Part shown: positions 1 through 64,000 of the stretch, in pieces | Layout: the number at the start of each line of letters is the position of its first letter | How positions within the stretch are numbered: position 1 is the first letter of the stretch | Made by a program: the position numbers and the translations under genes | The notes under the pieces: model-generated | The model's input: only the letters and a program-made list of their open reading frames with translations | What the model was told of the DNA's origin: nothing | Database searches by the model: none | From: Catenulispora sp. GP43 | GTDB taxonomy: Bacteria > Actinomycetota > Actinomycetes > Streptomycetales > Catenulisporaceae | Reading direction: 5' to 3' | Assembly (NCBI RefSeq): GCF_041260665.1 | Contig: NZ_JBGCCT010000019.1 | Coordinates: 59,492 to 123,491 of the forward strand | DNA: 64,000 nt

Positions 1-558
1 TTGACACTCCCACAACAGGTCTGGATACGTCTCCCCGATTGTTACCAGCGCGCGCCTTCGCAGTGACTTCTCGGCGGCGGCTCGCCCGATTTGGCCGAAC
101 ATGCCCTCGATCGTCGCGTCGAAGCGCGTCAGCTCCTGCCGGAGGTAGTTCACTTTCCAGCGATTCAGGGTGTTGCGGTCGGCCCGCTGGGCGTGGAGCG
201 CGTCGCGGGGGTCGCTGTGCCGGACTGCGCGGTCGGTCAGGACGTCGGCGGACAGTCTGGGGATCGGCACTTCGTCGGCTACCAGGCGGAGCATCTCCTC
301 ACGGCGCCGGTCCCACGCCTCCCGGGCGGCCGTGGATCTGCGAGCCGCGAGTTTCAGGCGCTCCACGAACTTCGCGGTGCGCTCGGCGGCGACGACGCGC
401 CCGAGCGCGAATTGCAGCATCGGTGCGGCGTTGCGAAAGCGCGGGATGTACTCGGTGTGGTCCGGGCTTCCCAGGAAGTCGCGGATCATCGCCGGAGTCC
501 AGCCGCGGGCGGCGAGCTGCATGCCGTTGAGGTAGTCGTTGTCGGTGCGCGGAGCCAT
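1..558 (-). CDS. hypothetical protein (5' part; gene runs off window start)
   Basis: Minus-strand ORF not in the track because it has no stop inside the window. ATG at 556-558 is preceded by RBS AGGAGAAAGGGGG. Translation MAPRTDNDYLNGMQLAARGWTPAMIRDFLG... has coding-like GC3. Overlapping plus ORFs 39-624 are rejected. Confidence 0.5.
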   Translation of the reverse strand, partial: MAPRTDNDYLNGMQLAARGWTPAMIRDFLGSPDHTEYIPRFRNAAPMLQFALGRVVAAERTAKFVERLKLAARRSTAAREAWDRRREEMLRLVADEVPIPRLSADVLTDRAVRHSDPRDALHAQRADRNTLNRWKVNYLRQELTRFDATIEGMFGQIGRAAAEKSLRRRALVTIGETYPDLLWECQ

Positions 559-885
559 GGTGGCGCCCCCTTTCTCCTGTCCCCTCAGGAATCTGAAGGC
601 ACCAGGATGATTTGGGGCGAATAGTGCAGGCAAGTCAGAATGCGAATGATTCACCCGGTCGGCCGCATGATCCGGCGTGTCGCGGCGTGGAACGACTCGG
701 GCGCGCCGTGCGTTAACCGATCATGAGCGTTTTCTTCGACATGTTCGTCCCGAGCCGGCGCCACGTCGAGGACGAACGGAACCGGCTGGAATGGACCCGC
801 GACGAGGAGGGTGAGGGCGACCCGCACCGCGGTCCGATCGACCTGGACAGCGGCGTGGTCAGCATCAAACCCACTGGTCAGTCGG

Positions 886-1410
886 TCACCAGGCCAGCAC
901 CGCAGCGAACCCGCCACAGTGAGCCATAGCCTCCAGCTCGTCCAGCGAGGCCTCGGCCTGCCCGGCGGTCTCCGGCTCCCGCTCGCGCAGCCCGCTGTCC
1001 TCGAACTCGTCCTCGTCCAGGCGCAGGATCTGCGTGTGGTCGCAGGACAACCACAGGTCCAGGTCGAGGTCGGCAACCTCCAGGCGCGGACTGTCGGCGG
1101 AGTCGGCGAACACCACGGTGGGGCGGGTGACGTCGCAGTACCAGCCCTTGATCTTGCCGGTCCCGGTACGGACCTCCTTGATCGAGTACCAGCGGGAACG
1201 CCAGTAGTGCTCGGTCCAGATGTCACCCGGTTCGAACACGGCGAAGCCCATGTCGCGCGGGGCGTCGCCGAACCAGGGCGCGACGACCACGACGTGCTCG
1301 CCGTCGTCGTACCGGACCTCGGCCGGGTACTCGACGTCCGGCCGCGGCGCCTTCAGCAGGCGGACGTTGATGGTCGTTCCGGGCTTCAGCGTTGCGTTTC
1401 CGTCGCTCAC
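886..1410 (-). CDS. DUF402-like protein
   Basis: 174 aa. WYSIKEV...KGWYCDV...LDLDLW pattern typical of DUF402 nucleotide-binding proteins. GTG start with a GGGGAAAC RBS. Overlapping ORFs 651-1226(-) and 811-1491(+) look like GC-rich frame artefacts. Confidence 0.55.
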   Translation of the reverse strand: MSDGNATLKPGTTINVRLLKAPRPDVEYPAEVRYDDGEHVVVVAPWFGDAPRDMGFAVFEPGDIWTEHYWRSRWYSIKEVRTGTGKIKGWYCDVTRPTVVFADSADSPRLEVADLDLDLWLSCDHTQILRLDEDEFEDSGLREREPETAGQAEASLDELEAMAHCGGFAAVLAW

Positions 1411-1510
1411 GTTTCCCCATCATTCCAAAAACCGGTTCCCGCGGGTCGCGGTAAGTCCCGCTCCTCAGCGGGGATCGGTAACTTACGGTGAAGTAGGTTA
1501 GGGTCCTCCT

Positions 1511-2560
1511 GTGGCCGAACGCGAATACGTTTATCCCCCGGTGATCCGGGCTATGAAGGGTGCTTTCCGGGCGCTCGACCTGAAGGTCGACGTGCACGGG
1601 GCCGACCGGATCCCGCGCAGCGGCGGGGCGGTGTTGGCCAGCAACCACATCAGCTACCTGGACTTCATCTTCGCCGGGGCGGCTGCCTTGCCGGCCAAGC
1701 GCAAGGTGCGGTTCATGGCCAAGAAGGAGGTCTTCGACAACAAGATCTCCGGGCCGCTGATGCGGGGCATGCGCCACATCCCGGTGGACCGCGAGGCCGG
1801 ACTGTCGTCCTACCGCCAGGCTCTGGACTTCCTGAAGTCCGGAGAAATCGTCGGCGTGTTCGGCGAGGCCACGATCAGCCGGTCGTTCATGATCAAGGAC
1901 CTGAAGAACGGCGCCGTGCGCATGGCGCAGGCCGCCGACGTGCCGCTGATCCCGGTGGTGCTGTGGGGCACGCAGCGGATGTGGACCAAGGGCCGGCCCA
2001 AGCGGCTCTGGCAGCGGCACCTGCCGATCACGGTGCTGGTCGGCGAGCCGATGTACCCCAAGAAGGGGCAGAACTCGAACGAGCTGACCGCCGAGCTGCA
2101 CGCGCGGCTGAGCGCCCTGCTCGACGAGGCGCAGGCGAACTACCCGGACAAGCCCTCGGGCCCCGAGGACTCGTGGTGGCTGCCGGCGCACCTCGGCGGC
2201 ACCGCGCCAACGCTGGAGCAGGCGGCGGAGATGGACGCGCGCGGCCGCGGCGAGAACCCGGCCGAGGAAGCGGCTGCCGAGCCGGCGAAGGCCCAGGCTG
2301 CGGAACCCGCGAAGGACAAGGTCGCCGAGCCGGCGAAGGTCGAGGCTGAGGAACCGACGAAGGCCGAGGCGCCGAAGGAGGCCGAGGCCGTCGAGACCGA
2401 GGCGCCGACGAAGGTCGAGACCGCCGAGGAATCCGCGAAGACCGAGATTGTCGAGGCCGAGCAGCCGGCGGACGAATCAGGCGCGGAATCGGCTGCGGAG
2501 CCGGCTGGCGAACCCGCGAAGGAAACGGTCGCGGCCAAGGACACCGCCGAAGACGTCTGA
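1511..2560 (+). CDS. 1-acyl-sn-glycerol-3-phosphate acyltransferase-like (PlsC family) with acidic repetitive C-terminal tail
   Basis: NHxxxxD motif (NHISYLD) and the downstream GVFGEAT(R) block of lysophospholipid acyltransferases. C-terminal ~110 aa is AEPAK/EAE-rich low complexity. Confidence 0.8.
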
Positions 2561-2580
2561 GGACGCGCGACCCACTGCGG

Positions 2581-3030
2581 GTGCCGGGCGGAACCGCTGA
2601 TTCCAGCTACCGTCGGCACCCGCCCGATCACCCAGTAAAGTCCCCTTTGACGTGCGATGAACTGGCACTTTACCGTCAACGCATGGATTTCCCGCCGTAC
2701 GATGACGCGCCCCCGCTGGCCTCCCCGTTGGCCGGCGTGGTGGCCGCGTTCATGCCGCGCCTGGCCGAGTTCGCATTCGATCCCGGCCTGCTCGCGGCGA
2801 TCGACCAGCACGCGGCGGCGGTCTGCGACACCCTCAGCATGGACACGTCCGAAGTCCTCGTCCCCAAGCAGCGCACCGTCGCCCGCGAGGACCTGAGCGA
2901 CTACGTGCTCGGTTTCAAGGACGTGCTGACCGAGACCGGCTGGGAAGAGCCGGTCGGCTACGACTTCGCCACCCTGCGCCTGACCGCCATCTGCTGGTTG
3001 GTGCGTGAGCAGGACCTGCTGGCGTTCTGA
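2581..3030 (+). CDS. hypothetical protein
   Basis: 149-aa ORF with coding-like composition and no recognisable motif. Start uncertain (alternative ATG at 2684). Confidence 0.35.
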
Positions 3031-3086
3031 GACCGGCCGGGCGGCCCACGGATAGCCAAGCACGAGCCCATCGGACAGGATCGAGT

Positions 3087-3473
3087 ATGCGATCCCGACG
3101 TGCGGGCATGTGGTGGGGCACCGCGATCGAGGCACCCGACCCCGCCGCCCTGGCCCGTTTCTACTCCGCGCTGCTGGACTGGCCCATCGGCCATGAGGAA
3201 CCCGGCACCGCTATCGTCGCGGCCTCGCCCGAGGGCCCGTACTTCGTCTTCCAGCAGGCCGACGGATTCCGTCCGCCGGTGTGGCCGCCGGTCGAGGGCG
3301 AGCAGCGGCCGATGATGCATCTCGACTTCCAAGTGGGTGACCTGGACGAGGCCGTGGCCGAAGCGGTCGCGTTGGGCGCTACGCTCGCCGCGCATCAGCC
3401 ACAGGAGAACGTGCGGGTGCTCTTCGACCCGGCCGGGCACCCGTTCTGCCTGTGCCGCGACGGCGACGGCTAG
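3087..3473 (+). CDS. VOC/glyoxalase-bleomycin resistance family protein
   Basis: ~125 aa. Residues (H..E..H..E pattern, FVFQQADGF, MHLDFQV) fit the vicinal oxygen chelate fold. Alternative start at 3108. Confidence 0.65.
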   Translation: MRSRRAGMWWGTAIEAPDPAALARFYSALLDWPIGHEEPGTAIVAASPEGPYFVFQQADGFRPPVWPPVEGEQRPMMHLDFQVGDLDEAVAEAVALGATLAAHQPQENVRVLFDPAGHPFCLCRDGDG

Positions 3474-4141
3474 CCCTTCGACCCGGTTCCAGAGCCGGAG
3501 TCGGACACGGACCCAGGCCCGGACCCGGACCCGCTGATCGAACCAATCCCGCCGATCCCGCCCCACCCCTTCTCCAGCACGGCGAACGCCACCTCGACCG
3601 TGCCCTTCGGGTCCTTACTGGCGCGGGCCAATGACGCGGTTTCCAGCGCGAAGTGCGCGAGGACCGCACACGCGGTGTCGTCCGGCGCCGCCCCGACCTC
3701 GACGGCGATCGCCGCCGCGAGCGCCCCCTCGTGGCGCATCCACATCCGGTGCCAGTACTCGCGCAGCACCGGCGTGTCCTCAACCAGGCGGCTATACGCC
3801 GCGAAGGCCTCGTCCTCGATGGGGAACTTCAGCCGCTCCAGGGTCAGCGCACGCAACGCCTCCAGGATGGACGTTCCCGGAGTCCGCTCGCGCACCGCCG
3901 CGACCAACTGGGCCTCGATCTGCGCGTCCTCGTCGAAGACCAGCGCTTCCTTGCCGGTGAAGTGCTTGAACAACGTCGTCGTGGAGACGTCGGCGGCGTC
4001 GGCGATCTCCCGGATCGACACCTGGTCGTAGCCGCGTTCCAAGAACAGGGCCAGCGCGGCGTCGGCGATGGCCTGGCGGGTGGCCGCCTTCTTCCGCTCG
4101 CGCCGTCCGGGTTGCTGGGATTCTGCTTCGCTGCCGGTCAC
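3470..4141 (-). CDS. TetR/AcrR family transcriptional regulator (Gly/Ser-rich C-terminal tail)
   Basis: N-terminal HTH signature KKAATRQAIADAALALFLERGYDQVSIREIADAADVSTTTLFKHF. C-terminus GIGGIGSISGSGSGPGSVSDSGSG is low complexity. Divergent to the MFS gene at 4223. Confidence 0.85.
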   Translation of the reverse strand: MTGSEAESQQPGRRERKKAATRQAIADAALALFLERGYDQVSIREIADAADVSTTTLFKHFTGKEALVFDEDAQIEAQLVAAVRERTPGTSILEALRALTLERLKFPIEDEAFAAYSRLVEDTPVLREYWHRMWMRHEGALAAAIAVEVGAAPDDTACAVLAHFALETASLARASKDPKGTVEVAFAVLEKGWGGIGGIGSISGSGSGPGSVSDSGSGTGSKG

Positions 4142-4222
4142 GGCTCCATCCTAAAGCCACGGTGAACTCGATGGCAAAGTTGACTCGTTGCACTTTTGAA
4201 ATGAGTGTGCTTTTCTGAGGCC

Positions 4223-5698
4223 ATGTCCACCACACCTGCTCCGCCCCACCCCGACGCCGCCCCGCGCCACGTGCGCTGGGCCCTGCTCGGCGTCATGCTC
4301 GCGATGCTGCTCTCCATGCTCGACAACACGGTCGTGGGCACCTCGATGCCGACGATCGTCCGCGAGCTGGGAGGGTTCGACCACCTGTCGTGGGTCGTCG
4401 TCGCCTACACCCTGGCCACCGCCGCCTCGACCCCGGTCTGGGGCAAACTCGGCGACTTGTACGGCCGCAAGCACGTCTACCTGGCCTCGATCGTCCTGTT
4501 CCTGGCCGGCTCCGCGCTGTCCGGCGCCGCACAGTCGATGAGCTGGCTGATCGCGGCGCGCGCCTTCCAGGGCATCGGCGCCGGTGGGATCGGCGCGGGC
4601 GCGTTCGCGCTCATCGCTGCCCTGGTGCCACCACGGGAGCGTGGCCGCTACCAGGGCATGACCGCCTCGGTCATGGCGATCGGGACCATCGGCGGGCCGC
4701 TGCTCGGCGGGTTCGTCACCGGGCACTTCGGCTGGCGGTGGGCGTTCTACCTGAACCTGCCGCTGGGCCTGCTGGCGCTGGTCTGGTGCCAGGTCATGCT
4801 CGACCTGCCGGTGGTACGCCGACGGGCCCGGATCGACTGGGCCGGCATCAGCCTGCTGACCCTGGTGATCACGTCCGTCACGCTCGCCGCCAACTGGGCC
4901 GGGACCACCTACTCGTGGGCGTCCTGGCAGGTGATCGGGCTGTTCGCGCTCGCGGCGGCCGGCGTCGGCGCCTTCATCGCGATTGAGCGCCGCTGTCCGG
5001 AGCCGGTCCTGCCGCCGCGGGTGTTCACCGGCCAGCGCAACTTCCCGCTCGCCATCGCCCTGATCACCGCCTCGGGCGTGGTCATGTTCGGTGCCTCGCT
5101 CTACCTCCCGTTGTTCCAACAGAGCGTGCAGCACGCCACGGCGACCAGTTCCGGGCTGCTCCTGCTGCCGATGATGATCCCGATCGTCATCGTCTCCCAG
5201 CTCGGCGGGCGCTACATGTCGGCCACCGGCCGCTACAAGATCTTCCCGGTCCTCGGCGCGGCACTGATGGCCGTGGGGCTGATCCTGCTGTCGACCATGG
5301 ACCCGTCCACCTCCCGTACGGCTACGAGTCTGTACATGGCGATCGTCGGGGTCGGGCTCGGCGCGCAGATGCAGATGGTCACGACCATCGCGCAGAACAG
5401 CGTCGAGATGCGCGACATGGGTGCCGCCTCGGCGAGCCTGAACCTGTTCCGCACGGTGGGAGGGTCGATCGGGGTGGCGGTGTTCGGCTCGTTGTACAAC
5501 CGGCAGGTGAGCCATGAGGCTTCGGCCGTGCAAGGCGTTGCGAACGGCTCGCACCTGATCTTCCTGATCACGGGCCTGGTCTGCGCGGTCGCGTTCACGG
5601 CCGCGCTGGCAATCAAGGAAGTGCCGCTGCGCAAGGCGACGGGTCCCGGCGTCACACCGGCCGGCTCGCCGGCGCTGGCCGACCGGGGCGCACGCTGA
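4223..5698 (+). CDS. MFS transporter, DHA2 (EmrB/QacA, 14-TMS) family
   Basis: Repeated hydrophobic helices. MFS motif A (GKLGDLYGRKHV) after TM2. ~490 aa, typical of 14-TMS drug:H+ antiporters. Divergently paired with the TetR gene. Confidence 0.85.
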   Translation: MSTTPAPPHPDAAPRHVRWALLGVMLAMLLSMLDNTVVGTSMPTIVRELGGFDHLSWVVVAYTLATAASTPVWGKLGDLYGRKHVYLASIVLFLAGSALSGAAQSMSWLIAARAFQGIGAGGIGAGAFALIAALVPPRERGRYQGMTASVMAIGTIGGPLLGGFVTGHFGWRWAFYLNLPLGLLALVWCQVMLDLPVVRRRARIDWAGISLLTLVITSVTLAANWAGTTYSWASWQVIGLFALAAAGVGAFIAIERRCPEPVLPPRVFTGQRNFPLAIALITASGVVMFGASLYLPLFQQSVQHATATSSGLLLLPMMIPIVIVSQLGGRYMSATGRYKIFPVLGAALMAVGLILLSTMDPSTSRTATSLYMAIVGVGLGAQMQMVTTIAQNSVEMRDMGAASASLNLFRTVGGSIGVAVFGSLYNRQVSHEASAVQGVANGSHLIFLITGLVCAVAFTAALAIKEVPLRKATGPGVTPAGSPALADRGAR

Positions 5699-5839
5699 CC
5701 GCACGGCTACAGCTACAGCTAGAACTAGAACCTGGGACTAGAACCAGAGCTACAACGACGAACTCCAGGGCGCGGGCCCGATCTCGCCGGACCCGCACCC
5801 TGGCGTTCCCTGTGCCGGCTCCTCGCCGACCTCAGCGCG

Positions 5840-6658
5840 TCATGCCGTCGTACCGGGCTCCCGGCCGTATGGCATGTTCGTCTGGGTGGACCCCTGCGTG
5901 TCGGAGGGCTGCCCGGCGCGGGCGTCGGCGCGGCCCTTCTGGTACGCCAGCGCGTTCTGCTGCACCGAGGCCTGCACCCGGGTCGTCTCGGCCTCGGCCT
6001 TGGTCAGCATGCGCTCCCAGCGGGACCGCATCGGTTGGATCAGGCCGCCGCCGATGCCGACGATCGCGATGCCGGCCATGGTGAACAGCACCGCGTTCAG
6101 GATCGGGCCCAGGACGAAGGTGGCGACGCCGATCTGCGACAGCGCCGCGATGGCACCGATGAAGGCGATGAACGACCAGGCCACCCAGCCCAGCAGCCGT
6201 CCGTAGGAGGCCGCGGACAGGACGTTGGTGATGAACTCGCGGGCCACGTTCGCCAGCCACATGGCCACGACGACGATGACCAGCGCGACGATCGCCTTGG
6301 GGATCCAGGCCACCACGCTGTGGATCATGGTGCTGATCGGGTTGGGCCCGAACACGCCCAGCGCCAACTGCAAGAACACCAGCAGCAGGCCGTAGTAGAC
6401 GACCTTGACCAGGATGGTGGTGGTGTCCCACTTGGAGTTCGCCAGGACCCGGCCCGCGCCGGCCTTCTCGGCCATCCGCTCCACGCCGATCCGGCGCAGC
6501 AGCGCGTCCAGCAGCTTGGCGATCACCCGGCAGATCAGCCAGCCGATGAGCATGATCACGGCGAACGCGATCAGCTTCGGGATGATGCGCGTGACCGAGG
6601 TCCAGGCGTCCGTGATGCCCGAGCCCCAGTCGACCGATAGTGCGAGTCTCGGTCCCAT
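5840..6658 (-). CDS. conserved membrane protein with TM-helix repeats (PF05552-like, CmpX-type)
   Basis: Four hydrophobic helices arranged as repeats, then a polar C-terminal tail. ATG preceded by GGAGGAA. The overlapping 455-aa antisense ORF 5832-7199 is rejected. Confidence 0.65.
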   Translation of the reverse strand: MGPRLALSVDWGSGITDAWTSVTRIIPKLIAFAVIMLIGWLICRVIAKLLDALLRRIGVERMAEKAGAGRVLANSKWDTTTILVKVVYYGLLLVFLQLALGVFGPNPISTMIHSVVAWIPKAIVALVIVVVAMWLANVAREFITNVLSAASYGRLLGWVAWSFIAFIGAIAALSQIGVATFVLGPILNAVLFTMAGIAIVGIGGGLIQPMRSRWERMLTKAEAETTRVQASVQQNALAYQKGRADARAGQPSDTQGSTQTNMPYGREPGTTA

Positions 6659-6938
6659 GTAGGTTCCTCCATCGATGCGGTGACGGGGCAGATCCCCACA
6701 ACGTTGGTAACACCCGTATTTTGACGCCGCACTTCAGAAGCCGGGTCACAGTACTCCGGTCAGGTGTCAGGAGTGACGGCCACCCGAGTGTGTGTTCGAA
6801 TTCGACGGCCCTGCGGTAGCACAGTGACGTGATTCGGGGGCAGCACCAGCCACGTTGCCAATATCGCGCCGCGTGCCGGCGGCCCAGACTTGACTGTGGC
6901 TTCTGTCCGGCCGCGCAGTACGTACTCCTGGAGGACCG

Positions 6939-8603
6939 GTGACCCGATCGTCGTTCGCAGATCTCGTCTTCACCGGCGGCCCGTGCTACACCGTGGACCC
7001 GGCGCGCTCGTGGGCCGGGGCGGTGGCCGTCGCCGGCGGGCGGATCGCCGCGGTCGGACGGCCCGCCGACGTCGAAGACCTGATCGGGCCGGACACCGAG
7101 GTCGTCGACCTGACCGGCAAGCTGCTGCTGCCCGGCTTCCAGGACGCCCACGTCCACCCCGTCCTCGGCGGTACCACCTTGCGGCTGTGCGACCTGCACG
7201 AACTACACACCGCCAAGGAGTACCTCGACGCCGTCGCCGACTATGCGCGCCGCAACCCACAGGCTCCGTGGATCCGCGGGGGCGGATGGAGCCTGGAGGC
7301 CTTCCCCGGCGGTATGCCGACCAGGCAGATGCTGGACGCGGTCGTCCCGGACCGGCCGGTTGCACTGCCGAACCGCGACGCCCACGGCATGTGGGTCAAC
7401 AGCAAGGCGCTGGAGATGTGCGGGATCACCCGCGACACCCCGGACCCGTTCGACGGCCGGATCGAGCGCGACCCAGACGGCGAGCCCACCGGGTGCCTTC
7501 AGGAAGGGGCGATGGCACTGGTCGACCGGCACCTGCCGGTCCCCACGCGGCAGGAGTTGGCCGACGGCCTGCTGGCCGGCCAGGCGTACCTGCACTCGTT
7601 CGGGATCACCGCCTGGCAGGACGCGTGGGTCGGCACCGGCCTGGGCATCGGCGACGTCTTCGAGACCTACCGCGACGCCGAGGCCCGCGGCGTCCTGACG
7701 GCACGGGTCGCCGGGGCACTGTGGTGGGAGCGCGATGGCGGCCTGGAGCAGCTGGAGCTGTTCCGGAAGCGCCGCGCGGCGGCGGGGACGGGACGTTTCA
7801 GGGCCCGCACGGTGAAGATGATGCTCGACGGCGTCGCCGAGAACCACACCGCCGCGCTCCTGGACCCCTACCTGGACCGCTGCGGGTGCACCACCGACAA
7901 CGCCGGCCTGGACTTCATCGACCCGGACGCGCTCAAGACCTACGTCACCGCCCTGGACGCCGCCGGCTTCCAGGTCCACTTCCATGCACTAGGCGACCGC
8001 GCTGTCCGCAACACCCTGGACGCGCTGGAGGCGGCGCGCGCCGCGAACGGCGCCGGTGGCCGTCACCACCTGGCGCACCCGCAGGTCGTGCACCCGGACG
8101 ACGTCGCGCGGTTCCGCCGGCTCGGTGCGACGGCGAACATCCAGCCGCTGTGGGCTGCGCATGAGCCGGCGATGGATGAGCTGACCATCCCGTTCTTGGG
8201 CGAGGAGCGTGCCGCGTGGCAGTACCCGTTCGGCTCGCTCAGCCGTGCGGGGGCGACCCTGGCGGCCGGCTCGGACTGGTCGGTGAGTTCGCCGAACCCG
8301 CTGTGGGGCATCCACACGGCGGTGAACCGGGTGGAACCGGGCTTGTCGGAGCAGGAGTTCGTGGCGCGCAAGGTGTTCTATCCGGAGGAGCGGCTGGAGT
8401 TGGGCCAGGCGGTCGCGGCGTACACTGCCGGGTCGGCGTACCTGAACCAGCTGGACACGCTGGCCGGCTCGATCGAGGTCGGCAAGTTCGCCGACCTGGT
8501 GGTGCTGGACCGGGATCCGTTCGACGGGCCCGTGCACGGGATCGGCGAGGCGCGGGTGCTTCGGACGTTCGTGGAGGGCGCACGGGTGTTCGCCTCCGAA
8601 TAA
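6939..8603 (+). CDS. amidohydrolase family protein (Amidohydro_3 / YtcJ-like metal-dependent hydrolase)
   Basis: N-terminal beta-sandwich (ADLVFTGG...VDP...IAAVG), HVHPV metal-binding His pair, ~550 aa TIM-barrel hydrolase architecture. Confidence 0.85.
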   Translation: MTRSSFADLVFTGGPCYTVDPARSWAGAVAVAGGRIAAVGRPADVEDLIGPDTEVVDLTGKLLLPGFQDAHVHPVLGGTTLRLCDLHELHTAKEYLDAVADYARRNPQAPWIRGGGWSLEAFPGGMPTRQMLDAVVPDRPVALPNRDAHGMWVNSKALEMCGITRDTPDPFDGRIERDPDGEPTGCLQEGAMALVDRHLPVPTRQELADGLLAGQAYLHSFGITAWQDAWVGTGLGIGDVFETYRDAEARGVLTARVAGALWWERDGGLEQLELFRKRRAAAGTGRFRARTVKMMLDGVAENHTAALLDPYLDRCGCTTDNAGLDFIDPDALKTYVTALDAAGFQVHFHALGDRAVRNTLDALEAARAANGAGGRHHLAHPQVVHPDDVARFRRLGATANIQPLWAAHEPAMDELTIPFLGEERAAWQYPFGSLSRAGATLAAGSDWSVSSPNPLWGIHTAVNRVEPGLSEQEFVARKVFYPEERLELGQAVAAYTAGSAYLNQLDTLAGSIEVGKFADLVVLDRDPFDGPVHGIGEARVLRTFVEGARVFASE

Positions 8604-8643
8604 GGGGGAAGGCACGTCGATCACGCAGTCGTATGCTCCGGAC

Positions 8644-8994
8644 ATGCACAGCACCTTGACCGAGCACGCCCGGTGCCTCTACGGAGACGAGTACCGGCCG
8701 ACTCCAGAGTGCAGCCAGCAGAACAAGCATTCCGACGCCTATTTCGTCGAGGAGCTGACCTTCGCCGGCGCCGACGCGATCCTGGCCATGCTGCACGAGT
8801 TGTCCCCGCGGCTGTTCGACGGCTATTTGCCGATCTGGATCCGGAACCTGTCGTATCGGCTGTTACTGCTTCAGCGGCCCGACGATCCGGCGCTGATGCG
8901 GGAAGCCGCCGCGAGTCTGCTGCTGCACGGTCCGGACTGGGACGACATCGCCACCGATCTTCAGCGGCGGGCCGACGCGTTGGACGCCGACTGA
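8644..8994 (+). CDS. hypothetical protein
   Basis: 116-aa ORF with coding-like periodicity and no motif. Convergent with 9065-9535. Confidence 0.4.
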   Translation: MHSTLTEHARCLYGDEYRPTPECSQQNKHSDAYFVEELTFAGADAILAMLHELSPRLFDGYLPIWIRNLSYRLLLLQRPDDPALMREAAASLLLHGPDWDDIATDLQRRADALDAD

Positions 8995-9064
8995 TCTTCG
9001 GGCCGGGCCTGGATGTCGCTTGCTAGTGCTCCAGCTCCGGCTTCGGTCCTTGGTCCAGTCGTTG

Positions 9065-9535
9065 CTACGGTCGTTGCTCGGGGCAGTCGGCCGGAACCCA
9101 CCGTGCATCCAGGTCCTCACACACGATGGTCACGGTGCCGGTGTGACACGCGATCTCGTGGCTGCACCCGAGGTCATGGGGCAGGATCTCGTCCAGGACG
9201 ACGGTCTGCCCGCCCCACTTGTCCGCGGGATCGTTGACCATCTTCAGTGTGCTGAGGCCGCGGTAGGTGATCCGCAGGTCCTCCTCGTGCTTCCAGCAGT
9301 TGTGGCGCAAGAGGACCTCGAGGGTGGCGCCGTTGTCGTCGGTGCCGAAGCGGAGCGTGTCGATCGTCAGGTCCTTGACGCAGCGCTCGCCGACGAAGTC
9401 GTAGTGGTCCGGGTCGGTAGCGAAGGCGCGGGCGCCAGGTGGTAGCTCCGGGGCAAGCTCGGACAGCTGATCCAGGTAGACCAAGGGGTTGATCAGGTTC
9501 CCCTGGTCGGTCACCTGGATGTCGACGAATCTCAC
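9065..9535 (-). CDS. hypothetical protein
   Basis: 156-aa ORF starting MRFVDIQV. No recognisable catalytic motif. Start context acceptable. Confidence 0.45.
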   Translation of the reverse strand: MRFVDIQVTDQGNLINPLVYLDQLSELAPELPPGARAFATDPDHYDFVGERCVKDLTIDTLRFGTDDNGATLEVLLRHNCWKHEEDLRITYRGLSTLKMVNDPADKWGGQTVVLDEILPHDLGCSHEIACHTGTVTIVCEDLDARWVPADCPEQRP

Positions 9536-9566
9536 TGGCTGCTCCCTGTCGTCCTGCCGGCCATTT

Positions 9567-10640
9567 TCAGAAGGCTTTCTGCAGGAACTTCTTCAAGTCG
9601 GGTCCGACCTGCGCTGCGAGCGGCAGCGAGGTGTTGACGTAGTCGGTCGCCGGGTTCGGGGTTCCGCTGATCTGCTGGTAGAGGTGGTTGGCGTTCGGGA
9701 CCTCGTCATGGACGACGGCGCTGTCCCCCTTCAGCGCGGCCAGCAGCGGAGCCGTATCCGCGTCGCTGACCTGCGAGTCCTTGGTCCCGTGTAGTACGAG
9801 CACCGGCATGTGGGAGCCGAGGCTCCTGGCCAGCGCGGCCGGGTCCTGCTTGTCTTCCTGCTCCAGGATCGGCACGTTGGTCGGCGACAGGAGCGCCGCG
9901 ATGCCCTTGTCGTCCAGCGGCGTGGTCACCCCCTGGCCGGCGCGGATGCTCGCGAAGGCGGTGTGAAGCTGCTGGATGAGCAGGTTCGCGGCGGCCGGGG
10001 TGATCGTCCCGGCTGCGGCTGCGGCCTGGTAGCCGGCGGTGTACTGGCGGTCCAGCAGGTCGATGAATCGGATGCCCACGGTGGAGGCGAGGATCAGTGC
10101 GTGTGGGGCGTCGGGGGTGTCGGCCAGCTTGTGTGCGAGCCAGAGCGCGTAGAGGCCGCCTTCGCTGTGGCCGAGGATGATCATCTTGTGCGGGTCCACG
10201 CCGGGTTGGGCGGCGAGCGTGCGGTAGGCATCCAGTGCTTCATCGGCATAGAGGCCGAACGTGATGCCCTGGCCGTTGGTGTGGGTGGCCAGGCCCGTCT
10301 GGCCGCTGCCGAGCTTGTCGTACCGCAGGGAGCTCACACCATCGAAGGCGAGGCTCTGCGCGAAGCGCTGGTAGGTGTTGCCCTCGGCCAGTTGTGCGTC
10401 GTTGCCGTCGCGGTCGGTGGCACCGCTGCCGGCGATGATCAGGACGGCCACGCCCGCGCGCTGCTTGCCGGTACCGGGTTGGAAGGTGCCGTAGATCGTG
10501 TCGCCGCTGCTGATGAAGGTGAGGTCGTGGCCCGCAGCGGCCGGGCGCTGCGTCACCGTTCCGGCCGAACTACACGCTGCCAGGACCAGCGCGGCTGCCG
10601 CGACGACTACTACGGCCTGGATGGCGCGGATGGTACGCAT
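9567..10640 (-). CDS. secreted alpha/beta hydrolase (lipoprotein)
   Basis: Signal peptide plus lipobox (LVLAACSS). Nucleophile elbow GHSEGG, Asp and His downstream. GGGGGA RBS before ATG at 10640. Confidence 0.75.
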   Translation of the reverse strand: MRTIRAIQAVVVVAAAALVLAACSSAGTVTQRPAAAGHDLTFISSGDTIYGTFQPGTGKQRAGVAVLIIAGSGATDRDGNDAQLAEGNTYQRFAQSLAFDGVSSLRYDKLGSGQTGLATHTNGQGITFGLYADEALDAYRTLAAQPGVDPHKMIILGHSEGGLYALWLAHKLADTPDAPHALILASTVGIRFIDLLDRQYTAGYQAAAAAGTITPAAANLLIQQLHTAFASIRAGQGVTTPLDDKGIAALLSPTNVPILEQEDKQDPAALARSLGSHMPVLVLHGTKDSQVSDADTAPLLAALKGDSAVVHDEVPNANHLYQQISGTPNPATDYVNTSLPLAAQVGPDLKKFLQKAF

Positions 10641-10743
10641 GGTGTCCCCCTGATCCCTGCGTGTTCGACATCGGATCCGTGACTCCAGCATGCGCCTGGA
10701 ACATATGAACGCGGCCGGCTACCGCACAACAATCGTGCGACTA

Positions 10744-11265
10744 CTAGTGCACGATCGGGCTTCGCCGTTCCAGCAGCAGTACGTCGCGCCACACACCGGC
10801 GACCGTCTTACCGATGCGTTCCTGGCGTCCCAGTACGCGGAACCCGTGCCGTTCGTGCAACGCCAGGCTCGCGGTGTTCTCGGGGAAGATCCCGGCGTTG
10901 ATGGTCCAGACACCGGCCGCCTCGGTCGAGGCGATGAGCGCGCTGAGCAGCCGGTTGCCGATGCCGCGGCCGCGGGCTGCCGGGTCGACGTAGACCGAGA
11001 GTTCGACGACACCGGCGTAGCACGCACGCTTCGAGATGCCCGAGACGACGACGTACCCCAGGACTGCGGGCTTCGCCGCGTCTCCGGCCTCCGTGTCCAG
11101 GGCCACGAACCGGTGTTCGGCCAGTTTCCCGGCGTCGAACACCTCCCAGCTCGGCGCCGCGGTCTCGAAGGTGGCGTTCCCCTCGTCGATGCCGTCCTGG
11201 TAGATGCGCAGGACATCGTCGGCGTGGGCGGCCGTCATCGGGGCGATCACGATGGACGCAGTCAT
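10744..11265 (-). CDS. GNAT N-acetyltransferase, phosphinothricin/methionine-sulfoximine acetyltransferase-like
   Basis: 173 aa. GNAT acetyl-CoA motif A (RGRGIGNRLLSAL). Overall layout of PAT/Bar-type enzymes. Confidence 0.75.
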   Translation of the reverse strand: MTASIVIAPMTAAHADDVLRIYQDGIDEGNATFETAAPSWEVFDAGKLAEHRFVALDTEAGDAAKPAVLGYVVVSGISKRACYAGVVELSVYVDPAARGRGIGNRLLSALIASTEAAGVWTINAGIFPENTASLALHERHGFRVLGRQERIGKTVAGVWRDVLLLERRSPIVH

Positions 11266-11330
11266 GACCGGAGGGTAGAACGGAGCGGTTTCCCCGGTGT
11301 TTCATCGGAAAATCGGCAGGCGGCCGCGGC

Positions 11331-11945
11331 ATGTGCGCCTCTACCCTGCCGACCATGGAAACGCACGGACGCTATCTGAACGTGGTCGATATCGAGGCCA
11401 CCTGCTGGACCGGCAAACAGCCGCCGGACCAGGTGTCCGAGATCATCGAGATCGGGCTGACGGTTGTGGACCTGCACGAGCTCGTACGGGTCGGGAAGCA
11501 CCAGATCATCGTACGGCCGCAGCGCTCGACCGTGAGCGCGTTCTGCACCGAGCTCACCGGATGGACCCAGGAGCAGGTCGACACCGGTGTGACCTTCGGG
11601 CATGCCTGCGACCAGCTGCGGCGGGAGCACTACGCCGACTCGCGCGCGTGGGCGAGCTGGGGCGACTACGACCGTAAGCAGTTCCAGCGCCAATGCGGCG
11701 CCGCCGACGTGCGGTACCCCTTCTCCTCGGTGCACACCAACGCTAAGCAGCAGTTCGCCGTGGCCAACGGCTGGCCGAAGGGCGTCGGCATGCACCGTGC
11801 GCTGGACGTGGCGAACCTGCCGTTGGAAGGCCGCCACCACTGCGGCGCCGATGACGCGTGGAACATCGCGGCCCTGATATTGCAGCTGATGGCGCGCGAC
11901 GCCTGGACCGGCACCGGTACGAACACGGGGGCGGATACACCATGA
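11331..11945 (+). CDS. 3'-5' exonuclease (DEDDh, KapD/ERI-1-like)
   Basis: Exo motif I (VVDIEATCW), motif II and motif III with H...D (GRHHCGADDAWN). Stop overlaps the start of the next gene (ATGA). Confidence 0.75.
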   Translation: MCASTLPTMETHGRYLNVVDIEATCWTGKQPPDQVSEIIEIGLTVVDLHELVRVGKHQIIVRPQRSTVSAFCTELTGWTQEQVDTGVTFGHACDQLRREHYADSRAWASWGDYDRKQFQRQCGAADVRYPFSSVHTNAKQQFAVANGWPKGVGMHRALDVANLPLEGRHHCGADDAWNIAALILQLMARDAWTGTGTNTGADTP

Positions 11946-12748
11946 GTGACGAGCAGATCCTAGGCGGCGGATTGGCGAACCTCGGCCAGGTACTCAAACG
12001 GGGCGACACGGTGGAACGTCCCGCTCCCCCGCACGCCGCCGCGCTGCACGCCTACCTGCGTGCGCTGCACGACGCCGGGTTCGACGGCGTGCCGGAGCCG
12101 AAGGAGCTGAACGGGGATCGCGAGGTGCTGAGCTTCGTGCACGGCGACGTCGCGATTCCGCCGTACCCGCAGTGGTCACGCGATGAGGACGCACTCGCCT
12201 CGGTGGGGCGGCTGCTGCGCCGGATGCACGACGTGGCCGCCGACATCCCGATCCCGGACGCGAAATGGCCGACGGAGTTCAGCGACCCCGGAGCCGGCGC
12301 AGCCGACCGGCTCGTGCTGTGCCACAACGACGCCTGCCTGGAGAACATCGTCTTCCGCGACGGCCGGGCGGTGGCCCTGATCGACTTCGACTTCGCCGCG
12401 CCGGGGCGGGCTCTGTGGGACCTGGCCATGTGTGCGTGGTACTGGGTGCCGATGGTTCCGCAGGCCATCGCGGCCGTCGAAGGGTTCGACGGGATGGACA
12501 GCCCGGCCCGGTTGCGGATCCTGGTCGACGCCTACGGGCTCGACGACGCGGAACGCCGAGCGCTCCTGGAGTTGTTCGCGCCGGCCGTCATCACGATGCA
12601 GACGTTCATGAAGGCCCGCGTGGCCGCCGGCGACCCGGTGTTCACCGAGGTCGACACGATGCGCGATCCGCTGCGGTACGACAAGATTCTGACCTGGCTC
12701 GAGGACCAGCACGAGACGTTCCTGGCGGCACTTAGCACCGACCGCTAG
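11942..12748 (+). CDS. aminoglycoside/antibiotic phosphotransferase (APH) family kinase
   Basis: Brenner motif HNDACLENIVF and DFDFA Mg-binding motif. Translationally coupled to the exonuclease. Confidence 0.75.
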   Translation: MSDEQILGGGLANLGQVLKRGDTVERPAPPHAAALHAYLRALHDAGFDGVPEPKELNGDREVLSFVHGDVAIPPYPQWSRDEDALASVGRLLRRMHDVAADIPIPDAKWPTEFSDPGAGAADRLVLCHNDACLENIVFRDGRAVALIDFDFAAPGRALWDLAMCAWYWVPMVPQAIAAVEGFDGMDSPARLRILVDAYGLDDAERRALLELFAPAVITMQTFMKARVAAGDPVFTEVDTMRDPLRYDKILTWLEDQHETFLAALSTDR

Positions 12749-12886
12749 CGGCGGCTGGCAGCGGATCAGACGTCGGAGGAACAGCCCTCGAAGGACGGCC
12801 TCCAAGTACTAACTCCGGTAGCTCGTCCGGGATCCGCCACCGCCTGTCCGGCAGCCAGCGCCGCGAACCGCCTCTACGACCCCGTC

Positions 12887-14059
12887 CTACGAACGCAGCG
12901 CGCGCTCCAGGTCCGCGTACAGGTCCTCCGGGTCCTCCAGACCCACCGAGACCCGCAGCACCGAGGCGTGCGGCTTGGCGTCGGCGGCGACCGGCCGGTG
13001 GGTCAGCGAGGCCGGGTGCTGGATCAGGGTGTCGACACCGCCGAGGGACACCGCGTGGGTGATCAGCCGGACCGAGTCCGCCGCGCGCGCCGCCGCGTCG
13101 TAGCCGCCGCGCACGGACATCGCGAACACCGCGCCGGGGCCGGCCATCTGGCGTCCGACGAGCTGCTGCGGGTCGCATTCGGCCAGGCCCGGGTAGTAGA
13201 CGCGCTCCACCGCCGGGTTCGCCAGCAGGCGGTCGACGAGCTTCTCGGCGTTCTGGGACTGGTGCCGGATGCGCAGCGGCAGCGTCTGCAGGCCGCGGTG
13301 CAGCAGGTAGGACGACAGGGGGTGCAGCACCGAGCCGGTGATGGCGCGGATCGGGCGCAGGCGTTCGGCCCAGGCCTCGGTGGTGGCGACGACGCCGGCC
13401 AGGACGTCGCCGTGGCCGCCGAGGTACTTCGTGGCGCTGTGCACGACCAGGGTGGCGCCGAAGTCGGCGGGCTTCTGCAGGATCGGCGTGGCGAACGTGT
13501 TGTCGACCAGCAGCGGGACGTCGCCGCACTGCTCGGCGACGCGCGCCAGGTCCAGCAGTTCCAGGGTCGGGTTGGCCGGGGTCTCCAGGATCACCAGGCC
13601 GGTGTCGGGGCGGCGGGCGGCGGCGATGCCGTCGGCGGCCGCCCAGGTCACCTCGGTGCCGAGCAGGCCGCTGGCCAGCAGGTGGTCGCTGCCGCCGTAC
13701 AGCGGGCGGACGGCGACGACGTGCCGCTTGCCCTCGGCGGCCGCGGCCAGCAGGCACGCGGTGATCGCGGCCATGCCGGAGGCGAACGCGACGGCGGCCT
13801 GGGTGTTCTCCATGCGCGCCAGTGCTTCCTCGAAGCGCGCGGTCGTCGGGTTCCACAGCCGCTGGTAGACGTGGCTGCCGCCGTTGATCGGCGTGCCGCC
13901 GCCGGCGAGGGCCTCGTAGCTGTCGCCGCCCAGGCCCACGTTCGGCAGCGGGTTGGTGGTCGACAGGTCGATCGGGGGGACGTGGACGCCCAGGGCGGCC
14001 AGGTCGTCACGGCCGGCGTGGACGGCGATGGTGTCGGGCAGTGCGGAGGCGGGCAGCAT
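12887..14059 (-). CDS. Cys/Met-metabolism PLP enzyme (methionine gamma-lyase / cystathionine gamma-synthase family)
   Basis: PLP-lysine motif SATKYLGGHGD. Conserved fold signatures over ~390 aa. Confidence 0.85.
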   Translation of the reverse strand: MLPASALPDTIAVHAGRDDLAALGVHVPPIDLSTTNPLPNVGLGGDSYEALAGGGTPINGGSHVYQRLWNPTTARFEEALARMENTQAAVAFASGMAAITACLLAAAAEGKRHVVAVRPLYGGSDHLLASGLLGTEVTWAAADGIAAARRPDTGLVILETPANPTLELLDLARVAEQCGDVPLLVDNTFATPILQKPADFGATLVVHSATKYLGGHGDVLAGVVATTEAWAERLRPIRAITGSVLHPLSSYLLHRGLQTLPLRIRHQSQNAEKLVDRLLANPAVERVYYPGLAECDPQQLVGRQMAGPGAVFAMSVRGGYDAAARAADSVRLITHAVSLGGVDTLIQHPASLTHRPVAADAKPHASVLRVSVGLEDPEDLYADLERALRS

Positions 14060-14133
14060 GCGGTCATTGTTGAAGATACGTCGGCAGGATGGGAAGTGTC
14101 GCGAATAAGATTCTGTTCAGGTCATAGCATTCA

Positions 14134-14751
14134 TTGAAAGATTCAGCGGCATCGGTGACACTGACCGGTATGCCGAATGATCTGCGAGCTGCCCGGCCGG
14201 TCCTGGACGACACCGACCGCGCGATCCTGGCGGTGCTGGCGGCCGACGCGCGCACCCCGAACAACGCGATCGCCGAGGCGGTGGGGATCGCGCCGTCGAC
14301 GTGTCTGGCGCGGATCCGAACGCTGCGCGAGCGCGGCGTGATCCGCGGGTTCCACGCCGACATCGATCCGGCGGCGCTCGGGCGCGGGCTGCAGGCGATG
14401 ATCGCGGTGCGACTGCGGGCGCACACGCGCGAGCGCGTGCAGGAGTTCATCCGGGACGTGCCGGGTCTGCCGGACGTCGTCGGCGTGTGGCACGTGGCCG
14501 GCGCCGACGACTACCTGCTGCACATCGCGGTCGCCGACTCCGACGCGCTGCGGGACTTCGTCCTGGAGCACCTGACGACACACCCGGCGGTCGGGCACAC
14601 CGAGACCAGCTTGATCTTCGGGCATCTGCGTGGCGCGGTCGGGGCCACGGCGCCGGCCACTGCCTCGGCCACAGCCACTGTCTCGGCCACGGCGGCGGCA
14701 GCGGCCCCTGCATCCACGACGTCGTCCGTCGGCCGAGTGGTAACCGACTAA
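14134..14751 (+). CDS. Lrp/AsnC family transcriptional regulator
   Basis: N-terminal HTH (LDDTDRAILAVLAADARTPNNAIAEAVGIAPSTCLARIRTLRERGVI) plus RAM domain. Ala/Thr-rich tail. Divergent to the gamma-lyase gene. Alternative start at 14170. Confidence 0.8.
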   Translation: MKDSAASVTLTGMPNDLRAARPVLDDTDRAILAVLAADARTPNNAIAEAVGIAPSTCLARIRTLRERGVIRGFHADIDPAALGRGLQAMIAVRLRAHTRERVQEFIRDVPGLPDVVGVWHVAGADDYLLHIAVADSDALRDFVLEHLTTHPAVGHTETSLIFGHLRGAVGATAPATASATATVSATAAAAAPASTTSSVGRVVTD

Positions 14752-14793
14752 ACCGGTGTACGCCCGCTACCGGCCGAGGGCTAGAGTCGGGGC

Positions 14794-16827
14794 GTGACCA
14801 CTGAGAATCCGTTTTACCGCCGCAGCACGCTGCCCTATGAGCTGCCGCCGTTCGCCGACATCCGCGAGGAGCACTACATGCCGGCCTTCGACGCCGGCTT
14901 CTCCGAGCACCTGGCCGAGATCGCGGCGATCGCCCAGAACCCCGAACCGGCGACGTTCGAGAACACGATCGTGGCCATGGAGCGCGCCGGGGCCCTTCTG
15001 GGCCGGGTCGCCTCGGTGTTCTTCCCGCAGACCTCCTCCGACACCAACGACGCCGTGCAGGCGATCGAGCAGGAGATCAGCCCGCGCTGGGCCGCGCACA
15101 TGGACGCGATCAACCTGGACCCGGCGCTGTTCGCTCGTATCGACGACCTTTACGAGCGCCGCGCGGACCTCGGACTGAGCGAGGTCGGACTACGACTGCT
15201 GGAGAAGCACCACCTGAACTTCGTACGGGGCGGCGCGAAGCTCTCGGCGGCCGACAAGGACCGCTTGCGGGAGCTCAACGAGCAGCTGGCCGCGCTGTCC
15301 ACGGACTTCGACCGGAACCTGCTGGCCGCGAACAAGGCCGGACAGCAGGTGTTCGATTCCGCCGATCAGCTGGCGGGCCTGTCCGCGGACGCGGTCGCGG
15401 CGGCGAAGGAGAACGGCGAGGCGGTCGGGCTGCCGGGCAAGTACGTCATCTCCCTGAAGAACTTCTCGAACCAGACGCAGCTGGCCTCGTTGGACGACCG
15501 GGAGACACGCCGGGCGCTGCTGACGGCGTCCCTGGAGCGGGCCTGGGACACCAACGGCCCGATCGCGGTGCGGATGGCCGGGCTGCGGGCCGAGCGCGCG
15601 GCGCTGCTGGGCCACCGTTCGTACGCCGAGTACGCACTCCAGGACCGGACGGCGCGAACCACCGAGGCGGTGGAGGACCTGATGGCGCGGCTGATCCCGG
15701 CCGCGGTGGCGAACGCCGGCAAGGAGGCCGAGGCACTGCGCGCGCATCTGCCGGCCGGTGAGAGCCTTTCGGCCTGGGACTGGACGTACTACTCGGAGAA
15801 GGTGCGCCTGGCCGAGTACGACGTCGACTCCGAGGCGCTGCGGCCCTACCTGGAGTTGGACGCCGTGCTGGTCGACGGGGTGTTCCACGCCGCGGAGATG
15901 GTGTACGGGATCACCTTCACGGCCCGCCCCGACCTGGTCGCTTACCACCCTGACGTGCGGATCTGGGAGGTCTTCGACGCCGACGGCTCCGGGATCGGGC
16001 TGTTCCTCGGCGACTTCTACGCGCGCGGCTCCAAGCGTGGCGGTGCGTGGATGACGAACTACGTGCACCAGTCGCATCTGCTCGGCCAGTCGCCGGTGAT
16101 CGTGAACAACCTGAACGTGGCCAAGCCGCCGGCCGGCGAGCCGACGCTGCTGACCTGGGACGAGGTCCGCACGTTGTTCCACGAGTTCGGGCACGCGCTG
16201 CACGGCCTGTTCTCGGACGTGGAGCACCCGACGTTCTCCGGTACGAGTACGCCGCGGGACTTCGTGGAGTACCCGTCGCAGGTGAACGAGATGTGGGCGG
16301 AGTGGCCGGACGTCTTGGCGAACTACGCCAAGCACTACCTCACCGGTGAGCCCGTTCCGGCGGACCTGCTGGAGCGGATGGCCGAGGCGGAGAAGTTCGG
16401 CCAGGGCTTCGCGACCGTGGAGATCCTCGGCGCGGTGATGCTGGACTGGGCCTGGCACACGATTTCGGCCGGCGAGGACCCGGGCGAGGCCAGGGAGTTC
16501 GAGGCGGCGGCGCTCACGCGCTACGGGCTGGCGGTGCCGGAGATCCCGTCGCGGTACCGCACGAGCTACTTCGCGCACATCTGGGGCAACGACTACTGCG
16601 CCGGCTACTACTCGTACTTGTGGAGCGAGGTCCTGGACAAGGACACGGTCGACTGGTTCAAGGAGGGCGTGCAGCAGGGGCGGTCGATCCGTGAGAGCGG
16701 CGAGGCGTTCCGGCGTGCGGTGCTCTCACGGGGCGGGAGTGTGGACCTGATGGCGGCGTTCGCGCATTTCCGGGGGCGCGCGCCGGAGGTAGAACCGATG
16801 CTGAAGGCCCGGGGGCTGGCGGTCTGA
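14794..16827 (+). CDS. dcp: M3 family peptidyl-dipeptidase Dcp
   Basis: Zinc motif HEFGHALH with downstream E. 677 aa. Colinear signatures of M3A peptidases. Confidence 0.9.
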   Translation: MTTENPFYRRSTLPYELPPFADIREEHYMPAFDAGFSEHLAEIAAIAQNPEPATFENTIVAMERAGALLGRVASVFFPQTSSDTNDAVQAIEQEISPRWAAHMDAINLDPALFARIDDLYERRADLGLSEVGLRLLEKHHLNFVRGGAKLSAADKDRLRELNEQLAALSTDFDRNLLAANKAGQQVFDSADQLAGLSADAVAAAKENGEAVGLPGKYVISLKNFSNQTQLASLDDRETRRALLTASLERAWDTNGPIAVRMAGLRAERAALLGHRSYAEYALQDRTARTTEAVEDLMARLIPAAVANAGKEAEALRAHLPAGESLSAWDWTYYSEKVRLAEYDVDSEALRPYLELDAVLVDGVFHAAEMVYGITFTARPDLVAYHPDVRIWEVFDADGSGIGLFLGDFYARGSKRGGAWMTNYVHQSHLLGQSPVIVNNLNVAKPPAGEPTLLTWDEVRTLFHEFGHALHGLFSDVEHPTFSGTSTPRDFVEYPSQVNEMWAEWPDVLANYAKHYLTGEPVPADLLERMAEAEKFGQGFATVEILGAVMLDWAWHTISAGEDPGEAREFEAAALTRYGLAVPEIPSRYRTSYFAHIWGNDYCAGYYSYLWSEVLDKDTVDWFKEGVQQGRSIRESGEAFRRAVLSRGGSVDLMAAFAHFRGRAPEVEPMLKARGLAV

Positions 16828-16902
16828 GATGGTTCGGTTGGGGCGGTCGCGCCGGGTGGAGCACGCCCGGCGCGGTCGGCCGGATCAGCCGGATCAGCCG
16901 GA

Positions 16903-17361
16903 TCAGCCGAGCTTCAGCTTGAAGCCCACGTGCGAGGGCACGAATCCGAGCCGCTCGTAGAACCGGTGCGCGTCGGGACGCTGGGCGTTCGAGGTGAGCT
17001 GCACCTGCTTGCACCCGGCGTTCTTCGACTGCTCGATGGCCCACTGCATCATCTGCGTGCCCAGGCCGCTGCCGCGCTCGCTGGTGGCGACGCGCACGCT
17101 CTCGATCATCGCGCGCTTGAGTCCCTGCTGGGCCACGCCGGGGATGAACGTGAGCTGGAACGTACCGACGGCGACGCCGGCGCGTTCGGCGACGATCAGG
17201 CGCTGGTTCGGGTCGGCGTCGAGCTCTGCGAAGGCCGCGAGGTAGGGCGCCATGTCCTCGGGGTCCTCGCGGGTGGAGCCGAGCTTGTCGTCGGCGAGCA
17301 TGGCGACGATGGCGGGCAGATCGGCGGCGGTGGCGTCACGAAGGATCAAGGACTCGGTCAT
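16903..17361 (-). CDS. GNAT family N-acetyltransferase
   Basis: 152 aa from MTESLILRDATAADLPAIVAML. CoA-binding motif (RGSGLGTQMMQWAIE). Confidence 0.75.
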   Translation of the reverse strand: MTESLILRDATAADLPAIVAMLADDKLGSTREDPEDMAPYLAAFAELDADPNQRLIVAERAGVAVGTFQLTFIPGVAQQGLKRAMIESVRVATSERGSGLGTQMMQWAIEQSKNAGCKQVQLTSNAQRPDAHRFYERLGFVPSHVGFKLKLG

Positions 17362-17416
17362 AGATCGGCACTGTAGCTGGCACACTGGCGGGATCGCGGC
17401 AGCGGGAGGGGATCAT

Positions 17417-18424
17417 ATGACAGCGACCGGTTCGATGTTCGGGCTCGCGTTCGGGGACTGTATGGGCAAGCCCACGGAGTTCCAACGGTTCGAGGAGATC
17501 GTGCGGCTGTACGGCCCGCAGGGTCCTTCCGACCTTCCGGCCGGCGGCCTGGTCACGGACGACACGCAGATGGCGCTGGCTGTCGCCGATGCCCTGCTGG
17601 AGCAGCCCGGCGGCGCCGATCTGGCGGTGGAGCCGTTCACCGCCTCGTTGATCGAGCACTTCCTGGCGTGGGCGAAGTCGCCGGACAACAACCGGGCGCC
17701 GGGTATGACCTGTCTGCGTGCCATCGGCAACCTCGGCAACGGCCTGCCGTGGCCGCAAGCCACGCAGCGCGGCTCGAAGGGGTGTGGCGCGAACATGCGC
17801 GTGACCCCGATCGGCCTGCTGCCGGATGTGCCGGAGACGACCATCGCCGGCGCCGCGCAGTTGCAGGCGGCCCTGACCCACGGCCACGCGACCGGCCTGG
17901 CCGCCTCGGATCTGACCGCTTGCGCGACACGCTGGCTGGCGCAGGGGATGGCGCCGTCGGATCTGGTTCCGGCGCTGCGGGAACGCTGTCAGGAACAGCG
18001 GCGTATCTACCACGGGGACTGGCTCGGCGATGAGTTGTGGCGGGTGCCGATGCGGAACTCGCCGGAGGACTTCATCGAGGCCGGCTGGGTCGAGTGCGGC
18101 ATGATCCTCGGCGTGCTGGCCAAGGCGGCGCAGAACCCGGATCCGGCGCTGGACCCGTGTGACTACACCGGTGAGGGATGGATCGCCGAGGAGGCGCTGG
18201 CGACCGCGCTGCTGTGCTTCCTCATGTACTCCGACGAGCCGGTGCGTGCACTGGGCCGGGCTGCGGCCACCGGCGGCGACTCGGACTCGATCGCGGCGCT
18301 GGCCGGGGCTTTCCTGGGGGCGCGGCACGGGATCGAGGCGTTCCCGGCGGCCTGGCCGGAGCGGATCGAGTACCGGGAGCGGCTGGCCCGGTCCGGCGCC
18401 GCATGGGATGTGGGGCGAGCGTGA
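17417..18424 (+). CDS. ADP-ribosylglycohydrolase family protein (DraG/ARH-like)
   Basis: GGGREP RBS before ATG 17417. N-terminal (GLAFGDCMGKPTEF) and C-terminal (GGDSDSIAALAGAFLGARHG) di-metal Asp/Thr clusters of the ARH fold. Confidence 0.8.
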   Translation: MTATGSMFGLAFGDCMGKPTEFQRFEEIVRLYGPQGPSDLPAGGLVTDDTQMALAVADALLEQPGGADLAVEPFTASLIEHFLAWAKSPDNNRAPGMTCLRAIGNLGNGLPWPQATQRGSKGCGANMRVTPIGLLPDVPETTIAGAAQLQAALTHGHATGLAASDLTACATRWLAQGMAPSDLVPALRERCQEQRRIYHGDWLGDELWRVPMRNSPEDFIEAGWVECGMILGVLAKAAQNPDPALDPCDYTGEGWIAEEALATALLCFLMYSDEPVRALGRAAATGGDSDSIAALAGAFLGARHGIEAFPAAWPERIEYRERLARSGAAWDVGRA

Positions 18425-18597
18425 GCGGTACGGCGTTCGAGGTCTGGCGTCAGGACGACAACGGGAACCGGTACCTGATGACCACCCATACGGACCGGGC
18501 CTCGGCCGAGGCTGCCGTCGCCGAGATCGAGGCCGGGGTGCCGCACAAGCAGCTGTACTACGTAGTAGAACGGCCAACTTCGCCACGGCAGGGCTGA
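18421..18597 (+). CDS. small hypothetical protein (58 aa), translationally coupled to the ARH gene
   Basis: GTG overlaps the ARH stop (GTGA). Peptide VSGTAFEVWRQDDNGNRYLMTTHTDRASAEAAVAEIEAGVPHKQLYYVVERPTSPRQG. Followed by an inverted repeat. Confidence 0.4.
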   Translation: MSGTAFEVWRQDDNGNRYLMTTHTDRASAEAAVAEIEAGVPHKQLYYVVERPTSPRQG

Positions 18598-18662
18598 TCG
18601 AGGCCTGGTATTAACTCCGATCAGCCCGCGTGGAACGAACGCTGCGTGGATCCCTCTGTGGT

Positions 18663-19529
18663 TCAGGCGCCCTTACGTGCGTTGGCGACGATCGCCTCGA
18701 CGTAGGTCGGCCACAGTTCCTCGGGCAGATCGTGGCCGGCGCCGGGGATGATCAGCGGCTCGATCCCGAGCGCGGCGGCGGTGGCACGGCCGCCGCTGAC
18801 GTCGACGAGCTTGTCGGAGTCGCCGTGGACGACGGCGCTGGGCACGCTGACTGCGGCCAGCCCCGCGGTGCGGTCGGGCGAGGCGACGATGCAGGCGAGT
18901 TGGCGCGCGGAGCCGGCGGGCGTGAAGGAACGATCGTACGCCTCGCCAATGCGGGCCTGCAGCTCGACGGTCGGCGTCGGGTAGGCCGGGGAGCCGACGG
19001 TCTCGAACATCTTCTGCCCGCGGTCGATCGCCTCCTCGCGGTTGGTCGCGGCCGGGCTCAGCAGCAGCGTGATCACCTCGGCCGAGGGCTGCCCGACGTC
19101 GTGGGCGCCGGTGGTGGACATGATCGAGCACAGGGTGCGCAGCCGGCCCGGGTGGTCGATGGCGAACTGCTGCGCGATCATGCCGCCCATCGACAGGCCG
19201 ACGATGTGCGCGGATTCGTACCCGAGCGCGTCGAGCAGGCCGGCGACGTCGCCAGACAGGTCGGACATCTGGTAGGGGACGCCGGAGGTGTCGCCGCCGA
19301 GCAGGTCACCGAAGCTGGGCGGGGGCACGTCCAGGATCGTGGACAGGCCGCAGTCGCGGTTGTCGAAGCGGACGACGTGGAAGCCCTCGTCGGCGATGGC
19401 CTGGCAGAACGGCTCCGGCCACGCGATCATCTGCGTGCCCAGCCCCATGATCAGCACCAGCGGCGGGGCGCTCGGATCGCCGAACGTGTCGTACTCGAGC
19501 TCGACGCCGTTCGCTGGGGCCTTGGGCAT
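18663..19529 (-). CDS. alpha/beta hydrolase
   Basis: HGDSD motif. Nucleophile elbow GLSMGG. 288 aa. Confidence 0.8.
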   Translation of the reverse strand: MPKAPANGVELEYDTFGDPSAPPLVLIMGLGTQMIAWPEPFCQAIADEGFHVVRFDNRDCGLSTILDVPPPSFGDLLGGDTSGVPYQMSDLSGDVAGLLDALGYESAHIVGLSMGGMIAQQFAIDHPGRLRTLCSIMSTTGAHDVGQPSAEVITLLLSPAATNREEAIDRGQKMFETVGSPAYPTPTVELQARIGEAYDRSFTPAGSARQLACIVASPDRTAGLAAVSVPSAVVHGDSDKLVDVSGGRATAAALGIEPLIIPGAGHDLPEELWPTYVEAIVANARKGA

Positions 19530-19643
19530 GCCGTCCTCCTAGATCTCGCCGCCGGAGCCTTGGTGGAAGTCAGACGGATCCGGCTGATTCGGCAACCCTA
19601 GCTCGCACAGCGGGCTGTCGGCCCCGCTTGGCACAATGGAGGC

Positions 19644-20162
19644 ATGCTGACCGCTTTGCTGGACACCCCGATCGGCACGCTCAACATCGGGGCGAGCGCC
19701 CGCGGCCTGCGCCTGGTGCAGTTCCCGCGCGACCGCGAGCGGGACCAGCCCTTCGCCACCGGCGAGCAGGGCGCCAAGCCCGACCGCATCGCGCAGGCCC
19801 AACTCGACGAGGCGGTCCTGCAGCTGACGGAGTACTTCGACGGCGACCGCACCGAGTTCGACATCGCCCTGGACTGGTACGGCGTGAACGGCCTGCGCCT
19901 GACGGTCCTCAAGCTCCTGGCCGAGGTCCCCTTCGGCGAGACGGTGACCTACGGCGACTTGGCGAAGGGTTCGGGGGCCGGTGTGACGGCCTCGCAGGCG
20001 GTCGGCGGGATCATGGGCAGCAATCCGCTGCCGATCGTCGTGCCCTGCCACCGGGTGCTGGCCGCCGACGGTCTGGGCGGATTCGGCGGCGGGCTGCGGA
20101 CGAAGGAGTGGCTGCTGGCGTGGGAGGGCGTGATGCCGCCGGCGCTGGATTGGGGTGTCTGA
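19644..20162 (+). CDS. ogt: methylated-DNA--protein-cysteine methyltransferase
   Basis: Active-site PCHRV motif and helix-turn-helix DNA-binding segment. 172 aa. Confidence 0.85.
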   Translation: MLTALLDTPIGTLNIGASARGLRLVQFPRDRERDQPFATGEQGAKPDRIAQAQLDEAVLQLTEYFDGDRTEFDIALDWYGVNGLRLTVLKLLAEVPFGETVTYGDLAKGSGAGVTASQAVGGIMGSNPLPIVVPCHRVLAADGLGGFGGGLRTKEWLLAWEGVMPPALDWGV

Positions 20163-20265
20163 GGGGGCCCTGCGGCGGGGTGGCTGTCGTTCAGGTGACG
20201 GACGTTCAGGCGGCCGTCGTTCGGGTGGCTGTCGTTCAACCAAGGCTTTGGTACCACCACCGGCC

Positions 20266-20997
20266 TCAGCCGAGCCTGGCCCTGATCTGTACTCCGACCT
20301 CGGCGAACCCCAGCGCCTCCGCGACCCGCAACGAGGCCGGCACCCGCGCCCGCCACTGCGGCACCATGCCGGCTGTGAGAGCGTGTTCGATCGCGCTGGA
20401 CGCCGCCACCTTCGCCAGCCCGCGCCCGCGAGCTCGGGGTGCGGTCAGGATCGCCATGTGTGCCGTTCGGCGCGGCCATGCCACATAGCCGGCGGCGGCG
20501 ATGATCTCGCCGCAGTCGCGGATCCCGAACGCCGGTGACGTGAGCTGGCCGATGCTCACCTCGGCGCGTTCCTCCGGGGTGCACCGCTGTTCAAGCGCCC
20601 GCAGGTCGGGGTGGTCGACGGGGAGTTGCTCGACGGTCGGCCCCGGGAACGGCCGGAACCGGTCCGCCGCGAGATATGCCAGGGTCACCGGCCCGATCAT
20701 CTCGGCGGCCGGTAGGGCCTGCGCCGCGTTCGCCGGGTCGTAGAGACTCTGCGGTGTGTGATCGGCGAGGCGTGCGCCGATTTCGTCGGCGCTCACCTGG
20801 TCGGGGGCAGTGCCGATCCCGCTGTCCCCTAGTAATACCAGGCCGATCCAGCCCGCAGGGCATATCCCGGATCGGGGCGAGGCGACAACGCTGACCCCCC
20901 GATCCGGGAAGGCGACCGGGGCCGCGGCGATGTCCGTCCACAGCTGCCGGGCAGCCGTGAGCAGCTGTTCGTCGGCCATGGGCTGAGCCGCGCTCAC
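20266..20997 (-). CDS. GNAT-like acetyltransferase domain protein
   Basis: C-terminal GNAT motif (RARGRGLAKVAASSAIEHAL). N-terminal half unassigned. Start overlaps the stop of the upstream GNAT (20994-20997). Confidence 0.55.
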   Translation of the reverse strand: MSAAQPMADEQLLTAARQLWTDIAAAPVAFPDRGVSVVASPRSGICPAGWIGLVLLGDSGIGTAPDQVSADEIGARLADHTPQSLYDPANAAQALPAAEMIGPVTLAYLAADRFRPFPGPTVEQLPVDHPDLRALEQRCTPEERAEVSIGQLTSPAFGIRDCGEIIAAAGYVAWPRRTAHMAILTAPRARGRGLAKVAASSAIEHALTAGMVPQWRARVPASLRVAEALGFAEVGVQIRARLG

Positions 20998-21563
20998 CGC
21001 CCCGGCGCCGGGTCGGTGGCGAGGCGCGCGTGGATGTGCTCGTCGTGCAACTTGTCGTCCCCGTACTTGAACGAGCTGCGGGTCGTCCCCTCATGCAGGA
21101 AGCCGCACTTCTCCGCGACGCGGCATGAGGCCAGGTTCTCCACCCCGTGGATCAGCTGCACCCGCGTGAGCTCCAGGGCTCCGAACGCCCACTGCGTGAC
21201 CGTCCCGACGGCCGTCGTGGCGATGCCGCGTCCGCGGGCCCACGGCGCGACGCGGTAGCCGAGCTCGCCGGCCGACAGGCCGAGGTCGATCTTGTGTAGC
21301 GAGATCATGCCCAGCATCCGTCCCTCGACGGCCTCGTACACCCCGAACATCGCGGACTGCCCGCCGTCCCAGTCCGACCAGCGCTCGACCCAGGCTCGGG
21401 CGCGCTCCTCGTCGACGCCGCTGGACAGCGGGTTCCACAAGACGATGTCGGGGTCGCGGGACAGCTCCATCATGTCGGGGACGTCGCGCAGCGACGGCGG
21501 ACGCAGCTGGAAGCGGCCGGCGACGATCTCGGTCGGCTCCACGACACGATCAAGTGTTTCCAT
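20994..21563 (-). CDS. GNAT N-acetyltransferase (RimJ/RimL-like)
   Basis: LGYRVAPWARGRGIATTAV motif A, typical of RimL-type enzymes. 189 aa. Confidence 0.8.
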   Translation of the reverse strand: METLDRVVEPTEIVAGRFQLRPPSLRDVPDMMELSRDPDIVLWNPLSSGVDEERARAWVERWSDWDGGQSAMFGVYEAVEGRMLGMISLHKIDLGLSAGELGYRVAPWARGRGIATTAVGTVTQWAFGALELTRVQLIHGVENLASCRVAEKCGFLHEGTTRSSFKYGDDKLHDEHIHARLATDPAPGR

Positions 21564-21613
21564 GCCGCGTATTGTGCCGGACTTCCCGCCGGGCCCCGGA
21601 TTAATATCCCGTC

Positions 21614-22093
21614 ATGGAACGCATCGCTGACCATCCGGCCGTGCAGGCCGTCGAGAAGGAACTCCGGGCGAAGGGCTTCGAGCCGAAGGTCGTCGTCCTG
21701 CCGGAGTCGGCCCCGAACGCCCAGGCCGCCGCGGACCAGGTCGGCTGCGAGGTCGGCGCGATCGCCAACAGCCTGGTGTTCGAGGCCGACGGCGCGCCGC
21801 TGCTGGTGCTGACCAGCGGCGCGCACCGGGTGGACACGGCGAAGGTGGCGGCAGAGCTCGGTGTGGGGAAGGTGGGTCGCGCCTCGAAGGAGTTCGTGTA
21901 CGAGCACACCGGGCAGCGCATCGGCGGTGTGGCCCCGCTCGGGCATCCGGCGCCGGTCCGGACGTTGATCGACCAGGCCCTGGCGGCGTATCCGGAGGTG
22001 TGGGCAGCTGCGGGGCATGCGCACACGGTGTTCGCGATCACGTTCGCGGACCTGGTGCGGGTGACCGGCGGCGACGTTGTCGAGGTGAACTGA
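21614..22093 (+). CDS. YbaK/ProX-type aminoacyl-tRNA deacylase domain protein
   Basis: Size (159 aa) and conserved GxxxxK...SGG/AHR pattern of YbaK/EbsC editing domains. Confidence 0.75.
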   Translation: MERIADHPAVQAVEKELRAKGFEPKVVVLPESAPNAQAAADQVGCEVGAIANSLVFEADGAPLLVLTSGAHRVDTAKVAAELGVGKVGRASKEFVYEHTGQRIGGVAPLGHPAPVRTLIDQALAAYPEVWAAAGHAHTVFAITFADLVRVTGGDVVEVN

Positions 22094-22157
22094 GGACCGC
22101 GGGGCTCATCGCCCTCGGCGCGTAGCCCGGGCTGCCCTCAGCGCGAGGTCGCTGGCC

Positions 22158-23252
22158 TCAGCGCAGCCCTTCGTAGGCAGCCGCGATGATCTTCAAGCCG
22201 CGGCTGTCCTCCTGCTCACGCGGATCGAGCATCTGGTTCATGGCGTAGGCGACGCTCATGCGAGACGCGTGGGCGTTCATCACCAGCGACCCGCCCCAGC
22301 CGCCCCACCCGAACGTGCCGCCGTAGACCCCGAAGCCCATCGCGTAGGTCGTCGGCTGCCCCAGGATGCGGTCCGGGCCGGAGTACTCCGGCTGCCACGC
22401 CGGCTCGCACCCCTGCTCGGACAGCAACCGCACTCCCGATGCCACACCCCGGTTGCTCAAGGCGGACTGGATGAGCGCGATGCCGCGCGCGTTGCCGAAA
22501 CCGTTCGCCGCCGGGATCTCGGCACGCCGCCACGCCTCGGTGTTGGCGTCCTTGACCCGGATGCCGCCGGTCGAGGCGTAGTCGGGACCTGCGGAGTTGA
22601 AGTCGTCCCCGTGTGAGGACGGTGGGTAGAGCCGCGCGATGCGGGCGTCGTGTTCGGCGGCGAGCCCGATGTGGAAGTCGGCGCCGAGGGGCCCGGCGAC
22701 CTCCTCGGCCAGGAATGCGCCGATGCTGCGTCCGCTGACCCGTCGTACTACCTCGCCGATGAGGAACCCGAACGTGACCGAGTGGTAGCCGGCCTCCGTC
22801 CCGGGCTCCCACTGCGTCGGCATCGCCGCCAGGCGCTCGGTGACCGCGCTCCAGTCGTACAAGTCCTCGGCGACCATCCGGCCCGGCCAGTCCGGGAGCC
22901 CGGCGGTGTGCGAGAGCAGATGCCGTACCAGGACGTGTTCCTTGCCGGCCGCCGCGAACTCCGGCCAGTAGGTAGAAACGGGAGCGGAAAGGTCGAGCAG
23001 GCCTCGATCTGCGAGGATCAGCGCGCACAACGCCGTCATCGGTTTGGTCGTGGACATGACGTTGACGATCGTGTCGTGCTCCCACGGGAGCGACCGCTCG
23101 GCGTCGACGTAGCCGCCCCAGATGTCGACCACCGGGTCGCCGTCGACGAACACCGCCGCCGAGGCGCCGAGGTCCTGCGTGTCGAGCAGTTCGGACAGCG
23201 CGTCGGCGACCGCGGAGAACTCTTTCGTGTACGTGCCCTGTACGTCAGCCAT
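22158..23252 (-). CDS. serine hydrolase, beta-lactamase/esterase (class C-like) family
   Basis: SxxK motif (STTKPMTA). YxN-like and downstream motifs. 364 aa. Confidence 0.85.
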   Translation of the reverse strand: MADVQGTYTKEFSAVADALSELLDTQDLGASAAVFVDGDPVVDIWGGYVDAERSLPWEHDTIVNVMSTTKPMTALCALILADRGLLDLSAPVSTYWPEFAAAGKEHVLVRHLLSHTAGLPDWPGRMVAEDLYDWSAVTERLAAMPTQWEPGTEAGYHSVTFGFLIGEVVRRVSGRSIGAFLAEEVAGPLGADFHIGLAAEHDARIARLYPPSSHGDDFNSAGPDYASTGGIRVKDANTEAWRRAEIPAANGFGNARGIALIQSALSNRGVASGVRLLSEQGCEPAWQPEYSGPDRILGQPTTYAMGFGVYGGTFGWGGWGGSLVMNAHASRMSVAYAMNQMLDPREQEDSRGLKIIAAAYEGLR

Positions 23253-23261
23253 AGCCGGACG

Positions 23262-24527
23262 CTACCGCCCTAGATGGTCCGAGACGTTAGGATTTTCGAC
23301 CGCGCGCGCCCCGAGGTGCCGGATGGCCGGCACACACAGCATCGTGATCAGCACCACGACCAGGATCGCGGCGGAAGCGTAGAGGGCTCGGCTGGTCCCG
23401 ACCGCGTCGCTGACCGGGCCGGCCAGTGCCTGACCGATCGGGAAAGCGATCAGCGAGCCGGCGATCTCGTAGGCGGAGATGCGGTTCAGCACGGCGGCCG
23501 GCACGTGGGTCTGCACGCTGGTGGACCACATCACGCCCCAGAACGCGCTGGTCGCCCCTCCGAGGGCGGCACCGACACAGACCTGCGGCAGAGGCAGCCC
23601 GGCGGCCAACGCCAGCGGCCACGCCGACCAGGCGAGCAGCCCGGCGGCGCCGGCGCGCAGCGGATGCCGGGGCCGGAAACGCACCCCCGCCAGCCCGCCG
23701 AGCACGCCGCCGGCGCCGAAGGCCGTCCACATCAGGCCCAGCCCCGAGGCGCCGTGGCGGTCGGTGACCAAGATGGTGGCCAGCGGCCGGATCGGGCCCC
23801 ACACGGTGATGCCCAGCACGATCCACGCCAGGATGACCGAGGGCATCCAAGTACGAACACGGAACTCGTGCCAGCCCTCGACCAGGTTGCGCCACGTCGA
23901 CTCCTGGCTCGCGGCCCGGGCCACCGGCGCCAGGCGCAGCATCAGCAGGCAGACACCGCTGACCGCGAACGTCGCGGAGTCCGCGGCCAGCACCACCGGT
24001 ACCCCGGAGACCGCGATCAGCAGCCCGGCGATCGCCGGCCCGCCGAGCGTGGCCATGGCTTCGGCAACGCGGGTGACGGCATTGGCCCGTTGTAGATCGT
24101 CGGAGACCTGCGTGATGACGCTGGCCAGCCCCGGCTGGAACGCCGCGGTCGCCACCCCGGACAGCCCTGACAATCCCATCAGCAGCCACAGCGCCGGATG
24201 GCCGGTGGCAAAAGCGGTCGCGGCGATCGCCTGGAGTACGAACCGGGCGGCGTCGGCGCCGACCATCATCCGCTGCGGGGTGAACCGGTCGGCGAGCACT
24301 CCCCCGAACAGTACGAACGCTGCGAACGGCAGCACCTGCGCGGCCAGTACCAACCCGACGCCGGTGGTGCCGTAGCCGAGGCTCACGACGCCGTACAGCA
24401 GCGCGACCGGGAGCATGGAGTCGCCCAGGAGCGAGACCAGGCGCGCGGTGAAGTACAGCCGGAAGTCCCGGTTCCACAAGCGGGGCCGCGCGGGCGGCAG
24501 CCGGACGTCACAGGTCGCCGTCGTCAA
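23262..24527 (-). CDS. MFS transporter (EntS/enterobactin-exporter-like)
   Basis: Hallmark N-terminus RLWNRDFRLYFTARLVSLLGDSM. 12 hydrophobic helices. TTG start with GGAGGGGTGGGG RBS; the ATG at 24593 is an alternative. Confidence 0.75.
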   Translation of the reverse strand: MTTATCDVRLPPARPRLWNRDFRLYFTARLVSLLGDSMLPVALLYGVVSLGYGTTGVGLVLAAQVLPFAAFVLFGGVLADRFTPQRMMVGADAARFVLQAIAATAFATGHPALWLLMGLSGLSGVATAAFQPGLASVITQVSDDLQRANAVTRVAEAMATLGGPAIAGLLIAVSGVPVVLAADSATFAVSGVCLLMLRLAPVARAASQESTWRNLVEGWHEFRVRTWMPSVILAWIVLGITVWGPIRPLATILVTDRHGASGLGLMWTAFGAGGVLGGLAGVRFRPRHPLRAGAAGLLAWSAWPLALAAGLPLPQVCVGAALGGATSAFWGVMWSTSVQTHVPAAVLNRISAYEIAGSLIAFPIGQALAGPVSDAVGTSRALYASAAILVVVLITMLCVPAIRHLGARAVENPNVSDHLGR

Positions 24528-24714
24528 GGCGCCCCACCCCTCTAGGTCTAGACCAATGGCGCAAACGTAGGGAGAACGCGATCGGCTCCGCAAGGTATTT
24601 CAGGGAATGGCCGCGAACTGCGGTGACCAGTCGGAATCCGATGATCATCTCGCAGACGTCGACGGCGGGTGACAATGGGCTGCCCCGCCCCGCCTCTGTC
24701 TGGAAGGCCATCGC

Positions 24715-25863
24715 ATGCCAGTGCCCCTGCCCGACGCCGACACCGTCCTGCTGCTGCCGCCGGACGCCTCCGAGGTCGCCTGCGTGGCGCGCGGCGTCAT
24801 ATCCGCCGTCGCGCCGGAGGGCGGGCTGACCGGGCTGCAGCAGACGCTGCTGGCCGCCATGTTCCATTCGCTGACCGGGTTCGACATCGACCCGCTGGCG
24901 GTGCAGGCCGAGCTGGCCGGAAAGCCTTACAGCGCGACGGAGTTCGCCGAGGCCCTGCACCGGCGCAACGCGGCGTTCCGGGGCCGTGTCGTGCAGACGA
25001 TGGTCACCGCCGAGCTGGTGCTCTCGCCGCTGCCGGCGCAGGTGGCCGCCCGGGTGGCGGAGTTCGCCGCGGAACTGTCCGTCCACGACGACCTGGAGGA
25101 CGTGCTGATCGGCCACGCCGACTCCGGACGCCGCCTGGCCTCGATCGACTTCGACCGCAACGGGTACCTGCACGACTTCGACGTCCAGCACGCCGCGCAG
25201 CTGCACGTCGGCGACGGCGCGCTGACCGGCCCCTGGACGCCGGTGGAGAACGATCCGGCGCTGGCCGCGCGCTGGGCCTCGCTCGGCGACCTGCCGACCG
25301 GGACCCTCGGCCGGGGCGTGTACGACTTCTACCGCACCCGGGGCTTCTCCTTCCCCGGCTCCCCCGGCTCGGCCCCGCCGCTGCTGGCCCAGCACGACTG
25401 GGTGCACATCCTGGCCGACTACGGCACCCGGGTCGAATCAGAGATCGAGGTCTTCGCCTTCATCGCCCGGGCCAACGACGACCTGCACGCGTTCTCGTTG
25501 CTGGCCATGGTGGTGAGCCTGTTCGAGACCGGCGCGCTGGCCTCGGGCGCCGGGCTGTTCGAGGCCGACCGCGGCCACCTGTCGCAGCCGGGGATGGCGG
25601 TGCGCTTCGGCGACGCGCTGCGGCGCGCGGCCCTGTGCACCGGCAGCAACGACTTCATGGCCACCGACTGGTTCGCGGTCGCCGACAAGCCGGTGGCGGT
25701 GCTGCGCAAGGAGTTGCTGCTGGCGCCCAAGAGCCCCGAAGCGGTCCAGGCCGGCAGCGTCGGGCCGTGGGATGCCGCAGGCATCAGCCCGTTCCAGCTC
25801 AACGCCGGGCGCAAGCTGGCCGAGGCCGAAGGGCGGGAGTACACAGGCCCCACCTTGGACTGA
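24715..25863 (+). CDS. hypothetical protein
   Basis: 382 aa. Good RBS (GGAAGG). Strong third-position GC. No recognisable motif. Confidence 0.55.
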   Translation: MPVPLPDADTVLLLPPDASEVACVARGVISAVAPEGGLTGLQQTLLAAMFHSLTGFDIDPLAVQAELAGKPYSATEFAEALHRRNAAFRGRVVQTMVTAELVLSPLPAQVAARVAEFAAELSVHDDLEDVLIGHADSGRRLASIDFDRNGYLHDFDVQHAAQLHVGDGALTGPWTPVENDPALAARWASLGDLPTGTLGRGVYDFYRTRGFSFPGSPGSAPPLLAQHDWVHILADYGTRVESEIEVFAFIARANDDLHAFSLLAMVVSLFETGALASGAGLFEADRGHLSQPGMAVRFGDALRRAALCTGSNDFMATDWFAVADKPVAVLRKELLLAPKSPEAVQAGSVGPWDAAGISPFQLNAGRKLAEAEGREYTGPTLD

Positions 25864-25894
25864 AGACTGAGAACTAAGAACTGATTGGGGAGCC

Positions 25895-25937
25895 GGAAAA
25901 AGGGGCGAGGCCCAGGGTTTTGCCCGCCCTGGGCCTC
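25895..25937 (-). terminator. rho-independent terminator on minus strand
   Basis: Perfect 11-bp stem GAGGCCCAGGG/CCCTGGGCCTC with 9-nt loop. On the minus strand it is followed by CGCCCCTTTTTCC. Sits downstream of the tRNA-like region and gene 26289-27024. Confidence 0.6.
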
Positions 25938-26008
25938 TCCACACGGTAGGTGTGGTGCCGTCGTGGTGCGCACGCCGATGGCGTTTAAGAAAGCAGGTAA
26001 GCCTGAGG

Positions 26009-26081
26009 CACCGCGCTCTTCCTATTGAGCTATCCCCGCATGAGAGAGCGGGGAACGGGGCTCGAACCCGCAACCTCGGTG
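26009..26081 (-). ncRNA. circularly permuted tRNA-like cloverleaf element (not a canonical tRNA gene)
   Basis: Minus-strand reading 5'-CACCG AGGTT GCGGG-TTCGAGC-CCCGT TCCCCGC T CTCTCAT GCGGGGA TA GCTC-AATAGGAA-GAGC G CGGTG-3'. Perfect T-arm, 7-bp acceptor stem closed by an 8-nt loop, U8, 4-bp D-arm with GG, and a 5-bp stem CACCG/CGGTG at anticodon-stem positions. Exactly 73 nt. The two halves are in swapped order and there is no anticodon loop. Confidence 0.45.
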
Positions 26082-26162
26082 TATGACCCGCTTCCGGTCG
26101 ATCCGGCGATGGACGGCGAGGACTGAGCTTGGAGCGAGAGTCTGAAACTGCTCACTGCTGCC

Positions 26163-26230
26163 TCTGCCTACTTGGGCTACCTCCGCACGCTATGCGGAGG
26201 GAGGGATTCGAACCCCCACTGTCACAGTGT
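26163..26230 (-). ncRNA. second, partial tRNA-like element (T-arm GGGGG-TTCGAAT-CCCTC plus acceptor-type hairpin)
   Basis: Minus strand: CACTG-TGA-CAGTG hairpin, then canonical T-arm, then CCTCCGCA-TAGCG-TGCGGAGG hairpin followed by TA GCC-CAAGTA-GGC (D-arm-like). Same permuted layout as 26009-26081 but the outer stem is not convincing. Confidence 0.3.
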
Positions 26231-26288
26231 TCGTGAAATTCAGGCGTCACATTAAGCTTGGTCGCTCGCCGCCGATCCTAGCGAAACC

Positions 26289-27024
26289 TCACGCGAAGAG
26301 GTAACCGAATACCGCCTCGCCCACGCGCTGGTCGGTGACCTCGAAGGTGTTCGCCTCCTCGCGGGCGAACTTCACCGCCTGGCTCAGCTTCTCCACCCGC
26401 TCCACGAGTTCGTTGACCCGCTGCGCCGGAAGTGCGCCGGAGAACTTGGTCTGCGTCCAGTAGCCGACGGCGATGTCCTCGTAGTACACCTCGACCTGCG
26501 CCGGGTGCTTCTCCGTGGCCTCGGCCTTGACGTGGTTGCGCGGCACCTTCTTGGTCCGCAGCGTGCGCACCGGCTCGGTCCGGTACCAGTCTGTGGACGG
26601 GTCGGCTGACCAGGACTCGGCGGCGTCGAGGATCGGCAGCTTCTTGACGAACGTGTTCAGGTCGGCGAGCTGCTTCTCCAGGAAGAGCAGGTAGGACACC
26701 GGCACGTCGCGCAGCAGGGTGGTGCCCTCCACGACGACGTCGGCGCGCGCCACGCAGTTCGCCCAGTCCTTGGTGGCGGTGACGTCGAACAGGCGGGTCA
26801 GGCCGGTGGCGATCTGGCGCAGCACGTCCTCGGCCTTGACCTGGACGCGGGTGGACTCCGGCGGGAGCTGCTCGCCGTCCTCGTCCTTGGGCTGGTAGGT
26901 GCGGCTCAGTCCGGTGAGCAGCGGCTGCTTCTGGACGTCGTGGTGGGCCTGGGTGAGTTCGGCGTAGGACTTGCTCTTGACGCCTTTCTCGATGGCGATG
27001 ATCTGGCTGAGTTTGGTGGCCATG
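26289..27024 (-). CDS. hypothetical K/E-rich protein
   Basis: ~245 aa from MATKLSQIIAIEKGVKSK... GGGGGGAA RBS 4 nt before ATG. Charged composition. No known motif. Same strand as, and immediately upstream of, the tRNA-like elements and the terminator. Confidence 0.6.
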
Positions 27025-27208
27025 ATGGTTCCCCCCATGCGCTAGGGCATGTCGTGAGTCTGATGTGTGCTGAGGCAGAGCCTATGGACGGGTGCCGACA
27101 GTCCGTACGGCGGGTCGGCCGGGTCGGCCGGGTCCATGGCGTGGACATGATGATGACAGACCGGGCGGGAGCGGATGTAGGTAATTTCGCCGTCGAACTT
27201 TGATTGAC

Positions 27209-27223
27209 TGACTGAGTCAGTCA
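27209..27223. promoter_or_regulatory. perfect 7-1-7 palindrome TGACTGA-G-TCAGTCA (candidate operator)
   Basis: Palindrome 52 nt upstream of the GT39 gene start, in the divergent intergenic region 27025-27274. Confidence 0.3.
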
Positions 27224-27274
27224 CCTTATGCTGCCGAGCGATGGAGTGTTCGATGACAGGGGGGATGCGTCGCT

Positions 27275-28903
27275 GTGAACGGGAGCACGGAAGAGACTCA
27301 GAAGCCTGTGCCGGTCGGGGCCGGCGGCTATGCCGGCGTTGGCGGCGCTACCAGCTACGGGGGCGGGGACGGCGGCGCTACCGTCCTTCGTCCCGGCCGC
27401 GTCGCCTGGCGGCCGATCGCACTGGTGGCGGCGGTCGCCGGAGCGGTCCACCTGGCGGTGGCGACCCGCTACGGCTGGCACCACGACGAGTTCTACTACG
27501 TCATCTGCGGCCGGCACCCGGCGTTCGGCTACGTCGACCAGCCGCCGGCGGCGCCGTTGCTGGCCCGGTTCGCGGACGCGGACGGCGGCCTGTTCGGCGT
27601 GCGGCTGCTGGCGATCCTGGCGCAGCTCGGCTGCATCGTGTTGACCGGGGAGCTGGCGGCGCAGTTCGGGGCACGGCGCGCGGCGCAGACGCTGGCGGCC
27701 GCGGCGGTGGCGGCGTGTCCGGTGTTCGTGGCGGCGTCGATGTTGTTCGGGACGACGGTGCTGGACCAGGTGGCGTGGGCGGCGTTGTTCGTGGTGGTGA
27801 CGCGGGCGCTGCGGGAGAACCGGGTGCGCTGGTGGGCGGCGTCTGGCGCGGTCGCAGGGCTCGGGTTCGAGGGCAAGAACACGATCGCGGTTCTGGTGCT
27901 CGGTATCGCGGTGGGTCTGGTGGTACATCGACGGGAGGTACTACGGACGGCGGGTCCGTGGGTCGCACTGGCGCTGGCGGTACTGCTCGCGGCGCCGAAC
28001 GTGGTGTGGGACGCGCTGCACGGCTGGCCGAACCTGACGATGGACCGCGCGCTGTCGCAGCAGCAGGGCGGGCCGTTGGGCTCGCTGGCCCGGATCCCGG
28101 AACTGCCGCTACTGCTGTCCGGACCGCCGTTGATCGGCCTGTGGTGGCTGGGCCTGCGCTGGCTGCGTTCGCCGGCCGGGCGGGAGCACCGCTGGCTGGT
28201 CCCGACGGCGGCGGTGGTGACGGCGGTGTTCGTCTGCGGCGGCGGCAAGGTCTACTACCCGGCGCCGCTGCTGGTGCCGCTGTTCGCGGCCGGGGCGGTC
28301 GCTGCTCCGATCCAGTGGTATCCGCGGCGGGGCCTTCGTTCGGCGGTTGACGGTGCGGGACAATCGACGCGAGGGTGGTTGTCCCCCGGATTGGGGCGGG
28401 GTGGGAGGGGGGTCGCGATATCAGCCCTCGTCGCCGCCGTCATCGGCCTGCCGGTCCTGCCCCCGGCCGCGGCCACCGCGCTGACTCCGGTGAACCCCGA
28501 GCTGATGGAGACCTACGGGTGGCCGCAGTTCACGCGTGAGGTCGCCGTCGCGGCCGCGTCGCAGCCGGCGAGCGTGCCGATCTTCACCAGCGACTTCGGG
28601 GAGGCCGGGGCGCTGACCATCCTGGGCCCCGGCGCCGGTCTGCGGCGTCCCGTCTACAGCGGCCACGACAGCTACGTGTACTGGGGCCCGCCGGCCGGCA
28701 CGCCGGACGTGGTGCTGTGCGTCGGCAAGTTCCCGGCGGGGTACCTGAGCCGGTTCTGGGAGCAGGTCACCGAAATCGCGCCGATCACCTTCCCCGCCGG
28801 TCTGAAGAACGCCGAGACCGACCGGCACGCCGCGATCTACCTGTGCCGCCGGCCGCGCGGGACGTGGGCGCAGTTGTGGCCGGAGTTGCATCACGTGGAC
28901 TAG
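27275..28903 (+). CDS. glycosyltransferase family 39/83-type (PMT/ArnT-like) membrane protein
   Basis: DExxY-type motif in the first loop (HHDEFYYV). Multiple TM helices with a C-terminal soluble domain. Gly-rich N-terminal extension. 542 aa. Confidence 0.75.
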   Translation: MNGSTEETQKPVPVGAGGYAGVGGATSYGGGDGGATVLRPGRVAWRPIALVAAVAGAVHLAVATRYGWHHDEFYYVICGRHPAFGYVDQPPAAPLLARFADADGGLFGVRLLAILAQLGCIVLTGELAAQFGARRAAQTLAAAAVAACPVFVAASMLFGTTVLDQVAWAALFVVVTRALRENRVRWWAASGAVAGLGFEGKNTIAVLVLGIAVGLVVHRREVLRTAGPWVALALAVLLAAPNVVWDALHGWPNLTMDRALSQQQGGPLGSLARIPELPLLLSGPPLIGLWWLGLRWLRSPAGREHRWLVPTAAVVTAVFVCGGGKVYYPAPLLVPLFAAGAVAAPIQWYPRRGLRSAVDGAGQSTRGWLSPGLGRGGRGVAISALVAAVIGLPVLPPAAATALTPVNPELMETYGWPQFTREVAVAAASQPASVPIFTSDFGEAGALTILGPGAGLRRPVYSGHDSYVYWGPPAGTPDVVLCVGKFPAGYLSRFWEQVTEIAPITFPAGLKNAETDRHAAIYLCRRPRGTWAQLWPELHHVD

Positions 28904-28985
28904 TGGAAGACGCATGCAACCTGGATCCCACGGCCGGCGTCGTGGTGGGTTGACGAGCAGGTGACGGCGGCAGTGAGGGGAACCG

Positions 28986-29537
28986 GTGGGAGCGGAGAGG
29001 GATTTCGACGACTTCTATCTCGGCACGGTGCGCAAAGTGACGGCGCAGATCATCGCATTGCTGGGGGACGCCGCGGAGGCCGAGGACGCCGTCCAGGAAG
29101 CCTATGCGCGTGCCTGGCAGCGTTGGGACTCCGTGTCGAAGATGGACGACCCCGTCGCGTGGGTGCGGGTCGTCGCGTATCGGATCAAGGTGTCGGCGTG
29201 GCGGTCGGCCGTCCGGCGGGTCGCCGCGCACCGGCGGCACGGGCCGCCCGGGAACGTGCCCGACCACAGCCCTGATTCGGTGGCGTTGATCGCGGCGCTG
29301 CGGCAGATCCCGGAGGCGCAGCGGCGGGCGATCGTGTTGTTCCACATCGCGGGGCTGACGATCGAGCAGGTCGCCGCCGAGGTCGGGGCCCCGACCGGGA
29401 CGATCAAGGCGCGGCTTTCCCGGGGGCGCGCCGCGCTGGCGGTGCTTCTGGCCGAACCGGCTGCCGACAGTCCGGCGGCGGCCTCGCCCCTGAAGGCAGT
29501 ACTCGACAACGGAAGCGGGGAGTACAGCTATGTCTGA
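28986..29537 (+). CDS. ECF-type RNA polymerase sigma-70 factor
   Basis: Region 2 (DAVQEAYARAWQRW) and region 4 HTH (QRRAIVLFHIAGLTIEQVAAEVGAPTGTIKARLSRGR). Stop overlaps the downstream start. Confidence 0.8.
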   Translation: MGAERDFDDFYLGTVRKVTAQIIALLGDAAEAEDAVQEAYARAWQRWDSVSKMDDPVAWVRVVAYRIKVSAWRSAVRRVAAHRRHGPPGNVPDHSPDSVALIAALRQIPEAQRRAIVLFHIAGLTIEQVAAEVGAPTGTIKARLSRGRAALAVLLAEPAADSPAAASPLKAVLDNGSGEYSYV

Positions 29538-30228
29538 GAACCTCGACGAGCGCCTGGCCGCGGGCGCGGCGCGGCTGGAGCAGGAAGCCGCGGTCCGGTC
29601 GCCGGCCGATGTGCGGGCCCGGGGAGACCAGCGGCGCAGGCGGCACACCGCGACGATGGCGGTGGTGCCGGTGGCCGTTCTGGCTATCGCCGGGACCGCC
29701 GGGCTGACGTTGCGGCCCTCGGGCGGGGCGTCCCGGCCGAACATGGGGGGCTCGCCTACGGTGTCCGACGTTCGGACCTCGGCTGCCGGCGCGACGCCGA
29801 CCAAAACGTCGGCGCCCGTGCCCGCGCCAACGCAGGCGCCGACGCGGGCGCTGGCAGCCAGCGTGGACCTGGCCCGGCACACGCTGACCGTCCTCGATGC
29901 GCAGGGCAAGAAGATCAAGACCCTGGGGATCTCGGCCGGCTCGCCTCAGCATCCGACTCCGACCGGGACCTTCACCGTCGTGGACAAGAAGCCGTCGGAG
30001 AAGGTCACCGCCCCGATCGGCCCGGACAACTACAGCCTGATCGTCTACTCCTACATCGACCTCGGTCCGAACGCGCCGGGCATCTACGCCTCGCCCTGGG
30101 ATCAACCGCACTTCGGCAAGGACAACGCCACCCGCGGCGAGATCGCGCTCAGCCCCGACGACGCGACCTGGCTCTACGGCCGGCTGGCCGTCGGTGACAC
30201 GATCCAGGTCGGCGACGCCGCAGGCTAA
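29530..30228 (+). CDS. putative anti-sigma factor with C-terminal L,D-transpeptidase-like (YkuD) domain lacking the catalytic Cys
   Basis: Coupled to the ECF sigma gene. One TM segment. The C-terminal YkuD-like fold keeps the His (HFG) but reads TRGEIAL where SHGCIRL is expected. Confidence 0.55.
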   Translation: MSENLDERLAAGAARLEQEAAVRSPADVRARGDQRRRRHTATMAVVPVAVLAIAGTAGLTLRPSGGASRPNMGGSPTVSDVRTSAAGATPTKTSAPVPAPTQAPTRALAASVDLARHTLTVLDAQGKKIKTLGISAGSPQHPTPTGTFTVVDKKPSEKVTAPIGPDNYSLIVYSYIDLGPNAPGIYASPWDQPHFGKDNATRGEIALSPDDATWLYGRLAVGDTIQVGDAAG

Positions 30229-30237
30229 GTCCGTCGG

Positions 30238-31128
30238 CTATGCCCGCCGGGCCGTGTACACCACCGTCAGCCGCGGATCCTCAACGCTCCCGCCGAGGTC
30301 GTCGATGATCCCGCCGAGCCGGTCCAGGAACTCGGTGTGGGCCGCCGGTGCGAGTTCGATGATGTTCGGGAACGTCGACCACAGGTCGCGCGCCGTCTGC
30401 GGGGTCAGCCTCTGCTGCCATTCGATGATCTCGACCTGGACGTCCTCGAAGAAGCCGCCGGCGGTCAGCTGCGCACGCCACCGGTCGGTGTCCAGCACGT
30501 GGGAGCGGCTGGCGCGGTAGCCGGGTTCGGCGGGCAGCAGGTCGTGGTAGACCTCGTCGAGGCGGTCGCGGAAGACGGTGGGGCGGTTGACGTCGCCGAA
30601 CTCGTTCCACCAGGCGGCCAGATGGCCGCCGGGGCGGACCTGTCGGCCGATCTTCCCGGTCGAGGTGTCGGGGTCGAGCCAGTGCAGGGCGGTCGCGGCG
30701 ACGGCGAGGTCGAATCCGCCGGGAAGGTCGGCGGATTCGAAGTCGGAGACGATGACCTCGAGGTGGTCGCCGGCGTGTTCGGCGAACAGGATCGCGGCCA
30801 GGTCGGCGCCGGGTTCGACGGCGACCACGTGCGCTCCGGCGGCGAGCAGGGTTCCGGTGGCCAGGCCGCTGCCGGCGCCGATCTCCAGTACGCGGGCGCC
30901 CGGGCGTAGTCCGCAGCGGTCGGTCAGGAGGTCGAAGACGGCGTCGGGGTAGGGCGGCCGACCGCGGCGGTAGGTGGTGGCGTCGGTGTTGAAGGACATC
31001 CGGCGGGCCTCGCGCGTTCGCGCCGTGTCAGCGCTCGGCGACGCTTCAATGCTCGGCGGTGCTTCAGGGCTCGGTGATGCTTCAGTGCTCGGCGATGATT
31101 CAGATGGCTGATGTGCATGCTCGTTCAC
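30238..31128 (-). CDS. class I SAM-dependent methyltransferase
   Basis: Motif I VLEIGAGSGLATGTL and acidic motif II. The first ~43 codons are encoded by an 18-bp tandem repeat; an alternative start at 30999 (MSFNTD) would exclude them. Confidence 0.7.
   Translation of the reverse strand: MNEHAHQPSESSPSTEASPSPEAPPSIEASPSADTARTREARRMSFNTDATTYRRGRPPYPDAVFDLLTDRCGLRPGARVLEIGAGSGLATGTLLAAGAHVVAVEPGADLAAILFAEHAGDHLEVIVSDFESADLPGGFDLAVAATALHWLDPDTSTGKIGRQVRPGGHLAAWWNEFGDVNRPTVFRDRLDEVYHDLLPAEPGYRASRSHVLDTDRWRAQLTAGGFFEDVQVEIIEWQQRLTPQTARDLWSTFPNIIELAPAAHTEFLDRLGGIIDDLGGSVEDPRLTVVYTARRA
31032..31105. repeat. imperfect tandem repeat, ~18-bp unit x4 (GCTCGGCGNNGCTTCANN)
   Basis: Direct inspection. 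Lies in the N-terminal region / 5' leader of the methyltransferase gene. Confidence 0.6.
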
Positions 31129-31225
31129 CCCGGCACTGTGCCAGCCCGAGGCTGTCGGGCAGAAATGGATTTGGCGGACGCCGGCAGGCCCGGGACAACG
31201 GCGTCCGCCATCGGTGAGCGAAGGC

Positions 31226-32776
31226 CTACTCCTCGTTCTTCATCGCACCGAGCACCGCCGATACCTGCGCGACGATGCCCGCGAGTGTTCCGGCGTCGGT
31301 TCCGCCGACCGTCACCGCCTTGTACTCCGAGGGCGTCGGCAGGTTCTCCACGATCTGCGGCAGCCGCCCGATCAGCTCGGCCTGCAACGCGGCGGCCGAG
31401 CGCGCGTTGGCGATCTCCGCCCGTACCCGCTCTCGTTCCAGTTCCATCAGCAGCCGGTCGTGGTCGGCGGCGTGCCGGGCTCGGGTGGCGGCGAGTTCGG
31501 CCTCCAGCCGCATCCGGCTCAGTTCTTGTTCCTCCTCCAGTCGCAGGCGTGCCATCACGCTTTCCTGTTCGTGGCGGTCGCGTTCCAGGGCGAGGGTGTG
31601 CAGGCGGGTGCGGTGTGCCTCGTCGGCGGCTTTGCGGGCGTTCGTCTGCGACTGTTCGTCGCGGCGTGCTTGTTCGCTGCTGTCGCGGTCGAACTCGCGT
31701 GCGGCGTTCAGGGCCCGCAGCTCGGACAGTTCGCGCTCGTCGGACAGGCGGCGGGTCTCCTGCTTGCGGCTCTCGGCCATGCGGCTGTCGGTGATGACGC
31801 TGTCGGCGGCCAGTTCCGCCAGCGCGGCCAGGCGCCCCTGCTCGGAGCGGAACGGCTTTTGCAGGTTCTCCCACAGCGTCTTGGAGCTGACCACCGCCTC
31901 CTTGATCTGGACGGTGACGATCCGCAGGCCCAGGCCGTCCTCGGCCTGGCCGGCGCCCTCGGCGACGCCGCGCAGCCGGGCCGTGAGCTCCTCGATGATG
32001 GGCTGCCGGTCGGAGAGCACCTCGTGCACGCTCATGGTGGCGACCTTGTCCTTGATCGCCGCCTCGGCCTGCTCGCACAGTTGCAGGTTCACCAGCCGCA
32101 TCGGGTCCTCCGGGTCGGAGAAGTCCAGTTTGCGGTAGGCGGTGCCGAAGTCCTCGATGATCCACTGCACGTAGGCCTGGACCAGGATGCCCTGCAGCTC
32201 GCTGCAGATGCAGAACGCGTTCATCAAGATGGTCTGCATGGCGCCGGGCACGACCAGGAACGAGTCGGTGGCCGGCCGGTAGCGGAAGGAGACGCCCAGG
32301 CCGATGTGCCGGGGCTTGCTCTCGCCGCGGCGGGTGTGGACCACGAACGCGTTCGGCGGCACCAGCACGGTCTTGAAACGGCCGATGCCGGTGACGCGGA
32401 CCTCGACGCTGTTGGCCGGCGCCGGTCCGATGCCGCGTCCGGCGTCGGCCTCGGCGGCGAAACGTTCCAGGCGTGCGGCGCGGGGGCGGCCCGGGCCGCC
32501 CCCGCCCGGGGCCGGGGCCAGAGCCGGGGCGGGCATCGAAGCGGCCGGGGGCATCGGTTCGGGCATCCCCGCGGGGGCCTGCGGCGGCGGGTACGGCCCC
32601 GACGACACCGACGGCGGCGTCGGCTTGGCCGCCGCTCGCTCCCGCTTGTCCATCTTCTCCGAGCGCTGAACGCCGGTGTTCGAACCGGCGTAGCCCTTGG
32701 AGCGCAGATCGGATTCCAGACGTTCTTGATTGGCCAAGACATCGTCGAGATAGGTGTTGCGGCCTTGGTCCGCCAC
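31226..32776 (-). CDS. SPFH/band-7 (flotillin-like) domain protein with Pro-rich N-terminal linker and C-terminal coiled coil
   Basis: GTG at 32776 with RBS CAGGGGGTGA. Central SPFH-like block (IGLGVSFRYRPATDSFLVVPGAMQTILMNAF...LRIVTVQIKE). Long heptad E/R/A-rich region (flotillin-like). Confidence 0.7.
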   Translation of the reverse strand: MADQGRNTYLDDVLANQERLESDLRSKGYAGSNTGVQRSEKMDKRERAAAKPTPPSVSSGPYPPPQAPAGMPEPMPPAASMPAPALAPAPGGGGPGRPRAARLERFAAEADAGRGIGPAPANSVEVRVTGIGRFKTVLVPPNAFVVHTRRGESKPRHIGLGVSFRYRPATDSFLVVPGAMQTILMNAFCICSELQGILVQAYVQWIIEDFGTAYRKLDFSDPEDPMRLVNLQLCEQAEAAIKDKVATMSVHEVLSDRQPIIEELTARLRGVAEGAGQAEDGLGLRIVTVQIKEAVVSSKTLWENLQKPFRSEQGRLAALAELAADSVITDSRMAESRKQETRRLSDERELSELRALNAAREFDRDSSEQARRDEQSQTNARKAADEAHRTRLHTLALERDRHEQESVMARLRLEEEQELSRMRLEAELAATRARHAADHDRLLMELERERVRAEIANARSAAALQAELIGRLPQIVENLPTPSEYKAVTVGGTDAGTLAGIVAQVSAVLGAMKNEE

Positions 32777-32915
32777 GATGTCACCCCCTGGATAGTCGCA
32801 ATGGTGACGGAACCGTAGCAGGGCTCGACGACAGTCGGAGGGGGAATCGGGCAGGGCCAAAGCCCCGGAAGTGGCCCTTGGGCCGGGTCCGGGCCGACAG
32901 TTATGATCATCAGGC

Positions 32916-34082
32916 ATGGAAACCCCCGACAACCCCCTGTGGGGCGACGACTGGACCGAGGTCCATGCCCTGTTCGACACCCTCCAGGCCGGCCACGCCT
33001 ACCTGAACCACGGCGGCTTCGGCAACCCCCCGCGCACCGTGATGCTCGCCCAGCGACAGTGGCGGGCGCGGATGGACGCGAACGCGACCCGGTTCTTCCG
33101 CCGGGAGCTGGCCCCGGGGATGGCCACGGCCGGCCGTGCCGTCGCGGAGTTCCTCGGCGCCCCGGCCGGCGACACGGTCGCGCTGGTCACGAACGTCACC
33201 ACGGCCACCACCATCGCCGTGGACTCGGTCCCGCTGGCCGCCGGGGACGAGTTCCTGGTCACCGACCACGGCTACCCGACCGCCACCTGGGCGGTCGAGC
33301 GCCGGGCCCGGGAGGCCGGGGCGAGCGTGGTGACCGCGCGGATACCGCTGGCCGCCGACGCCGCCGAGATCGCGCAGGCCGTGCTGGCGGCGGTGACACC
33401 GCGCACGAAGGTGGCGCTGATCGACCACATCACCTCCTCCACGGCGCGCCGGTTCCCGGTCGAGGAACTGGTGCCTGCCCTACAGGAACGCGGCGTGATC
33501 GTCATCGTCGACGCCGCGCACGCCCCCGGCATGGTGCCGATCGACCTGGCCGCGCTGAACCCGGACTTCTGGGGCGGGAACCTGCACAAGTGGGGTTACG
33601 CGCCGCGTTCGGCCGGGGCGTTCTGGGCGGCGCCGAAGTGGCGGCCGGCGCTGCGCAACCCGATCGTGTCGTGGGGGCAGGACGAGGAGTTCCCGCTGAA
33701 CCTGCAGGAGATCGGCACCCACGACGCCACCTCGCGGCTGTGCGCGCCGAACGGCATAGCGTTCCTGCGTGCGCTGGGCCCGCAGCGGGTGCGGGAGCAC
33801 AACGTGAAGCTCGCCGAGTACGGGCAAACGGCGCTGGCCTCGGCGCTGGATGTCGATCCGGCGACGCTGCCGGGGGATGCGGGGGTGTCGATGCGGCTGG
33901 TGCCGCTGCCGGTGCCGTACGACGATCCGCGCGACCTGCAGGCGGAGATCTCCGATCGGCTCGGTGTGGAGGTGTCGGTGCCGAAGTGGAACGGGATGAC
34001 GCTGCTGCGGGTGAGCGCGAACGTTTACAACGCCCCGTCGGAGTACGACAGGCTGGCCGCGGGGATCAGGTCCGTGTTGTAA
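32916..34082 (+). CDS. aminotransferase class V (cysteine desulfurase/isopenicillin-N-epimerase-like) PLP enzyme
   Basis: PLP-lysine context NLHKWGYAPRS. Fold-type I arrangement. 388 aa. Confidence 0.8.
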   Translation: METPDNPLWGDDWTEVHALFDTLQAGHAYLNHGGFGNPPRTVMLAQRQWRARMDANATRFFRRELAPGMATAGRAVAEFLGAPAGDTVALVTNVTTATTIAVDSVPLAAGDEFLVTDHGYPTATWAVERRAREAGASVVTARIPLAADAAEIAQAVLAAVTPRTKVALIDHITSSTARRFPVEELVPALQERGVIVIVDAAHAPGMVPIDLAALNPDFWGGNLHKWGYAPRSAGAFWAAPKWRPALRNPIVSWGQDEEFPLNLQEIGTHDATSRLCAPNGIAFLRALGPQRVREHNVKLAEYGQTALASALDVDPATLPGDAGVSMRLVPLPVPYDDPRDLQAEISDRLGVEVSVPKWNGMTLLRVSANVYNAPSEYDRLAAGIRSVL

Positions 34083-34836
34083 GAACGACGGGTTGGTCGG
34101 GGCCGACCGGACCGCCGAACCACGTCGGCAGGGCGCGCGCCCCGATCGCCACGTCCAGGGCGGCGCGCGCCTGCAGCCGGGTGGAGTCCAGGGTGGGCAG
34201 CGGCGAGGTCTCGGGGGTGATCAGCAGCGGGATCTCGGTGCAGACCAGGGCGACGGCGTCGCAGCCTTCGGCCGCGAGATGGTCGATGACGCGCTGGTAG
34301 GCGGTGCGGGCGCGGTCGGTGAAGATGCCGTTGACGAGTTCGTCGAAGATGATCGTGTCGACGGTCGCGCGGTCGGCGGCGTCGGGGGCGGCTGCGGTGA
34401 TGCCGCGGGCGGCCATGGCTCGGGGGTATACGGGCCCTTCCATGGTGAAGCGGGTGCCGAGGATGCCGACTTTGCGGTGGCCGCGGGCGGCGGCCTCGTC
34501 GGCGACGACCTCGGCGATGTGCAGGCCGGGGATCGGGTAGGGGTCGCCGTCGAGTTCGAAGGCCAGGTGGGCGGTGTTGTCGGGGCAGATGAAGAAGTCG
34601 GCTCCGGCGGCGGCCAGGCGTTGGGCGCTTTCGCGCAGGATGGCGCGCACGGCGTGGTAGTCCCCGGCTTCCCAGTACGGCATGGAGCGGGACAGCGGAA
34701 TCAGGTCGAGGGTGACGTCCGGGTGCGCGTGGGGGCCGAGGCGGGCGAAGCCTTCGCGGCAGAATGTCTGGAACGACAGCGCGGCGCCTTCGGCGGAGTG
34801 CGCGAGGATGCCGAGGTGGCGGTGGTTCGTCTGCAT
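34066..34836 (-). CDS. Asp/Glu/hydantoin racemase family protein
   Basis: 256 aa from MQTNHRHLGIL. Two Cys-containing half-site motifs (FFICPDNTAH; ALVCTEIPLL) typical of this family. The track ORF extends to 35376 but the upstream part is non-coding-like. Confidence 0.7.
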   Translation of the reverse strand: MQTNHRHLGILAHSAEGAALSFQTFCREGFARLGPHAHPDVTLDLIPLSRSMPYWEAGDYHAVRAILRESAQRLAAAGADFFICPDNTAHLAFELDGDPYPIPGLHIAEVVADEAAARGHRKVGILGTRFTMEGPVYPRAMAARGITAAAPDAADRATVDTIIFDELVNGIFTDRARTAYQRVIDHLAAEGCDAVALVCTEIPLLITPETSPLPTLDSTRLQARAALDVAIGARALPTWFGGPVGPDQPVVLTTRT

Positions 34837-34957
34837 CGCAGCATTGTCCCCCGCGCGAGGCGTTCCGCTCTGGTGCGTCCTCGGCGATGCTAGAGGGGTG
34901 CGGCTGCGACGGGAGAGGGGCGCCGGCTGGCGGATCGCTGTGGGCGACCGGCAGACG

Positions 34958-35506
34958 ATGACGATGGCTTTGTGGCTGCGCGACGCGTCGGGCATGTCAC
35001 CGGATCTGGATCCGGAGATCCCGCCGTTGGATCCGCCGGTGGAGGTGGACAAGAGGTTGGCTGCGCTGGCCGGGCCTCGTGCCACGGCGCAGTGGACCGG
35101 GTTGTGGCTGGGGTTGTGGGAGGGCCGGTTGGAGGATTGGTTCGCCTTGAAGACGTTCGGCCCGCCCGGCTTCGAGCTGTTGGTCCGTTCCCCGGAGCTG
35201 AAGAAGCTGGTCGAGGCGGGGTTCCTGGAGGCGGCTCGGTGGTCGGCCGATTTCCGTCTGATGGCCTCGCGCGGCAGCGGGGCGCCGACGTCGGCGTCCC
35301 GGGAGCCGGCCGCGGTGGTGCGGCAGTTGGAGAGCGAGTTGGGGCGCCAGGCGCGGGAGTTCGAACTCGATATCACGGTGCTGCCGGTGGCCGGGCGGAT
35401 GTTCTGGCCGTTGGCCGACGGCGGGCTGGCGGTGAGCGGGAACCTGCTGCGTGATGCGTCGGCGTTCCGGGCGCTGCTTTATGACGTGCTGGCACCGGTG
35501 GTGTAG
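34958..35506 (+). CDS. hypothetical protein
   Basis: ~182 aa from MTMALWLRD... Divergent from the racemase. The upstream part of the track ORF is antisense to the racemase. Confidence 0.4.
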   Translation: MTMALWLRDASGMSPDLDPEIPPLDPPVEVDKRLAALAGPRATAQWTGLWLGLWEGRLEDWFALKTFGPPGFELLVRSPELKKLVEAGFLEAARWSADFRLMASRGSGAPTSASREPAAVVRQLESELGRQAREFELDITVLPVAGRMFWPLADGGLAVSGNLLRDASAFRALLYDVLAPVV

Positions 35507-35632
35507 GGCTGCGGTCTGGGGCGTGGCCGACGTCGGGTGGGAGGCGCCTCGGGGGACCTCGGAGCTGCCCGACATCCGGTGGTGGGATGCGGTGTGACCG
35601 TCGGCCGGCCGCCGGCGGCTACTGTGAGAATC

Positions 35633-36217
35633 ATGACCGCCCCCGCCAAGCGCCCGGGTCGCCGGCCCGGGTCGGCCGACACCCGCGGCCAGATCCTGGA
35701 CGCGGCGCGCGCCGAGTTCGCTTCGCGGGGCTATGAGAAGGCGACGGTGCGGGGGATCGCGCGGGCCGCCGGGGTGGATTCGGCGCTGGTGCACCACTAC
35801 TTCGGGTCGAAGGAGCGGGTGTTCGTCGCGGCGTTGGAGTTCCCGGTGGATCCGGCGGTGGTGCTGGAGCAGGTGGCTGGGGATCCGGCGGGGATCGGTG
35901 AGCGGCTGGCGCGGTTCGTGGTGGGGTTGTGGGAGGTGCCGCAGGCGCGGGAGCGGTTGTTGGCGGTGTTGCGGACGATCGCTTCGAACGAGGACATGGC
36001 GGCCCTGGTGCGCGGGTTCGCCCGGCCGCGGCTGGTGGTGCCGTTGGCGGCGCGGGTCGGTGGGCCCGATGCCGAGGCGCGGGTGGAGATGGCGTTGGCG
36101 CAGATCATCGGGCTGGCGGTGGCGCGGTATGTGATCGGGGTGGAGCCGGTGGCTTCGCTGGGTTCTGAGGAGTTGGTGGCGTTGTTGGCGCCGGCTTTGC
36201 AGCGGTTCTTGGGCTGA
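35633..36217 (+). CDS. TetR/AcrR family transcriptional regulator
   Basis: HTH signature RGQILDAARAEFASRGYEKATVRGIARAAGVDSALVHHYFGSKE. Confidence 0.8.
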   Translation: MTAPAKRPGRRPGSADTRGQILDAARAEFASRGYEKATVRGIARAAGVDSALVHHYFGSKERVFVAALEFPVDPAVVLEQVAGDPAGIGERLARFVVGLWEVPQARERLLAVLRTIASNEDMAALVRGFARPRLVVPLAARVGGPDAEARVEMALAQIIGLAVARYVIGVEPVASLGSEELVALLAPALQRFLG

Positions 36218-36250
36218 GGTGTGCCAGGTCGTAGAACGAGGTGCGGCCGC

Positions 36251-36775
36251 TTACCAGGCGTTGGAACCTGATCTCAGGAGCTTTACGTATTGTCGGATGC
36301 GTAGCACGTCGTCGGGGAAGCAGCTGTCCCAGTTCTGGTCGAGCCGCATCCAGATCGCGGGCTGTCCGGGCTCTGGGATCAGCGGTTGTTCCGGGTCGCC
36401 GATGGCGGCGTAGGACAGGGACAGCGTCACCGGCAAATCGGGGTGGAACGATCGCACCGCCACGGCGGCGGGGGTCTCCAGCAACTGCGGCCGCAGCCCG
36501 GTCTCCTCGGCGAGTTCCCGGGCCGCGCCGTCGCGCGGGCACTCTCCGGGTTCGACCTTGCCACCGGGTGGGACCAGCCCGCGTACTGGGTTCCTGACCA
36601 GCACGATCTGTTCCAGGGCCGGGTCCAGGACCCACACCTCGGCGCCCAGCGGTTCTACGGTGCCGACCAGTGCGGCGCCGAACCAGGCCCTGGCGTGGTC
36701 GAACTCCAGCGTCGCGTTCTCGGCGTCGGCGACGGCGGCGTCGAGCGGACGTTGTTCGAACGGGCTACGGATCAT
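36251..36775 (-). CDS. NUDIX hydrolase
   Basis: Nudix box GGKVEPGECPRDGAARELAEETG. Confidence 0.8.
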   Translation of the reverse strand: MIRSPFEQRPLDAAVADAENATLEFDHARAWFGAALVGTVEPLGAEVWVLDPALEQIVLVRNPVRGLVPPGGKVEPGECPRDGAARELAEETGLRPQLLETPAAVAVRSFHPDLPVTLSLSYAAIGDPEQPLIPEPGQPAIWMRLDQNWDSCFPDDVLRIRQYVKLLRSGSNAW

Positions 36776-36975
36776 CGCGACAGGCTATAGACCGCTACTG
36801 ACACCGGGGCGGGTTGTAGCGGACGCACCGATCGGTACTCCGCCGGGAGTTAATACCGTGGCCTGAAACCGTTACGGCGCAATGCGAACCGTTTTTCAGG
36901 TCCGCATCGCGCCGTTGTCCGGGTCGGGTCGGGGCGGGTCTCCTCGCCTCGTGTCGTGCCGTGGTCGGCTTCCGC

Positions 36976-38454
36976 CTACGCCTTGGCCGGCGCGCTCCCC
37001 CGCCGCGGCAGCAGCGCTGCCACCGCGCCGGCGGCGGCCAGCGAGATCGCCGCGCCGATCATCGCGCCGCCGAAGCCGGCGGCCAGCGCGGCCTTGGGGC
37101 TGCCGCCGTGGCCGGCGGCGACGTGCGCGGAGATCGTCGACAGGGCGGCCAGGCCGATGGCGCCGCCGACCTGGCGGGAGGTGTTGATCAGGCCGGAGGC
37201 CAGGCCCGCCTCGTGCCGGGGCATGCCGGCGGTGCCGGCGACCGCCAGCGGTGTCATGGCCAGGCCCATGCCGAAGGTGAGCAGCATCAGCGGGCCCAGG
37301 ACGTCGGCGGTGTAGGAGCCGTCGGCCGGGAAGCGTGAGAGCCAGGCCAGGCCGATCGCGGCGACCAGCGGGCCGACCAGCAGCAGCGGACGGGTGCCGA
37401 TCTTCGGCAGTGCCCGGGTGGCCAGCATGGTCCCCAGCACGATCATCGCCGAGCCGGGCACGAAGGCGAACCCGGCCTGCAGCGCGTCGAACCCGAGCAC
37501 CTGCTGCAGGTAGAGGCTGACGTAGAACCACATGGCGAACATGCCGGCGCCGATCAGCAGCGCGGCGACGTCGGCCACGGCCAGCGAGCGGTTCCGGAAC
37601 ACCCGCAGCGGCACCAGCGCGTGCTTACTGCGGGCCTCCAGCAGGACGAACAGCGCCAGCAACACCGCGCCGGCGACCATCGGGGCGAGCACCGCGGCCG
37701 AGCCCCAGCTGTGCGTGTCAGTGGTGACCACGCCGTAGACGATCCCGGTCAGACCGAGGGTGACGGTGATCGCGCCGGGCAGGTCCAGGGTGCGCAGCGT
37801 GGCGCCGCGGCCCCGGGTCCGGGCGATCAGCGGCACGGCGGCCAGGATCAGCACCGCGCCGATCGGCACGTTCACGAACAGCACCCAGCGCCAGCTCACC
37901 CACTGCGTGAGCATGCCGCCGACGACGGCGCCCATCGCGCCGCCGGCCGCCATGGTCGCGCTCCACGCGCCCAGGGCCTTGGTCCGCTCGCGCGGGTCGG
38001 TGAAGGTGGTCATGATCAGCGTCATGGTCGCCGGGGCGAGCACGGCGCCGGCCAGGCCCTGCACCGAGCGGGCCGCGATGAGCAGGCTGCCGGTGTCGGC
38101 CATGCCGCCGGCCAGGCTCGCGGCGGTGAAGCCGATCAGGCCGGTGAGGAACACCGGCTTGGCGCCGAACAGGTCGGCGGCGCGCCCGCCGAACAACAGC
38201 AGCCCGGCGAAGCCGAGCGCGTAGGCGTTGACGACCCACTGCACGCCGGTGGGCGACAGGTCCAGCGCGCCGCGCATGGCCGGCAGCGCGACGTTCACGA
38301 TGCTGACGTCCAGCACCACCATGAACTGGGCGACACAGGCGATGACCAGCAGCGCCGTCTTGTTGCCGACGCGCCGGCCGATCAGGCGCGGGCCCGGCAC
38401 GACGTCGGCCGCTGAGGACGGCGGCGCGTCGGCTATCTGGTCGGTCGAAGACAA
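36976..38454 (-). CDS. MFS transporter, DHA2 (14-TMS) family
   Basis: 14 predicted helices. Motif A-like GRAADLFGAKPV. Divergent TetR gene. Confidence 0.85.
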   Translation of the reverse strand: MSSTDQIADAPPSSAADVVPGPRLIGRRVGNKTALLVIACVAQFMVVLDVSIVNVALPAMRGALDLSPTGVQWVVNAYALGFAGLLLFGGRAADLFGAKPVFLTGLIGFTAASLAGGMADTGSLLIAARSVQGLAGAVLAPATMTLIMTTFTDPRERTKALGAWSATMAAGGAMGAVVGGMLTQWVSWRWVLFVNVPIGAVLILAAVPLIARTRGRGATLRTLDLPGAITVTLGLTGIVYGVVTTDTHSWGSAAVLAPMVAGAVLLALFVLLEARSKHALVPLRVFRNRSLAVADVAALLIGAGMFAMWFYVSLYLQQVLGFDALQAGFAFVPGSAMIVLGTMLATRALPKIGTRPLLLVGPLVAAIGLAWLSRFPADGSYTADVLGPLMLLTFGMGLAMTPLAVAGTAGMPRHEAGLASGLINTSRQVGGAIGLAALSTISAHVAAGHGGSPKAALAAGFGGAMIGAAISLAAAGAVAALLPRRGSAPAKA

Positions 38455-38527
38455 GGGACCCTCCCCGGAGTGTGTTTAATCTTAGAGTGACTCTAATGAT
38501 AGACGAAGTCCAGCTATTATTTGTTCC

Positions 38528-39211
38528 ATGGAGACCGGAGCAGGAGCACGCGAGCACAGCGCGCCCGACACGCCGCAAAGCGACCCCCCGCAGCTGGGCC
38601 TGCGCGAGCGCAAGAAGCAGCGCACCCGCATGGCGATCCACGAGGCGGCGATGACCCTGTTCGCCGAGCGCGGCTACGACCACGTCACGATGGCCGAGAT
38701 CGCCCGCGCCGCCGACGTCGCCCCGGCCACGGTGTTCACGCACTACGCCTCGAAGGAGGACCTGGTCTACGAGCTGCGGCACGTGGCCAACGACCGGCTG
38801 AGCACCGCGTTGCGCTCGCGGGCCCCGCAGGTCGGCGTGCTGGCCGCGGTGAAGGAATGGCAGCAGGAGATGTACGAGTACTACGTCCAGTCGCCCAAGC
38901 AGGTGGAGCGGTCTCGGACGTTCTCAAGGCTGCTGCGGGAGAACCCGACGCTGTGGACGCGCTCGGTGGGGTTCATGTACGAACGGCAGAACCTGCTCGT
39001 CGAGCTGATGGTCGAGCGCTACCCGCAGACCGACCCCTTTGTGCTGGAGGTCGCGGCGGCGCAGATCGCCGGCGCCGTGCAGGCGGCGCAGGTGCAGTAC
39101 CAGGGGGACCTGGCGGCGGGGATGGGCAAGGACGAGCTGCTGGCGCGCGCCGCCGCGCGGTCGGAGCAGGTGTACGAGCAGTTGGCGCGGGGGCTGGCGG
39201 ACGTGTTGTAG
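38528..39211 (+). CDS. TetR/AcrR family transcriptional regulator
   Basis: HTH RTRMAIHEAAMTLFAERGYDHVTMAEIARAADVAPATVFTHYASKE. Confidence 0.85.
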   Translation: METGAGAREHSAPDTPQSDPPQLGLRERKKQRTRMAIHEAAMTLFAERGYDHVTMAEIARAADVAPATVFTHYASKEDLVYELRHVANDRLSTALRSRAPQVGVLAAVKEWQQEMYEYYVQSPKQVERSRTFSRLLRENPTLWTRSVGFMYERQNLLVELMVERYPQTDPFVLEVAAAQIAGAVQAAQVQYQGDLAAGMGKDELLARAAARSEQVYEQLARGLADVL

Positions 39212-39552
39212 GGCTTGCGGGGATTGCGGGGCTTGGGCTTGCAGGGCTTTGAGCCGGGCTTGGCGCCGGTCAGCGCGCTCGTCGGTATCGCAGCTCGATG
39301 CTCCCGTCTGCGGAGGCCGTGTGCGAGATGAGTTCCAGCTGGTAAGACTTCGGGACCCCGTCGAAGATCCGGGTCCCCTCGCCGGCGATGTAGGGAGCTC
39401 CTCGGTGGTGTCGCCGGCCGGAACTCCGTCAGTATCGCGAGCGCGGCACTGGTTCCGAAGCAATTCGGCTACGCACAGAACGTTGCGCGCCTGTGCCGTG
39501 TCACCTATACGTGAGCATCCCCAGCATCAGCACGGCCGGCAGGAAGGCGCAT

Positions 39553-40062
39553 GTGGATCGGTCAGACGCGGGCTTCTCCGAGTTCGTGGCAGGCAGCGTC
39601 AATCGTCTGACACGCTTCGCGGAGCTCCTCACCGGCGACCCGCACCGGGCCGCGGACCTGGTGCAGGAGTCCCTGGAGCGGGCTTACATCCGCTGGCCCA
39701 AGGCCCAGGTCGAGGATCCGCATGCCTACGTCCGGCAGATCATCGTCAATCAGTACCGGAACTGGTGGCGGCGACGCCGGGACCGGGAGGTGCTCAGCGA
39801 GCGGCCCCCGGACACCGGGGTCAGCGACGACCACGCCGTGCGGCTGGCGCAGAGCGACCTGCTGCGCCGGGCGCTGGCGACGTTGACGGCGCGCGAGCGC
39901 GCGGTCGTGGTCCTGCGCTTCTACTCCGATCTGGACGTCGCGGCGATCGCGGCCGAGACCGGCATCGCGTCGGGCACCGTGAAGAGCACCCTGTCCCGGG
40001 CCATGACGCGGCTGCGCGCGTTCCCGGGCTTTGATGAGTCCCTCACCGGGCGGGAAAGGTAG
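39553..40062 (+). CDS. ECF-type RNA polymerase sigma factor
   Basis: GTG with AGGAAGG RBS. Region 2 (LVQESLERAYIRW) and region 4 (RERAVVVLRFYSDLDVAAIAAETGIASGTVKSTLSRA). Confidence 0.8.
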   Translation: MDRSDAGFSEFVAGSVNRLTRFAELLTGDPHRAADLVQESLERAYIRWPKAQVEDPHAYVRQIIVNQYRNWWRRRRDREVLSERPPDTGVSDDHAVRLAQSDLLRRALATLTARERAVVVLRFYSDLDVAAIAAETGIASGTVKSTLSRAMTRLRAFPGFDESLTGRER

Positions 40063-40069
40063 GCCGGCT

Positions 40070-41098
40070 GTGAACTTCGACGATTCGCTGCGCGAAGCCA
40101 TGCACGGCTACGCCTACACTCCGTCCCGGATCAACGCCGAGAAGGTCGTCGTCGGCGCGCGGCGGCGCAGGGTCCGGAGCCGGGCCAGGACTGCGGTCGG
40201 CGGCCTGGGCATCGCAGCGCTCGTGGGGGCCTCGGCGCTCGTGCTGTTGAGCACGCCGTCGGGCTCGGGCGGCGAGACAGTGGTCGATCCGGGGGTCTCC
40301 CCCAGTACGACGGGCAGTGCGCCGGACCCGCTCGCGCCCGGTACTCACTCCCCGGTGAAGCAGGTACGGGCTGGTCAGGAGATCACGGTTCCCGGGGACA
40401 TCGACGGGGCGTTCTACTGGATGACCACCGACTCGGTCTGCCGGTACGCGCCCCACGCCATCACGCCTTTCGGCAAGCCGGACATGTCGACGTCGGCGTT
40501 CGTCGAGTGCGACAGCCCGCTGGGCAATGGTGACAAGGGCGGTAAGGCCGTGTTCTGCCGGATGACGGTCTCCGCGCCGCCGACGCCGACGACTGCGTCG
40601 ACGACAACATCGACCAGCGGCGAGCAGGTGCCGTGCGCCGGACACACCCCCACGGACAAGTACTTCACGTCGTTGTTCGCCGTGCAGACCATCGGCGGCG
40701 GCAACCTCATGGTGCCCACCGCCGGCGTCATGGCCGGCTCCGACCTCCCGGTGCGGGTCGAGGACCGAGTGACGGACATGTACGTCGGTCCCGATCTGTC
40801 GAAGGGCGGCAGCGAGGTCGTCCGCGAGTACAGGCTCGAAACCTTCTATACGGTGCCCGGCATGAAGCCCGGCTGGGTCTTCTGGCTGCCGAGCACGCCG
40901 CTGGTGTATCCGAGCTCGAACCCGCCGGCCGCGCCACCGACGTATCCCGGCGCCCCGGAGCAGACCAAGCCGGTCCTCACCAGCAGCTTCGACGAGATCT
41001 GGCTCTACGACGGTGCCGACCGGCGGATGACGGCGAACCCGGGGAACCGACCTGCTCCCAGCGCCACGGGTTCGATTCCGACGGACGCCTCCCGATGA
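40070..41098 (+). CDS. putative membrane anti-sigma factor / secreted Thr-Pro-rich protein
   Basis: GTG 8 nt after the sigma stop with GGAAAGGTAGG RBS. One TM helix after a short cytoplasmic N-terminus. Extracytoplasmic domain with T/P-rich linker. Confidence 0.55.
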   Translation: MNFDDSLREAMHGYAYTPSRINAEKVVVGARRRRVRSRARTAVGGLGIAALVGASALVLLSTPSGSGGETVVDPGVSPSTTGSAPDPLAPGTHSPVKQVRAGQEITVPGDIDGAFYWMTTDSVCRYAPHAITPFGKPDMSTSAFVECDSPLGNGDKGGKAVFCRMTVSAPPTPTTASTTTSTSGEQVPCAGHTPTDKYFTSLFAVQTIGGGNLMVPTAGVMAGSDLPVRVEDRVTDMYVGPDLSKGGSEVVREYRLETFYTVPGMKPGWVFWLPSTPLVYPSSNPPAAPPTYPGAPEQTKPVLTSSFDEIWLYDGADRRMTANPGNRPAPSATGSIPTDASR

Positions 41099-41134
41099 GT
41101 GGTCTGATAATCCGTCGCGCCCTACCGTGGTCGA

Positions 41135-41842
41135 ATGCGATGGCGGAGGTCCAAAGACGATGGCGGTAAGGGCGGCAACAGCCTGTTCGGCGATGTGCTG
41201 ACGGATGTGGCCAAACACCCTGGCCGTCCATCGACGGTGAGCAGCTTGCAGGCGGAGCGGGACCTGTACTCCCCGCGCTTCGCCTTCGTCCAGTACTCAT
41301 ACGACGGAGGTACTGCGACCAGCAGGACTGCCTACGTTCCGGCGACCGAACCGCACCCCCGTAACAGCAAGATCGCCAGTCGCAGAGGCATCGGGTGGAA
41401 CGGCGAGTTGCTGACCGTGATGTCCTCGAGCGGCCACGTGGATTCGTGGACGCCGCGGGCCGGCGGCGTGCTGCCGGAGTTCCGCGGCGATCCCGAGCGC
41501 CGCCCCGGCTTCGGCTTCGTTCGAGGACGGGGCGGATCCAGGCAGGTCGCGCAGATCGCGGCGGTCGCGAGTCCGGAGTACGCGTTCTGGTTGTTGTTCC
41601 TCAACGAACGGGCCGAGCAGGTCGCCGACATCCCGGTGGACGGGTTCGACGAGCCGCGCCTCATCGGGCTCGCGGACGCCGCCGGGCTCCACTACCGGCG
41701 CTACCTCCTCGAGGTCGACGCGCCCACCATCCCCCTGCTGCGGAGCTCGGAGTACTTTCCGGGCACGCCCACGCCGATCGACGGGTCGAGGACCATGGTC
41801 GAGCTCGGACGGTGGTTCGGTGGGCGGTCGTCCTCGTACTAG
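41135..41842 (+). CDS. hypothetical protein
   Basis: 235-aa ORF following the anti-sigma gene. No motif. Confidence 0.45.
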   Translation: MRWRRSKDDGGKGGNSLFGDVLTDVAKHPGRPSTVSSLQAERDLYSPRFAFVQYSYDGGTATSRTAYVPATEPHPRNSKIASRRGIGWNGELLTVMSSSGHVDSWTPRAGGVLPEFRGDPERRPGFGFVRGRGGSRQVAQIAAVASPEYAFWLLFLNERAEQVADIPVDGFDEPRLIGLADAAGLHYRRYLLEVDAPTIPLLRSSEYFPGTPTPIDGSRTMVELGRWFGGRSSSY

Positions 41843-41849
41843 GACCAGA

Positions 41850-42857
41850 TCAGTGCTGCCACACCTTGACGTAGTCGACCTTCATGGTCGACGGGGCCAG
41901 GGTGGTGCCGCCGTAGCCGCCGACGGCGTTGTTGAGGATCAGGTACTGCGGCACGGAGGTGATACCGGTGGTGATCTGGCCGACCTTGACGCCGTCGTAG
42001 TAGTACGTCACCGAACCCGGCTCCCAGTCGGCGCCGTAGGTGTGCCAGCCGGTGTAGTTGCCGCTGGCGCAGCCGCCGGGGCCGCCGGCGGTCGAGTGGA
42101 AGTGGTAGCAGGCGTCGCCGGTCAGGCCTTCCATCACGTCGGTCTCGCCGTCGGTCGGCCAGTTCTGGCCGTCGGCCCAGAACGCCGGCCAGTTCGCGAT
42201 CTTGCCGTCGGACCCGGCCGGGAGGTAGATCCGGGCCTCCATGGCGCCGTAGGTGAAGTTGAACTTGCCGTTGGTGTTGACCAGGCCCGAGGTGTAGTCC
42301 TTGGCCTGCCCGCAGTTCACGGCCTTCTGGATCGCCGTGAGGTTGAGCGTGCCGCCGGTCACCGAGACCTGCGCCGGGTCGTAGCAGTCGTCCTCGGACC
42401 AGTTCGGCGGCCGCGTGATGCCCGAGGCGTTCCAGCCGGTGGACCACTTGGTGGTGTCCAGGGCCGAGTCGTTGGCGAAGGAGTCGCTGAAGACGTTGCG
42501 CCAGCTGCCGGAGATGCCCAGGGGCCCGGCGGACGCCGGCGCGCTGGTCGTGCTCGAGGAGCTGGGAGCCGGAGCGGAGGTCGTGCTCGTCGTGCTCGTC
42601 GTGCTCGTCGACGGGGCCGCGGGCGTCGACGGCACGGAGGAGGACGCGGACGACGAGGGCTGTGCGGGTTGTGTGGGCGGCGCGGTCGGGGTGGAGCTTG
42701 GCGACGACGAAGGTGCCGGCGGGTGGTGCCGCGCGCTCCCGGCGGCCTCGTACCGCGAGTGGTGCCACGGCGAGGCCGAGGCGGTCGTGGCGGCCAGGCC
42801 CACGAGGGCCACGGCGGTGGTGGTCACGAGTATCGGATGGCGGCGGACAGCCCGCAT
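41850..42857 (-). CDS. secreted glycoside hydrolase family 16 (beta-1,3(4)-glucanase/laminarinase-like)
   Basis: Signal peptide. S/T/P-rich linker. Catalytic ExDxxE motif (DGETDVME) in a beta-jelly-roll sized domain. Confidence 0.75.
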   Translation of the reverse strand: MRAVRRHPILVTTTAVALVGLAATTASASPWHHSRYEAAGSARHHPPAPSSSPSSTPTAPPTQPAQPSSSASSSVPSTPAAPSTSTTSTTSTTSAPAPSSSSTTSAPASAGPLGISGSWRNVFSDSFANDSALDTTKWSTGWNASGITRPPNWSEDDCYDPAQVSVTGGTLNLTAIQKAVNCGQAKDYTSGLVNTNGKFNFTYGAMEARIYLPAGSDGKIANWPAFWADGQNWPTDGETDVMEGLTGDACYHFHSTAGGPGGCASGNYTGWHTYGADWEPGSVTYYYDGVKVGQITTGITSVPQYLILNNAVGGYGGTTLAPSTMKVDYVKVWQH

Positions 42858-43310
42858 GGACTAGCCCCTCTCGGGCGAATCAACATTTTTATACAAAAAG
42901 GACGCTCGACCGCTGCGGTCGGCGTCCCCGGAAAGCCTCGTCGCCATGGGGCGACCGGCCCTGCCTCGGTGATGCGGCGACGAAAAGTCGCCGAGCTGAA
43001 GGGCCCCGATCGCGATCGGCGGCCCGGTATTTCCCGGACATTCCCAGGAGAGGCATCGAAACCATAACATGGTTGATATCGCTGTCAAGGCGGCGTCCGG
43101 ATGCGCGATGACGATGCCTTATTCGCGCGACGGCGTGCCTACGGAAAGCGATGACTCGGCGGTGCGAGCATCGCAAAAAGAATGATTCGGGCAATTCGGC
43201 GCGGCGGGGCGCGACGGAGTGCGACTAAGCACGGCAGCGGCAGCGGCCAAGCCCTCAGATCCCTGACGCCCCTCCTTGACACCCCCCGCTCCCCGACGGA
43301 AACTCACCAC

Positions 43311-44030
43311 ATGATGAATTACGCCGTCGACGTCCGCGACCTGCGCGTTGTCCGGGGCGGGCAGGTGGTGCTCCACGACGTGAGCGCCCAGGTGGAAACC
43401 GGGTCGGTCACCGGGCTGCTGGGGCCGTCCGGGTGCGGCAAGACGACGCTGCTGCGTTCCGTGGTCGGCGTGCAGAAGGTGGCCGGCGGCACCGTGCAGG
43501 TGCTGGGCTCCCCCGCCGGCAGCCCGGTGCTGCGCGACCGCATCGGCTACGTGACTCAGGCCCCGTCGGTGTACGGGGATCTGTCGGTGATGGAGAACCT
43601 GCGGTACTTCGCGGCGGTGCTCGGGGCGCCGCGTGAGGATCCCGAACGGGTGATCGCGGCGGTGGGGCTGGCGGGCAAGGAGAAGGCGCGCGCCGATCGC
43701 CTGTCCGGCGGGCAGCGGGCGCGGGTGTCGCTGGCGGCCGCGTTGTTGGGGACGCCGAAGGTGCTGGTGCTCGATGAGCCGACGGTGGGGCTGGATCCGG
43801 TGTTGCGGGCCGAGTTGTGGGGGTTGTTCCATCGGCTGGCGGCCGGTGATGATCCGGTGACGTTCCTGATCTCCAGTCATGTCATGGACGAGGCGTCGCG
43901 GTGTACCCGGTTGTTGCTCATGCGCGAGGGGCGCATCCTGGCCTCCGACACGCCGGAGGGGTTGCTGGCCCGGACCGGGGCCGGCGATGTCGAGGGTGCG
44001 TTCCTGCGGTTGGTGGGGGCGGCGTCATGA
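43311..44030 (+). CDS. ABC transporter ATP-binding protein
   Basis: Walker A GPSGCGKTT. Signature LSGGQRARV. Walker B LVLDEPTVGLD. H-loop. Confidence 0.85.
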   Translation: MMNYAVDVRDLRVVRGGQVVLHDVSAQVETGSVTGLLGPSGCGKTTLLRSVVGVQKVAGGTVQVLGSPAGSPVLRDRIGYVTQAPSVYGDLSVMENLRYFAAVLGAPREDPERVIAAVGLAGKEKARADRLSGGQRARVSLAAALLGTPKVLVLDEPTVGLDPVLRAELWGLFHRLAAGDDPVTFLISSHVMDEASRCTRLLLMREGRILASDTPEGLLARTGAGDVEGAFLRLVGAAS

Positions 44031-44764
44031 GCGTGCGACGTACTACCGCGACGGCGCGGCGGGTTCTGGAGCAGTTGCTGCACGATCCGCGGACGATCGC
44101 GTTGATGCTGGTCGTGCCGTGCGTTCTGATCACGTTGCTGAAGTGGGTGTTCGATTCCTCGCCGCATGTCTTCCAGTCGATCGGCGCCGCGTTGCTGGGC
44201 ATCTTCCCGTTCATCGTCATGTTCCTGGTGACCTCCGTGGGGATGCTGCGGGAGCGGACCGGCGGGACGCTGGAGCGGCTGTTGACGATGCCGCTGGCCA
44301 AGGGCGACCTGCTGGGCGGCTACGCGTTGGCGTTCGGGGCGGTGGCACTGGTGCAGGCGCTGCTGGTGTCGGCGCTGACCATCGGGCCGCTGGGGCTGTC
44401 GGTGGCCGGGCCCGCGTGGGCGGTGGTGCTGGTGGCGGTGTTCGACGCGCTGCTGGGGACGGCGTTGGGGCTGTTCACGAGCGCGTTCGCGCGGACCGAG
44501 TTCCAGGCGGTGCAGTTCCTGCCGGCGTTCGTGCTGCCGCAGTTGCTGCTGTGCGGGCTGTTCACGCCGCGCGATCAGATGCAGCCGGTGCTGCGGTGGG
44601 TGTCGGACGTGATGCCGTTGTCGTACGCGGTGGACGCCATGGACAAGATCACGAAGCAGTCGGCGGTGTCCGGCGCGGTGATCGCCGACATGGCTATCAT
44701 CGCCGGTGCCGGGGTGCTCGCGCTGGCGCTGGGTGCCGTGACGCTTCGTCGACGGACGGAGTGA
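44027..44764 (+). CDS. ABC-2 type transporter permease
   Basis: ATG overlaps the ATPase stop (ATGA). Six hydrophobic helices. ~245 aa. Confidence 0.8.
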   Translation: MSVRRTTATARRVLEQLLHDPRTIALMLVVPCVLITLLKWVFDSSPHVFQSIGAALLGIFPFIVMFLVTSVGMLRERTGGTLERLLTMPLAKGDLLGGYALAFGAVALVQALLVSALTIGPLGLSVAGPAWAVVLVAVFDALLGTALGLFTSAFARTEFQAVQFLPAFVLPQLLLCGLFTPRDQMQPVLRWVSDVMPLSYAVDAMDKITKQSAVSGAVIADMAIIAGAGVLALALGAVTLRRRTE

Positions 44765-44834
44765 GCTGGGCGGCGGACACTGTGGGTGGCGCCGCGCGCG
44801 ACACCGCGACAGACACGATGCGAAGGAGCCGGGC

Positions 44835-45557
44835 GTGGGCGGGGCACTGCTGGTGCTGTGGGATATCGACCAGACGCTGATCAAGACCGACGGTGTGGGC
44901 ACCGAGGCGTACTCCGAGGCGGTGCTGGAGACCATCGGCAGCCCGTGGCGCGGCGACATGACGTTCAACGGTCTCACCGAGCGTGCCATGGCCGCGCGCG
45001 TCCTGCGCATGCACGACATCGAGCCGGACCCGGCGCTGCTCACGTTGTTCCTGGCGAACCTCGAGCGGTCGCTGCTCGCGCGCGCCGAGGCCATCAAGGC
45101 CCGCGGCTACGCCCTGACCGGGGCCCGGGCCGCGTTGGAGGCGCTCGGCGGTGAGCCCGGCGCCCGGCAGTCGGTGCTGACGGGGAACTTCCGCACGGTC
45201 GCGGAGATGAAGCTGCGGGCCTTCGATCTGCACTCATGGATCGACTTCGCAATCGGTGCCTACGGCGATGACGAAGTCGAACGCAACGCTCTGATCCCGC
45301 ATGCCTGGCGGCGGGCCGAGGCCCGGTACGGGCGGGTCTACGATGCGGCGCAGACGGTGATCCTGGGAGACACCGTGCGCGATGTCGAAGCCGCTCTGGC
45401 GCACGGTGCCGCGGTGGTCGCCGTCGCCAGTGGGACCACGGCGGCCGCGGATCTGCGCGACGCCGGCGCCGAGGTGGTGATCGCCGACCTCGGCGATACC
45501 GCGGGGGTGCTGACGGCGATCGGGCGGGCGACGGAGGCAGCCGGCCGCAGCGCGTGA
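44835..45557 (+). CDS. HAD-superfamily hydrolase
   Basis: Motif I WDIDQTL (DxD). Downstream motifs II-IV (LGDTVRDVEAA). Confidence 0.75.
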   Translation: MGGALLVLWDIDQTLIKTDGVGTEAYSEAVLETIGSPWRGDMTFNGLTERAMAARVLRMHDIEPDPALLTLFLANLERSLLARAEAIKARGYALTGARAALEALGGEPGARQSVLTGNFRTVAEMKLRAFDLHSWIDFAIGAYGDDEVERNALIPHAWRRAEARYGRVYDAAQTVILGDTVRDVEAALAHGAAVVAVASGTTAAADLRDAGAEVVIADLGDTAGVLTAIGRATEAAGRSA

Positions 45558-45887
45558 CCCCGAGTTAGCACTAGAGGTAACACCGGAACTAAGACCGGAG
45601 CTAACACGAGAGCTGACGTTCCGGGCCGTGGATGCGGAGTATTCGGGCTGTCAGAACCGGCAGGCAGACTCGCGCCAGGGATCGAAGATGGATCGATCGC
45701 ATCGTCGCGACGACCGGCTGGACGCAGACCGAGCAACACCCGTTCGACTGAGCATGTCTACCGCGAACTGGCCGACGTTCTTGATCGATACAGTGCGCAC
45801 AACTTTCAAGGATTCGTCACCCTGGATGAGCTGATAGCCCGCGACGGGCCACCAAGGCCCTGACCGGGAAGTCTGACCGCTACCGTC

Positions 45888-46328
45888 GTGCCCATGAGAA
45901 CCGAGGGAACGTTCAGTGTGACGTCGTTCGCGCCGGCCGCCGTCGAGCCGTCGCTGGACATCGTGACGGGCACCCCGACGGGGGTCGCGACCATGGAGAA
46001 GGCGTTCGAGGGTGGGATCGCGGGGCGTTCGGCCACGTTGTTCACCTCGGCGTATGACCAGGAGCGGGGTACGGGCACCTACCTGGCGTTGGAGTCGTTC
46101 GCCGGGACGTTCGACGGGCGTGGCGGCACCTTCAACTTCGTGCACTCCGCGACGACGGCCGGGGCGGACCGCTCGGACGAGTACTTCCTGATCGTGCCCG
46201 GCAGCGGTACCGGTGAGCTGGCGGGCATCACCGGTACCGGCAGCATCGAGATCGACGCGGATGGTACGCACCGCATCTGGTTCGACTACGCCATCAGCCC
46301 CGGACAGGTCGGCGCCGCCGAAGGCTGA
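45888..46328 (+). CDS. DUF3224-like protein
   Basis: 146 aa. G/T-rich beta-sandwich-like composition resembling the DUF3224 family. Confidence 0.5.
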   Translation: MPMRTEGTFSVTSFAPAAVEPSLDIVTGTPTGVATMEKAFEGGIAGRSATLFTSAYDQERGTGTYLALESFAGTFDGRGGTFNFVHSATTAGADRSDEYFLIVPGSGTGELAGITGTGSIEIDADGTHRIWFDYAISPGQVGAAEG

Positions 46329-46378
46329 TCAACACCACCGAGGGCTGATCGGCGTCATCGAGGGCTGATCCGTGCCGC

Positions 46379-48201
46379 TCACAGCTGCTCCGGCGCGGCG
46401 ATCCCCAGCAGCGCCAGCCCCAGCTTCAGCGTCTCGCCGGTCAGCCGCACCAGCGCGGCGCGGTTCTCCCGCACCGCGTCGGTCGGTGCCTTGAGGACCG
46501 GGCAGTTCTCGTAGAAGTCCGAGAACGTCTGCGCCAGCGCGTACAGGTACGACGCCAGGCGGTGCGGCTCGAAGTTCTCCGTGACCGTGGCCAGCGTCGC
46601 CCCGAGGTCGTCCAGGTGCAGTGCCAGCTTGCGCTCGGCCGGCTCCAGTTCCAGGTCCGGGTGCACGCGGGCGGCGGTGCCCGCGGGCAGCTTGCGCAGG
46701 ATCGAGTGGATCCGGGCGTGCGCGTATTGCAGGTAGACGCTGGTGTTCCCGTGCAGGGAGACCATACGGTCCAGGTCGAAGACGTAGTCCTTGGTGCGGG
46801 AGGTCGACAGGTCCGCGTACTTCACCGCGCCGATGCCGACGATCTTCGCCTCGGTGCGCGCGGCGTCGGCGTCCAGGTCCGGATTCTTCTCCTGGACGGT
46901 GGCCACGGCGTGGTCGACGGCGCTGTCGAGCAGTTCGATGAGGCGGATGGTCTTGCCGGCGCGGGTCTTGAACGGCTTGCCGTCGGTCCCCAGGACCGAG
47001 CCGAACTGCACGTGGACCGCCTCGACGCCTTCGGGCAGGTAGCCGGCGCGGCGTGCGGTCTCGAACACCATGCGGAAGTGCAGTGCCTGGCGGCTGTCGA
47101 CGACGTAGAGGATCTGGTCGGCCTTCAGGGTGTCGACGCGGTAGCGGATCGCGGCCAGGTCGGTGGCGGCGTAGCCGAAGCCGCCGTCGCTCTTGCGCAC
47201 GATCAGCGGGACCGGGTCGCCGTCGGGGCCCTTGATGTCGTCGAAGAACACGCACAGCGCGCCCTCGCTCCACACCGCCACGCCCCGCTGTTCCAGGTCG
47301 GCGGCGACCTCGGCGAGGTAGGGGTTGTAGAAGCTCTCGCCGACCGCGTCGGCGTCGACCAGGCGCACGTCCAGGCGGGAGTAGACGTCCTCGAAGTAGC
47401 GCTTGGACTCCGCGACCATCTCGCGCCAGGCCGCCAGCGACTCCTCGTCGCCGCCCTGCAGGGTCACCACGCGCTTGCGGGCCCGGTCGGCGAACTGGGC
47501 GTCGGCCTCGAAGTGCGCCCGGGCGTCGCGGTACAGGGCGGTCAGCCAGGAGATGGCGGCCTGACCGGAGTGCTCGGCCTCGGCCGGGCGGGCCTCGGGG
47601 TGCTCGACCAGGTACTGGATGAGCATGCCGAACTGGGTGCCCCAGTCGCCGAGGTGGTTCTGGCGCACCACGGTGCGGCCGTCGAACTCCAGCATGCGGA
47701 CCAGCGCGTCGCCGATGACGGTCGAGCGCAGGTGGCCGACGTGCATCTCCTTGGCGATGTTCGGCTGGGAGTAGTCGATGACGGTGGTCTGCCCGACCGC
47801 GGTGGGCGCCACGCCCAGGCGCGGGTCGCCGAGGCGCTCGGCGGCCTGGCCGGCCAGGGCGGCGTCGGTGAGGGTGAGGTTGAGGAAGCCGGGGCCGGCG
47901 ACCTCGACGGCGGCGATCACGCCGGAGGTCGGGACGTGCGGGGCGGCCGCGGGCTGGCCGGAGGCATCCGCGCTGTCCACGCCAGCCGCGCCGGCCGGGG
48001 CCAGTGCGGCGGCGACCTTCGTGGCGAGTTCGCGCGGGTTGCCCTTCACGGCCTTGGCCAGCGGCAGCACCCCGTTGGCCTGGAAGTCGGCGTGGTCGGA
48101 GGGGCGGATCAGCGGGTCGGCGTCGCGCGCCGCGTCCCCCAGCACCGCGGTCAGCGCGGCGCGGACGTCGTCCGCCAGGATCTCCGACAGTGCCTTGGCC
48201 A
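46379..48201 (-). CDS. argS: arginine--tRNA ligase
   Basis: HIGH-type motif (HVGH) and KMSK-region equivalents. C-terminal anticodon-binding (DALR) domain. ATG 48201 with GAGGAAACCC RBS. The track ORF extends 18 codons further upstream. Confidence 0.9.
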
Positions 48202-48376
48202 TGGGTTTCCTCGCTGCTCGGACCGATTCTCCGGCCGTTTTGATGGGGTCTGTCAAGCCTAGCGCCCAGGCCGAATCGATTTATAACTCAAACACGTGCG
48301 TTTGACTTAGTCGGGGCGGCGCGTCATCGTGGAATTCGAACACCACTGTTTGATTTCCACGACGGAGGGGATTCCG

Positions 48377-49867
48377 ATGGACGACGGCCACGTCCAAGAT
48401 CACGGTCACAGCCAAGATCACGACCACGGCGAAAGCCACGACCACTCCCGCTGGGCCGCCCTGGTCCTGCTCTGCCTGGCGCAGTTCATGCTGATCGTCG
48501 ACATCACGGCGGTGAATCTGGCGCTGCCGTCGATGGCCCACGATCTGTCCCTCGGCCGCCAGGCACTGACCTGGGTGCCGGCCGCCTACACGCTGTGCTT
48601 CGGCGGGCTGCTGCTGCTCGGCGGCCGGCTCGCCGACGGCCTGGGACGACAACGCGCGTTCCTGCTCGGCCTGGCCGCGTTCACCGCCGCCTCGCTGGTG
48701 TCCGGGCTCGCGCACTCGTCCGGGGAGCTGATCGCCGGGCGCGCCGCGCAGGGGGTCGCCGCCGCGCTGCTGTCGCCGGCCGCGCTGTCGATCGTCACTA
48801 CGACGTTCCACGGTCCGCAGCGCACCAAGGCGCTCGGGGTCTGGGGCGCGGTCGGCGGGGCCGGGGCCGCGGTCGGGGTGCTGGTCGGCGGCGCGCTGAC
48901 CTCGGGGCCGGGCTGGCGCTGGGTGTTCTTCGTGAACCTGCCGATCGGCCTGGCGGTGCTGGTGCTGCTGCCCCGGCTGGTCGCGGCCTCGGCGCCGGCG
49001 CGGTCGCTGCGCGGTCTGGACGTGCCCGGCGCGCTGGCCGCGACCGCCACCGCCGCGCTGCTGGTCTACGGCCTGATCCAGGCCGGCGGCTCCGGCTGGG
49101 GCAGCGCGGGCACGCTGCTGCCGTCGGCCGGCGCGGCGCTGGCGGCTGTCGTGCTGGTTCTGGTGGAACGTTCGGCGGCGCATCCGTTGCTACGACGGGA
49201 ACTAGTACGAGACCGTGCGGTGGTCGCCGGGACCGCGGTGATGTTCGCGGCGACGATCCTGTTGATCACCGGGTTCTTCCTCATCTCGTGGTACCTCCAG
49301 CACCGCGCGGGCTACTCGGCGCTCAAAACCGGCGTGGTGTACCTGCCGGTGGCGGTGGCCACGGGCCTGGGCGCGCATCTGGCCTCGCACGGCGTCGGGC
49401 ACCTGGGCTTCCGCCGGACCGCCGTCTCCGGCTTCGCCGTGGCCGCCGCCGGGGCGCTGCTGCTGACCAGGCTCCCGGCGAGCGGCAACGCGGCGCTGGC
49501 GGTGCTGCCCGGGTTCATGCTGCTCAGCGTGGGCGTCGGCATGGCGCTGGTGACGGCCACCACCGCGGCCCTGCACCAGGCCGACCACAGCGCGGCGGGC
49601 CTGATCTCCGGCCTGGTCAACACCGGGCACGAACTCGGCTCGGCACTCGGCGTGGCGCTGGCCTCGGTGCTGGCTGCCGGGAGCCTCGGGGCGACGGCTA
49701 CGGCGACTGCTACGGCAACTGCTACGACGACGGCGACCGGGGTCGACGGGTTCCACACCGCGTTCGCGGCCGCCGCCGGCATCGCTGCGGTGGCGGCGCT
49801 CGCGGCGCTGCGGGCGCTGCCGGCGGGGCGTCCGGATCCGACGGCACGGCCGGTGTTCGGGCACTGA
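48377..49867 (+). CDS. MFS transporter, DHA2 family, with His/Asp-rich N-terminal extension
   Basis: GGAGGGG RBS. N-terminus MDDGHVQDHGHSQDHDHGESHDHS followed by 14 TMS. C-terminal (AT)n low complexity. Confidence 0.8.
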   Translation: MDDGHVQDHGHSQDHDHGESHDHSRWAALVLLCLAQFMLIVDITAVNLALPSMAHDLSLGRQALTWVPAAYTLCFGGLLLLGGRLADGLGRQRAFLLGLAAFTAASLVSGLAHSSGELIAGRAAQGVAAALLSPAALSIVTTTFHGPQRTKALGVWGAVGGAGAAVGVLVGGALTSGPGWRWVFFVNLPIGLAVLVLLPRLVAASAPARSLRGLDVPGALAATATAALLVYGLIQAGGSGWGSAGTLLPSAGAALAAVVLVLVERSAAHPLLRRELVRDRAVVAGTAVMFAATILLITGFFLISWYLQHRAGYSALKTGVVYLPVAVATGLGAHLASHGVGHLGFRRTAVSGFAVAAAGALLLTRLPASGNAALAVLPGFMLLSVGVGMALVTATTAALHQADHSAAGLISGLVNTGHELGSALGVALASVLAAGSLGATATATATATATTTATGVDGFHTAFAAAAGIAAVAALAALRALPAGRPDPTARPVFGH

Positions 49868-49933
49868 GGCCCGCGCGCGCCGGCGCCTAGGCAAAGCAGC
49901 ACCACCACCGCACTACCTACCACCCCATACGCT

Positions 49934-50536
49934 GTGACCATGGCCGACAAGACCGACAAGCCCAAGCGCGCCGACGCCGAGCGGACCATCACCGCCGTCC
50001 TCGACGCGGCCCTGCGGTGCTTCGCCGGCAGCCCCGACGCGACGGTGACCGAGATCGCCAAGGCGGCGGGCGTCGGCCGGGTCACGGTGTACGGGCATTT
50101 CGACTCCCTGGAGTCGATCGTCGATGCCCTGCTGGTCCGCTCGCTGGCCGAGGCCGACGCGACGTTCTCGGCGCTGGACCTGGAATCGGGCACCGCCGCC
50201 GAGGCCGTGGACCGGCTCCTGCACGCGCCCTGGCTCCTGGGCCGCTACCAGGGCCTGCTTGGCGCGGCCACCCGGCATCTGGGCCCGGAGAAGGTACGAC
50301 GGCTGCACGACCAGGTCTTCGCCCGCATCGAGGCGGTCGTCGTCCGCGGCCGCGAATCCGGCGAGTTCCGCACCGACCTGCCGCTGCCGTGGGTGATGGC
50401 CTCGGTGTACGCCCTGGCCCACGCCGCCGCCGGCGAGGCCGACGCCGGGCGGCTGGGGCGCGAGCAGGCCGCGGACCTGTTGAGCACGACGATGCTCGGG
50501 CTGCTGCGCGGGCCCGGTGGGACCGGCGCGAGCTAG
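49934..50536 (+). CDS. TetR/AcrR family transcriptional regulator
   Basis: HTH AERTITAVLDAALRCFAGSPDATVTEIAKAAGVGRVTVYGHFDS. Confidence 0.8.
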   Translation: MTMADKTDKPKRADAERTITAVLDAALRCFAGSPDATVTEIAKAAGVGRVTVYGHFDSLESIVDALLVRSLAEADATFSALDLESGTAAEAVDRLLHAPWLLGRYQGLLGAATRHLGPEKVRRLHDQVFARIEAVVVRGRESGEFRTDLPLPWVMASVYALAHAAAGEADAGRLGREQAADLLSTTMLGLLRGPGGTGAS

Positions 50537-50578
50537 ACTCACAGCACCTTTCGCAGGTCTCTGAAACGGAGCCGAACC

Positions 50579-51223
50579 ATGTCCAACCCGAACCTGCGCC
50601 ACATAGTGATCGTCCTGGACCGGTCCGGCTCCATGAACGCGGTCAAGGACGACACCGAAGGCGGCCTCGCGGCGTTCCTGGAAGCCCAGCAGGAGAACAC
50701 CGGCGACACGCGGGTGTCGCTGTACCAGTTCGACACCAAGTACGAGCCCGTGTACGAGAACCTGGCGCTCGCCGACGTCCCCGCCTACACGCTCGAACCC
50801 CGGGGACGCACCGCGCTGCTGGACGCCATCGGACGCACCATCACCACCGTCAAGGCACAGGTCAAGGTCCTGGACGCGGATGAGCGGCCGGGTGAGGTCG
50901 TGCTGGTCGTGCTCACCGACGGCGCGGAGAACGCCTCGCGGGAGTACACGCTGGAGGCCGTGAAGCAGCTGATCGAGAAGCGGCGGGCGAAGGGCTGGCA
51001 GGTGGTGTTCCTCGGCGCCGACCAGGACGCGATCACCGTGGCGGCGACCATGGGCATCGACCGCGGCTCCAGCCTGTCCTACAGCAGCCGCTCGACCCGC
51101 AGGTCGATGAGCTCGGCGGGGCGGATGGTCTCGCGCGGTTCGGCCTCGGGCCGGTACGAGTTCACCGACGAGGAACGTGAGGCGGCGGTGGCCGAGGAGC
51201 CGCAGGGCGGCACTGGGGCGTAG
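50579..51223 (+). CDS. von Willebrand factor type A (vWA) domain protein with MIDAS motif
   Basis: DxSxS MIDAS (DRSGSM) plus downstream T and D residues. 214 aa with S/R-rich tail. Confidence 0.75.
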   Translation: MSNPNLRHIVIVLDRSGSMNAVKDDTEGGLAAFLEAQQENTGDTRVSLYQFDTKYEPVYENLALADVPAYTLEPRGRTALLDAIGRTITTVKAQVKVLDADERPGEVVLVVLTDGAENASREYTLEAVKQLIEKRRAKGWQVVFLGADQDAITVAATMGIDRGSSLSYSSRSTRRSMSSAGRMVSRGSASGRYEFTDEEREAAVAEEPQGGTGA

Positions 51224-51302
51224 GCAGCCCCGCCGCACCACCGCCCGCCGCCCCGTACCACCCCGCGCCGTCCTGTCACAGAGAACCTGTACAAATGACG
51301 CC

Positions 51303-53453
51303 ATGAGCAACACCAGCGCATCCGTCCCGGCCCCCTCCTCCCCCGCCCTGCGTGAGGAGGCCGAGTCCCTGCTGCGCCGCCTCGCCGGGGAGTCGGCGCG
51401 GCTGCGCGAGGACCAGTGGACGGCGATCCACGCGCTGGTGGAAGACCACCGGCGGGCGCTGGTCGTGCAGCGGACCGGGTGGGGCAAGTCCGCGGTGTAC
51501 TTCGTCGCCACCGCGCTGCTGCGGGCGCGCGGGGCCGGGCCGACGGTGATCGTCTCGCCGCTGCTGGCGCTGATGCGCAACCAGATCGAGGCCGCCGAGC
51601 GGGCCGGGATCCGGGCCCGGACCATCAACTCGGCGAACCTGCACGAGTGGGAGGACATCCAGGCCGAGGTCGCGGCCGGTGAGGTGGACGTGCTGCTGAT
51701 CTCCCCGGAGCGGCTGAACAACCCCGACTTCCGCGACGAAGTGCTGCCCAAGCTGGCCTCGGAGGTGGGGCTGCTGGTTGTGGACGAAGCTCACACGGTC
51801 AGCGATTGGGGCCACGACTTCCGCCCGGACTACCGCCGTATCCGGACGTTCCTGCCCGACCTGCCGCCCGGCGTCCCGGTGCTGGCCACGACCGCCACGG
51901 CGAACGCCCGCGTGGTCGCCGACGTCGCCGAACAGCTCGGTACGCACAGCGACGGCGACACCCTGGTGCTGCGCGGGACGCTGGATCGGGAAAGCCTGTC
52001 GCTGCACGTGGTGCGCCTGGGCAGTCCGGAGGAACGGTTCGCGTTCCTGGCCGAGCAGCTGCCGAACCTGCCCGGCTCGGGCATCATCTACACCCTCACC
52101 GTCGCGGCCACCGACGAGGTCGCGGCGTTCCTGCGCTCGCGCGGGTTCGAGGTGGCCTCCTACTCCGGCCGCACCGAGGACGCCGAGCGCCGCCAGGCCG
52201 AGGCGGACCTGCTCGGCAACCGCATCAAGGCCCTGGTCGCCACCTCGGCCCTCGGCATGGGCTTCGACAAGCCCGACCTGGGCTTCGTGGTCCACCTCGG
52301 CGCCCCGAACTCGCCGATCGCCTACTACCAGCAGGTCGGCCGTGCCGGCCGCGGCGTGGACCACGCCGACGTGCTGCTGCTGCCCGGCGCCGAGGACCGC
52401 GCGATCTGGCAGTACTTCGCCTCCCTGGCCTTCCCGCCCGAGCAGCAGGTCCGCGCGACCCTGGACGCCCTGGCCGCCGCCGGCCGCCCGCTGTCCACCG
52501 CCGCCCTGGAGCCGCGGGTGGACCTGCGGCGCTCGCGGCTGGAGACGATGCTGAAGGTTCTGGATGTCGACGGTGCGGTGCGCCGGGTGAAGGGCGGCTG
52601 GGTCTCGACCGGCGAGCCGTGGGAGTACGACGGCGAGCGCTACGCCCGTGTCGCCGCCGCCCGCGAGGCCGAGCAGCGCTCGATGATCGAGTACGAGACC
52701 ACCACCGAGTGCCGCATGACCTTCCTGCGCCGCCAGCTCGACGACCCGGCCGTCGAAGGGCCCTGCGGCCGCTGCGACAACTGCGCCGGGCCGAAGTTCG
52801 TGGCCGCGGTCTCCGGCGAAGGAGCCGAGGCGGCGCGCGCCGCGCTGGCCAAGCCCGGGGTGGAGATCGCGCCGCGCAAGCTGTGGCCGACCGGCATGTC
52901 GGCGCTCGGGGTGGCGTTGACCGGCAAGATCCCGCCGGCCGAGGCCGCCGAGGCCGGCCGTGCTCTGGGGCGTCTGACGGACCTGGGCTGGGGTGCGCGG
53001 CTGCGTGAGCTGCTCGCCGACGGCAGCGCCGACCGGCCGTTGCCGGAGCCGATGGTGGACGGGATCGTGAAGGTGTTGGCGGCCTGGGGTTGGAAGCAGC
53101 GTCCGACGGCGGTGGTGTCGATCGGTTCGCACAGCCGTCCGGGTCTGATCGCCGACACCGCGCGCCGCATCGCGGCCATCGGCCGTCTGGAGTATCTCGG
53201 TGCGGTGGACGTGGTCGCGCCCGGGGCGGCCGGGCAGGTGCGCCGTGGCAACAGCGCGCAGCGGCTGATGCAGGTCCACGACGCGTTCGTGCTCGGTCCG
53301 GCGCTGGCCGAGGCGGTGGCGGCGCATCAGGGGCCGATCTTGTTGGTGGACGATCGGGTCGACACCGGCTGGACGATGACTGTGGCGGCGCGGATGCTGC
53401 GGCGGGCCGGGGCCGATGAGGTGCTGCCGTTCGCGTTGGCGTTGGAGGCGTAG
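51303..53453 (+). CDS. RecQ-family ATP-dependent DNA helicase with tetracysteine Zn-module and C-terminal phosphoribosyltransferase-like domain (RqlH-like)
   Basis: Walker A TGWGKS. DEAH box (VVDEAH). Helicase C motifs (ATSALGMGFDKPD; QQVGRAGR). CxxxxxxxxCxxCxxC cluster. C-terminal PRPP-binding-like loop ILLVDDRVDTGWTMT. Confidence 0.85.
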   Translation: MSNTSASVPAPSSPALREEAESLLRRLAGESARLREDQWTAIHALVEDHRRALVVQRTGWGKSAVYFVATALLRARGAGPTVIVSPLLALMRNQIEAAERAGIRARTINSANLHEWEDIQAEVAAGEVDVLLISPERLNNPDFRDEVLPKLASEVGLLVVDEAHTVSDWGHDFRPDYRRIRTFLPDLPPGVPVLATTATANARVVADVAEQLGTHSDGDTLVLRGTLDRESLSLHVVRLGSPEERFAFLAEQLPNLPGSGIIYTLTVAATDEVAAFLRSRGFEVASYSGRTEDAERRQAEADLLGNRIKALVATSALGMGFDKPDLGFVVHLGAPNSPIAYYQQVGRAGRGVDHADVLLLPGAEDRAIWQYFASLAFPPEQQVRATLDALAAAGRPLSTAALEPRVDLRRSRLETMLKVLDVDGAVRRVKGGWVSTGEPWEYDGERYARVAAAREAEQRSMIEYETTTECRMTFLRRQLDDPAVEGPCGRCDNCAGPKFVAAVSGEGAEAARAALAKPGVEIAPRKLWPTGMSALGVALTGKIPPAEAAEAGRALGRLTDLGWGARLRELLADGSADRPLPEPMVDGIVKVLAAWGWKQRPTAVVSIGSHSRPGLIADTARRIAAIGRLEYLGAVDVVAPGAAGQVRRGNSAQRLMQVHDAFVLGPALAEAVAAHQGPILLVDDRVDTGWTMTVAARMLRRAGADEVLPFALALEA

Positions 53454-53476
53454 CCAGCGACGATTCAATTCCCCTG

Positions 53477-53509
53477 AGCCACCCCGCGCCGGATGCGGGG
53501 TGGCTTTGC
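53477..53509 (+). terminator. stem-loop terminator after the helicase gene
   Basis: AGCCACCCCGC / GCGGGGTGGCT 11-bp stem with 7-nt loop, followed by TTTGCT. Confidence 0.45.
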
Positions 53510-53662
53510 TGTGGTGGCGGAAACCCTTGCGGTGCAAAGGATTCACGACACCGTAAAGCAGAACGTTGACGAGTATCCGAGCTCTGACTAGTCTCCGACC
53601 GACCGAAGCGAATGAATCGTTTCAACACCGGCTGAGACGCCTTCCCAGAGCCCGGAGTCCCT

Positions 53663-56600
53663 ATGCGCATACGTTCTGGCACTTCCTTGCGCCTTCTGAT
53701 GAGCCTCGCGCTGACGACCTTGTCGTTGAGCGCGCTGGCCGAACCCGATGTGGCGTCCGCCGCCACCGCCGGTCCCGCCGTGTGGATCCTCGACGCCGCC
53801 GACCGGCCCTTCACCTCCACCACCGAGCCGAGTACCGCGCCGACCTCAATCCAGTTGTACACGGCCGGCGACGACACCGAGGCCGCGCAGATCCTCGTCC
53901 GGTCGGCCTCGGCGCAGACCGGGGTGTCGGTCACGGCCGGGGCGCTGACCGGGCCGGGTGGCGCGACCATACCGGCCGCCGACATCAGCGCCCGGTATGA
54001 GTACGACCACCCGTCCATCTCCAAGGTCGGCAACATCCAGAACCCGCCCGATGGTGGCACCGCTTACTACGACGCGTTGATCGACGACAGCCCGCAGTCG
54101 GTGGCGGCGAACACGACCTTCGCCAGCTACTACGAGGTGGCCGTGCCCTCGGGGCAGGCACCGGGTGTTTACACCGGTACTACGACGGTGAACAGCAGCC
54201 TGGGCGCGGTGGCGGTGCCGGTGTCGGTGACCGTGTATCCGGTGACGATCCCGCCGACCAGCCAGTCCACGTTCAAGATGAACAACTGGTTCACCTCGGC
54301 GGGCTGGGACTACACCGGTACGGTCACGTCCATCCCCGGCGAGTACGGGGTGCAGATGTTCGACCCGAACTGGTGGACCGTCGAGACCAACATCGCCGCC
54401 GACATGGCCAGGCACCGCAACAACGTGATCTACGCCGACGCCGAGGCGCTGGCGATCCCGGACACCACCGTCGACGCCTCCGGGAACTTCACGTTCGGCT
54501 GGAGCACCTTCGACCGGTTCGTGAACCTGTTCGTGAACTCCGGCGCGATGCAGTACATCTACACCCCGACGCTGCTGGAGCCCAGCCCCACCAACGGCGG
54601 GACCGACCCGCAGGTGGACACGCTGGTCGCGGCCAACGGCGTGAGCGGCGCGGTCAAGCACGTGCTGTGTCCGGTCAACGCCGGCCCGGCAGCAGGCTGC
54701 CCGAACACGACGACGTGGCTCAACCAGTTCTTCCCGGCGCTCAAGGCCCACCTGGACGCCATGGGCTGGACGAACCGCTTCTACATGAGCGGCCTGGACG
54801 AGCCGACGACCTCGCAGCAGGCCGCGGCGGCCAACTGGTTCTACGCCGTCTACGACAAGTACTTCCCGAACCCGCTCACCAACGAGGCCCAGGACAACGC
54901 CTTCACCGGCGACGCCTCCTACCTGACGACCTCGACCCCGCAGAGCATCGTCTACGACCAGAACACGGCGCTGTACCAGAACTACCGGATCAGCGGGAAG
55001 GACCTGTGGCTCTACACGTGCATATCGCCGCAGGGCAAGTACATGAACAGGTTCACCAGCAACTACTTGGACGAGACCCGGTTGATCCCGTGGTTGGACT
55101 GGAAGATCGGCGGCGACGGCTACCTGCACTGGGGCTGGAACTACTGGATCGACACCTCCAAGCCGCAGTGGACGCCGGCCGACACGTTCAACGGCCCGCA
55201 GACCGGCGACCAGTGGCTGGTGTATCCGGACAAGTCGGCTTACACGATCTACGACAGCCTGCGCAGCGAGGCGCAGACCGCCGGGTTGCAGGACTACGAA
55301 CTGCTGCACCAGCTCGCGGCGGTGAAGCCGGATGCGGCGCGTACCCTGTCCGAGACCCTGGTCACCAACCCGACGTCGTACGACACGTCCGGGTGGGACG
55401 TCGAGGCCGTGCACAAGCAGCTGCTGGACGAACTCGCCGGCACCAGCGCCGACCTGGCACTGCCGTTCACCGACGACTTCAGCGGCGGCGACCACTTCTG
55501 GACCCACACCAAGGGCACCTGGTCCACGAACGGGGCCGAGTACACGCAGTCTGACTCCTCGGCGAACTGGGGCTACGTCTCCTACCTCCGCGGCCGCGGC
55601 TACCAGGACGTCTCGGCCAGCGTGGACCTGCAGATCACCGGGGTGAACGCCAGCGGCGGGAGCCAGAACTGGGCCGGGCTGATGGTGCGCTCGGCGAACG
55701 GCACGGACATGGACTCCGGGTATCTCATAGCCCAGCGCGACGACGGCGAGGTGTTCGTCTACCGCAGTGGCACCACGCTCGCGCACGCGACCGTCCCGGG
55801 CTACGTCTCCGGAGCGCGGACCCACCTGCGGGTGGTCGCTCAGGGCAGCACCCTGACGGTGTACTCCGGGACCGGCCAGGCGCCGGTGCTGACCGTCACC
55901 GACTCGGCGTTCAGCGCCGGCGACGTCGGGGTGGTCACCGGCGGGGCCAGCGCGAACTTCTGGAACGCGCGGGTGATGCCGACGTCCGTCGACCCGGTGG
56001 AGACCGCGGCGATCACGGCCTCGAGTTCGTACGAGGGCGAGGGCTGGGGCATCCGGTCGGCCGTCGACGGGCAGCGCTCCTCGGCGGCTGACGCCATGGG
56101 CTGGAGCAGCCTGGGGACGTACACCGTCAACCACACCGAGTGGGTGCAGCTGGATCTGGGGTCGGCCCGTTCGTTGGACCGCGTCGACCTCTACCCGCGT
56201 GACGACGGGGCCAACACCGGTTTGGGCTTCCCGATCGACTTCACGATCCAGGTCTCGGCCGACGGCACGAACTGGACCACCGTGAGCACCCGGACCGGCT
56301 ATCCGAAGCCCGGCGCCGGAGCCCAGACGTTCCCCTTCGCCGCGACCACGGCCCGGTATGTGAAGGTCACCGGCACGAACCTGGGCACCGACCCGCTGGG
56401 CCACTACCACATGCAGTTCGCCGAGATCGAGGCGCACGGCGGCGACCTGGCGCTGGGCCGCCCGGCCAGCGCGTCGAGCTCGGCGAACCTGCCGAACGAG
56501 GGCTGGCTCACCGCGAACCTGACCGACGGTGCGCACCACACCGACCTGTGGAGCTCCTCGGGCTGGAGCAGCGCCGGATCGAGCTCGCCGGACACCACGC

Positions 56601-56902
56601 AGTGGGCCCAGGTGGACCTCGGCGGGCCGTCGCTGATCAGCCAGGTCACGCTCTACCCGCGCGATGATGCCCCGAACACCGGCCTGGGCTTCCCGACCGC
56701 GTTCACGATCCAGATCTCCCCTGATGGCACGAACTGGACCACGGTGACGACGCAGAGTTCGTACCCGCGGCCGACAGCCGGCGGGCAGGCCTTCGGCTTC
56801 GGTGCGAGCACGGCCCGGTATGTACGGGTCACGGGCACTCAGCTCACTGCCGATCCGTTTGGTACGTACTACATGCAGCTGGCCGGGATCTCGGTCACGT
56901 AG
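53663..56902 (+). CDS. large secreted carbohydrate-binding/glycoside-hydrolase-like protein (N-terminal DUF4091-like domain, LamG/ConA-like domain, two F5/8 type C discoidin domains)
   Basis: Signal peptide. 1079 aa. Two near-identical ~150-aa C-terminal repeats with discoidin signatures (WVQLDLG...VDLYPRDD...TARYVKVTG). Central ConA-like segment. Confidence 0.75.
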   Translation: MRIRSGTSLRLLMSLALTTLSLSALAEPDVASAATAGPAVWILDAADRPFTSTTEPSTAPTSIQLYTAGDDTEAAQILVRSASAQTGVSVTAGALTGPGGATIPAADISARYEYDHPSISKVGNIQNPPDGGTAYYDALIDDSPQSVAANTTFASYYEVAVPSGQAPGVYTGTTTVNSSLGAVAVPVSVTVYPVTIPPTSQSTFKMNNWFTSAGWDYTGTVTSIPGEYGVQMFDPNWWTVETNIAADMARHRNNVIYADAEALAIPDTTVDASGNFTFGWSTFDRFVNLFVNSGAMQYIYTPTLLEPSPTNGGTDPQVDTLVAANGVSGAVKHVLCPVNAGPAAGCPNTTTWLNQFFPALKAHLDAMGWTNRFYMSGLDEPTTSQQAAAANWFYAVYDKYFPNPLTNEAQDNAFTGDASYLTTSTPQSIVYDQNTALYQNYRISGKDLWLYTCISPQGKYMNRFTSNYLDETRLIPWLDWKIGGDGYLHWGWNYWIDTSKPQWTPADTFNGPQTGDQWLVYPDKSAYTIYDSLRSEAQTAGLQDYELLHQLAAVKPDAARTLSETLVTNPTSYDTSGWDVEAVHKQLLDELAGTSADLALPFTDDFSGGDHFWTHTKGTWSTNGAEYTQSDSSANWGYVSYLRGRGYQDVSASVDLQITGVNASGGSQNWAGLMVRSANGTDMDSGYLIAQRDDGEVFVYRSGTTLAHATVPGYVSGARTHLRVVAQGSTLTVYSGTGQAPVLTVTDSAFSAGDVGVVTGGASANFWNARVMPTSVDPVETAAITASSSYEGEGWGIRSAVDGQRSSAADAMGWSSLGTYTVNHTEWVQLDLGSARSLDRVDLYPRDDGANTGLGFPIDFTIQVSADGTNWTTVSTRTGYPKPGAGAQTFPFAATTARYVKVTGTNLGTDPLGHYHMQFAEIEAHGGDLALGRPASASSSANLPNEGWLTANLTDGAHHTDLWSSSGWSSAGSSSPDTTQWAQVDLGGPSLISQVTLYPRDDAPNTGLGFPTAFTIQISPDGTNWTTVTTQSSYPRPTAGGQAFGFGASTARYVRVTGTQLTADPFGTYYMQLAGISVT

Positions 56903-56916
56903 GGGGGCAGCACAGC

Positions 56917-57804
56917 ATGCAGCGCGTCTGTTTCCTGTTGAAGGTGAAGGCCGAACTGGCTGAGGAATACCGGGCACGCCACGAGACGGTGTGGCCGGAC
57001 ATGCTGGCGACGCTGAGCGCGTCCGGTTGGAGGAACTACTCGCTGTTCCTGCGGCCGGACGGGCTGCTGGTCGGCTACCTGGAGACCGAGGACTTCGGCG
57101 CCGCGCTCGCCGCGATGGCCGGCTCCGAGGTCAACGCCCGGTGGCAGGAGGAGATGGCGCGCTACTTCGAGGGGATCGACGGCGGTGCGCCGGATGGGGC
57201 GATGGTGCCGCTCGATGAGGTGTTCTATTTGGAAGGTCAGTGTGTGCAGGGCCCGCAGGACCGGGACGTCCTCGGGATGGCCTACCAGGAAGTCCTCGTT
57301 GAACAGCAGTACCGAGCCTTCGACGCCGGTGGCGTCCTGCCAGTGGTGCACCTGTCCCGGCACGATGACCCCGAAGTGCGGCGGGGTGATCGGCCAGGGC
57401 TGGGAGTCCACGACGTGCAGGCCGCGGCCGGCGGTCACCAGCACGATCTCGTAGAAGGTGTGCCGGTGCGGGAAGTCGGCCAGCGACAGGGGCCCGATGC
57501 GCTGGAAGGAGCCGGCCGCGAACGGCAGGAGGGCGACCTCGGGCACCTCCAGCTCGTGCAGGTCCAGACGGCCGCGGCCGGCGCCGGGTGCGCGCTCGGT
57601 GTGGGGGGACGGCGCCGAAACGTCCATATCGGCATCCTGCGATGTCCGCACGCCGCGCGTCCAGCCCGGGTCAGGACCCTGAGGTGGCCTGGTAGATCTT
57701 CGCGATCCGCTTCGAGAAGTAGATGCTGTAGGAGATGTCCGGGGAGTTGCCGCCCTGTTCGTACCCGCCGAGCACGCCGACCAGCCGGTTCCCCGAGGCG
57801 ATGA
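56917..57804 (+). CDS. rhaM: L-rhamnose mutarotase-like (first ~105 codons) reading without a stop into antisense sequence
   Basis: N-terminal 105 aa match the RhaM pattern (...MVPLDEVFYLE). No stop codon for 560 more nt. That remainder is antisense of the cupin ORF. Confidence 0.5.
   Translation: MQRVCFLLKVKAELAEEYRARHETVWPDMLATLSASGWRNYSLFLRPDGLLVGYLETEDFGAALAAMAGSEVNARWQEEMARYFEGIDGGAPDGAMVPLDEVFYLEGQCVQGPQDRDVLGMAYQEVLVEQQYRAFDAGGVLPVVHLSRHDDPEVRRGDRPGLGVHDVQAAAGGHQHDLVEGVPVREVGQRQGPDALEGAGRERQEGDLGHLQLVQVQTAAAGAGCALGVGGRRRNVHIGILRCPHAARPARVRTLRWPGRSSRSASRSRCCRRCPGSCRPVRTRRARRPAGSPRR
57250..57627 (-). pseudogene. AraC-family regulator N-terminal cupin domain without HTH domain (likely truncated)
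   Basis: Cupin ligand-binding signature FPHRHTFYEIVLVTAGRGLHVV...HFGVIVPGQVHHW. The rest of the 260-aa ORF is antisense of rhaM and has no AraC HTH. Confidence 0.4.
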
Positions 57805-58567
57805 ACGGGCTGCCGCTGGCCCCTTCGGGCAGGCCCGAGCAGTCCAGCTCCAGCTGGGTGTCGGTGTACTTCTTCGTCGGCGCGGTGCAGCCGACGGGCC
57901 GGGACGCCAGCAGCGGATACGACGCGATGCTGATCGAGTTCGCGTACCCCGGCTCGGCGGAGAACGTGTCGGCGCCGGTGAGGCTCTCCAGGGTCTGCGT
58001 TCCGCCGCCGACCTTGCGCACCTTCAGGAAGGCTATGTCGGCGTCCGGGTCCTCTTGGGCCACCCAGTTCGAGTCCAGGTAGGCGGTGGTGGCGACCCAC
58101 TCCCCGTAGGGCGCGGTGTTGTCGTGGTACCCCGGTACGAACACGATGTGGTTGTTCCAGCCGGTGTAGAGCTTGTCGTACACGCAGTGCCCGGCAGTGA
58201 CGATCAGGTCCCCGGATCCGCTGTGTACGACACTGCCGGTGCAGTAGTGCGCCGACACCACGCCCCCGACGCTGAAGAACACCGCGCCGACCTTGGGGAT
58301 CCCGTCGAAGGCGACAGCGCTGACCTTGCCGTTGGCCGTGGTGCCGGCCGGGATCGATCCGGTCAGCGGCGGCCCCGAACGCAGCACGGTGTGCGGGTCT
58401 TCCGGGGTGGACTCCATGACGTGCGTGACGACCTTCGTGGCGGCCGCCTCGCTGCTGGCGGAGCTGGCAGCGGCATCAGCGGCGGAAGAGCCGCCGTGGC
58501 AGGCCGTCGCCAGCACCGACACGGCGAGGGCTGTGGACGCGAGCAGACCGTGGCGGCGGTTCTTCAT
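57671..58567 (-). CDS. secreted trypsin-like (S1) serine protease lipoprotein
   Basis: Lipobox LATAC. Catalytic triad contexts TAGHC, DIAFL, GASGSPF. Confidence 0.8.
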   Translation of the reverse strand: MKNRRHGLLASTALAVSVLATACHGGSSAADAAASSASSEAAATKVVTHVMESTPEDPHTVLRSGPPLTGSIPAGTTANGKVSAVAFDGIPKVGAVFFSVGGVVSAHYCTGSVVHSGSGDLIVTAGHCVYDKLYTGWNNHIVFVPGYHDNTAPYGEWVATTAYLDSNWVAQEDPDADIAFLKVRKVGGGTQTLESLTGADTFSAEPGYANSISIASYPLLASRPVGCTAPTKKYTDTQLELDCSGLPEGASGSPFIASGNRLVGVLGGYEQGGNSPDISYSIYFSKRIAKIYQATSGS

Positions 58568-58635
58568 AACAGTGAGGATGCCTCCGGATTCGGAACGTTG
58601 TCAGTCGCGCAGCATACCGGTCGCGGTTGTCGGGA

Positions 58636-59625
58636 TTACCAATGCGCTGATAGCGAGCGCAGCACCGCGCCGCGCACGGAAACCGGCTCCCCCTCGGCGC
58701 CCGGCAGGCCGCCGACGAGTCCGGGCAGGGACGCGCCGAACGGGTCCACGTCGAAGACGTATTCGGATTTCTCGTTGTCCAGGATGAGATCCACTCCCAG
58801 GGAGCGGATCCCGGCGAAGAGCGTGGCGGTGCGCTCGGCCAGCGCGATCAGCCGCTCCCAGCGCTCGGTCGCGAACCGGGTGAGGAAGGCGTCGATCTCG
58901 CGGCGCCTGCCGCCGTACCACTCGCGCAGCGCGTCCCCTTCGCGCTTCACGCCGACGGCGTGGGTGACTTTGCCGTCCAGCACCGCGAACCGGAAGTCGT
59001 AGAAGTTGTTGAGCAGGTGCACGCGGTGAAGCGAGGCGACCGCGTGGATCCCGTCGGGGGCCAGCAGTTCGGCGACTTCGGCCAACTCCCGTCGGTCGCC
59101 GGCGCCCTGGCCGGGAGCGCGCCAGACCTCGAAGCCGGTGCGGGTGCGGTGCCGGAACAGCTGCGTGCGCCAACCGTCGATCATCCACTCGTCGGAGCCG
59201 GCGAACCGGGGTCGCAGGGTGTTGCCGCCGACGGCGGACACGTCGGAGAGTTCCAGCAGCGGAAGGCCGCTGTCGCGCAGGAACGCGTCACACTTCGTAC
59301 GGTCCAGTGCCAGCAGCGTCTGCTCGACAGAGGCCGCGAGGCTCGCGCCGGCCTTGGTGGCCGCCGCGTCCAGGCGTTCCAGGGCTGCTTGAAGGTGCGC
59401 GTACCGCGCACGCTGGCCGCCGACCGGATCGGCCGCGGTGTCAGGGTACAGACGTTCGGCGAAGACCACCTCGCCTGAGCCGAACTCGGCCTCGGAGTCC
59501 ACCACGGCGGACCACGGCACGAAACGCGGCTGTGCGAGGCCGGCCTGCTGTGCCGCACGCGACCATTCGGCGCGCGCCGCCTCGTCCTCCTGGCCGGTCA
59601 CGACCGCCCAGCTCGGCGTGCTCAT
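58636..59625 (-). CDS. STM4014-like uncharacterised protein
   Basis: 329 aa. Overlaps the upstream LRR gene by 4 bp. I recall the adjacent STM4014/STM4015 family pairing; function unknown. Confidence 0.5.
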   Translation of the reverse strand: MSTPSWAVVTGQEDEAARAEWSRAAQQAGLAQPRFVPWSAVVDSEAEFGSGEVVFAERLYPDTAADPVGGQRARYAHLQAALERLDAAATKAGASLAASVEQTLLALDRTKCDAFLRDSGLPLLELSDVSAVGGNTLRPRFAGSDEWMIDGWRTQLFRHRTRTGFEVWRAPGQGAGDRRELAEVAELLAPDGIHAVASLHRVHLLNNFYDFRFAVLDGKVTHAVGVKREGDALREWYGGRRREIDAFLTRFATERWERLIALAERTATLFAGIRSLGVDLILDNEKSEYVFDVDPFGASLPGLVGGLPGAEGEPVSVRGAVLRSLSAHW

Positions 59626-60578
59626 TCGGCGACCGCTATGAATCGGTCGTTGTCGCGGCCCAGCAGTGCTTCGTCCACGTTGATGTCCGCTTCCGGGAGG
59701 GCTTGCCAGAGCCGTTCGATCATCTCGTCGCTGATCCAGTGGTGGTGCAGGTCTAGGCGGTGCAGGTGGGTCAGGGGCTGGCCGGCGAGCAGTGCGGCCG
59801 CGCCGTCGTCGCCGAGGGTTCCGAGGGCGAGGTCCAAGGATTGCAGGCGGGCCACGACGGGGGCGTGGGCGAGGACGGCGGCCAGGGCGTCGGTGTCCTC
59901 GGCGTTGCGCAGGCCCAGGTGTCGCAGGGCTGGGAAGGCGGTGCCGGACAGGATGGCGGCGAGGTCTGCGGCCTCGGCGCCGCCTTCGTAGATCGAGGTG
60001 CCGAGGTAGAGGTCCAGGCCGGTGAGGGCGGGCAGGGTGGAGGCGCCGATGGCGCGGACGACGTGCGGGGGCAGGCCGCCGGTCTGCAGTGTCAGTTCTC
60101 GTAGTCGGTCGTGGGCCAGGGGTTCCATCGACATCTCGGCGGTGCCGCGCAGGCCGAATTCGACCAGGTTCGGGAAGGCGGCGAGCAGCGGGCCGGGGTC
60201 GGGTTGTCCGATCCAGGAGACTTCGGACATCTCCGAGGGGACGTCTCCGACGAACAGTGCTTCCAGGTTGGGGAAGCGGTCGGCGGCGGCCAGGAGTGCG
60301 GCGTGGTATTCGTCCCAGCCGGTGCCGGACTCGCAGGAGTCCCAGGCGGCCAGGGTCAGGGCTTTGACGCGGGTGGTGTCGACGGTCTGGAGGAAGGCCG
60401 GCCAGATCTGTTCGCCGTCGGCCTCGTCGTATTCGTCGGCGCCGACGCGCCAGGCCCAGGCTTCGATGTCGTCGGGGACGCCGCCGGGTTCCAGCTCGGC
60501 CGGGTCGCCGTGGGCGAAGGGGAACACCGGCAGACCGTGGAAGGTGGTCAGGGCGTCGCGTCGGAAATCCTGGATCAC
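59622..60578 (-). CDS. leucine-rich-repeat protein (STM4015-like)
   Basis: Repeated LxxLxLxxN/L segments (LPALTGLDLYLG...LRHLGLRNA...LQSLDLALGTLGDDG...LHRLDLHHHWISD). 318 aa. Confidence 0.6.
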   Translation of the reverse strand: MIQDFRRDALTTFHGLPVFPFAHGDPAELEPGGVPDDIEAWAWRVGADEYDEADGEQIWPAFLQTVDTTRVKALTLAAWDSCESGTGWDEYHAALLAAADRFPNLEALFVGDVPSEMSEVSWIGQPDPGPLLAAFPNLVEFGLRGTAEMSMEPLAHDRLRELTLQTGGLPPHVVRAIGASTLPALTGLDLYLGTSIYEGGAEAADLAAILSGTAFPALRHLGLRNAEDTDALAAVLAHAPVVARLQSLDLALGTLGDDGAAALLAGQPLTHLHRLDLHHHWISDEMIERLWQALPEADINVDEALLGRDNDRFIAVAE

Positions 60579-60624
60579 CCGGGCACGGTATCGGTTGCCG
60601 GGGACACTGTGACGGCCGGCCGTG

Positions 60625-60639
60625 TTGTATACAATCGTG
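60625..60639. promoter_or_regulatory. GntR-type operator TTGTATACAATCGTG (copy 1)
   Basis: Perfect palindrome TTGTATACAA fits the FadR/GntR consensus. Identical 15-mer at 61631-61645. Lies ~50 nt upstream of the LRR/STM4014 operon start. Confidence 0.5.
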
Positions 60640-60700
60640 TTCTCAGAGCTTTGATTCTCAGCGATTGCTGCTTGACGGTGGCAGCATCGGAAGAGAGGGC

Positions 60701-60976
60701 ATGCTCAATACGCCGGGGGGTGCAGTGCTCGGGGTCGTGGTCGTCCCGTTCTTCTGTGCCATGATCCTGACGTTCGTCGCGGCGTTGCTGGTGCTGCTGG
60801 TTCTGCTGGCCGCGCGGATCGTGCTGCTGCCGGTCGCGCTGGCCCGGCGCGTCAGGCTGCGCGCCTGGCTCAAGCCGCCGTTCGACCGCTTCCGCCGGAT
60901 CTGTTCGGCGATCGCAGTGATCGCCGACAGCCTCGAAGACCTCCTGGACAAGATGCCGCCGACTCGCCCTCACTGA
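60701..60976 (+). CDS. small hydrophobic membrane protein
   Basis: ~91 aa with two predicted TM helices. Weak evidence. Confidence 0.3.
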   Translation: MLNTPGGAVLGVVVVPFFCAMILTFVAALLVLLVLLAARIVLLPVALARRVRLRAWLKPPFDRFRRICSAIAVIADSLEDLLDKMPPTRPH

Positions 60977-61617
60977 TCCCGGTGGGCGTCCCGTCCCCGG
61001 GCGATGTGCCGGACCACGATGCGGGCCGCCTTGTCCGGGTCGCCGGATTCCAGGACCTCGACGATCTCGCGGTGCTCGCGCCAGGAATCCTGGGCACGGC
61101 GCGGCAGCTTGGCCGTGTAGACCCACTCCATCTTCCATCTGAGCTGGGTGATCAGCTCGGTGAGGGTCCGGCTGCCGGAGGCCTGGGCCAGGACCTCGTG
61201 GAAGCGGCTGTTCAGCCGGGCCAGCTCCTCCAGGCGGCCGGCGGCCAGCGCGTCGTCGGCCAGTGCCACCAGTTCCTTGAGCCGGCCGAGCTGCTCGGGG
61301 GTGTGGCGGACGGCGGCCCGTGCGGCGCCCAGCGGCTCCAACAGCGAGCGGATCTCGATCAGGTCCTCGGCCTCGGCGTCGTCGAGCTCGGCGACGACCA
61401 CGCCGGCGTAGGGGCGCCGGGCGACGAAGCCCTCGGCCTCCAGCGTGCGCAGGGCTTCGCGGACCGGGACGCGGGAGACGCCGTAGCGCGCCGACAGCGC
61501 CTCCTCGGCCAGCCGGGCGCCTGGGGCGTGGACGCCGCGGATGATGTCGTCACGGATGGCGCGGGTGACGCCGCCGGCTCCGGCGGTCCCGCGGTCCTTG
61601 CCAACCCTGCCGTCCAT
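60970..61617 (-). CDS. GntR family transcriptional regulator (FadR-type C-terminal domain)
   Basis: wHTH (ARLAEEALSARYGVSRVPVREALRTLEAEGFV) plus all-helical FCD domain. Confidence 0.85.
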   Translation of the reverse strand: MDGRVGKDRGTAGAGGVTRAIRDDIIRGVHAPGARLAEEALSARYGVSRVPVREALRTLEAEGFVARRPYAGVVVAELDDAEAEDLIEIRSLLEPLGAARAAVRHTPEQLGRLKELVALADDALAAGRLEELARLNSRFHEVLAQASGSRTLTELITQLRWKMEWVYTAKLPRRAQDSWREHREIVEVLESGDPDKAARIVVRHIARGRDAHRDQ

Positions 61618-61630
61618 CCGTCACCCTTGA

Positions 61631-61645
61631 TTGTATACAATCGTG
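61631..61645. promoter_or_regulatory. GntR-type operator TTGTATACAATCGTG (copy 2)
   Basis: Identical 15-mer to 60625-60639. Lies between the divergent gntR and BASS transporter genes. Confidence 0.5.
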
Positions 61646-61668
61646 CCCGACCGGGAGGTGGAAGGGCT

Positions 61669-62754
61669 GTGGCGAACGTACTACAGGGCGGCGGGCAGGC
61701 CGTGCGTGGCGCTCTGGGCTCGATCAACCGCCTGGGCAGGATCGGCGTCGACCCCTATCTGCTGACCATCCTCGGCACGGTCGCGCTGGCCACGCTGCTG
61801 CCGGCCCGGGGCCCGGCGGCGACCGGCCTGAGCCATGTCACCGTGGTCGCGATCGGCCTGCTGTTCTTCCTGTACGGGGCACGGCTCTCGCCGAAGGCCG
61901 CGTGGGACGGTATGAAGCAGTGGCGGCTGCACGCGGTGATCCTGGCCGCGACGTTCGTGCTGTTCCCGCTGCTGGGGCTGGCCGCCGAGGCCGCGTCCCG
62001 GCCGGTGCTGGGGCCGGAGTTGGCCAAAGGCGTGCTGTTCCTGACGCTGCTGCCCTCGACGGTGCAGTCCTCGATAGCGTTCACGTCCCTGGCCCGGGGC
62101 AACGTCGCGGCGGCGGTGTGCGCGGCGTCGTTCTCCTCGCTGGCCGGGATCGTGGTGACGCCGGCGCTGGCCTCGGTCGTGCTCGGCGGCGCGGTCCGCG
62201 TGAACGGCGGCGCGGTGCTGGCGCTGACCGCGCAGCTGCTGCTGCCCTTCGCCGCCGGCCAGATCGCGCGCCGCTGGATCGCCGGGTGGATCGGCGCGCA
62301 CAAGCCGCTGCTGACGCTCGTCGACCGCGGCTCGATCCTGCTGGTGGTGTACAGCGCGTTCAGCGAGGGCATGGTCGCCGGGGTCTGGCACTCGGTGTCG
62401 GCGGCGCGGCTGGGGGCGCTGGTGGTGTGCTGCGCGGCGCTGCTGGCGGCGGTGCTGACGCTGACCGGGCTGGCCTCGGCGCGGCTGCGGTTCGCGCGGG
62501 CCGAGCGGGTGGCGCTGGTGTTCTGCGGGTCGAAGAAGAGCCTGGCCTCGGGGCTGCCGATGGCGGCGGTGTTGTTCCCGGGGCACGAGCTGAGCTTGAT
62601 GGTGTTGCCGCTGATGGTGTTCCACCAGGTTCAGCTGATGGCGTGCACGGTCCTGGCGCGGCGGTGGGGACAGCGGGACGCCGGCTCCGGCGCGCAGGCC
62701 GGCGGTCCAGCCAGCGATCCGGCCGGGACGCGGTTGGCCGCCGTGCGGGCCTGA
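61669..62754 (+). CDS. bile acid:sodium symporter (BASS/YfeH-like) family transporter
   Basis: GTG with GGGAGGTGGAAGGG RBS. ~10 TM helices. Conserved LPSTVQSS and GSKKSLASG segments typical of BASS. The track ORF start at 60982 is antisense of gntR. Confidence 0.75.
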   Translation: MANVLQGGGQAVRGALGSINRLGRIGVDPYLLTILGTVALATLLPARGPAATGLSHVTVVAIGLLFFLYGARLSPKAAWDGMKQWRLHAVILAATFVLFPLLGLAAEAASRPVLGPELAKGVLFLTLLPSTVQSSIAFTSLARGNVAAAVCAASFSSLAGIVVTPALASVVLGGAVRVNGGAVLALTAQLLLPFAAGQIARRWIAGWIGAHKPLLTLVDRGSILLVVYSAFSEGMVAGVWHSVSAARLGALVVCCAALLAAVLTLTGLASARLRFARAERVALVFCGSKKSLASGLPMAAVLFPGHELSLMVLPLMVFHQVQLMACTVLARRWGQRDAGSGAQAGGPASDPAGTRLAAVRA

Positions 62755-62797
62755 CGCGAGATTCTCAGCGTCCGCGCCGCGTGCGAGTCTTGATCGT

Positions 62798-63622
62798 GTG
62801 AACCCACCTAAAGTCATCGCCACCGACCTGGACCGCACCCTGCTGCAAAGCGGCGGCACCACGTCGGAGCGCACCCGCGCCGCCCTCGACATGGCCATGG
62901 AGCGCGGGGCGCACGTGATAGCCGTGACCGCGCGGCCGATCCGGTGGCTGGACCGGCTCAAGCCGTGCTTCTCGCGGCTGCCGCACGTCATCGCCTCCAA
63001 CGGGGCGGTGTGCTACGACCTGGGGGCCGGCCGGGCCTACGACACCCGGCCGTTCGAGACCGCAACGCTGCCGAAACTGCTGTCCGGGCTGCGCGCGGCG
63101 CTGCCGGACGCCCGGATCGCGATGGAGACGGCATACGGCCTGGTGCGCGAGGACGGTTACGAGCTGTCGACGTTCGACCGGGACGGCGACGATGCCGGAC
63201 GGCTGGTAGTGCCGTTCGAGGACCTGGCCGGGGCGGTGGCGGACCAGCCGGTGCTGAAGCTGCTGACCACGGACCGGACGCGCGACAGCGCCGAGATGTT
63301 CGCCGAGGCGAGCCCGGCGGTCGGGACGCTGGGCCACCTGACCTACTCCACCCGGTACGGCGTGCTGGAGTTGGGGCCGCCCGGGGTCACCAAGGCCACG
63401 ACGCTGGCCGCGTGGTGTGCCGCCCGGGACATCGACGCCGCGGACGTGGTGACCTTCGGGGACATGCCGAACGACATCCCGATGCTGGGCTGGGCCGGCC
63501 GGTCCTACGCGGTGGCCAACGCGCTGCCGGAGGTGAAGGACGCCGCGAAGGGCGTCACGGCGAGCAACGACGACGACGGCGTGGCGCTGATCGTGGAAGA
63601 GCTCTTCGATACCCGGGGCTGA
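62798..63622 (+). CDS. Cof-type HAD-IIB family hydrolase
   Basis: Motif I IATDLDRTL. Cap domain. Motif IV FGDMPNDIPML. Confidence 0.8.
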   Translation: MNPPKVIATDLDRTLLQSGGTTSERTRAALDMAMERGAHVIAVTARPIRWLDRLKPCFSRLPHVIASNGAVCYDLGAGRAYDTRPFETATLPKLLSGLRAALPDARIAMETAYGLVREDGYELSTFDRDGDDAGRLVVPFEDLAGAVADQPVLKLLTTDRTRDSAEMFAEASPAVGTLGHLTYSTRYGVLELGPPGVTKATTLAAWCAARDIDAADVVTFGDMPNDIPMLGWAGRSYAVANALPEVKDAAKGVTASNDDDGVALIVEELFDTRG

Positions 63623-63715
63623 ACTCGAGCTCGTACTCGCACTCGCACTCGGATGCGTCTCAGATGGCGAGACATATCTTCTCGAATATCGAACACTTCA
63701 CTAGAGTCTCCGGCA

Positions 63716-64000
63716 TGACGACGAGGCCGGAGACTTTGGATATGCCGACTCCACAGAACACGTACACCCACGGCCACCACGAGTCAGTCCTCCGCTCGCA
63801 CCGCTGGCGCACCGCGGAGAACTCGGCCGGGTACCTGCTGCCGCACCTGTCCGCAGGTCAGGCCGTGCTCGACGTGGGCTGCGGGCCCGGCACCATCACC
63901 GCCGACCTCGCCGATCGCGTCGCCCCGGGCACCGTCACGGCCGTGGAGATCACCGACGAGGCGCTGTCTCTGGCACGGGAGGAGATCGCCAAGCGCGGCA
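63716..64000 (+). CDS. class I SAM-dependent methyltransferase (5' part; runs off window end)
   Basis: VLDVGCGPGTITADL motif I. No stop within the window. Confidence 0.6.

What the first reader, a model, noticed from the sequence alone, without database searches (positions are those of the whole stretch)
25895..27024. K/E-rich hypothetical protein apparently co-transcribed with the tRNA-like elements up to a strong terminator
Gene 26289-27024 has a strong RBS and a charged, nucleic-acid-binding-like composition. It is followed on the same strand by ~380 nt of structured non-coding sequence holding the permuted tRNA-like elements, and only then by a canonical rho-independent terminator at 25895-25937. 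That layout suggests one unit: protein plus structured RNA.
Basis: partly seen in the sequence, partly recalled or inferred. Interest (0 to 1): 0.55.

Follow-up and report, generated by a model that had tools for sequence, protein, structure and literature searches.

The report
Protein gene paired with tRNA-mimic RNA
A small protein of unknown function (DUF7873) is followed almost everywhere it occurs, in actinomycete chromosomes and in many phages, by a roughly 350-base structured RNA containing two rearranged tRNA look-alikes, which points to an undescribed protein-RNA partnership resembling the Ro60/Y-RNA system.

Summary
It encodes a 244-aa member of Pfam DUF7873 (E 1e-119). This family has no annotation, no solved relative by sequence, and no convincing fold match.

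The roughly 350 nt between the stop codon and the terminator hairpin (25897-25937) form one conserved RNA. It has two circularly permuted tRNA-like modules, each ordered T arm, closed 7-bp acceptor stem, D arm. It also has invariant single-stranded blocks (AUCGA, UUAAACG, CAGACUCUCGCUCCAG) and a covarying long-range helix.

A covariance model of the 3' domain finds exactly one full-length copy in the window and in each of 80 genome loci. Every copy lies just downstream of the gene on the same strand. The model also finds a copy in 74 of 84 further loci, almost all viral, where the pair often sits inside a tRNA array. In the reverse test, 28 of 29 RNAs retrieved by an RNA motif alone have the gene directly upstream.

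The RNA resembles YrlA (bacterial Y RNA) but scores below Rfam's threshold, and no Ro60/TROVE gene is nearby.

Best reading: a Ro60/Y-RNA-like protein-RNA module with a different protein partner, probably processed by tRNA-maturation enzymes. Co-transcription, protein-RNA binding and function are inferred, not shown. I found no Rfam family and no paper describing it.

The parts
26289..27023 (-). CDS of a 244-aa DUF7873 protein (stop TGA 26289-26291, ATG 27023-27021)
   Evidence: Pfam PF25283, 398.9 bits, E 1.2e-119, covering profile positions 2-242 of 244. It is 97% identical to a Catenulispora sp. NF23 protein and about 80% identical to Streptomyces proteins. GC3 is 0.95.
27031..27036 (-). 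G-run, ribosome-binding-site-like, 8-13 nt upstream of the ATG
   Evidence: Direct reading of the sequence. Not tested further.
26123..26277 (-). 5' domain of the RNA: flanking GCUGAA/CUGAA-type and UUCAG/AAGCU-type blocks, tRNA-like module 1, and the conserved block UUUCAGACUCUCGCUCCAAGCUCAG (26123-26147)
   Evidence: These blocks are conserved across genera and phages. How the flanking blocks pair was not resolved.
26150..26229 (-). Permuted tRNA-like module 1: closing stem CACUG/CAGUG, T arm 26201-26217, acceptor hairpin 26180-26200 (7 bp, discriminator A), D arm 26160-26177
   Evidence: Partial hit of model R1 at 26159-26217 (30.3 bits). RNAalifold on 23 sequences recovers the T arm and acceptor stem with compensatory changes. 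Coordinates.
25947..26118 (-). 3' domain of the RNA, the region matched by covariance model R1: long-range helix, AUCGA linker, outer stem, tRNA-like module 2, UUAAACG
   Evidence: 132.9 bits, E 9.5e-40, full length 1-174. The structure has 30 of 31 pairs with compensatory changes in a MAFFT-only alignment.
26098..26102 (-). Invariant single-stranded linker AUCGA (GGAUCGA in the window), similar to but not the same as the GNCGAAN0-1G motif that is thought to be contacted by Ro60 in YrlA
   Evidence: Invariant in all 36 diverse sequences. The YrlA motif is described in PMC4201824.
26007..26081 (-). Permuted tRNA-like module 2: closing stem, T arm 26055-26071, acceptor hairpin 26033-26054 (7 bp; loop U-CUC-UCAU, then G+1), D arm 26015-26030
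   Evidence: Rfam YrlA hit at 25988-26093, 34.5 bits against a gathering score of 69. T arm, acceptor stem and D arm are 98.6-100% paired with covariation. The residues corresponding to tRNA U8, A14, G18, G19 and A21 are invariant or nearly so (the tRNA numbering is my assignment).
25954..25978 (-). 3' strands of the long-range helix: UCGGCG (25973-25978) pairs with CGCCGG (26103-26108), and GACGGC (25957-25962) pairs with GCCGUC (26112-26117). The helix encloses module 2.
   Evidence: The inner helix is 98.1% paired, and all 6 pairs change on both sides. Sixteen different covarying 6-mer pairs were seen. The outer helix is 69% paired and mainly found in actinomycetes.
25982..25988 (-). Conserved single-stranded block UUAAACG
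   Evidence: Nearly invariant UUAAA in alignment A3. Present from GC 0.34 phage contigs to GC 0.70 actinomycetes.
25897..25937 (-). Terminal hairpin (11 bp, 9-nt loop) followed by GCCCC and U5: an intrinsic-terminator-like 3' end of the unit
   Evidence: Direct reading and MFE fold. A homologous GC-rich hairpin with changed sequence follows the RNA in other genera, often without a U-run. The simple scanner did not call it.

Best explanation
The locus is a two-part module: a gene for a DUF7873 protein and, directly after it, a gene for a composite non-coding RNA of about 350 nt.

**RNA anatomy.** The RNA has two domains. Each is built around a circularly permuted tRNA mimic with the order variable-loop-like spacer, T arm, 7-bp acceptor stem closed by a short loop, D arm. 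The place of the anticodon arm is taken by a long helix. Conserved single-stranded blocks and a covarying long-range helix tie the domains together.

**Most likely mechanism (inferred, not shown).**
1. The protein mRNA and the RNA are made as one transcript that ends at the hairpin at 25897-25937.
2. tRNA-maturation enzymes cut in the acceptor loops. RNase P would cut before the G at +1, and 3' trimming with CCA addition would follow the discriminator base. This was shown experimentally for the 7-bp acceptor stem of Mycobacterium smegmatis YrlA.
3. These cuts free the RNA from the mRNA and leave it as base-paired pieces.
4. The DUF7873 protein binds the conserved non-tRNA blocks, forming a particle analogous to Ro60 with Y RNA.
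5. The tRNA-shaped domains let the particle engage proteins that recognise tRNA bodies or acceptor ends.

**Likely role.** In phages the module sits inside tRNA gene arrays, so it probably serves tRNA supply, repair or protection during infection. The highly conserved chromosomal copies in actinomycetes and Ktedonobacteria would be a cellular version of the same function.
For: **Shown here**

- *Family membership and conservation.* The protein matches Pfam DUF7873. Conservation is extreme, about 80% identity between Catenulispora and Streptomyces, Actinomadura or Micromonospora, and 74% to Ktedonobacter.
- *Gene to RNA linkage.* Model R1 gives one full-length hit per locus in the window and all 80 genome loci. 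All hits are on the gene's strand and start about 135-270 nt after the gene, with no other full-length hit in 1.6 Mb.
- *Linkage in the further loci.* 74 of 84 have a full-length hit. These are 79 viral-contig loci, two isolated Gordonia phages, Ktedonobacter L086 and two non-viral loci.
- *Distant phages.* Phages of Vibrio, Klebsiella, Rhizobium, Ralstonia and Pseudanabaena carry homologues of 30-44% identity. Each homologue is followed by a 340-700 nt gap that has no annotated forward-strand gene and contains permuted tRNA-like hits.
- *RNA to gene linkage.* 28 of 29 RNAs retrieved by motif and confirmed by R1 have the gene directly upstream, while none of 91 chance motif matches does.
- *Neighbourhood.* Neighbouring genes are not conserved between genera.
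- *Structure.* RNAalifold on a MAFFT-only alignment recovers five helices, and 30 of 31 pairs carry compensatory changes. Cells are 86.9% paired against 63.7% in shuffles. The covariation score is 0.689, against 0.24 for shuffles and 0.13-0.19 for slid controls.
- *Acceptor loops look like a fused 3' trailer and 5' leader.* The discriminator is A in module 1 and U or G in module 2. CCA follows it in 22/62, 29/56 and 39/92 copies, against 1/64 expected by chance. The +1 base is G, and the -1 base is U in 62/92 viral module 2 copies.
- *Phage context.* 506 tRNA genes were found in 48 of the phage/viral loci, and 20 loci carry at least 10.

**From the literature**

- M. smegmatis YrlA is cleaved by RNase P and receives CCA in vivo (PMC4201824).

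**From my own knowledge**

- In the Salmonella rsr-yrlBA-rtcBA operon, the rsr gene is followed by two Y RNAs, which is the same layout as here.
Against: - There is no expression, end-mapping or binding data, so co-transcription, processing and protein-RNA contact are all inferences.
- A -10-like TAGGAT (26275-26280) follows the stop codon, and similar AGGAT/AGACT/TGAT motifs recur at that position in other actinomycetes. The RNA may therefore have its own promoter.
- Exceptions to the linkage exist. L131/L132 and L154 have no RNA hit at all, L144 has the RNA 1.2 kb away on the other strand, and six more loci have only partial, weak or end-truncated hits. L087 (45% identity) has no RNA, and L259 has the RNA without the gene.
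- The protein is mildly acidic (pI 5.9).
- Module 1 is replaced by a plain hairpin in several loci, so it is not essential.
- Neither module resembles a particular tRNA species of the same phage, with mean identity about 0.5 to every type. A role as a specific decoy is therefore unsupported.
Confidence: 0.6

Rival explanations
1. The RNA is an independent small-RNA gene with its own promoter. It works with Ro60 or another protein encoded elsewhere. It sits next to the DUF7873 gene only because the two are co-regulated or co-inherited, and they do not form a complex.
For: - A -10-like TAGGAT lies right after the stop codon, and related motifs recur in other actinomycetes.
- The invariant AUCGA linker resembles the GNCGAAN0-1G / GGUCCGA motifs thought to be recognised by Ro60.
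- Rfam YrlA is the only family that hits the RNA.
- In L144 the RNA is on the opposite strand to the gene, and in L259 it occurs without the gene.
Against: - The adjacency holds across at least four bacterial phyla's phages and two cellular phyla while all other neighbours change. That is hard to explain without a direct functional tie.
- No TROVE gene lies within 10 kb in three genera, and none is found among the 450-680 aa ORFs of the window.
- In the window the first conserved RNA stem starts about 11 nt after the stop codon, so a promoter would have to lie inside the conserved coding sequence.
Confidence: 0.15
2. The structured region is a cis-acting 3' UTR of the DUF7873 mRNA. Its tRNA-like folds protect the message from 3' exonucleases or control its translation, and it has no function in trans.
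For: - It lies on the same strand directly after the stop codon, with a single terminal hairpin.
- Stable tRNA-like folds are known to block exonucleases; Chen et al. discuss this for YrlA.
Against: - A simple stabiliser would not need invariant single-stranded blocks, conserved tRNA tertiary nucleotides, a discriminator plus CCA, and a covarying long-range helix, all kept from GC 0.34 to 0.70.
- The RNA can sit on the opposite strand (L144) or occur without the gene (L259).
Confidence: 0.1
3. The pair is a toxin-antitoxin-like system of the type III kind, in which the RNA binds and neutralises a harmful DUF7873 protein.
For: It is a two-part protein-RNA module that is mobile between phages and chromosomes, with variable neighbourhoods.
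Against: - Known type III systems place tandem RNA repeats upstream of the toxin gene, with a terminator between them. Here a single non-repetitive RNA lies downstream.
- There is no PADLOC hit.
- The Streptomyces copy lies among housekeeping genes, and about 80% protein identity across genera is more typical of a core function.
Confidence: 0.06
4. The tRNA-like pieces are decayed tRNA genes, tandem-tRNA junctions, or remnants of phage attachment sites, and have no function.
For: Junctions of real tandem tRNA genes do give partial hits to model R1. Chen et al. warn of the same artefact.
Against: - The window and the cellular loci carry no tRNA arrays.
- The acceptor halves pair with each other in 100% of cells, with 7 of 7 pairs covarying.
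- The whole 174-position domain is conserved in more than 180 loci.
Confidence: 0.01

Closest known systems
YrlA (Rfam RF02553), the tRNA-like bacterial Y RNA bound by Ro60/Rsr
   Same: - The tRNA mimic has the same permuted order: T arm, acceptor-like stem closed by a loop, D arm, with the anticodon arm replaced by a long stem formed by the flanks.
- The tRNA tertiary nucleotides are conserved.
- A short conserved motif containing CGA lies near the 5' side.
- There are often two RNAs per locus, on the same strand as the partner protein gene. The Salmonella rsr-yrlBA layout is from my own knowledge.
- Like YrlA with Ro60, it occurs in both bacteria and phages (PMC4201824).
   Different: - It scores only 31-41 bits against a gathering score of 69.
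- No rsr/TROVE gene is nearby. The invariable neighbour is instead a 244-aa DUF7873 protein with an unrelated predicted fold.
- The two modules are domains of one RNA of about 350 nt, with extra conserved blocks (UUAAACG, CAGACUCUCGCUCCAG) and a long-range helix that YrlA lacks.
- The linker is AUCGA, not GNCGAA.
Mycobacterium smegmatis YrlA, processed by RNase P and given a CCA tail (Chen et al. 2014, PMC4201824)
   Same: - It is from an actinobacterium and has a 7-bp acceptor stem.
- The loop position corresponds to a fused 3' end and 5' end.
- Here the loops carry a discriminator, often CCA, and a G at +1 preceded by U. The same cuts are therefore plausible.
   Different: Processing has been demonstrated there and only inferred here. 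That RNA is bound by Rsr and is encoded next to rsr.
Two-piece (circularly permuted) tmRNA with SmpB (from my own knowledge)
   Same: - The tRNA-like domain is encoded in permuted order: the 3' acceptor strand with CCA comes first, then a linker, then the 5' strand.
- It pairs with a dedicated small protein.
- It also occurs in phage tRNA arrays. GodonK has a standard tmRNA next to this module.
   Different: - No Rfam tmRNA hit falls on this RNA.
- I did not look for a tag reading frame or for a G3:U70 pair.
- A D stem is present, unlike in tmRNA.
- The partner protein gave no Pfam or NCBIfam hit other than DUF7873.
Large structured phage RNAs found near tRNA genes, GOLLD and ROOL (from my own knowledge)
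   Same: It is a large, ornate non-coding RNA that is frequent in phage genomes and lies next to tRNA genes.
   Different: No Rfam hit to either family at gathering score. This RNA is much smaller, is built from tRNA mimics, and is strictly linked to one protein gene.

Membership tests
Pfam PF25283 (DUF7873) | Match to the family HMM above its gathering score over most of its length | tested here: met
   398.9 bits against a cut-off of 27, E 1.2e-119, residues 3-243 on profile positions 2-242 of 244.
YrlA / bacterial Y RNA (Rfam RF02553) | Score at or above Rfam's gathering score (69 bits) | tested here: not met
   34.5 bits in the window and 31.1-40.8 bits in four other loci. Nothing reaches the gathering score in the window or in 11 diverse loci.
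YrlA / bacterial Y RNA (Rfam RF02553) | tRNA-like domain with T arm, closed acceptor-like stem and D arm in that order, and conserved tRNA tertiary nucleotides | tested here: met
   The helices are recovered by RNAalifold with compensatory changes. They are 98.6-100% paired. The residues corresponding to U8, A14, G18, G19, A21 and the T-loop are invariant or nearly so (tRNA numbering is my assignment).
YrlA / bacterial Y RNA (Rfam RF02553) | Encoded within about 4 kb of, and on the same strand as, a Ro60/Rsr (TROVE) gene (criterion of Chen et al. 2014) | tested here: not met
   No TROVE family is listed within 10 kb in Streptomyces, Catenulispora or Actinomadura loci. None of the nine ORFs of 450-680 aa in the window is TROVE. 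Whole genomes could not be searched.
YrlA / bacterial Y RNA (Rfam RF02553) | GNCGAAN0-1G motif near the 5' end, thought to be the Ro60 contact | tested here: inconclusive
   The invariant motif is AUCGA (GGAUCGACC in the window, AUCGAACG in some Streptomyces). It shares the CGA core but has A instead of G at the first position, and U then C where the motif has N then C.
YrlA / bacterial Y RNA (Rfam RF02553) | Bound by Ro60/Rsr protein | not testable with these tools
   Needs immunoprecipitation or a gel-shift experiment.
Canonical tRNA gene | Cloverleaf in standard order with an anticodon loop, detectable by ARAGORN or the Rfam tRNA model | tested here: not met
   ARAGORN finds 0 tRNAs in the window. 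There is no Rfam tRNA hit. The order is permuted, and a long helix stands where the anticodon arm would be.
Two-piece (permuted) tmRNA | Match to the Rfam tmRNA models | tested here: not met
   No tmRNA-family hit on this RNA in the window or in other loci.
Two-piece (permuted) tmRNA | Tag reading frame and G3:U70 alanine identity pair | not tested
   I did not examine the RNA for a tag reading frame or for a G3:U70 pair.
Type III toxin-antitoxin | Tandem RNA repeats upstream of the toxin gene, separated from it by a terminator | tested here: not met
   The RNA lies downstream of the gene and is not a tandem repeat. There is no PADLOC hit.
Intrinsic (rho-independent) terminator | GC-rich hairpin followed closely by a U-run | tested here: inconclusive
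   The hairpin has an 11-bp stem and a 9-nt loop, and U5 begins 5 nt after the stem. The scanner did not report it. Homologous hairpins in many Streptomyces lack a U-run.

The most novel reading that the evidence does not exclude
The module is an unrecognised, widespread class of ribonucleoprotein. In this reading, RNase P and 3'-end enzymes open both permuted acceptor loops, giving a multi-piece RNA with free CCA ends held together by its acceptor stems and bound by DUF7873.

The particle would then work through those ends. It could be a sponge for host toxins that attack tRNA acceptor ends during phage infection. Alternatively it could be an aminoacylated adaptor with a dedicated protein, comparable in principle to tmRNA with SmpB.
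Probability: 0.15. Interest if true: 0.9.

Novelty: new variant of a known kind. Interest (0 to 1): 0.74.

Why it matters
**Assigning a partner to an uncharacterised family.** DUF7873 has about 2,400 clusters at 50% identity. It is present across Streptomyces and its relatives and in several hundred phage contigs, and no source gives it a functional name. This analysis gives it a concrete, testable partner: an RNA of about 350 nt that is in no Rfam family.

**Extending the tRNA-mimicking Y-RNA idea.** If the protein binds the RNA, this design would no longer be tied to Ro60. That bears directly on the long-open question of what the tRNA-like domain of such RNAs is for.

**Relevance to phage biology.** The module's position inside phage tRNA arrays links it to the contest between phages and host systems that target tRNAs.

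**Experimental tractability.** Streptomyces genetics, and the Gordonia and Arthrobacter phages from the teaching collections, make experiments straightforward.

Tried and rejected
1. **Wrong-frame searches.** The zero hits, and the two frame-shifted metagenomic 'homologues', are artefacts. One of my three large protein searches was lost this way.
2. **Family libraries.** NCBIfam, PADLOC and PHROGs gave nothing for the correct sequence. Of 33 family members scanned against PHROGs, one gave a single weak hit at E 0.0095.
3. **Structure prediction.** The first AlphaFold run used a shallow alignment and was poor (pLDDT 56). The second used a diverse alignment and was confident (pLDDT 94).
5. **MFE fold.** The minimum-free-energy fold of the window RNA predicts local hairpins at CCGG-AUCGA-CCGG and CGCC-AUC-GGCG. 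Covariation instead supports a long-range helix, so I rejected those hairpins.
6. **5' domain flanks.** Neither RNAalifold nor inspection resolved how the GCUGAA/CUGAR and YUCAG blocks around module 1 pair. Nested, local-hairpin and pseudoknot arrangements each fit some sequences, and L099 fits none.
7. **Closing stem of module 2.** It was only 51% paired in the MAFFT alignment because of register shifts, so I left it out of model R1.
8. **tRNA species mimicry.** No phage tRNA type stands out as the model for either module. My impression that the window's module 2 resembles tRNA-Gly rests on memory only and was not tested.
9. **Literature.** There is no paper containing 'DUF7873', and nothing relevant came from searches on Y RNA, phage or tRNA-like terms. 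The supplementary tables of Chen et al. are not held. I could not obtain the S. coelicolor locus tag to look for published RNA-seq evidence.
10. **Motif scan.** The 18-nt motif scan of metagenomes returned mostly chance matches (91 of 120). The hits had to be filtered with R1 before use.
Full report
**1. What is in the window**

On the minus strand an ORF runs from ATG 27023 to stop TGA 26289-26291. Using it put my first scans in the wrong frame, so searches are void.

The correct 244-aa protein matches Pfam PF25283 (DUF7873) at 398.9 bits, E 1.2e-119, over nearly the whole profile. It has no hit in NCBIfam, PADLOC or PHROGs and none among PDB sequences.

The protein is lysine- and glutamate-rich for this genome. 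K is 7.4% against 1.9% in the other window genes, and E is 8.6% against 5.0%. Its pI is 5.9. A G-run at 27031-27036 lies 8-13 nt before the ATG.

After the stop codon come about 350 nt of non-coding sequence. They end in an 11-bp GC-rich hairpin (25907-25937), then GCCCC, then U5 (25897-25901). The simple scanner did not report this hairpin. ARAGORN finds no tRNA in the whole window, and no Rfam family reaches its gathering score.

**2. The protein family**

The family is large. A word-indexed search gave 7,118 proteins. An exhaustive search of 50%-identity representatives gave 2,395 clusters, of which 1,038 have E below 1e-30. Almost all listed hits are about 245 aa and match in a single stretch.

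The window's protein is 97% identical to one from Catenulispora sp. NF23. It is about 80% identical to proteins of Streptomyces, Kitasatospora, Actinomadura, Micromonospora and Kutzneria, and 74% identical to Ktedonobacter in the Chloroflexota. No source gives the family a functional name.

A model built on a diverse alignment is confident (pLDDT 94.2, pTM 0.80). It shows long helices together with beta strands, including a long beta hairpin at residues 152-195 that carries the highly conserved segment RTKKVPRNHVKAEATEKHPAQV.

**3. The gene is also a phage gene**

In IMG/VR contigs, 478 of 600 candidate stretches encode a relative. Contig GC ranges from 0.34 to 0.70.

Seventy-five isolated phage records carry a homologue. 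They include Arthrobacter phage Racecar; Gordonia phages GodonK, Phendrix, Fryberger and Ziko; Pseudanabaena phage PA-SR01; Vibrio phages; Klebsiella jumbo phages; Rhizobium phage RHph_TM30; and Ralstonia phage phiRSL1. Wherever the gene is annotated it is called 'hypothetical protein'.

By my reading only, the neighbouring ORF clusters in viral loci look like terminase, portal, lysin, primase, HNH endonuclease and polynucleotide kinase.

In GodonK the gene lies in the middle of an array of about 25-30 tRNA genes plus a tmRNA, all on one strand. Across the phage/viral loci ARAGORN finds 506 tRNAs in 48 loci, and 20 loci carry at least 10.

The cellular loci have no such arrays, and their neighbours differ between genera. 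In Streptomyces the module lies a few kb from lysA, hom, thrC, thrB and rho.

**4. The RNA**

Aligning the regions downstream of the gene from many genera shows one conserved RNA rather than two loose elements. In order it contains:

- a 5' region with GCUGAA/CUGAR-type blocks;
- tRNA-like module 1;
- the block CAGACUCUCGCUCCAG with YUCAGC-type blocks;
- an invariant linker AUCGA;
- a variable but paired outer stem;
- tRNA-like module 2;
- ACUGAUC and UUAAACG;
- a terminal hairpin.

Each module has the order variable-loop-like spacer, T arm (GGUUCRANYCC), 7-bp acceptor stem closed by a short loop, UA, D arm. A stem formed by the flanks replaces the anticodon arm.

I aligned 36 diverse 3' domains with MAFFT alone. 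On that alignment RNAalifold recovers a long-range helix, the outer stem, the T arm, the acceptor stem and the D arm. Thirty of 31 pairs show compensatory changes.

Counting a slightly larger structure gives 86.9% paired cells against 63.7% in shuffles. The covariation score is 0.689, against 0.24 for shuffles and 0.13-0.19 for slid controls. Five helices are 88-100% paired.

The long-range helix is formed by the 6 nt just 5' of AUCGA and 6 nt shortly after UUAAACG. It appears in at least 16 covarying versions, for example CGCCGG:UCGGCG in the window, CACCAA:UUGGUG, GAUUCA:UGAAUC and GUACUG:CAGUGC. It overrides the local hairpins of the minimum-free-energy fold.

The residues corresponding to tRNA U8, A14, G18, G19, A21 and the T-loop are invariant or nearly so (the tRNA numbering is my assignment).

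For module 1, the T arm and acceptor stem are supported by compensatory changes. The D arm never varies, so it is uninformative. In several Streptomyces and phages module 1 is replaced by a plain hairpin. I could not resolve how the blocks flanking module 1 pair.

**5. Linkage, tested both ways**

A covariance model of the 3' domain (R1; 174 positions, 31 pairs) gives exactly one full-length hit in the window (25947-26118, 132.9 bits) and one in each of 80 genome loci (112-164 bits). All are on the gene's strand and start about 135-270 nt after the gene. No other full-length hit occurs in 1.6 Mb. Module 1 appears as a partial hit about 100 nt upstream of each.

Of 84 further loci, 74 have a full-length hit of 65-145 bits. 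These 84 are 79 viral-contig loci, two Gordonia phages, Ktedonobacter L086 and two non-viral loci. The exceptions are:

- L131/L132 and L154, with no RNA hit;
- L144, where the RNA lies 1.2 kb away on the other strand;
- six loci with only partial, weak or end-truncated hits;
- L087, a 45%-identity homologue followed by YqeY- and Thg1-like genes, with no RNA.

In phages of Proteobacteria and Cyanobacteria the homologues are only 30-44% identical. Each is still followed by a 340-700 nt gap that has no annotated forward-strand gene and holds permuted tRNA-like hits.

For the reverse test I scanned metagenome contigs for the 18-nt RNA motif YTCAGAYTMTYGCTCCAG and obtained 120 loci. R1 confirms 29 of them, and 28 of those 29 have the gene directly upstream on the same strand. 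None of the 91 unconfirmed chance matches has the gene. The one exception, L259, has a glucose/sorbosone dehydrogenase gene upstream.

**6. A feature that suggests processing**

The loops closing the acceptor stems are not arbitrary. After the 7-nt 3' strand comes a discriminator-like base.

| Module | Discriminator | Next three bases |
|---|---|---|
| Module 1, cellular | A in 55/62 | CCA in 22/62 |
| Module 1, viral | A in 36/56 | CCA in 29/56 |
| Module 2, viral | U or G | CCA in 39/92 |
| Module 2, cellular | U or G | CUC, CUU or CUG in 77/85 |

CCA would be expected in about 1 of 64 copies by chance. The 5' strand nearly always starts with G, and U precedes it in 62/92 viral module 2 copies.

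This is the layout of a 3' trailer fused to a 5' leader, that is, a circularly permuted tRNA. Chen et al. showed that M. smegmatis YrlA has a 7-bp acceptor stem, is cut by RNase P in vitro and in vivo, and carries an added CCA in vivo (PMC4201824). The acceptor stems here are 7 bp and 100% paired, so the same processing is plausible. It would also separate the RNA from the mRNA.

**7. Comparison with known systems**

The only Rfam family that touches the RNA is YrlA. It hits module 2 at 34.5 bits in the window and 31-41 bits elsewhere, well below the gathering score of 69.

YrlA is defined in practice by lying within 4 kb of rsr on the same strand. No TROVE protein lies within 10 kb in three genera, and none is found among the 450-680 aa ORFs of the window.

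The invariant AUCGA resembles, but does not equal, the GNCGAAN0-1G motif of YrlA. I therefore do not file the RNA as YrlA. It works like a YrlA-type tRNA mimic but has a different, invariable protein neighbour and a larger two-domain architecture.

From my own knowledge, the layout of a protein gene followed by two tRNA-like RNAs parallels the Salmonella rsr-yrlBA-rtcBA operon. The permuted CCA-bearing acceptor recalls two-piece tmRNA. No paper in the library mentions DUF7873, and the searches for related descriptions found nothing.

**8. Verdict**

The linkage and the RNA structure are demonstrated. Co-transcription, processing, protein-RNA binding and any role in tRNA-related processes are inferences.

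A separate promoter for the RNA is not excluded, because a TAGGAT lies at 26275-26280 and similar motifs recur in other actinomycetes.

I rate the finding as a new variant of a known kind, a tRNA-mimicking Y-RNA-like module with a new protein partner. Interest is fairly high because the module is widespread, very strongly conserved, apparently undescribed, and easy to test.

Noticed in passing
The resulting frame-shifted translation retrieved two metagenomic 'proteins' that are themselves frame-shifted gene calls of DUF7873 genes.
   Followed up: yes
window 24715-25860 (+): The 382-aa convergent neighbour has no Pfam hit. An unnamed 379-aa gene lies in the same direction from the module in Catenulispora sp. 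NF23 (L083/L084), there with a PNPOx gene between it and the module.
   Followed up: partly
window 26275-26280 (-): A -10-like TAGGAT lies directly after the stop codon. AGGAT, AGACT or TGAT recurs at the same place in other actinomycetes. It could be a promoter for the RNA or part of its 5' structure.
   Followed up: partly
L169 2387-2915 (Gordonia phage GodonK): Rfam detects a tmRNA (90 bits) inside the phage tRNA array, about 2 kb upstream of the DUF7873 gene. The record does not annotate it as a tmRNA and calls a short tRNA-His inside the same region.
   Followed up: no
L087 1444-3257: A 45%-identical DUF7873 homologue without the downstream RNA is followed by YqeY-domain and Thg1-like (tRNA 5'-end repair type) genes.
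   Followed up: no
L008, L014, L028 (Streptomyces); L122, L127, L148, L155, L160, L164 (viral): tRNA-like module 1 is replaced by a simple hairpin while the flanking conserved blocks and module 2 remain.
   Followed up: partly
L144 7921-8093 (-); L259 1370-1540 (-): Two exceptions to the layout. In L144 the RNA is 1.2 kb from the gene on the opposite strand. In L259 the RNA occurs with no DUF7873 gene, and the upstream ORF is a glucose/sorbosone dehydrogenase.
   Followed up: partly
phage tRNA arrays, e.g. L096 4709-4799, L142 8683-11996: Junctions between adjacent real tRNA genes give partial hits (model positions about 49-117) to the RNA model. Chen et al. reported the same artefact for YrlA searches.
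   Followed up: yes
L047 10805-10891; L060 10753-10841: ARAGORN calls a 'tRNA-Leu(gag)' overlapping the 5' domain and module 1 of the RNA in two Streptomyces loci where the acceptor loop carries a long insertion. This is probably a miscall.
   Followed up: no
window 46382-48256 (-): An arginyl-tRNA synthetase gene lies 20 kb from the module. In Streptomyces L081 an ArgRS-like gene lies about 3 kb from it. This is probably coincidence.
   Followed up: no

What the first reader, a model, noticed from the sequence alone, without database searches (positions are those of the whole stretch)
26009..26288. Circularly permuted tRNA-like cloverleaf elements in an intergenic region
No canonical tRNA can be folded here, yet all tRNA parts are present in swapped order. 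Element 26009-26081 (minus strand) is exactly 73 nt. Its parts, in order: half anticodon-stem CACCG; variable loop AGGTT; T-arm GCGGG-TTCGAGC-CCCGT; 3' acceptor strand TCCCCGC plus discriminator T. An 8-nt loop then joins the 5' acceptor strand GCGGGGA, followed by U8A9, D-arm GCTC-AATAGGAA-GAGC, G26 and the complementary half anticodon-stem CGGTG. So the acceptor stem is closed by a loop and the molecule opens where the anticodon loop should be. A second, less complete copy lies at 26163-26230 (T-arm GGGGG-TTCGAAT-CCCTC, hairpin CCTCCGCA/TGCGGAGG). In both, the G-U wobbles exist only on the minus strand; they would be A-C mismatches on plus, which supports an RNA read on the minus strand. Permuted tRNA genes are not known in bacteria. 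Alternatives: a tRNA-derived structured ncRNA or 3'-UTR element, a DNA cruciform/recombination site derived from a tRNA attachment site, or a rearrangement scar.
Basis: seen in the sequence. Interest (0 to 1): 0.85.

Follow-up and report, generated by a model that had tools for sequence, protein, structure and literature searches.

The report
tRNA-mimic RNAs paired with DUF7873
The two 'scrambled tRNA' elements are real, conserved genes for tRNA-mimicking noncoding RNAs built like bacterial Y RNAs, but they always follow an uncharacterised protein (DUF7873) instead of Ro60, and this protein-plus-RNA cassette also sits inside the tRNA gene arrays of many phages.

Summary
On the minus strand, two modules (A 26243-26131, B 26105-25972) have the order T-arm, 3' acceptor strand, loop, 5' acceptor strand, D-arm, closed by basal stems. 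They are not tRNAs (ARAGORN finds none) and not scars. Their architecture is that of YrlA, the tRNA-mimic Y RNA, and Rfam YrlA matches both below threshold. They lie directly downstream of a DUF7873 gene. That arrangement recurs in 80 of 80 actinomycete loci, in about 72 of 81 viral or metagenomic loci, and clearly in six of seven phage isolates checked (weakly in the Vibrio phage), down to about 30% protein identity. Covariation is very strong: for module B, 94% of cells pair and 30 of 31 pairs show compensatory changes. No Ro60 is nearby, with one viral exception. The Ro60-type CGAA motif is absent from the window and from all 64 viral copies, and other conserved boxes take its place. DUF7873 folds confidently but resembles no solved structure. 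In phages the cassette sits inside tRNA arrays, and in Gordonia phages it alternates with Ro60. The 7-bp acceptor stem and an often-encoded NCCA suggest RNase P and CCA processing. My best reading is a Ro60-independent tRNA-mimic RNP, a new variant of a known kind. Expression, binding and function are untested.

The parts
26289..27023 (-). DUF7873 protein gene (244 aa from ATG 27023, MATKLS...; stop TGA 26291-26289). It sits immediately upstream of the RNAs on the same strand.
   Evidence: Pfam PF25283 DUF7873, E=1.3e-119. Homologs are 243-244 aa. AF2 model pLDDT 95.5.
26131..26243 (-). Module A: the whole tRNA-mimic RNA unit (basal stem, tRNA-like domain and conserved 3' tail).
   Evidence: Rfam YrlA 19.4 bits, E=0.21, full-length. 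R1 core hit 30.1 bits, E=1e-6. On MAFFT alignment A4 of 39 copies, 93.7% of cells pair versus 44-58% when slid, and 13/20 pairs are compensatory.
26239..26243 (-). Module A putative outer stem, 5' strand CUGAA (pairs with UUCAG 26146-26142).
   Evidence: Read from the sequence. CUGA/UCAG boxes are conserved in relatives, but the register is not resolved by alignment. This part is inferred.
26225..26229 (-). Module A inner (anticodon-stem-like) stem, 5' strand CACUG (pairs with CAGUG 26157-26153).
   Evidence: all 5 pairs show double changes; 70-80% of cells pair on the unfitted alignment.
26201..26217 (-). Module A T-arm GGGGG-UUCGAAU-CCCUC.
   Evidence: 100% paired in 39 sequences, with compensatory changes at 2 of 5 pairs.
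26180..26200 (-). Module A acceptor-like hairpin CCUCCGC-AUAGCGU-GCGGAGG (7 bp, 7-nt loop).
   Evidence: 100% paired, 6 of 7 pairs with compensatory changes. In relatives the loop often starts ACCA.
26160..26177 (-). Module A D-arm GCCCAAGUAGGCAGAGGC (class II-like).
   Evidence: Invariant GCCCAA..GG.AGAGGC in 39 sequences. No covariation is possible because it never varies.
26131..26157 (-). Module A 3' side: inner stem 3' strand CAGUG, UUCAG, and the conserved tail CAGACUCUCGCUCC.
   Evidence: The ..CUCAGACUCUCGCUCC tail is nearly invariant across genera and is kept even where the tRNA-like domain is replaced by a plain hairpin.
25972..26105 (-). Module B: the whole tRNA-mimic RNA unit.
   Evidence: R1 105.2 bits, E=2e-28. 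Rfam YrlA 34.5 bits, E=9e-6, full-length. Fold z=-3.1 on minus versus -2.0 on plus.
26096..26105 (-). Module B 5' box CGGAUCGACC (class-wide AUC(G/A)AC motif).
   Evidence: Nearly invariant in A1. UCGA is present in 22/24 bacterial and 37/64 viral copies.
26087..26095 (-). Module B outer stem, 5' strand GGAAGCGGG (pairs with CCUGCUUUC 25997-25989).
   Evidence: RNAalifold on the MAFFT alignment. 9/9 pairs compensatory and 93.6% paired in 87 sequences.
26077..26081 (-). Module B inner (anticodon-stem-like) stem, 5' strand CACCG (pairs with CGGUG 26013-26009). The preceding internal loop UCAUA lacks the Ro60-type CGAA.
   Evidence: 6/6 pairs compensatory, 82% paired.
26055..26071 (-). Module B T-arm GCGGG-UUCGAGC-CCCGU.
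   Evidence: 99.8% paired, 5/5 pairs with compensatory changes. GUUC.A in the loop is at least 90% conserved.
26033..26054 (-). Module B acceptor-like hairpin UCCCCGC-UCUCUCAU-GCGGGGA (7 bp, 8-nt loop).
   Evidence: 99.8% paired, 7/7 pairs compensatory. The loop begins UCCA in 33/88 copies.
26015..26030 (-). Module B D-arm GCUC-AAUAGGAA-GAGC, preceded by U8-A9 (26032-26031).
   Evidence: 97.4% paired, 3/4 pairs compensatory. U8, G10, A14, G18G19 and A21 equivalents are conserved.
25972..25997 (-). Module B outer stem 3' strand CCUGCUUUC and conserved 3' tail UUAAACGCCAUCGGCGU.
   Evidence: the UUAAA tail is in 17/24 bacterial and 58/64 viral copies.
25897..25937 (-). Terminator-like GC-rich hairpin GAGGCCCAGGG-CGGGCAAAA-CCCUGGGCCUC followed by GCCCCUUUUU; the likely 3' end of the DUF7873-A-B transcript.
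   Evidence: Read from the sequence. It was missed by the simple scan because the T-run starts 5 nt after the stem. Its function is inferred.

Best explanation
The two elements are genes for tRNA-mimic noncoding RNAs with the architecture of YrlA-type Y RNAs. Each has a tRNA-like L-domain (T-arm, a 7-bp acceptor stem closed by a loop, and a D-arm) sitting on a basal stem with internal loops. They form a conserved three-gene cassette with the preceding DUF7873 gene. Proposed mechanism, with the status of each step: (1) The RNAs are transcribed with or just after DUF7873 on the minus strand and end at the hairpin at 25937-25897 (inferred). (2) They fold as drawn (secondary structure shown by covariation; tRNA-like tertiary fold inferred from conserved U8, G18G19 and T-loop nucleotides). 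(3) tRNA enzymes recognise them: RNase P cuts 5' of the acceptor 5' strand, and the 3' strand is trimmed and ends in CCA, giving a nicked two-piece tRNA-like RNA. This is inferred from the 7-bp acceptor stem, the frequently encoded NCCA, and the precedent of M. smegmatis YrlA. (4) The basal stem with its class-specific boxes (5' AUCGAC, YUGA, 3' UUAAAC) binds DUF7873, which takes the place Ro60 has in Y RNPs. This is inferred from strict gene linkage and from the absence of the Ro60 motif. (5) The RNP acts on tRNA metabolism, for example as a decoy or competitive inhibitor of tRNA-targeting nucleases, or as a platform for tRNA surveillance or repair. That would explain why phages carry it inside their tRNA arrays. 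This last step is speculative.
For: Identity and structure: Rfam YrlA matches both modules full-length. RNAalifold on a MAFFT alignment recovers the outer stem, T-arm, acceptor stem and D-arm of B, with 20/25 pairs compensatory. In a CM alignment of 87 distinct B copies from bacteria and phages, 94.4% of cells pair versus 36-47% when slid, the covariation score is 0.88 versus 0.09-0.15, and 30/31 pairs are compensatory. Module A pairs at 93.7% versus 44-58% slid on an unfitted alignment. tRNA hallmark nucleotides are at least 90% conserved. Linkage to DUF7873: B lies directly downstream on the same strand in 80/80 genome loci (104-156 bits). It is full-length above 40 bits in about 72/81 viral or metagenomic loci. 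It is also present in Gordonia, Arthrobacter, Pseudanabaena, Rhizobium, Ralstonia and Klebsiella phage isolates, down to about 30% protein identity, and weakly in Vibrio. No other protein neighbour is conserved. Not Ro60-type: there is no Ro60 in the window or in the 80 bacterial loci. CGAA is found in only 7/24 bacterial and 0/64 viral B copies, and other boxes are conserved instead. R1 matches the Ro-linked YrlA of Bxz1 only over the tRNA-like core. DUF7873 is unrelated to Ro60 (hhalign probability 0.09%). Ro60 and DUF7873 Gordonia phages do not overlap (8 versus 8 phages), although GodonK and Mareelih share a syntenic tRNA array. Processing: the 7-bp acceptor stem pairs in 99.8% of cells. 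NCCA opens the loop in 43/75 and 16/41 viral modules and in 21/81 bacterial first modules, against about 1.6% expected by chance. M. smegmatis YrlA, which has a 7-bp stem, is cut by RNase P and gains CCA in vivo (PMC4201824, section read). tRNA link: 49/81 viral loci have tRNAs nearby, 12 have ten or more, and 305/316 are on the same strand. Hughes et al. proposed YrlA as an anticodon-nuclease competitor (PMC7790460).
Against: There is no expression, processing or binding data for any member. DUF7873 is mildly acidic (pI 5.9, family median 6.2) and shows no recognisable RNA-binding fold, so direct binding is only guilt by association. Gene linkage could reflect nothing more than co-transcription or mRNA 3'-end processing. 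A subset of Streptomyces B copies does carry GNCGAAN0-1G, and one viral contig has Ro60 2.4 kb away, so Ro60 binding in trans is not excluded. About 9 of 81 viral loci lack a strong B hit, and the Vibrio phage signal is weak. Alignment A3 was fitted to the model, which inflates its pairing statistics. Whole genomes could not be screened for Ro60.
Confidence: 0.6

Rival explanations
1. They are ordinary Ro60-binding Y RNAs (YrlA/YrlB), and their Ro60 partner is simply encoded elsewhere in the genome. On this view the DUF7873 adjacency is incidental or reflects a shared regulon.
For: Rfam YrlA is the only family that matches. The scores equal that of the genuine Ro-linked YrlA of phage Bxz1 (32.5 bits). 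Many Streptomyces B copies carry GGACGAACG, which matches GNCGAAN0-1G, in a large internal loop flanked by a 5'-3' stem. The tandem pair recalls YrlA and YrlB. One viral contig has both DUF7873 and Ro60.
Against: Chen et al. found nearly all best YrlA matches within 4 kb of Ro60 on the same strand. Here 0/80 bacterial loci have Ro60 within 4 kb of the gene, and the window has none in 64 kb. CGAA is absent from the window copy and from 64/64 viral copies. The basal half has different conserved boxes. In Gordonia phages the DUF7873 carriers lack Ro60 altogether.
Confidence: 0.15
2. They are cis-acting parts of the DUF7873 transcript. On this view, tRNA-like 'punctuation' recruits RNase P or RNase Z to define or stabilise the mRNA 3' end, or to separate it from neighbouring tRNAs in phage arrays, and the RNAs have no trans function.
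For: They always lie immediately 3' of the gene on the same strand. In the window only about 45 nt separate the stop codon from module A, with no terminator between. The 7-bp acceptor stem and NCCA imply RNase P and CCA recognition. Phage tRNA arrays are processed as polycistronic precursors (established knowledge).
Against: A single tRNA-like hairpin would be enough for punctuation. Instead two different modules are kept, each with its own conserved non-tRNA boxes and covarying basal stems. Where module A loses its tRNA-like domain, its flanks stay nearly invariant. In phages, real tRNAs already flank the gene and could serve as punctuation.
Confidence: 0.15
3. They are circularly permuted or split tRNA genes that are matured (by circularisation, or by RNase P/Z opening of the acceptor loop) into functional, decoding tRNAs.
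For: The order is 3' half then 5' half, with a linker across the acceptor ends. The 7-bp acceptor stem, the discriminator plus encoded CCA in many copies, and all the tRNA core nucleotides are present.
Against: No anticodon loop exists or could be formed. The 5-6 bp inner stem opens into an asymmetric internal loop and then a covarying 9-bp outer stem, with no bulge-helix-bulge motif. Bacteria and phages lack the archaeal/eukaryal splicing endonuclease that known permuted tRNAs need (own knowledge). ARAGORN finds nothing. Module A's tRNA-like domain can be replaced by a plain hairpin.
Confidence: 0.02
4. It is a non-functional remnant: a rearrangement scar, decayed tandem tRNA genes (T-arm of one plus D-arm of the next), or a tRNA-derived attachment site or cruciform.
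For: Dimeric tRNAs can mimic the YrlA pattern, a caveat raised by Chen et al.. tRNA genes are common integration sites.
Against: The two acceptor strands within each module are complementary to each other in 99.8-100% of cells, with compensatory changes, which is impossible for two different tRNAs. The arrangement is conserved from Catenulispora to Klebsiella phages. The wobble pairs and fold energies are strand-specific.
Confidence: 0.01

Closest known systems
YrlA (Y RNA-like A), the tRNA-mimic bacterial and phage Y RNA; Rfam RF02553; Chen et al. 2014 (PMC4201824); structure preprint 10.1101/312249
   Same: The same topology: a basal 5'-3' stem, then variable region, T-arm, acceptor-like stem closed by a loop, D-arm, and back to the stem. 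The same conserved tRNA core nucleotides. It is the only Rfam family that matches, and it matches full-length. A second, simpler Y-like RNA is often encoded next to it (YrlB), as with modules A and B and the hairpin variant of A. It also occurs in phages near tRNA genes.
   Different: It is linked to DUF7873 and not to Ro60/Rsr. It lies downstream of the protein gene. The GNCGAAN0-1G/CGAA Ro60 motif is missing in the window and in all viral copies. Different boxes are conserved (AUCGAC, YUGA, UUAAAC). There is no V arm. Scores are far below the Rfam gathering score, although the same is true of the genuine Bxz1 YrlA.
M. smegmatis YrlA (RNase P-cleaved, CCA-tailed two-piece Y RNA)
   Same: [quoted passage not shown] Both are actinobacterial. 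A tandem second Y-like RNA is processed from the same precursor.
   Different: That RNA is bound by Rsr and encoded upstream of rsr. In the present class many copies already encode NCCA, and no processing data exist.
Ro60 (TROVE)-Y RNA ribonucleoprotein, including phage versions (Bxz1 gp220; Thermus phage phiLo, PMC12135203)
   Same: A protein gene plus one or two adjacent structured ncRNAs on the same strand. Both occur in phages with large tRNA arrays. The two occupy alternative positions in related Gordonia phages.
   Different: DUF7873 is a 244-aa protein with four long helices and a beta-sheet. It has no TROVE or vWA domain and no detectable homology or fold similarity to Ro60.
Two-piece (circularly permuted) tmRNA of alpha- and beta-proteobacteria and cyanobacteria (Rfam beta_tmRNA, tmRNA_permuted)
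   Same: A permuted gene order in which the T-arm and 3' acceptor strand precede the 5' acceptor strand. Partial beta_tmRNA hits fall on the phage modules.
   Different: There is no tag reading frame and there are no pseudoknots. ARAGORN finds no tmRNA. The modules are much shorter and have a D-arm.
Circularly permuted tRNA genes (red alga Cyanidioschyzon merolae and some other algae and archaea; own knowledge)
   Same: The 3' half is encoded upstream of the 5' half, and the acceptor ends are joined by a short linker.
   Different: Those genes regenerate a normal anticodon loop through a bulge-helix-bulge splice and circularisation. Here the ends form a long conserved stem and no anticodon loop exists.

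Membership tests
YrlA / bacterial Y RNA (RF02553; Chen et al. 2014) | tRNA-like domain in the order T-arm, acceptor-like stem-loop, D-arm, closed by a 5'-3' stem | tested here: met
YrlA / bacterial Y RNA (RF02553; Chen et al. 2014) | Conserved tRNA core nucleotides (U8, G18G19, T-loop GUUCRA) that allow tRNA-like tertiary contacts | tested here: met
   Consensus of 88 sequences, at least 90% conserved. The tertiary fold itself was not tested.
YrlA / bacterial Y RNA (RF02553; Chen et al. 2014) | GNCGAAN0-1G (CGAA) motif near the 5' end, the putative Ro60 contact | tested here: not met
   The window's B has GGGUCAUAC. CGAA is in 7/24 bacterial and 0/64 viral copies.
YrlA / bacterial Y RNA (RF02553; Chen et al. 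2014) | Encoded within about 4 kb of, and on the same strand as, a Ro60/Rsr (TROVE) gene | tested here: not met
   No TROVE in the 64-kb window or in 80 bacterial loci; 1 of 81 viral loci has one.
YrlA / bacterial Y RNA (RF02553; Chen et al. 2014) | Reaches the Rfam gathering score (69 bits) | tested here: not met
   34.5 and 19.4 bits in the window; 31-38 bits elsewhere. The genuine Bxz1 YrlA also reaches only 32.5 bits, so this criterion is weak.
YrlA / bacterial Y RNA (RF02553; Chen et al. 2014) | Physically bound by Ro60/Rsr | not testable with these tools
   Needs immunoprecipitation or EMSA.
Canonical tRNA | Cloverleaf with an anticodon arm, detectable by tRNA finders | tested here: not met
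   ARAGORN finds 0 genes. Rfam tRNA does not match here.
Circularly permuted tRNA gene (C. merolae type) | 3' half upstream of 5' half, with the acceptor ends joined by a linker | tested here: met
Circularly permuted tRNA gene (C. merolae type) | Termini form a bulge-helix-bulge so that an anticodon loop is regenerated | tested here: not met
   The inner stem continues into a 5-nt/11-nt asymmetric loop and a covarying 9-bp stem.
Two-piece (permuted) tmRNA | Tag peptide reading frame and pseudoknots; detected by ARAGORN | tested here: not met
   Only partial sub-threshold beta_tmRNA hits over the acceptor/T part in phage copies.
Ro60 / TROVE protein (asked of the neighbouring gene) | TROVE HEAT-repeat ring plus vWA domain | tested here: not met
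DUF7873 (PF25283) | Full-length match to the Pfam model above its cut-off | tested here: met
   398.8 bits versus a cut-off of 27, covering 241 of 244 model positions.

The most novel reading that the evidence does not exclude
DUF7873 is the protein subunit of a previously unrecognised, Ro60-independent ribonucleoprotein whose RNA subunits are RNase P-processed, CCA-ended tRNA mimics. The cassette is a mobile module. Phages of at least five bacterial phyla or classes carry it inside their tRNA arrays, and it has become fixed in the chromosomes of Streptomyces and related actinomycetes. It acts in the conflict over tRNAs, for example as a decoy or inhibitor for tRNA-targeting nucleases or acceptor-end-modifying toxins, or as a platform for tRNA repair or turnover. 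That would make it a functional analogue of Ro60-Y RNA.
Probability: 0.45. Interest if true: 0.9.

Novelty: new variant of a known kind. Interest (0 to 1): 0.78.

Why it matters
Y RNAs have so far been defined by their partner Ro60, and the purpose of their tRNA-like domain is still unknown. Here the same tRNA-mimic domain is attached to a different basal module and is strictly linked to a different, uncharacterised and structurally novel protein. This holds in at least 577 genome hits (one genome per species in the collection searched), 333 viral contigs and 75 sequenced phage records. If DUF7873 binds these RNAs, tRNA-mimic RNPs are a broader class than Ro60-Y RNA. The tRNA-like domain would then be the shared functional core, and its role could be studied in tractable systems such as Streptomyces and SEA-PHAGES Gordonia and Arthrobacter phages. 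The placement inside phage tRNA arrays ties the cassette to the question of why phages carry tRNAs and how they counter tRNA-targeting defences. On the practical side, several hundred nucleotides after this gene are currently unannotated, or annotated as tiny and probably spurious ORFs, in phage genomes.

Tried and rejected
- ARAGORN and Rfam at gathering threshold found nothing at the locus. Only the permissive Rfam scan gave the YrlA lead.
- I looked for Ro60/TROVE among the large ORFs of the window and by tblastn in all loci. There was none apart from L146.
- Neighbour clustering found no second conserved protein.
- I tried to compare the Ro-linked RNA of Gordonia phage Mareelih with GodonK's module B. 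R1 finds no tRNA-like core near Mareelih's Ro60, so that comparison was dropped.
- My first regex classifier for module B was wrong (8 hits) and was replaced.
- MAFFT put the inner stem of B and the outer stem of A out of register between clades. B was fixed by CM re-alignment. A's outer stem remains unresolved.
- Divergent DUF7873 representatives carry no organism names.
- Two Wolin-lab reviews (PMC10870794, PMC6047535) are not held, and the supplement tables of Chen 2014 are not held. I therefore could not check whether any Streptomyces or Catenulispora entry is listed there.
- The permuted-tRNA, scar and dimeric-tRNA readings were considered and rejected, as set out under the rival explanations.
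Full report
**1. The observation**

Read on the minus strand, the window holds two modules whose parts are those of a tRNA in permuted order.

Module B:
- Inner stem 5' strand CACCG, 26081-26077, followed by a 5-nt variable region.
- T-arm GCGGG-UUCGAGC-CCCGU, 26071-26055.
- A 7-bp acceptor-like stem closed by an 8-nt loop, 26054-26033.
- U8-A9, then the D-arm GCUC-AAUAGGAA-GAGC, 26030-26015.
- Inner stem 3' strand CGGUG, 26013-26009.

Module A has the same plan:
- T-arm, 26217-26201.
- Acceptor hairpin, 26200-26180.
- D-arm, 26177-26160.
- Inner stem CACUG/CAGUG, 26229-26225 with 26157-26153.

Module A is therefore not 'less complete'. B has a 9-bp outer stem (26095-26087 with 25997-25989) and conserved flanks, so the unit is 26105-25972. 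ARAGORN finds no tRNA or tmRNA in the window, and no Rfam family reaches its gathering score. Both modules fold better on the minus strand than on the plus strand (z = -3.1 vs -2.0 for B, -1.7 vs -0.9 for A).

**2. What it resembles**

A permissive Rfam scan gives one meaningful family, YrlA ('Y RNA-like', RF02553). It matches both modules end to end, at 34.5 bits (E=9e-6) and 19.4 bits (E=0.21), against a gathering score of 69. YrlA is the tRNA-mimic subclass of bacterial Y RNAs. Chen et al. 2014 describe the same T, acceptor-like stem-loop, D order sitting on a 5'-3' stem (PMC4201824). So the 'permuted cloverleaf' is a known RNA architecture and not a permuted tRNA gene.

**3. Genomic context**

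The gene ending about 45 nt upstream of module A on the same strand (26289-27023) is a DUF7873 protein (Pfam E=1e-119). It is not Ro60. None of the large ORFs in the 64-kb window is a TROVE protein, and tblastn with two phage Ro60 proteins finds nothing in the window. A terminator-like hairpin follows module B (25937-25897). The window is from a Catenulispora-like actinomycete with 70% GC.

**4. Conservation in bacteria**

The 80 best come from Catenulispora, Streptomyces, Kitasatospora, Actinomadura, Micromonospora and others.
- All 80 have T-arm motifs with covarying stems downstream of the gene.
- Parsing shows the full architecture in both modules, with A and B T-arms spaced 142-149 nt apart.
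- A covariance model of module B (R1) finds B in 80/80 loci at 104-156 bits, always just downstream and on the same strand. It finds the A core in 59/80.
- In the other 21 loci, A's conserved flanks are intact but the tRNA-like domain is replaced by a plain hairpin. A conserved base with a swappable apical module is how Y RNAs are organised.
- No other protein is conserved within 4 kb on either side.

**5. Structure support**

RNAalifold on a plain MAFFT alignment of 76 B copies recovers the outer stem, T-arm, acceptor stem and D-arm, with 20 of 25 pairs showing double compensatory changes.

In a model-guided alignment of 87 distinct B copies from bacteria and phages:
- 94.4% of cells pair, against 36-47% when partners are slid by 1-3 columns.
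- The covariation score is 0.88, against 0.09-0.15 for the slid controls.
- 30 of 31 pairs show compensatory changes.
- 0 of 500 shuffles reach the observed covariation score.

This alignment is fitted to the model, which inflates the pairing figures. Module A, on an unfitted alignment, pairs in 93.7% of cells against 44-58% slid, with 13 of 20 pairs compensatory. Its T-arm and acceptor stems are 100% paired. The tRNA hallmark nucleotides (U8, G10, A14, G18G19, A21, G53, U54U55C56, A58, C61 equivalents) are at least 90% conserved.

**6. The cassette is also carried by phages**

DUF7873 occurs in 333 IMG/VR contigs and in 75 sequenced phage records, all annotated 'hypothetical protein'. Hosts include Vibrio, Gordonia, Rhizobium, Klebsiella/Serratia, Arthrobacter, Pseudanabaena, Ralstonia, Rhodococcus and Microcoleus.

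R1 finds module B full-length directly downstream in about 72 of 81 viral or metagenomic loci, usually preceded by an A-like core. Seven isolates were checked. Each has an unannotated 300-700 nt gap after the gene, and six show a clear permuted tRNA-like signal in it:
- Gordonia phage GodonK: 80.5 bits.
- Arthrobacter phage Racecar: 72.7 bits.
- Pseudanabaena phage PA-SR01: 40.7 bits.
- Ralstonia phage RSL1: 33.2 bits.
- Rhizobium phage RHph_TM30: 30.5 bits with R1, 35.9 with Rfam YrlA.
- Klebsiella phage KpLz-2_45: 26.9 bits with R1, 37.6 with Rfam YrlA.
- Vibrio phage K479: only a weak signal (13 bits), plus a partial permuted-tmRNA hit.

The protein and RNA pairing thus survives to about 30% protein identity.

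In phages the cassette commonly sits inside tRNA arrays. 49 of 81 loci have tRNAs nearby, 12 have ten or more, and 305 of 316 tRNAs are on the same strand. Bacterial loci show only background levels (13 of 80, one tRNA each).

**7. Relation to Ro60**

Ro60 homologs occur in about 355-362 phage records, mostly Mycobacterium, Streptomyces and Microbacterium phages.

In Gordonia phages both sets could be listed completely, and they do not overlap:
- DUF7873: Phendrix, GodonK, Keelan, Ronaldo, Volt, Guey18, Fryberger, Ziko.
- Ro60: Boopy, Forza, BlueNGold, Mareelih, Sixama, GMA2, Cashline, BearBQ.

GodonK and Mareelih share a syntenic tRNA array. Mareelih has Ro60 at its head. GodonK has only small ORFs there and carries the DUF7873 cassette between tRNA-Asp and tRNA-Leu. 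The two systems are not strictly exclusive, however. Viral contig L146 has the DUF7873 cassette and, 2.4 kb downstream, a TROVE gene with two more YrlA-like hits. Overlap among Rhodococcus and Vibrio phages was not checked.

The RNAs differ from Ro60-type Y RNAs in the half that binds the protein:
- The CGAA/GNCGAAN0-1G motif used to define Y RNAs is absent from the window's B.
- It is present in only 7/24 sampled bacterial copies and in 0/64 viral copies.
- A 5' AUC(G/A)AC box, a YUGA before the outer stem and a 3' UUAAAC tail are conserved across the class instead.
- R1 matches the genuine Ro-linked YrlA of Bxz1 only over the tRNA-like core.

That genuine YrlA scores only 32.5 bits with Rfam, so the sub-threshold scores seen here do not argue against kinship.

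**8. The protein**

**9. Processing inference**

Chen et al. showed that M. smegmatis YrlA is cut by RNase P and receives CCA in vivo, and they attributed this to its 7-bp acceptor stem. The modules here have a 7-bp stem that pairs in 99.8-100% of cells. The closing loop begins with NCCA (a discriminator base plus CCA) far more often than the roughly 1.6% expected by chance: 43/75 and 16/41 viral modules, and 21/81 bacterial first modules. I therefore infer cleavage and trimming into a nicked, CCA-ended tRNA-like RNA. The window's own loops (AUAGCGU and UCUCUCAU) do not encode CCA, so CCA would have to be added enzymatically.

**10. Verdict**

Shown:
- The elements are real, strand-specific, structurally conserved tRNA-mimic RNAs with YrlA architecture.
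- They form a cassette with DUF7873 that is widespread in actinomycetes and in phages of several phyla, often inside tRNA arrays.
- They lack the features that define Ro60-type Y RNAs.

Inferred:
- Co-transcription with DUF7873.
- RNase P and CCA processing.
- Binding to DUF7873.

Speculative:
- A role in tRNA-centred phage-host conflict or in tRNA surveillance. Hughes et al. suggested that YrlA could act as a competitor of an anticodon nuclease (PMC7790460).

No paper in the searchable library mentions DUF7873 or a Ro60-independent YrlA-like RNA. Chen et al. searched only TROVE-containing genomes and reported only hits within 4 kb of Ro60. I rate this a new variant of a known kind.

Noticed in passing
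L146 (IMGVR_UViG_3300026078_000021), 2995-6735: A single viral contig carries the DUF7873 cassette (gene 2995-3738, module B 3943-4076). Downstream on the same strand it has two more YrlA-like hits (5103-5234 and 5471-5599), a tRNA-Pro, and a TROVE/Ro60 gene that runs off the locus end.
   Followed up: partly
L008 (Streptomyces lucensis) 1-234: The 3' part of RNase P RNA (Rfam 121 bits) lies about 3.8 kb upstream of DUF7873. It was seen in only one of the eight loci scanned, so it is probably coincidental.
   Followed up: no
L162 (Gordonia phage GodonK) 1387-1915: Rfam finds a full tmRNA (90 bits) where the record annotates only a 62-nt 'tRNA-His' at 1466-1527. This is likely a mis-annotation.
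   Followed up: no
L162 5006-5134 (-); L163 4905-5060 (-): Phage records annotate small 'hypothetical protein' ORFs on the opposite strand that overlap the tRNA-mimic RNA modules (GodonK gp205, Vibrio K479 0060). These are probably spurious calls in what is an RNA gene region.
   Followed up: partly
L010, L012, L015 and similar loci, first ~110 nt after the DUF7873 stop: Streptomyces loci have two extra conserved GC-rich hairpins between the stop codon and module A (CGCCCCCGCG..CGCGGGGGTG and GCGCGGGCCGG..CCGGTTCGCGC). They are absent in the window's Catenulispora clade. Their role (terminator, attenuator or processing site) is unknown.
   Followed up: no
Alignment A3, acceptor-loop columns 67-149 (e.g. 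L134, L139, L151): In some phage copies the loop closing module B's acceptor stem carries insertions of 30-75 nt, against a median of 8 nt.
   Followed up: no
window 26160-26177 (-) versus 26015-26030 (-): Module A's invariant D-arm GCCCAA..GGCAGAGGC looks like a class II (tRNA-Leu-like) D-arm, while module B's is class I-like. This suggests the two modules derive from different tRNA ancestors.
   Followed up: no
window 24715-25863 (+): A 382-aa ORF with strong coding bias (GC3 0.96), convergent with the cassette, has no Pfam or NCBIfam match.
   Followed up: no
L170 (Pseudanabaena phage PA-SR01) 5263-5442: A sub-threshold match to the permuted tmRNA model (31.9 bits versus 47) lies about 2 kb downstream of the DUF7873 cassette.
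   Followed up: no
window 25898-25986 (-): A weak Rfam hit to the Bradyrhizobiaceae sRNA BjrC68 (20.8 bits, E=0.006) is explained by the terminator-like hairpin and the U-run after module B.
   Followed up: yes

Follow-up and report, generated by a model that had tools for sequence, protein, structure and literature searches.

RqlH of M. smegmatis (MSMEG_5935; Ordonez et al. 2012, PMC3378886) is an ATPase that depends on DNA, with 3′-5′ helicase activity. The protein (691 aa) combines, in this order, a RecQ-like ATPase, a linker, a four-cysteine zinc module and a ComF/PRTase-like C-terminus, carries no HRDC domain and is encoded by a stand-alone gene without RqlI. In an M. smegmatis pafBC deletion strain, its level was 1.9-fold lower (PMC5656591). 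In the RqlHI/PsyrTA systems of E. coli F11, Pseudomonas syringae and Bacillus (PMC4670107; bioRxiv 10.1101/2022.05.11.491447), a helicase-PRTase protein is accompanied by the DprA-like RqlI/PsyrA, the gene of which lies immediately downstream. PsyrTA is a validated defence system (bioRxiv 10.1101/2022.05.11.491447). RqlH alone was toxic in E. coli by means of its PRTase domain, and acidic residues of the PRPP loop were needed for this toxicity. RqlI is absent from 99.6% of RqlH-carrying Gram-positive bacteria, and restraint of RqlH by other proteins where RqlI is missing was put forward as a possibility (PMC4670107).

A locus of Catenulispora sp. GP43 was compared with these systems. Within the window (the whole stretch of 64,000 nt that was analysed), a gene for a small vWA (MIDAS) protein is directly followed by a gene for an RqlH-like helicase (Table 1). 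A sequence-only reading had proposed that both genes belong to a stress-response or anti-phage module, which, if true, would be a new type of system. Because the comparative data oppose such a module, the locus would add only one more RqlH orthologue and one more copy of a phage vWA gene. Probably, a repair helicase and a phage-type vWA gene lie side by side here and function independently.

Table 1. Features of the vWA-rqlH region; positions are those of the window.
Feature	Position	Strand	Remarks
MFS transporter gene	48329-49867		Pfam MFS_1; forms a unit with the TetR gene
TetR-family regulator gene	49934-50536	+	Pfam TetR_N; context only
Shine-Dalgarno-like GGAG	50568-50571	+	7 nt ahead of the vWA ATG; read from the sequence
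vWA (MIDAS) gene	50579-51223	+	214 aa; stand-alone; ORF call
MIDAS motif DRSGS	50618-50632	+	D14-x-S16-x-S18; invariant in the 16-sequence family alignment
Further MIDAS ligands T78 and D114; TDG	50915-50923	+	invariant across 16 family members
vWA-rqlH spacer	51224-51302	+	79 nt; no predicted intrinsic terminator
PafBC-type promoter-like element TGTCAC-N10-TACAAA	51274-51295	+	ends 7 nt ahead of the rqlH ATG
rqlH	51303-53453	+	716 aa; RecQ-like helicase, RqlH/PsyrT clade
Walker A motif GWGKS	51477-51491	+	aa 59-63
DEAH box	51783-51794	+	aa 161-164
Four-cysteine zinc module	52710-52784	+	C470-x17-C488-x2-C491-x2-C494; the only cysteines of the protein
ComF/PRTase-like domain	52815-53450	+	AlphaFold and Foldseek
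PRPP-loop motif ILLVDDRVDTG	53337-53369	+	aa 679-689
GH123 glycosidase gene	53663-56902		F5/8 type C domains; directly downstream of rqlH

Judged from their sequences, both are real genes and no chance ORFs. GC3 was 0.94 for each, and dN/dS relative to the closest relative was 0.39 for vWA and 0.16 for RqlH. Upstream of rqlH, vWA, TetR, MFS and argS genes were identified using Pfam. The genes that neighbour rqlH here or in relatives, argS, MFS-TetR, aminotransferase and GH123-rhaM, are of a housekeeping or metabolic kind. The spacings read earlier were confirmed for TetR and vWA, which are on the same strand with a gap of 42 nt, and corrected by one nucleotide for vWA and the helicase, where the gap of 80 nt measured 79 nt. 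A scan of positions 49800-53800 predicted neither sigma-70 promoters nor intrinsic terminators, although such a scan is uninformative for high-GC actinobacteria.

The mechanically delimited helicase ORF ran from a GTG at 51177 to 53453, overlapping the vWA gene by 47 nt. This longer form was rejected. The true start is almost certainly the ATG at 51303, because orthologues (711-738 aa) align from that Met (MSNTS) but share no related sequence upstream of it. The resulting protein matched the PADLOC model of PsyrT (=RqlH; PDLC03928) at model positions 5-683 of 689 (E = 5.2e-221, 733.6 bits). DEAD (1.5e-22) and Helicase_C (5.9e-16) were detected using Pfam, and TIGR00614 (recQ_fam) scored 217.9 bits, slightly below its cutoff of 219.8. 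RecQ crystal structures matched aa 15-382 (E = 5.6e-53); the PDB search yielded RecQ-family cores only, with no RqlH or PsyrT structure. The four cysteines, located ~120 aa past motif VI (aa 343-350), are nearly invariant in the RqlH alignment, and RecQ_Zn_bind scored 23.4 bits over the helicase, below its cutoff of 25. No HRDC or RQC domain was matched in Pfam. The DEAH core and tetracysteine module noticed earlier are thus both present, and the end-to-end PsyrT match, the RecQ-like core, the four cysteines and the lack of HRDC and RQC bear out the proposed placement in the RqlH clade of RecQ-like helicases, to which the protein is assigned on these profile and motif matches. It would be the Catenulispora orthologue of mycobacterial RqlH, a RecQ-like 3′-5′ DNA helicase. 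The PsyrT model and the domain plan published for the M. smegmatis protein provide the link between the two; the Catenulispora protein has this plan in the same order and is of similar length, and its helicase activity is predicted.

A sequence search with the C-terminal domain alone gave weak PRPP-loop matches only. The weak sequence matches to Pribosyltran, ComF and PRPP synthetase likewise lay on this loop without exception. An AlphaFold model of the domain (pLDDT 77) was considered together with its Foldseek matches in the PDB, the top 50 of which were all PRTase-type (APRT, HGPRT, ShosT, ComF and others). The PRTase-like C-terminus of the earlier reading, which was to be given up if the domain failed to model as a PRTase, was retained since all these matches belong to the type I PRTase family; its modelled fold is that of a type I PRTase. 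Among the matches were ShosT (8zvd, 8zvb and 8zvc) and H. pylori ComF (7p0h). Both are fold-level matches only, at 12-15% identity; moreover, ShosT lacks a helicase, and the helicase with which ComFC works, ComFA, is a different protein. The similarity to the helicase-PRTase of RqlHI/PsyrTA extends over the full length, and the PRPP loop (ILLVDDRVD) has the acidic residues on which toxicity in E. coli depends.

Two differences set the locus apart from RqlHI/PsyrTA. No DprA-like PsyrA/RqlI gene was found among the neighbours, GH123 being located downstream and vWA, TetR, MFS and argS upstream. A PsyrTA system at this locus was consequently rejected, as the helicase matches PsyrT but PsyrA is missing. 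Like its M. smegmatis counterpart, rqlH stands alone, without the RqlI/PsyrA partner of Gram-negative bacteria. In addition, it behaves as a core chromosomal gene, unlike mobile defence cargo. More than 100 RqlH orthologues (67-93% identity) were found in Catenulispora, Actinocrinis, Kitasatospora, Streptomyces, Yinghuangia and Embleya, with ~70% identity across Streptomycetaceae, and the DUF4192 / rqlH ... RNase HII context is conserved in Kitasatospora and Streptomyces. In Catenulisporales and Streptomycetaceae, rqlH is a core gene with vertical inheritance.

The vWA protein, which matched a protein of Catenulispora sp. GP43 at 100% identity, scored 26.7 bits against Pfam VWA (gathering score 23.8), and no NCBIfam model matched it at its cutoff. 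All top 50 Foldseek matches in the PDB of its AlphaFold model (mean pLDDT 90.3) were vWA or integrin I domains. The size and the intact DxSxS metal site reported by the sequence-only reading were both upheld, the metal ligands being invariant across the 16 members aligned. Residues 2-203 matched positions 2-203 of 204 of the phrog_7371 profile (E = 6.7e-68). By this end-to-end match, its length (family range ~205-215 aa), the intact MIDAS and the conserved C-terminal tail Y-x-F-T-D-[DE]-E-R of the family, the protein is classified, over its full length, into the uncharacterised phage family phrog_7371. Relatives were found in 217 phage records and in at least 508 IMG/VR stretches. Among actinophages, phrog_7371 is a small MIDAS protein of very wide distribution. 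In S. scabiei, vWA copies are located inside a prophage alongside RecT, WhiB, HNH and DUF5131 genes. The Catenulispora gene is a chromosomal copy of this small MIDAS family, carried mainly by actinophages and prophages, and its product most likely acts as an Mg2+-dependent protein-binding adaptor. A compositional test gave no signal of recent transfer of vWA, because its GC3 equals that of its neighbours.

Some vWA relatives carry the JGI label 'YegL', recalling the small bacterial vWA proteins YegL/TerY. In other actinobacteria, vWA is paired with an unrelated ~130-aa protein, a conserved partner proper to the chromosomal vWA sub-family. This partner belongs to no Pfam family, and no copy was found in the window or in the 80 viral loci.

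Synteny was examined from both genes. For vWA, 80 genomic loci were listed, with relatives at 41-58% identity and not the closest ones, which were examined by contig look-ups. An RqlH-like gene adjoined vWA in none of these 80 loci; one had an RqlH-like gene within 7 kb, 3.7 kb off and on the other strand. Within 6 kb, no RqlH-like gene was present in any of the 80 viral loci. Both genes occur in Yinghuangia sp. YIM S09857 and Streptodolium elevatio, on different contigs, and in Streptomycetaceae bacterium NBC_01309, where they share a 10.4-Mb chromosome and vWA has no RqlH-like gene within 7 kb. For RqlH, about ten loci were sampled. In eight orthologue loci (70-93% identity to the RqlH of the window), vWA was absent upstream. 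The upstream neighbour was an aminotransferase in L096 (93%) and L097 (82%), MFS-TetR in L095 (86%), argS directly at 85%, PAP2 at 82%, trypsin at 79% and DUF4192 at 70% identity. RqlH proteins up to 93% identical are encoded at the same chromosomal position without vWA. Another locus, L081, was discounted as a case of vWA without RqlH, its frameshifted argS and scattered RqlH fragments indicating a noisy or rearranged contig. Among the loci compared, vWA and rqlH adjoin in the window, L082 and L083 only, the latter two being identical across the junction.

The vWA gene thus proved non-syntenic with RqlH-like genes elsewhere, the outcome set beforehand as refuting the proposed pair. Its place between the MFS-TetR unit and rqlH appears to be confined to GP43 and its nearest relatives. 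As at least one further lineage among those sampled keeps the two genes adjacent and dS is similar for vWA and rqlH (0.33-0.39), it is not a very recent accident. On gene order, the two appear to adjoin by chance, in a few strains of Catenulispora, and to form no working pair.

The region directly ahead of rqlH was compared between the orthologue loci. PafBC-dependent (RecA-NDp) promoters follow the consensus tGTCgg(N10)tA(N3)T, without a -35 element and with a strict GTC (PMC8635444); this consensus is mycobacterial, and the -10 hexamer of Catenulispora (TACAAA) deviates from it by lacking the final T. In other loci, the hexamer reads TTGCAT, TTACAT, CATGAT or TAGGCT, and L078 (RqlH 54% identical) has a textbook TGTCGG-N10-TAGGCT upstream. 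All ten RqlH loci compared share the GTC triplet and a spacing of N10, and in nine of nine orthologue loci the GTC block is at a constant distance from the ATG, regardless of the upstream gene. Sequence conservation between orthologues starts exactly at TGTC and extends to the ATG. In the window, a relaxed PafBC pattern gave 5 matches, versus 1.14 expected by chance. A Shine-Dalgarno sequence is absent before the rqlH ATG but present before vWA. The short distance between the element and the ATG implies a leaderless transcript, and rqlH would have a promoter of its own that yields a leaderless mRNA. Since the GTC element at -26 and its spacing are as in PafBC-dependent promoters, rqlH is most likely induced by DNA damage. 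Control by PafBC is suggested, and the promoter would belong to the PafBC-type, LexA-independent DNA-damage response, in keeping with the PafBC-dependent protein level of M. smegmatis RqlH.

The second half-site of the Gram-positive SOS box is GTTCG. A LexA/SOS box was rejected by inspection: CGAAC is present in the conserved block, but ACAAA stands in place of the second half-site.

Several other explanations of the locus were weighed. Were vWA and RqlH a two-gene module, toxin-antitoxin or anti-phage, the vWA protein would restrain or sense for the genotoxic PRTase in place of RqlI/PsyrA. Such a role would suit the toxicity of RqlH alone in E. coli and the other restrainers proposed where RqlI is missing (PMC4670107), as well as the validated defence function of PsyrTA and the phage association of the vWA family; moreover, both genes share a strand without a predicted terminator between them, and their adjacency is kept in L082 and L083. 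The module is nevertheless very improbable, and the gene-order data appear largely to refute it, given the absence of adjacent RqlH-like genes from the listed genomic vWA loci and of nearby ones from the viral loci, and the closely related RqlH genes at the same position without vWA. The promoter-like element of rqlH is kept in every context examined, and constraint on vWA is looser than on RqlH. The defence-system scan proposed with the module gave a divided result, PADLOC recognizing the helicase as PsyrT while no model matched the vWA protein and PsyrA was absent. A narrower form is likewise very improbable, namely that a phage-derived vWA was domesticated, its MIDAS binding RqlH and restraining the genotoxic PRTase or freeing it upon infection, or, in a related version, that phage phrog_7371 proteins inhibit RqlH/PsyrT-type proteins. 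If true, a non-homologous replacement of the RqlI/PsyrA antitoxin would have arisen in a Catenulispora sub-lineage, and this could explain the tolerance of RqlH in Gram-positive bacteria lacking RqlI.

It is unlikely that the helicase gene encodes an orphan toxin or defence protein of PsyrT type within a defence island of variable content, the variable upstream flank being mobile defence cargo: PsyrA/RqlI is absent, a GH123 glycosidase gene lies downstream and the neighbours serve housekeeping or metabolism. PsyrT is indeed the top PADLOC match, a phage-type gene adjoins the helicase and close relatives differ in the upstream flank, where six different neighbours occur. RqlH, however, behaves as a core gene with ~70% identity across families and a stable context in Streptomyces and Kitasatospora, no compositional anomaly was found, and the damage-response motif ahead of rqlH, together with the PafBC dependence of the M. 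smegmatis orthologue (PMC5656591), also opposes this reading. It is likewise unlikely that vWA belongs functionally to the upstream MFS-TetR unit instead of rqlH, whether as a third gene of that unit or under the control of TetR. The short distance to TetR on the same strand and the TetR-vWA adjacency in L081-L084 would fit, yet L095 has MFS-TetR without vWA, a TetR homologue was near vWA in none of the 80 genomic loci listed, and elsewhere in actinobacteria the partner of vWA is the ~130-aa protein.

Within the preferred reading of two independent genes, rqlH is a core gene for a repair helicase, its expression is probably damage-inducible, and RqlH most likely acts in recombination or repair. 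The PafBC-type leaderless layout conserved across Catenulisporales and Streptomycetaceae supports a role in DNA damage over one as toxin or defence protein for stand-alone RqlH. As a point against independence, read-through co-transcription of vWA and rqlH is possible, both genes being on the same strand with a 79-nt gap and no predicted terminator.

Two genes, an RqlH helicase and a phage-type vWA gene, stand side by side at this locus, in a region of approximately 70-75% G+C. As described in the sequence-only reading, 42 nt separate the TetR and vWA genes; the vWA-helicase gap is likewise short, measuring 79 nt instead of the 80 nt reported. The helicase reading frame can be read from GTG 51177; since alignments of its orthologues (711-738 aa) begin with the Met at 51303, their DNA further upstream being unrelated, the start was taken as 51303 (716 aa). 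The MFS transporter carries a short, low-complexity Ala-Thr repeat (ATATATATATATTTAT) near its C-terminus.

Features of the window discussed in the text
Feature	Coordinates	Strand
DUF7873 gene, ORF	26289-27038	-
PafBC-type TGTCGG-N10-TAGGCT	27079-27100	-
NUDIX hydrolase gene, ORF	36251-36775	-
PafBC-type TGTCAG-N10-TAGCCT	36782-36803	-
argS	46379-48256	-
MFS transporter	48329-49867	+
TetR regulator	49934-50536	+
vWA	50579-51223	+
Conserved vWA tail (residues ~186-203)	~51134-51187	
Rearrangement breakpoint	51224-51273	
Helicase rqlH	51303-53453	+
GH123 glycosidase with two F5/8 type C domains	53663-56902	+

Assignment of the helicase to the RqlH clade was upheld. The PADLOC PsyrT model aligned with it along its whole length (positions 5-683 of the model's 689; E 5.2e-221), PsyrT and RqlH being one protein family (bioRxiv 10.1101/2022.05.11.491447; PMC4670107), and the protein follows the domain plan described for RqlH of M. 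smegmatis, with a RecQ-like ATPase, a linker, a zinc module of four cysteines, no HRDC and, at the C-terminus, a ComF/PRTase-like domain (PMC3378886). The motifs GWGKS, DEAH and QQVGRAGR were located, together with exactly four cysteines (C470, C488, C491 and C494) and a PRPP-loop motif, ILLVDDRVDTG. Sequence matches to Pribosyltran, ComF and PRPP synthetase were weak and all lay on the PRPP loop. The proposed C-terminal PRTase fold was supported by modelling of the last 212 residues (pLDDT 77.4), for which all of the top 50 Foldseek PDB matches were type I PRTase-family structures (APRT, HGPRT, ComF of H. pylori and the toxin ShosT).

The locus is not a PsyrTA/RqlHI system. In that system the DprA-like partner (RqlI/PsyrA) lies directly downstream, whereas here a glycosidase takes its place, and no DprA-like gene was found among the characterised neighbours of rqlH. 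The missing RqlI agrees with a published survey in which 99.6% of RqlH-carrying Gram-positive bacteria, including all Streptomyces, were without it (PMC4670107).

The vWA protein, 100% identical to a Catenulispora sp. GP43 protein, has the intact MIDAS site ascribed to it: Pfam VWA was matched at 26.7 bits (gathering score 23.8) and residues D14, S16, S18, T78 and D114 were invariant in a 16-member family alignment. Its AlphaFold model had a mean pLDDT of 90.3, and the leading Foldseek matches were all vWA or integrin I domains. The gene belongs to a phage type of small vWA gene, present here as a lineage-specific copy. The protein matched phrog_7371, a functionally uncharacterised family of phage proteins, over its full length (E 6.7e-68), and tblastn found relatives in 217 phage records, mainly of Streptomyces, Microbacterium, Pseudomonas, Gordonia and Mycobacterium phages. 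This very wide phage distribution is a minor lead. Streptomyces phage Bmoc and Microbacterium phage Nicole72 each carry the relative, without annotation, amid non-structural genes; S. scabiei has 65%-identical copies within a prophage that also contains RecT, WhiB, HNH, DnaC-like and DUF5131 genes, and a 69%-identical copy is on a phage-like contig. The base composition of the window gene is like that of its neighbours. After the vWA fold, a C-terminal tail (RG-x5-Y-x-F-T-D-[DE]-E-R) is conserved in the family; such an acidic tail could serve as a ligand of the MIDAS metal from within the protein.

The earlier suggestion that vWA and RqlH might form a stress-response or anti-phage unit was examined by gene neighbourhood. 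Scanning a single genome for each species gave at least 474 genomic stretches encoding vWA relatives; 80 of these loci were inspected together with as much as 7 kb of sequence to either side. By tblastn with the helicase, none of the 80 had an adjoining RqlH-like gene; a single locus (L078) had one within 7 kb, 3.7 kb off on the opposite strand. Three species of these loci were also among the RqlH matches: Yinghuangia sp. YIM S09857 and Streptodolium elevatio carry them on separate contigs, while in Streptomycetaceae bacterium NBC_01309 a single 10.4-Mb chromosome has both, and the 7 kb to either side of its vWA gene contain no RqlH-like gene. Nor was any found within 6 kb in 80 viral loci, examined from at least 508 IMG/VR stretches encoding vWA relatives. 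Viewed from rqlH, the upstream gene differs between orthologues (identities to the window RqlH in brackets): an aminotransferase in Catenulispora sp. MAP5-51 (L096, 93%) and a metagenome contig (L097, 82%), TetR at 21 nt without vWA in a Catenulisporales MAG (L095, 86%), directly adjacent divergent argS in C. subtropica (L094, 85%), PAP2 in Actinocrinis (L089, 82%), a trypsin-like protease in C. acidiphila (L088, 79%) and divergent DUF4192 in Kitasatospora and Streptomyces (L090 and L091, ~70%). As vWA is thus not syntenic with RqlH-like genes in these genomic, viral and orthologue loci, the conserved pairing was abandoned.

Besides the window, the order TetR-vWA-RqlH was seen only in L082 and L083, metagenomic relatives that are counted as one sampled lineage because their sequence is identical across the junction; L084 shares TetR-vWA and ends before the helicase position. 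Similar dS values between the window and L082 for vWA, TetR and RqlH (0.33-0.39) indicate that the arrangement was inherited within a small clade; dN/dS was 0.39 for vWA vs 0.16 for RqlH, a looser constraint on vWA. A functional vWA-RqlH module, conceivable only as a clade-specific novelty, is judged very improbable, and RqlH is read as a core, stand-alone and probably damage-inducible helicase.

A rearrangement breakpoint lies just upstream of the rqlH promoter block (window, L082, L088, L089 and L094-L097). Close relatives carry six different genes upstream of rqlH, and downstream GH123-rhaM is kept in the window, L094, L096 and L097. In L082, the closest metagenomic relative, a 959-aa LRR-Roc-COR (ROCO-type GTPase) gene, absent from the window, lies between rqlH and GH123 (8973-11852). 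Locus L081 (ENA contig_1820) has, downstream of MFS-TetR-vWA, an argS broken across reading frames and two separate pieces of RqlH, aa 94-178 on one strand and aa 208-268 on the other; the contig reflects either noise in a long-read assembly or genuine rearrangement, and it was dropped as evidence.

Other vWA relatives have other partners. In 45 of the 80 genomic loci (L004, L010-L015, L017-L022 and others), belonging to a different vWA sub-family, a protein of ~130 aa is encoded beside the vWA homologue, directly upstream in all but two and often translationally coupled, with gaps mostly of ~10-50 nt or overlaps of a few nucleotides. The hosts are Nocardioides, Nostocoides, Propionibacteriaceae, Rhodococcus and related genomes. 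No Pfam family was found for this partner, nor was it detected in the window or the 80 viral loci. The pair looks like an uncharacterised two-gene unit. Partners therefore vary within the family, and RqlH is not one of them.

A minor lead is a putative PafBC-type promoter on rqlH. Aligned junctions of orthologues become similar abruptly at cTGTC, 29 nt ahead of ATG, and stay so up to the start codon; sequences further upstream are unrelated. The block reads TGTCAC-N10-TACAAA-N7-ATG in the window, TGTCAG-N10-TTGCAT-N6-ATG in Streptomyces, TGTCGG-N10-TTACAT-N7-ATG in Kitasatospora and a textbook TGTCGG-N10-TAGGCT in L078 (54%-identical RqlH). By sequence, it appears to fit the PafBC motif tGTCgg(N10)tA(N3)T, whose GTC triplet hardly varies among actinobacteria and in which a -26 element stands in for the -35 (PMC8635444); the Catenulispora -10 is without the consensus final T. 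Since the hexamer ends 6-7 nt before ATG with no Shine-Dalgarno sequence, a leaderless rqlH mRNA is predicted; the vWA gene, by contrast, has GGAG 7 nt before ATG. Deletion of pafBC in M. smegmatis lowered the level of its RqlH protein (MSMEG_5935, listed as RecQ) 1.9-fold (PMC5656591), and we infer PafBC control of rqlH in Catenulispora.

Relaxed PafBC-type motifs numbered five in the window vs 1.14 expected (0 of 100 shuffles reached five), three lying just upstream of gene starts. A perfect match ends 6 nt before the ATG of the NUDIX hydrolase gene, a leaderless layout like that of rqlH, and this gene may be a second DNA-damage regulon member in the window. Another perfect match lies ~40 nt upstream of the DUF7873 gene (Pfam E 1.3e-119), which has a G-rich ribosome-binding site.
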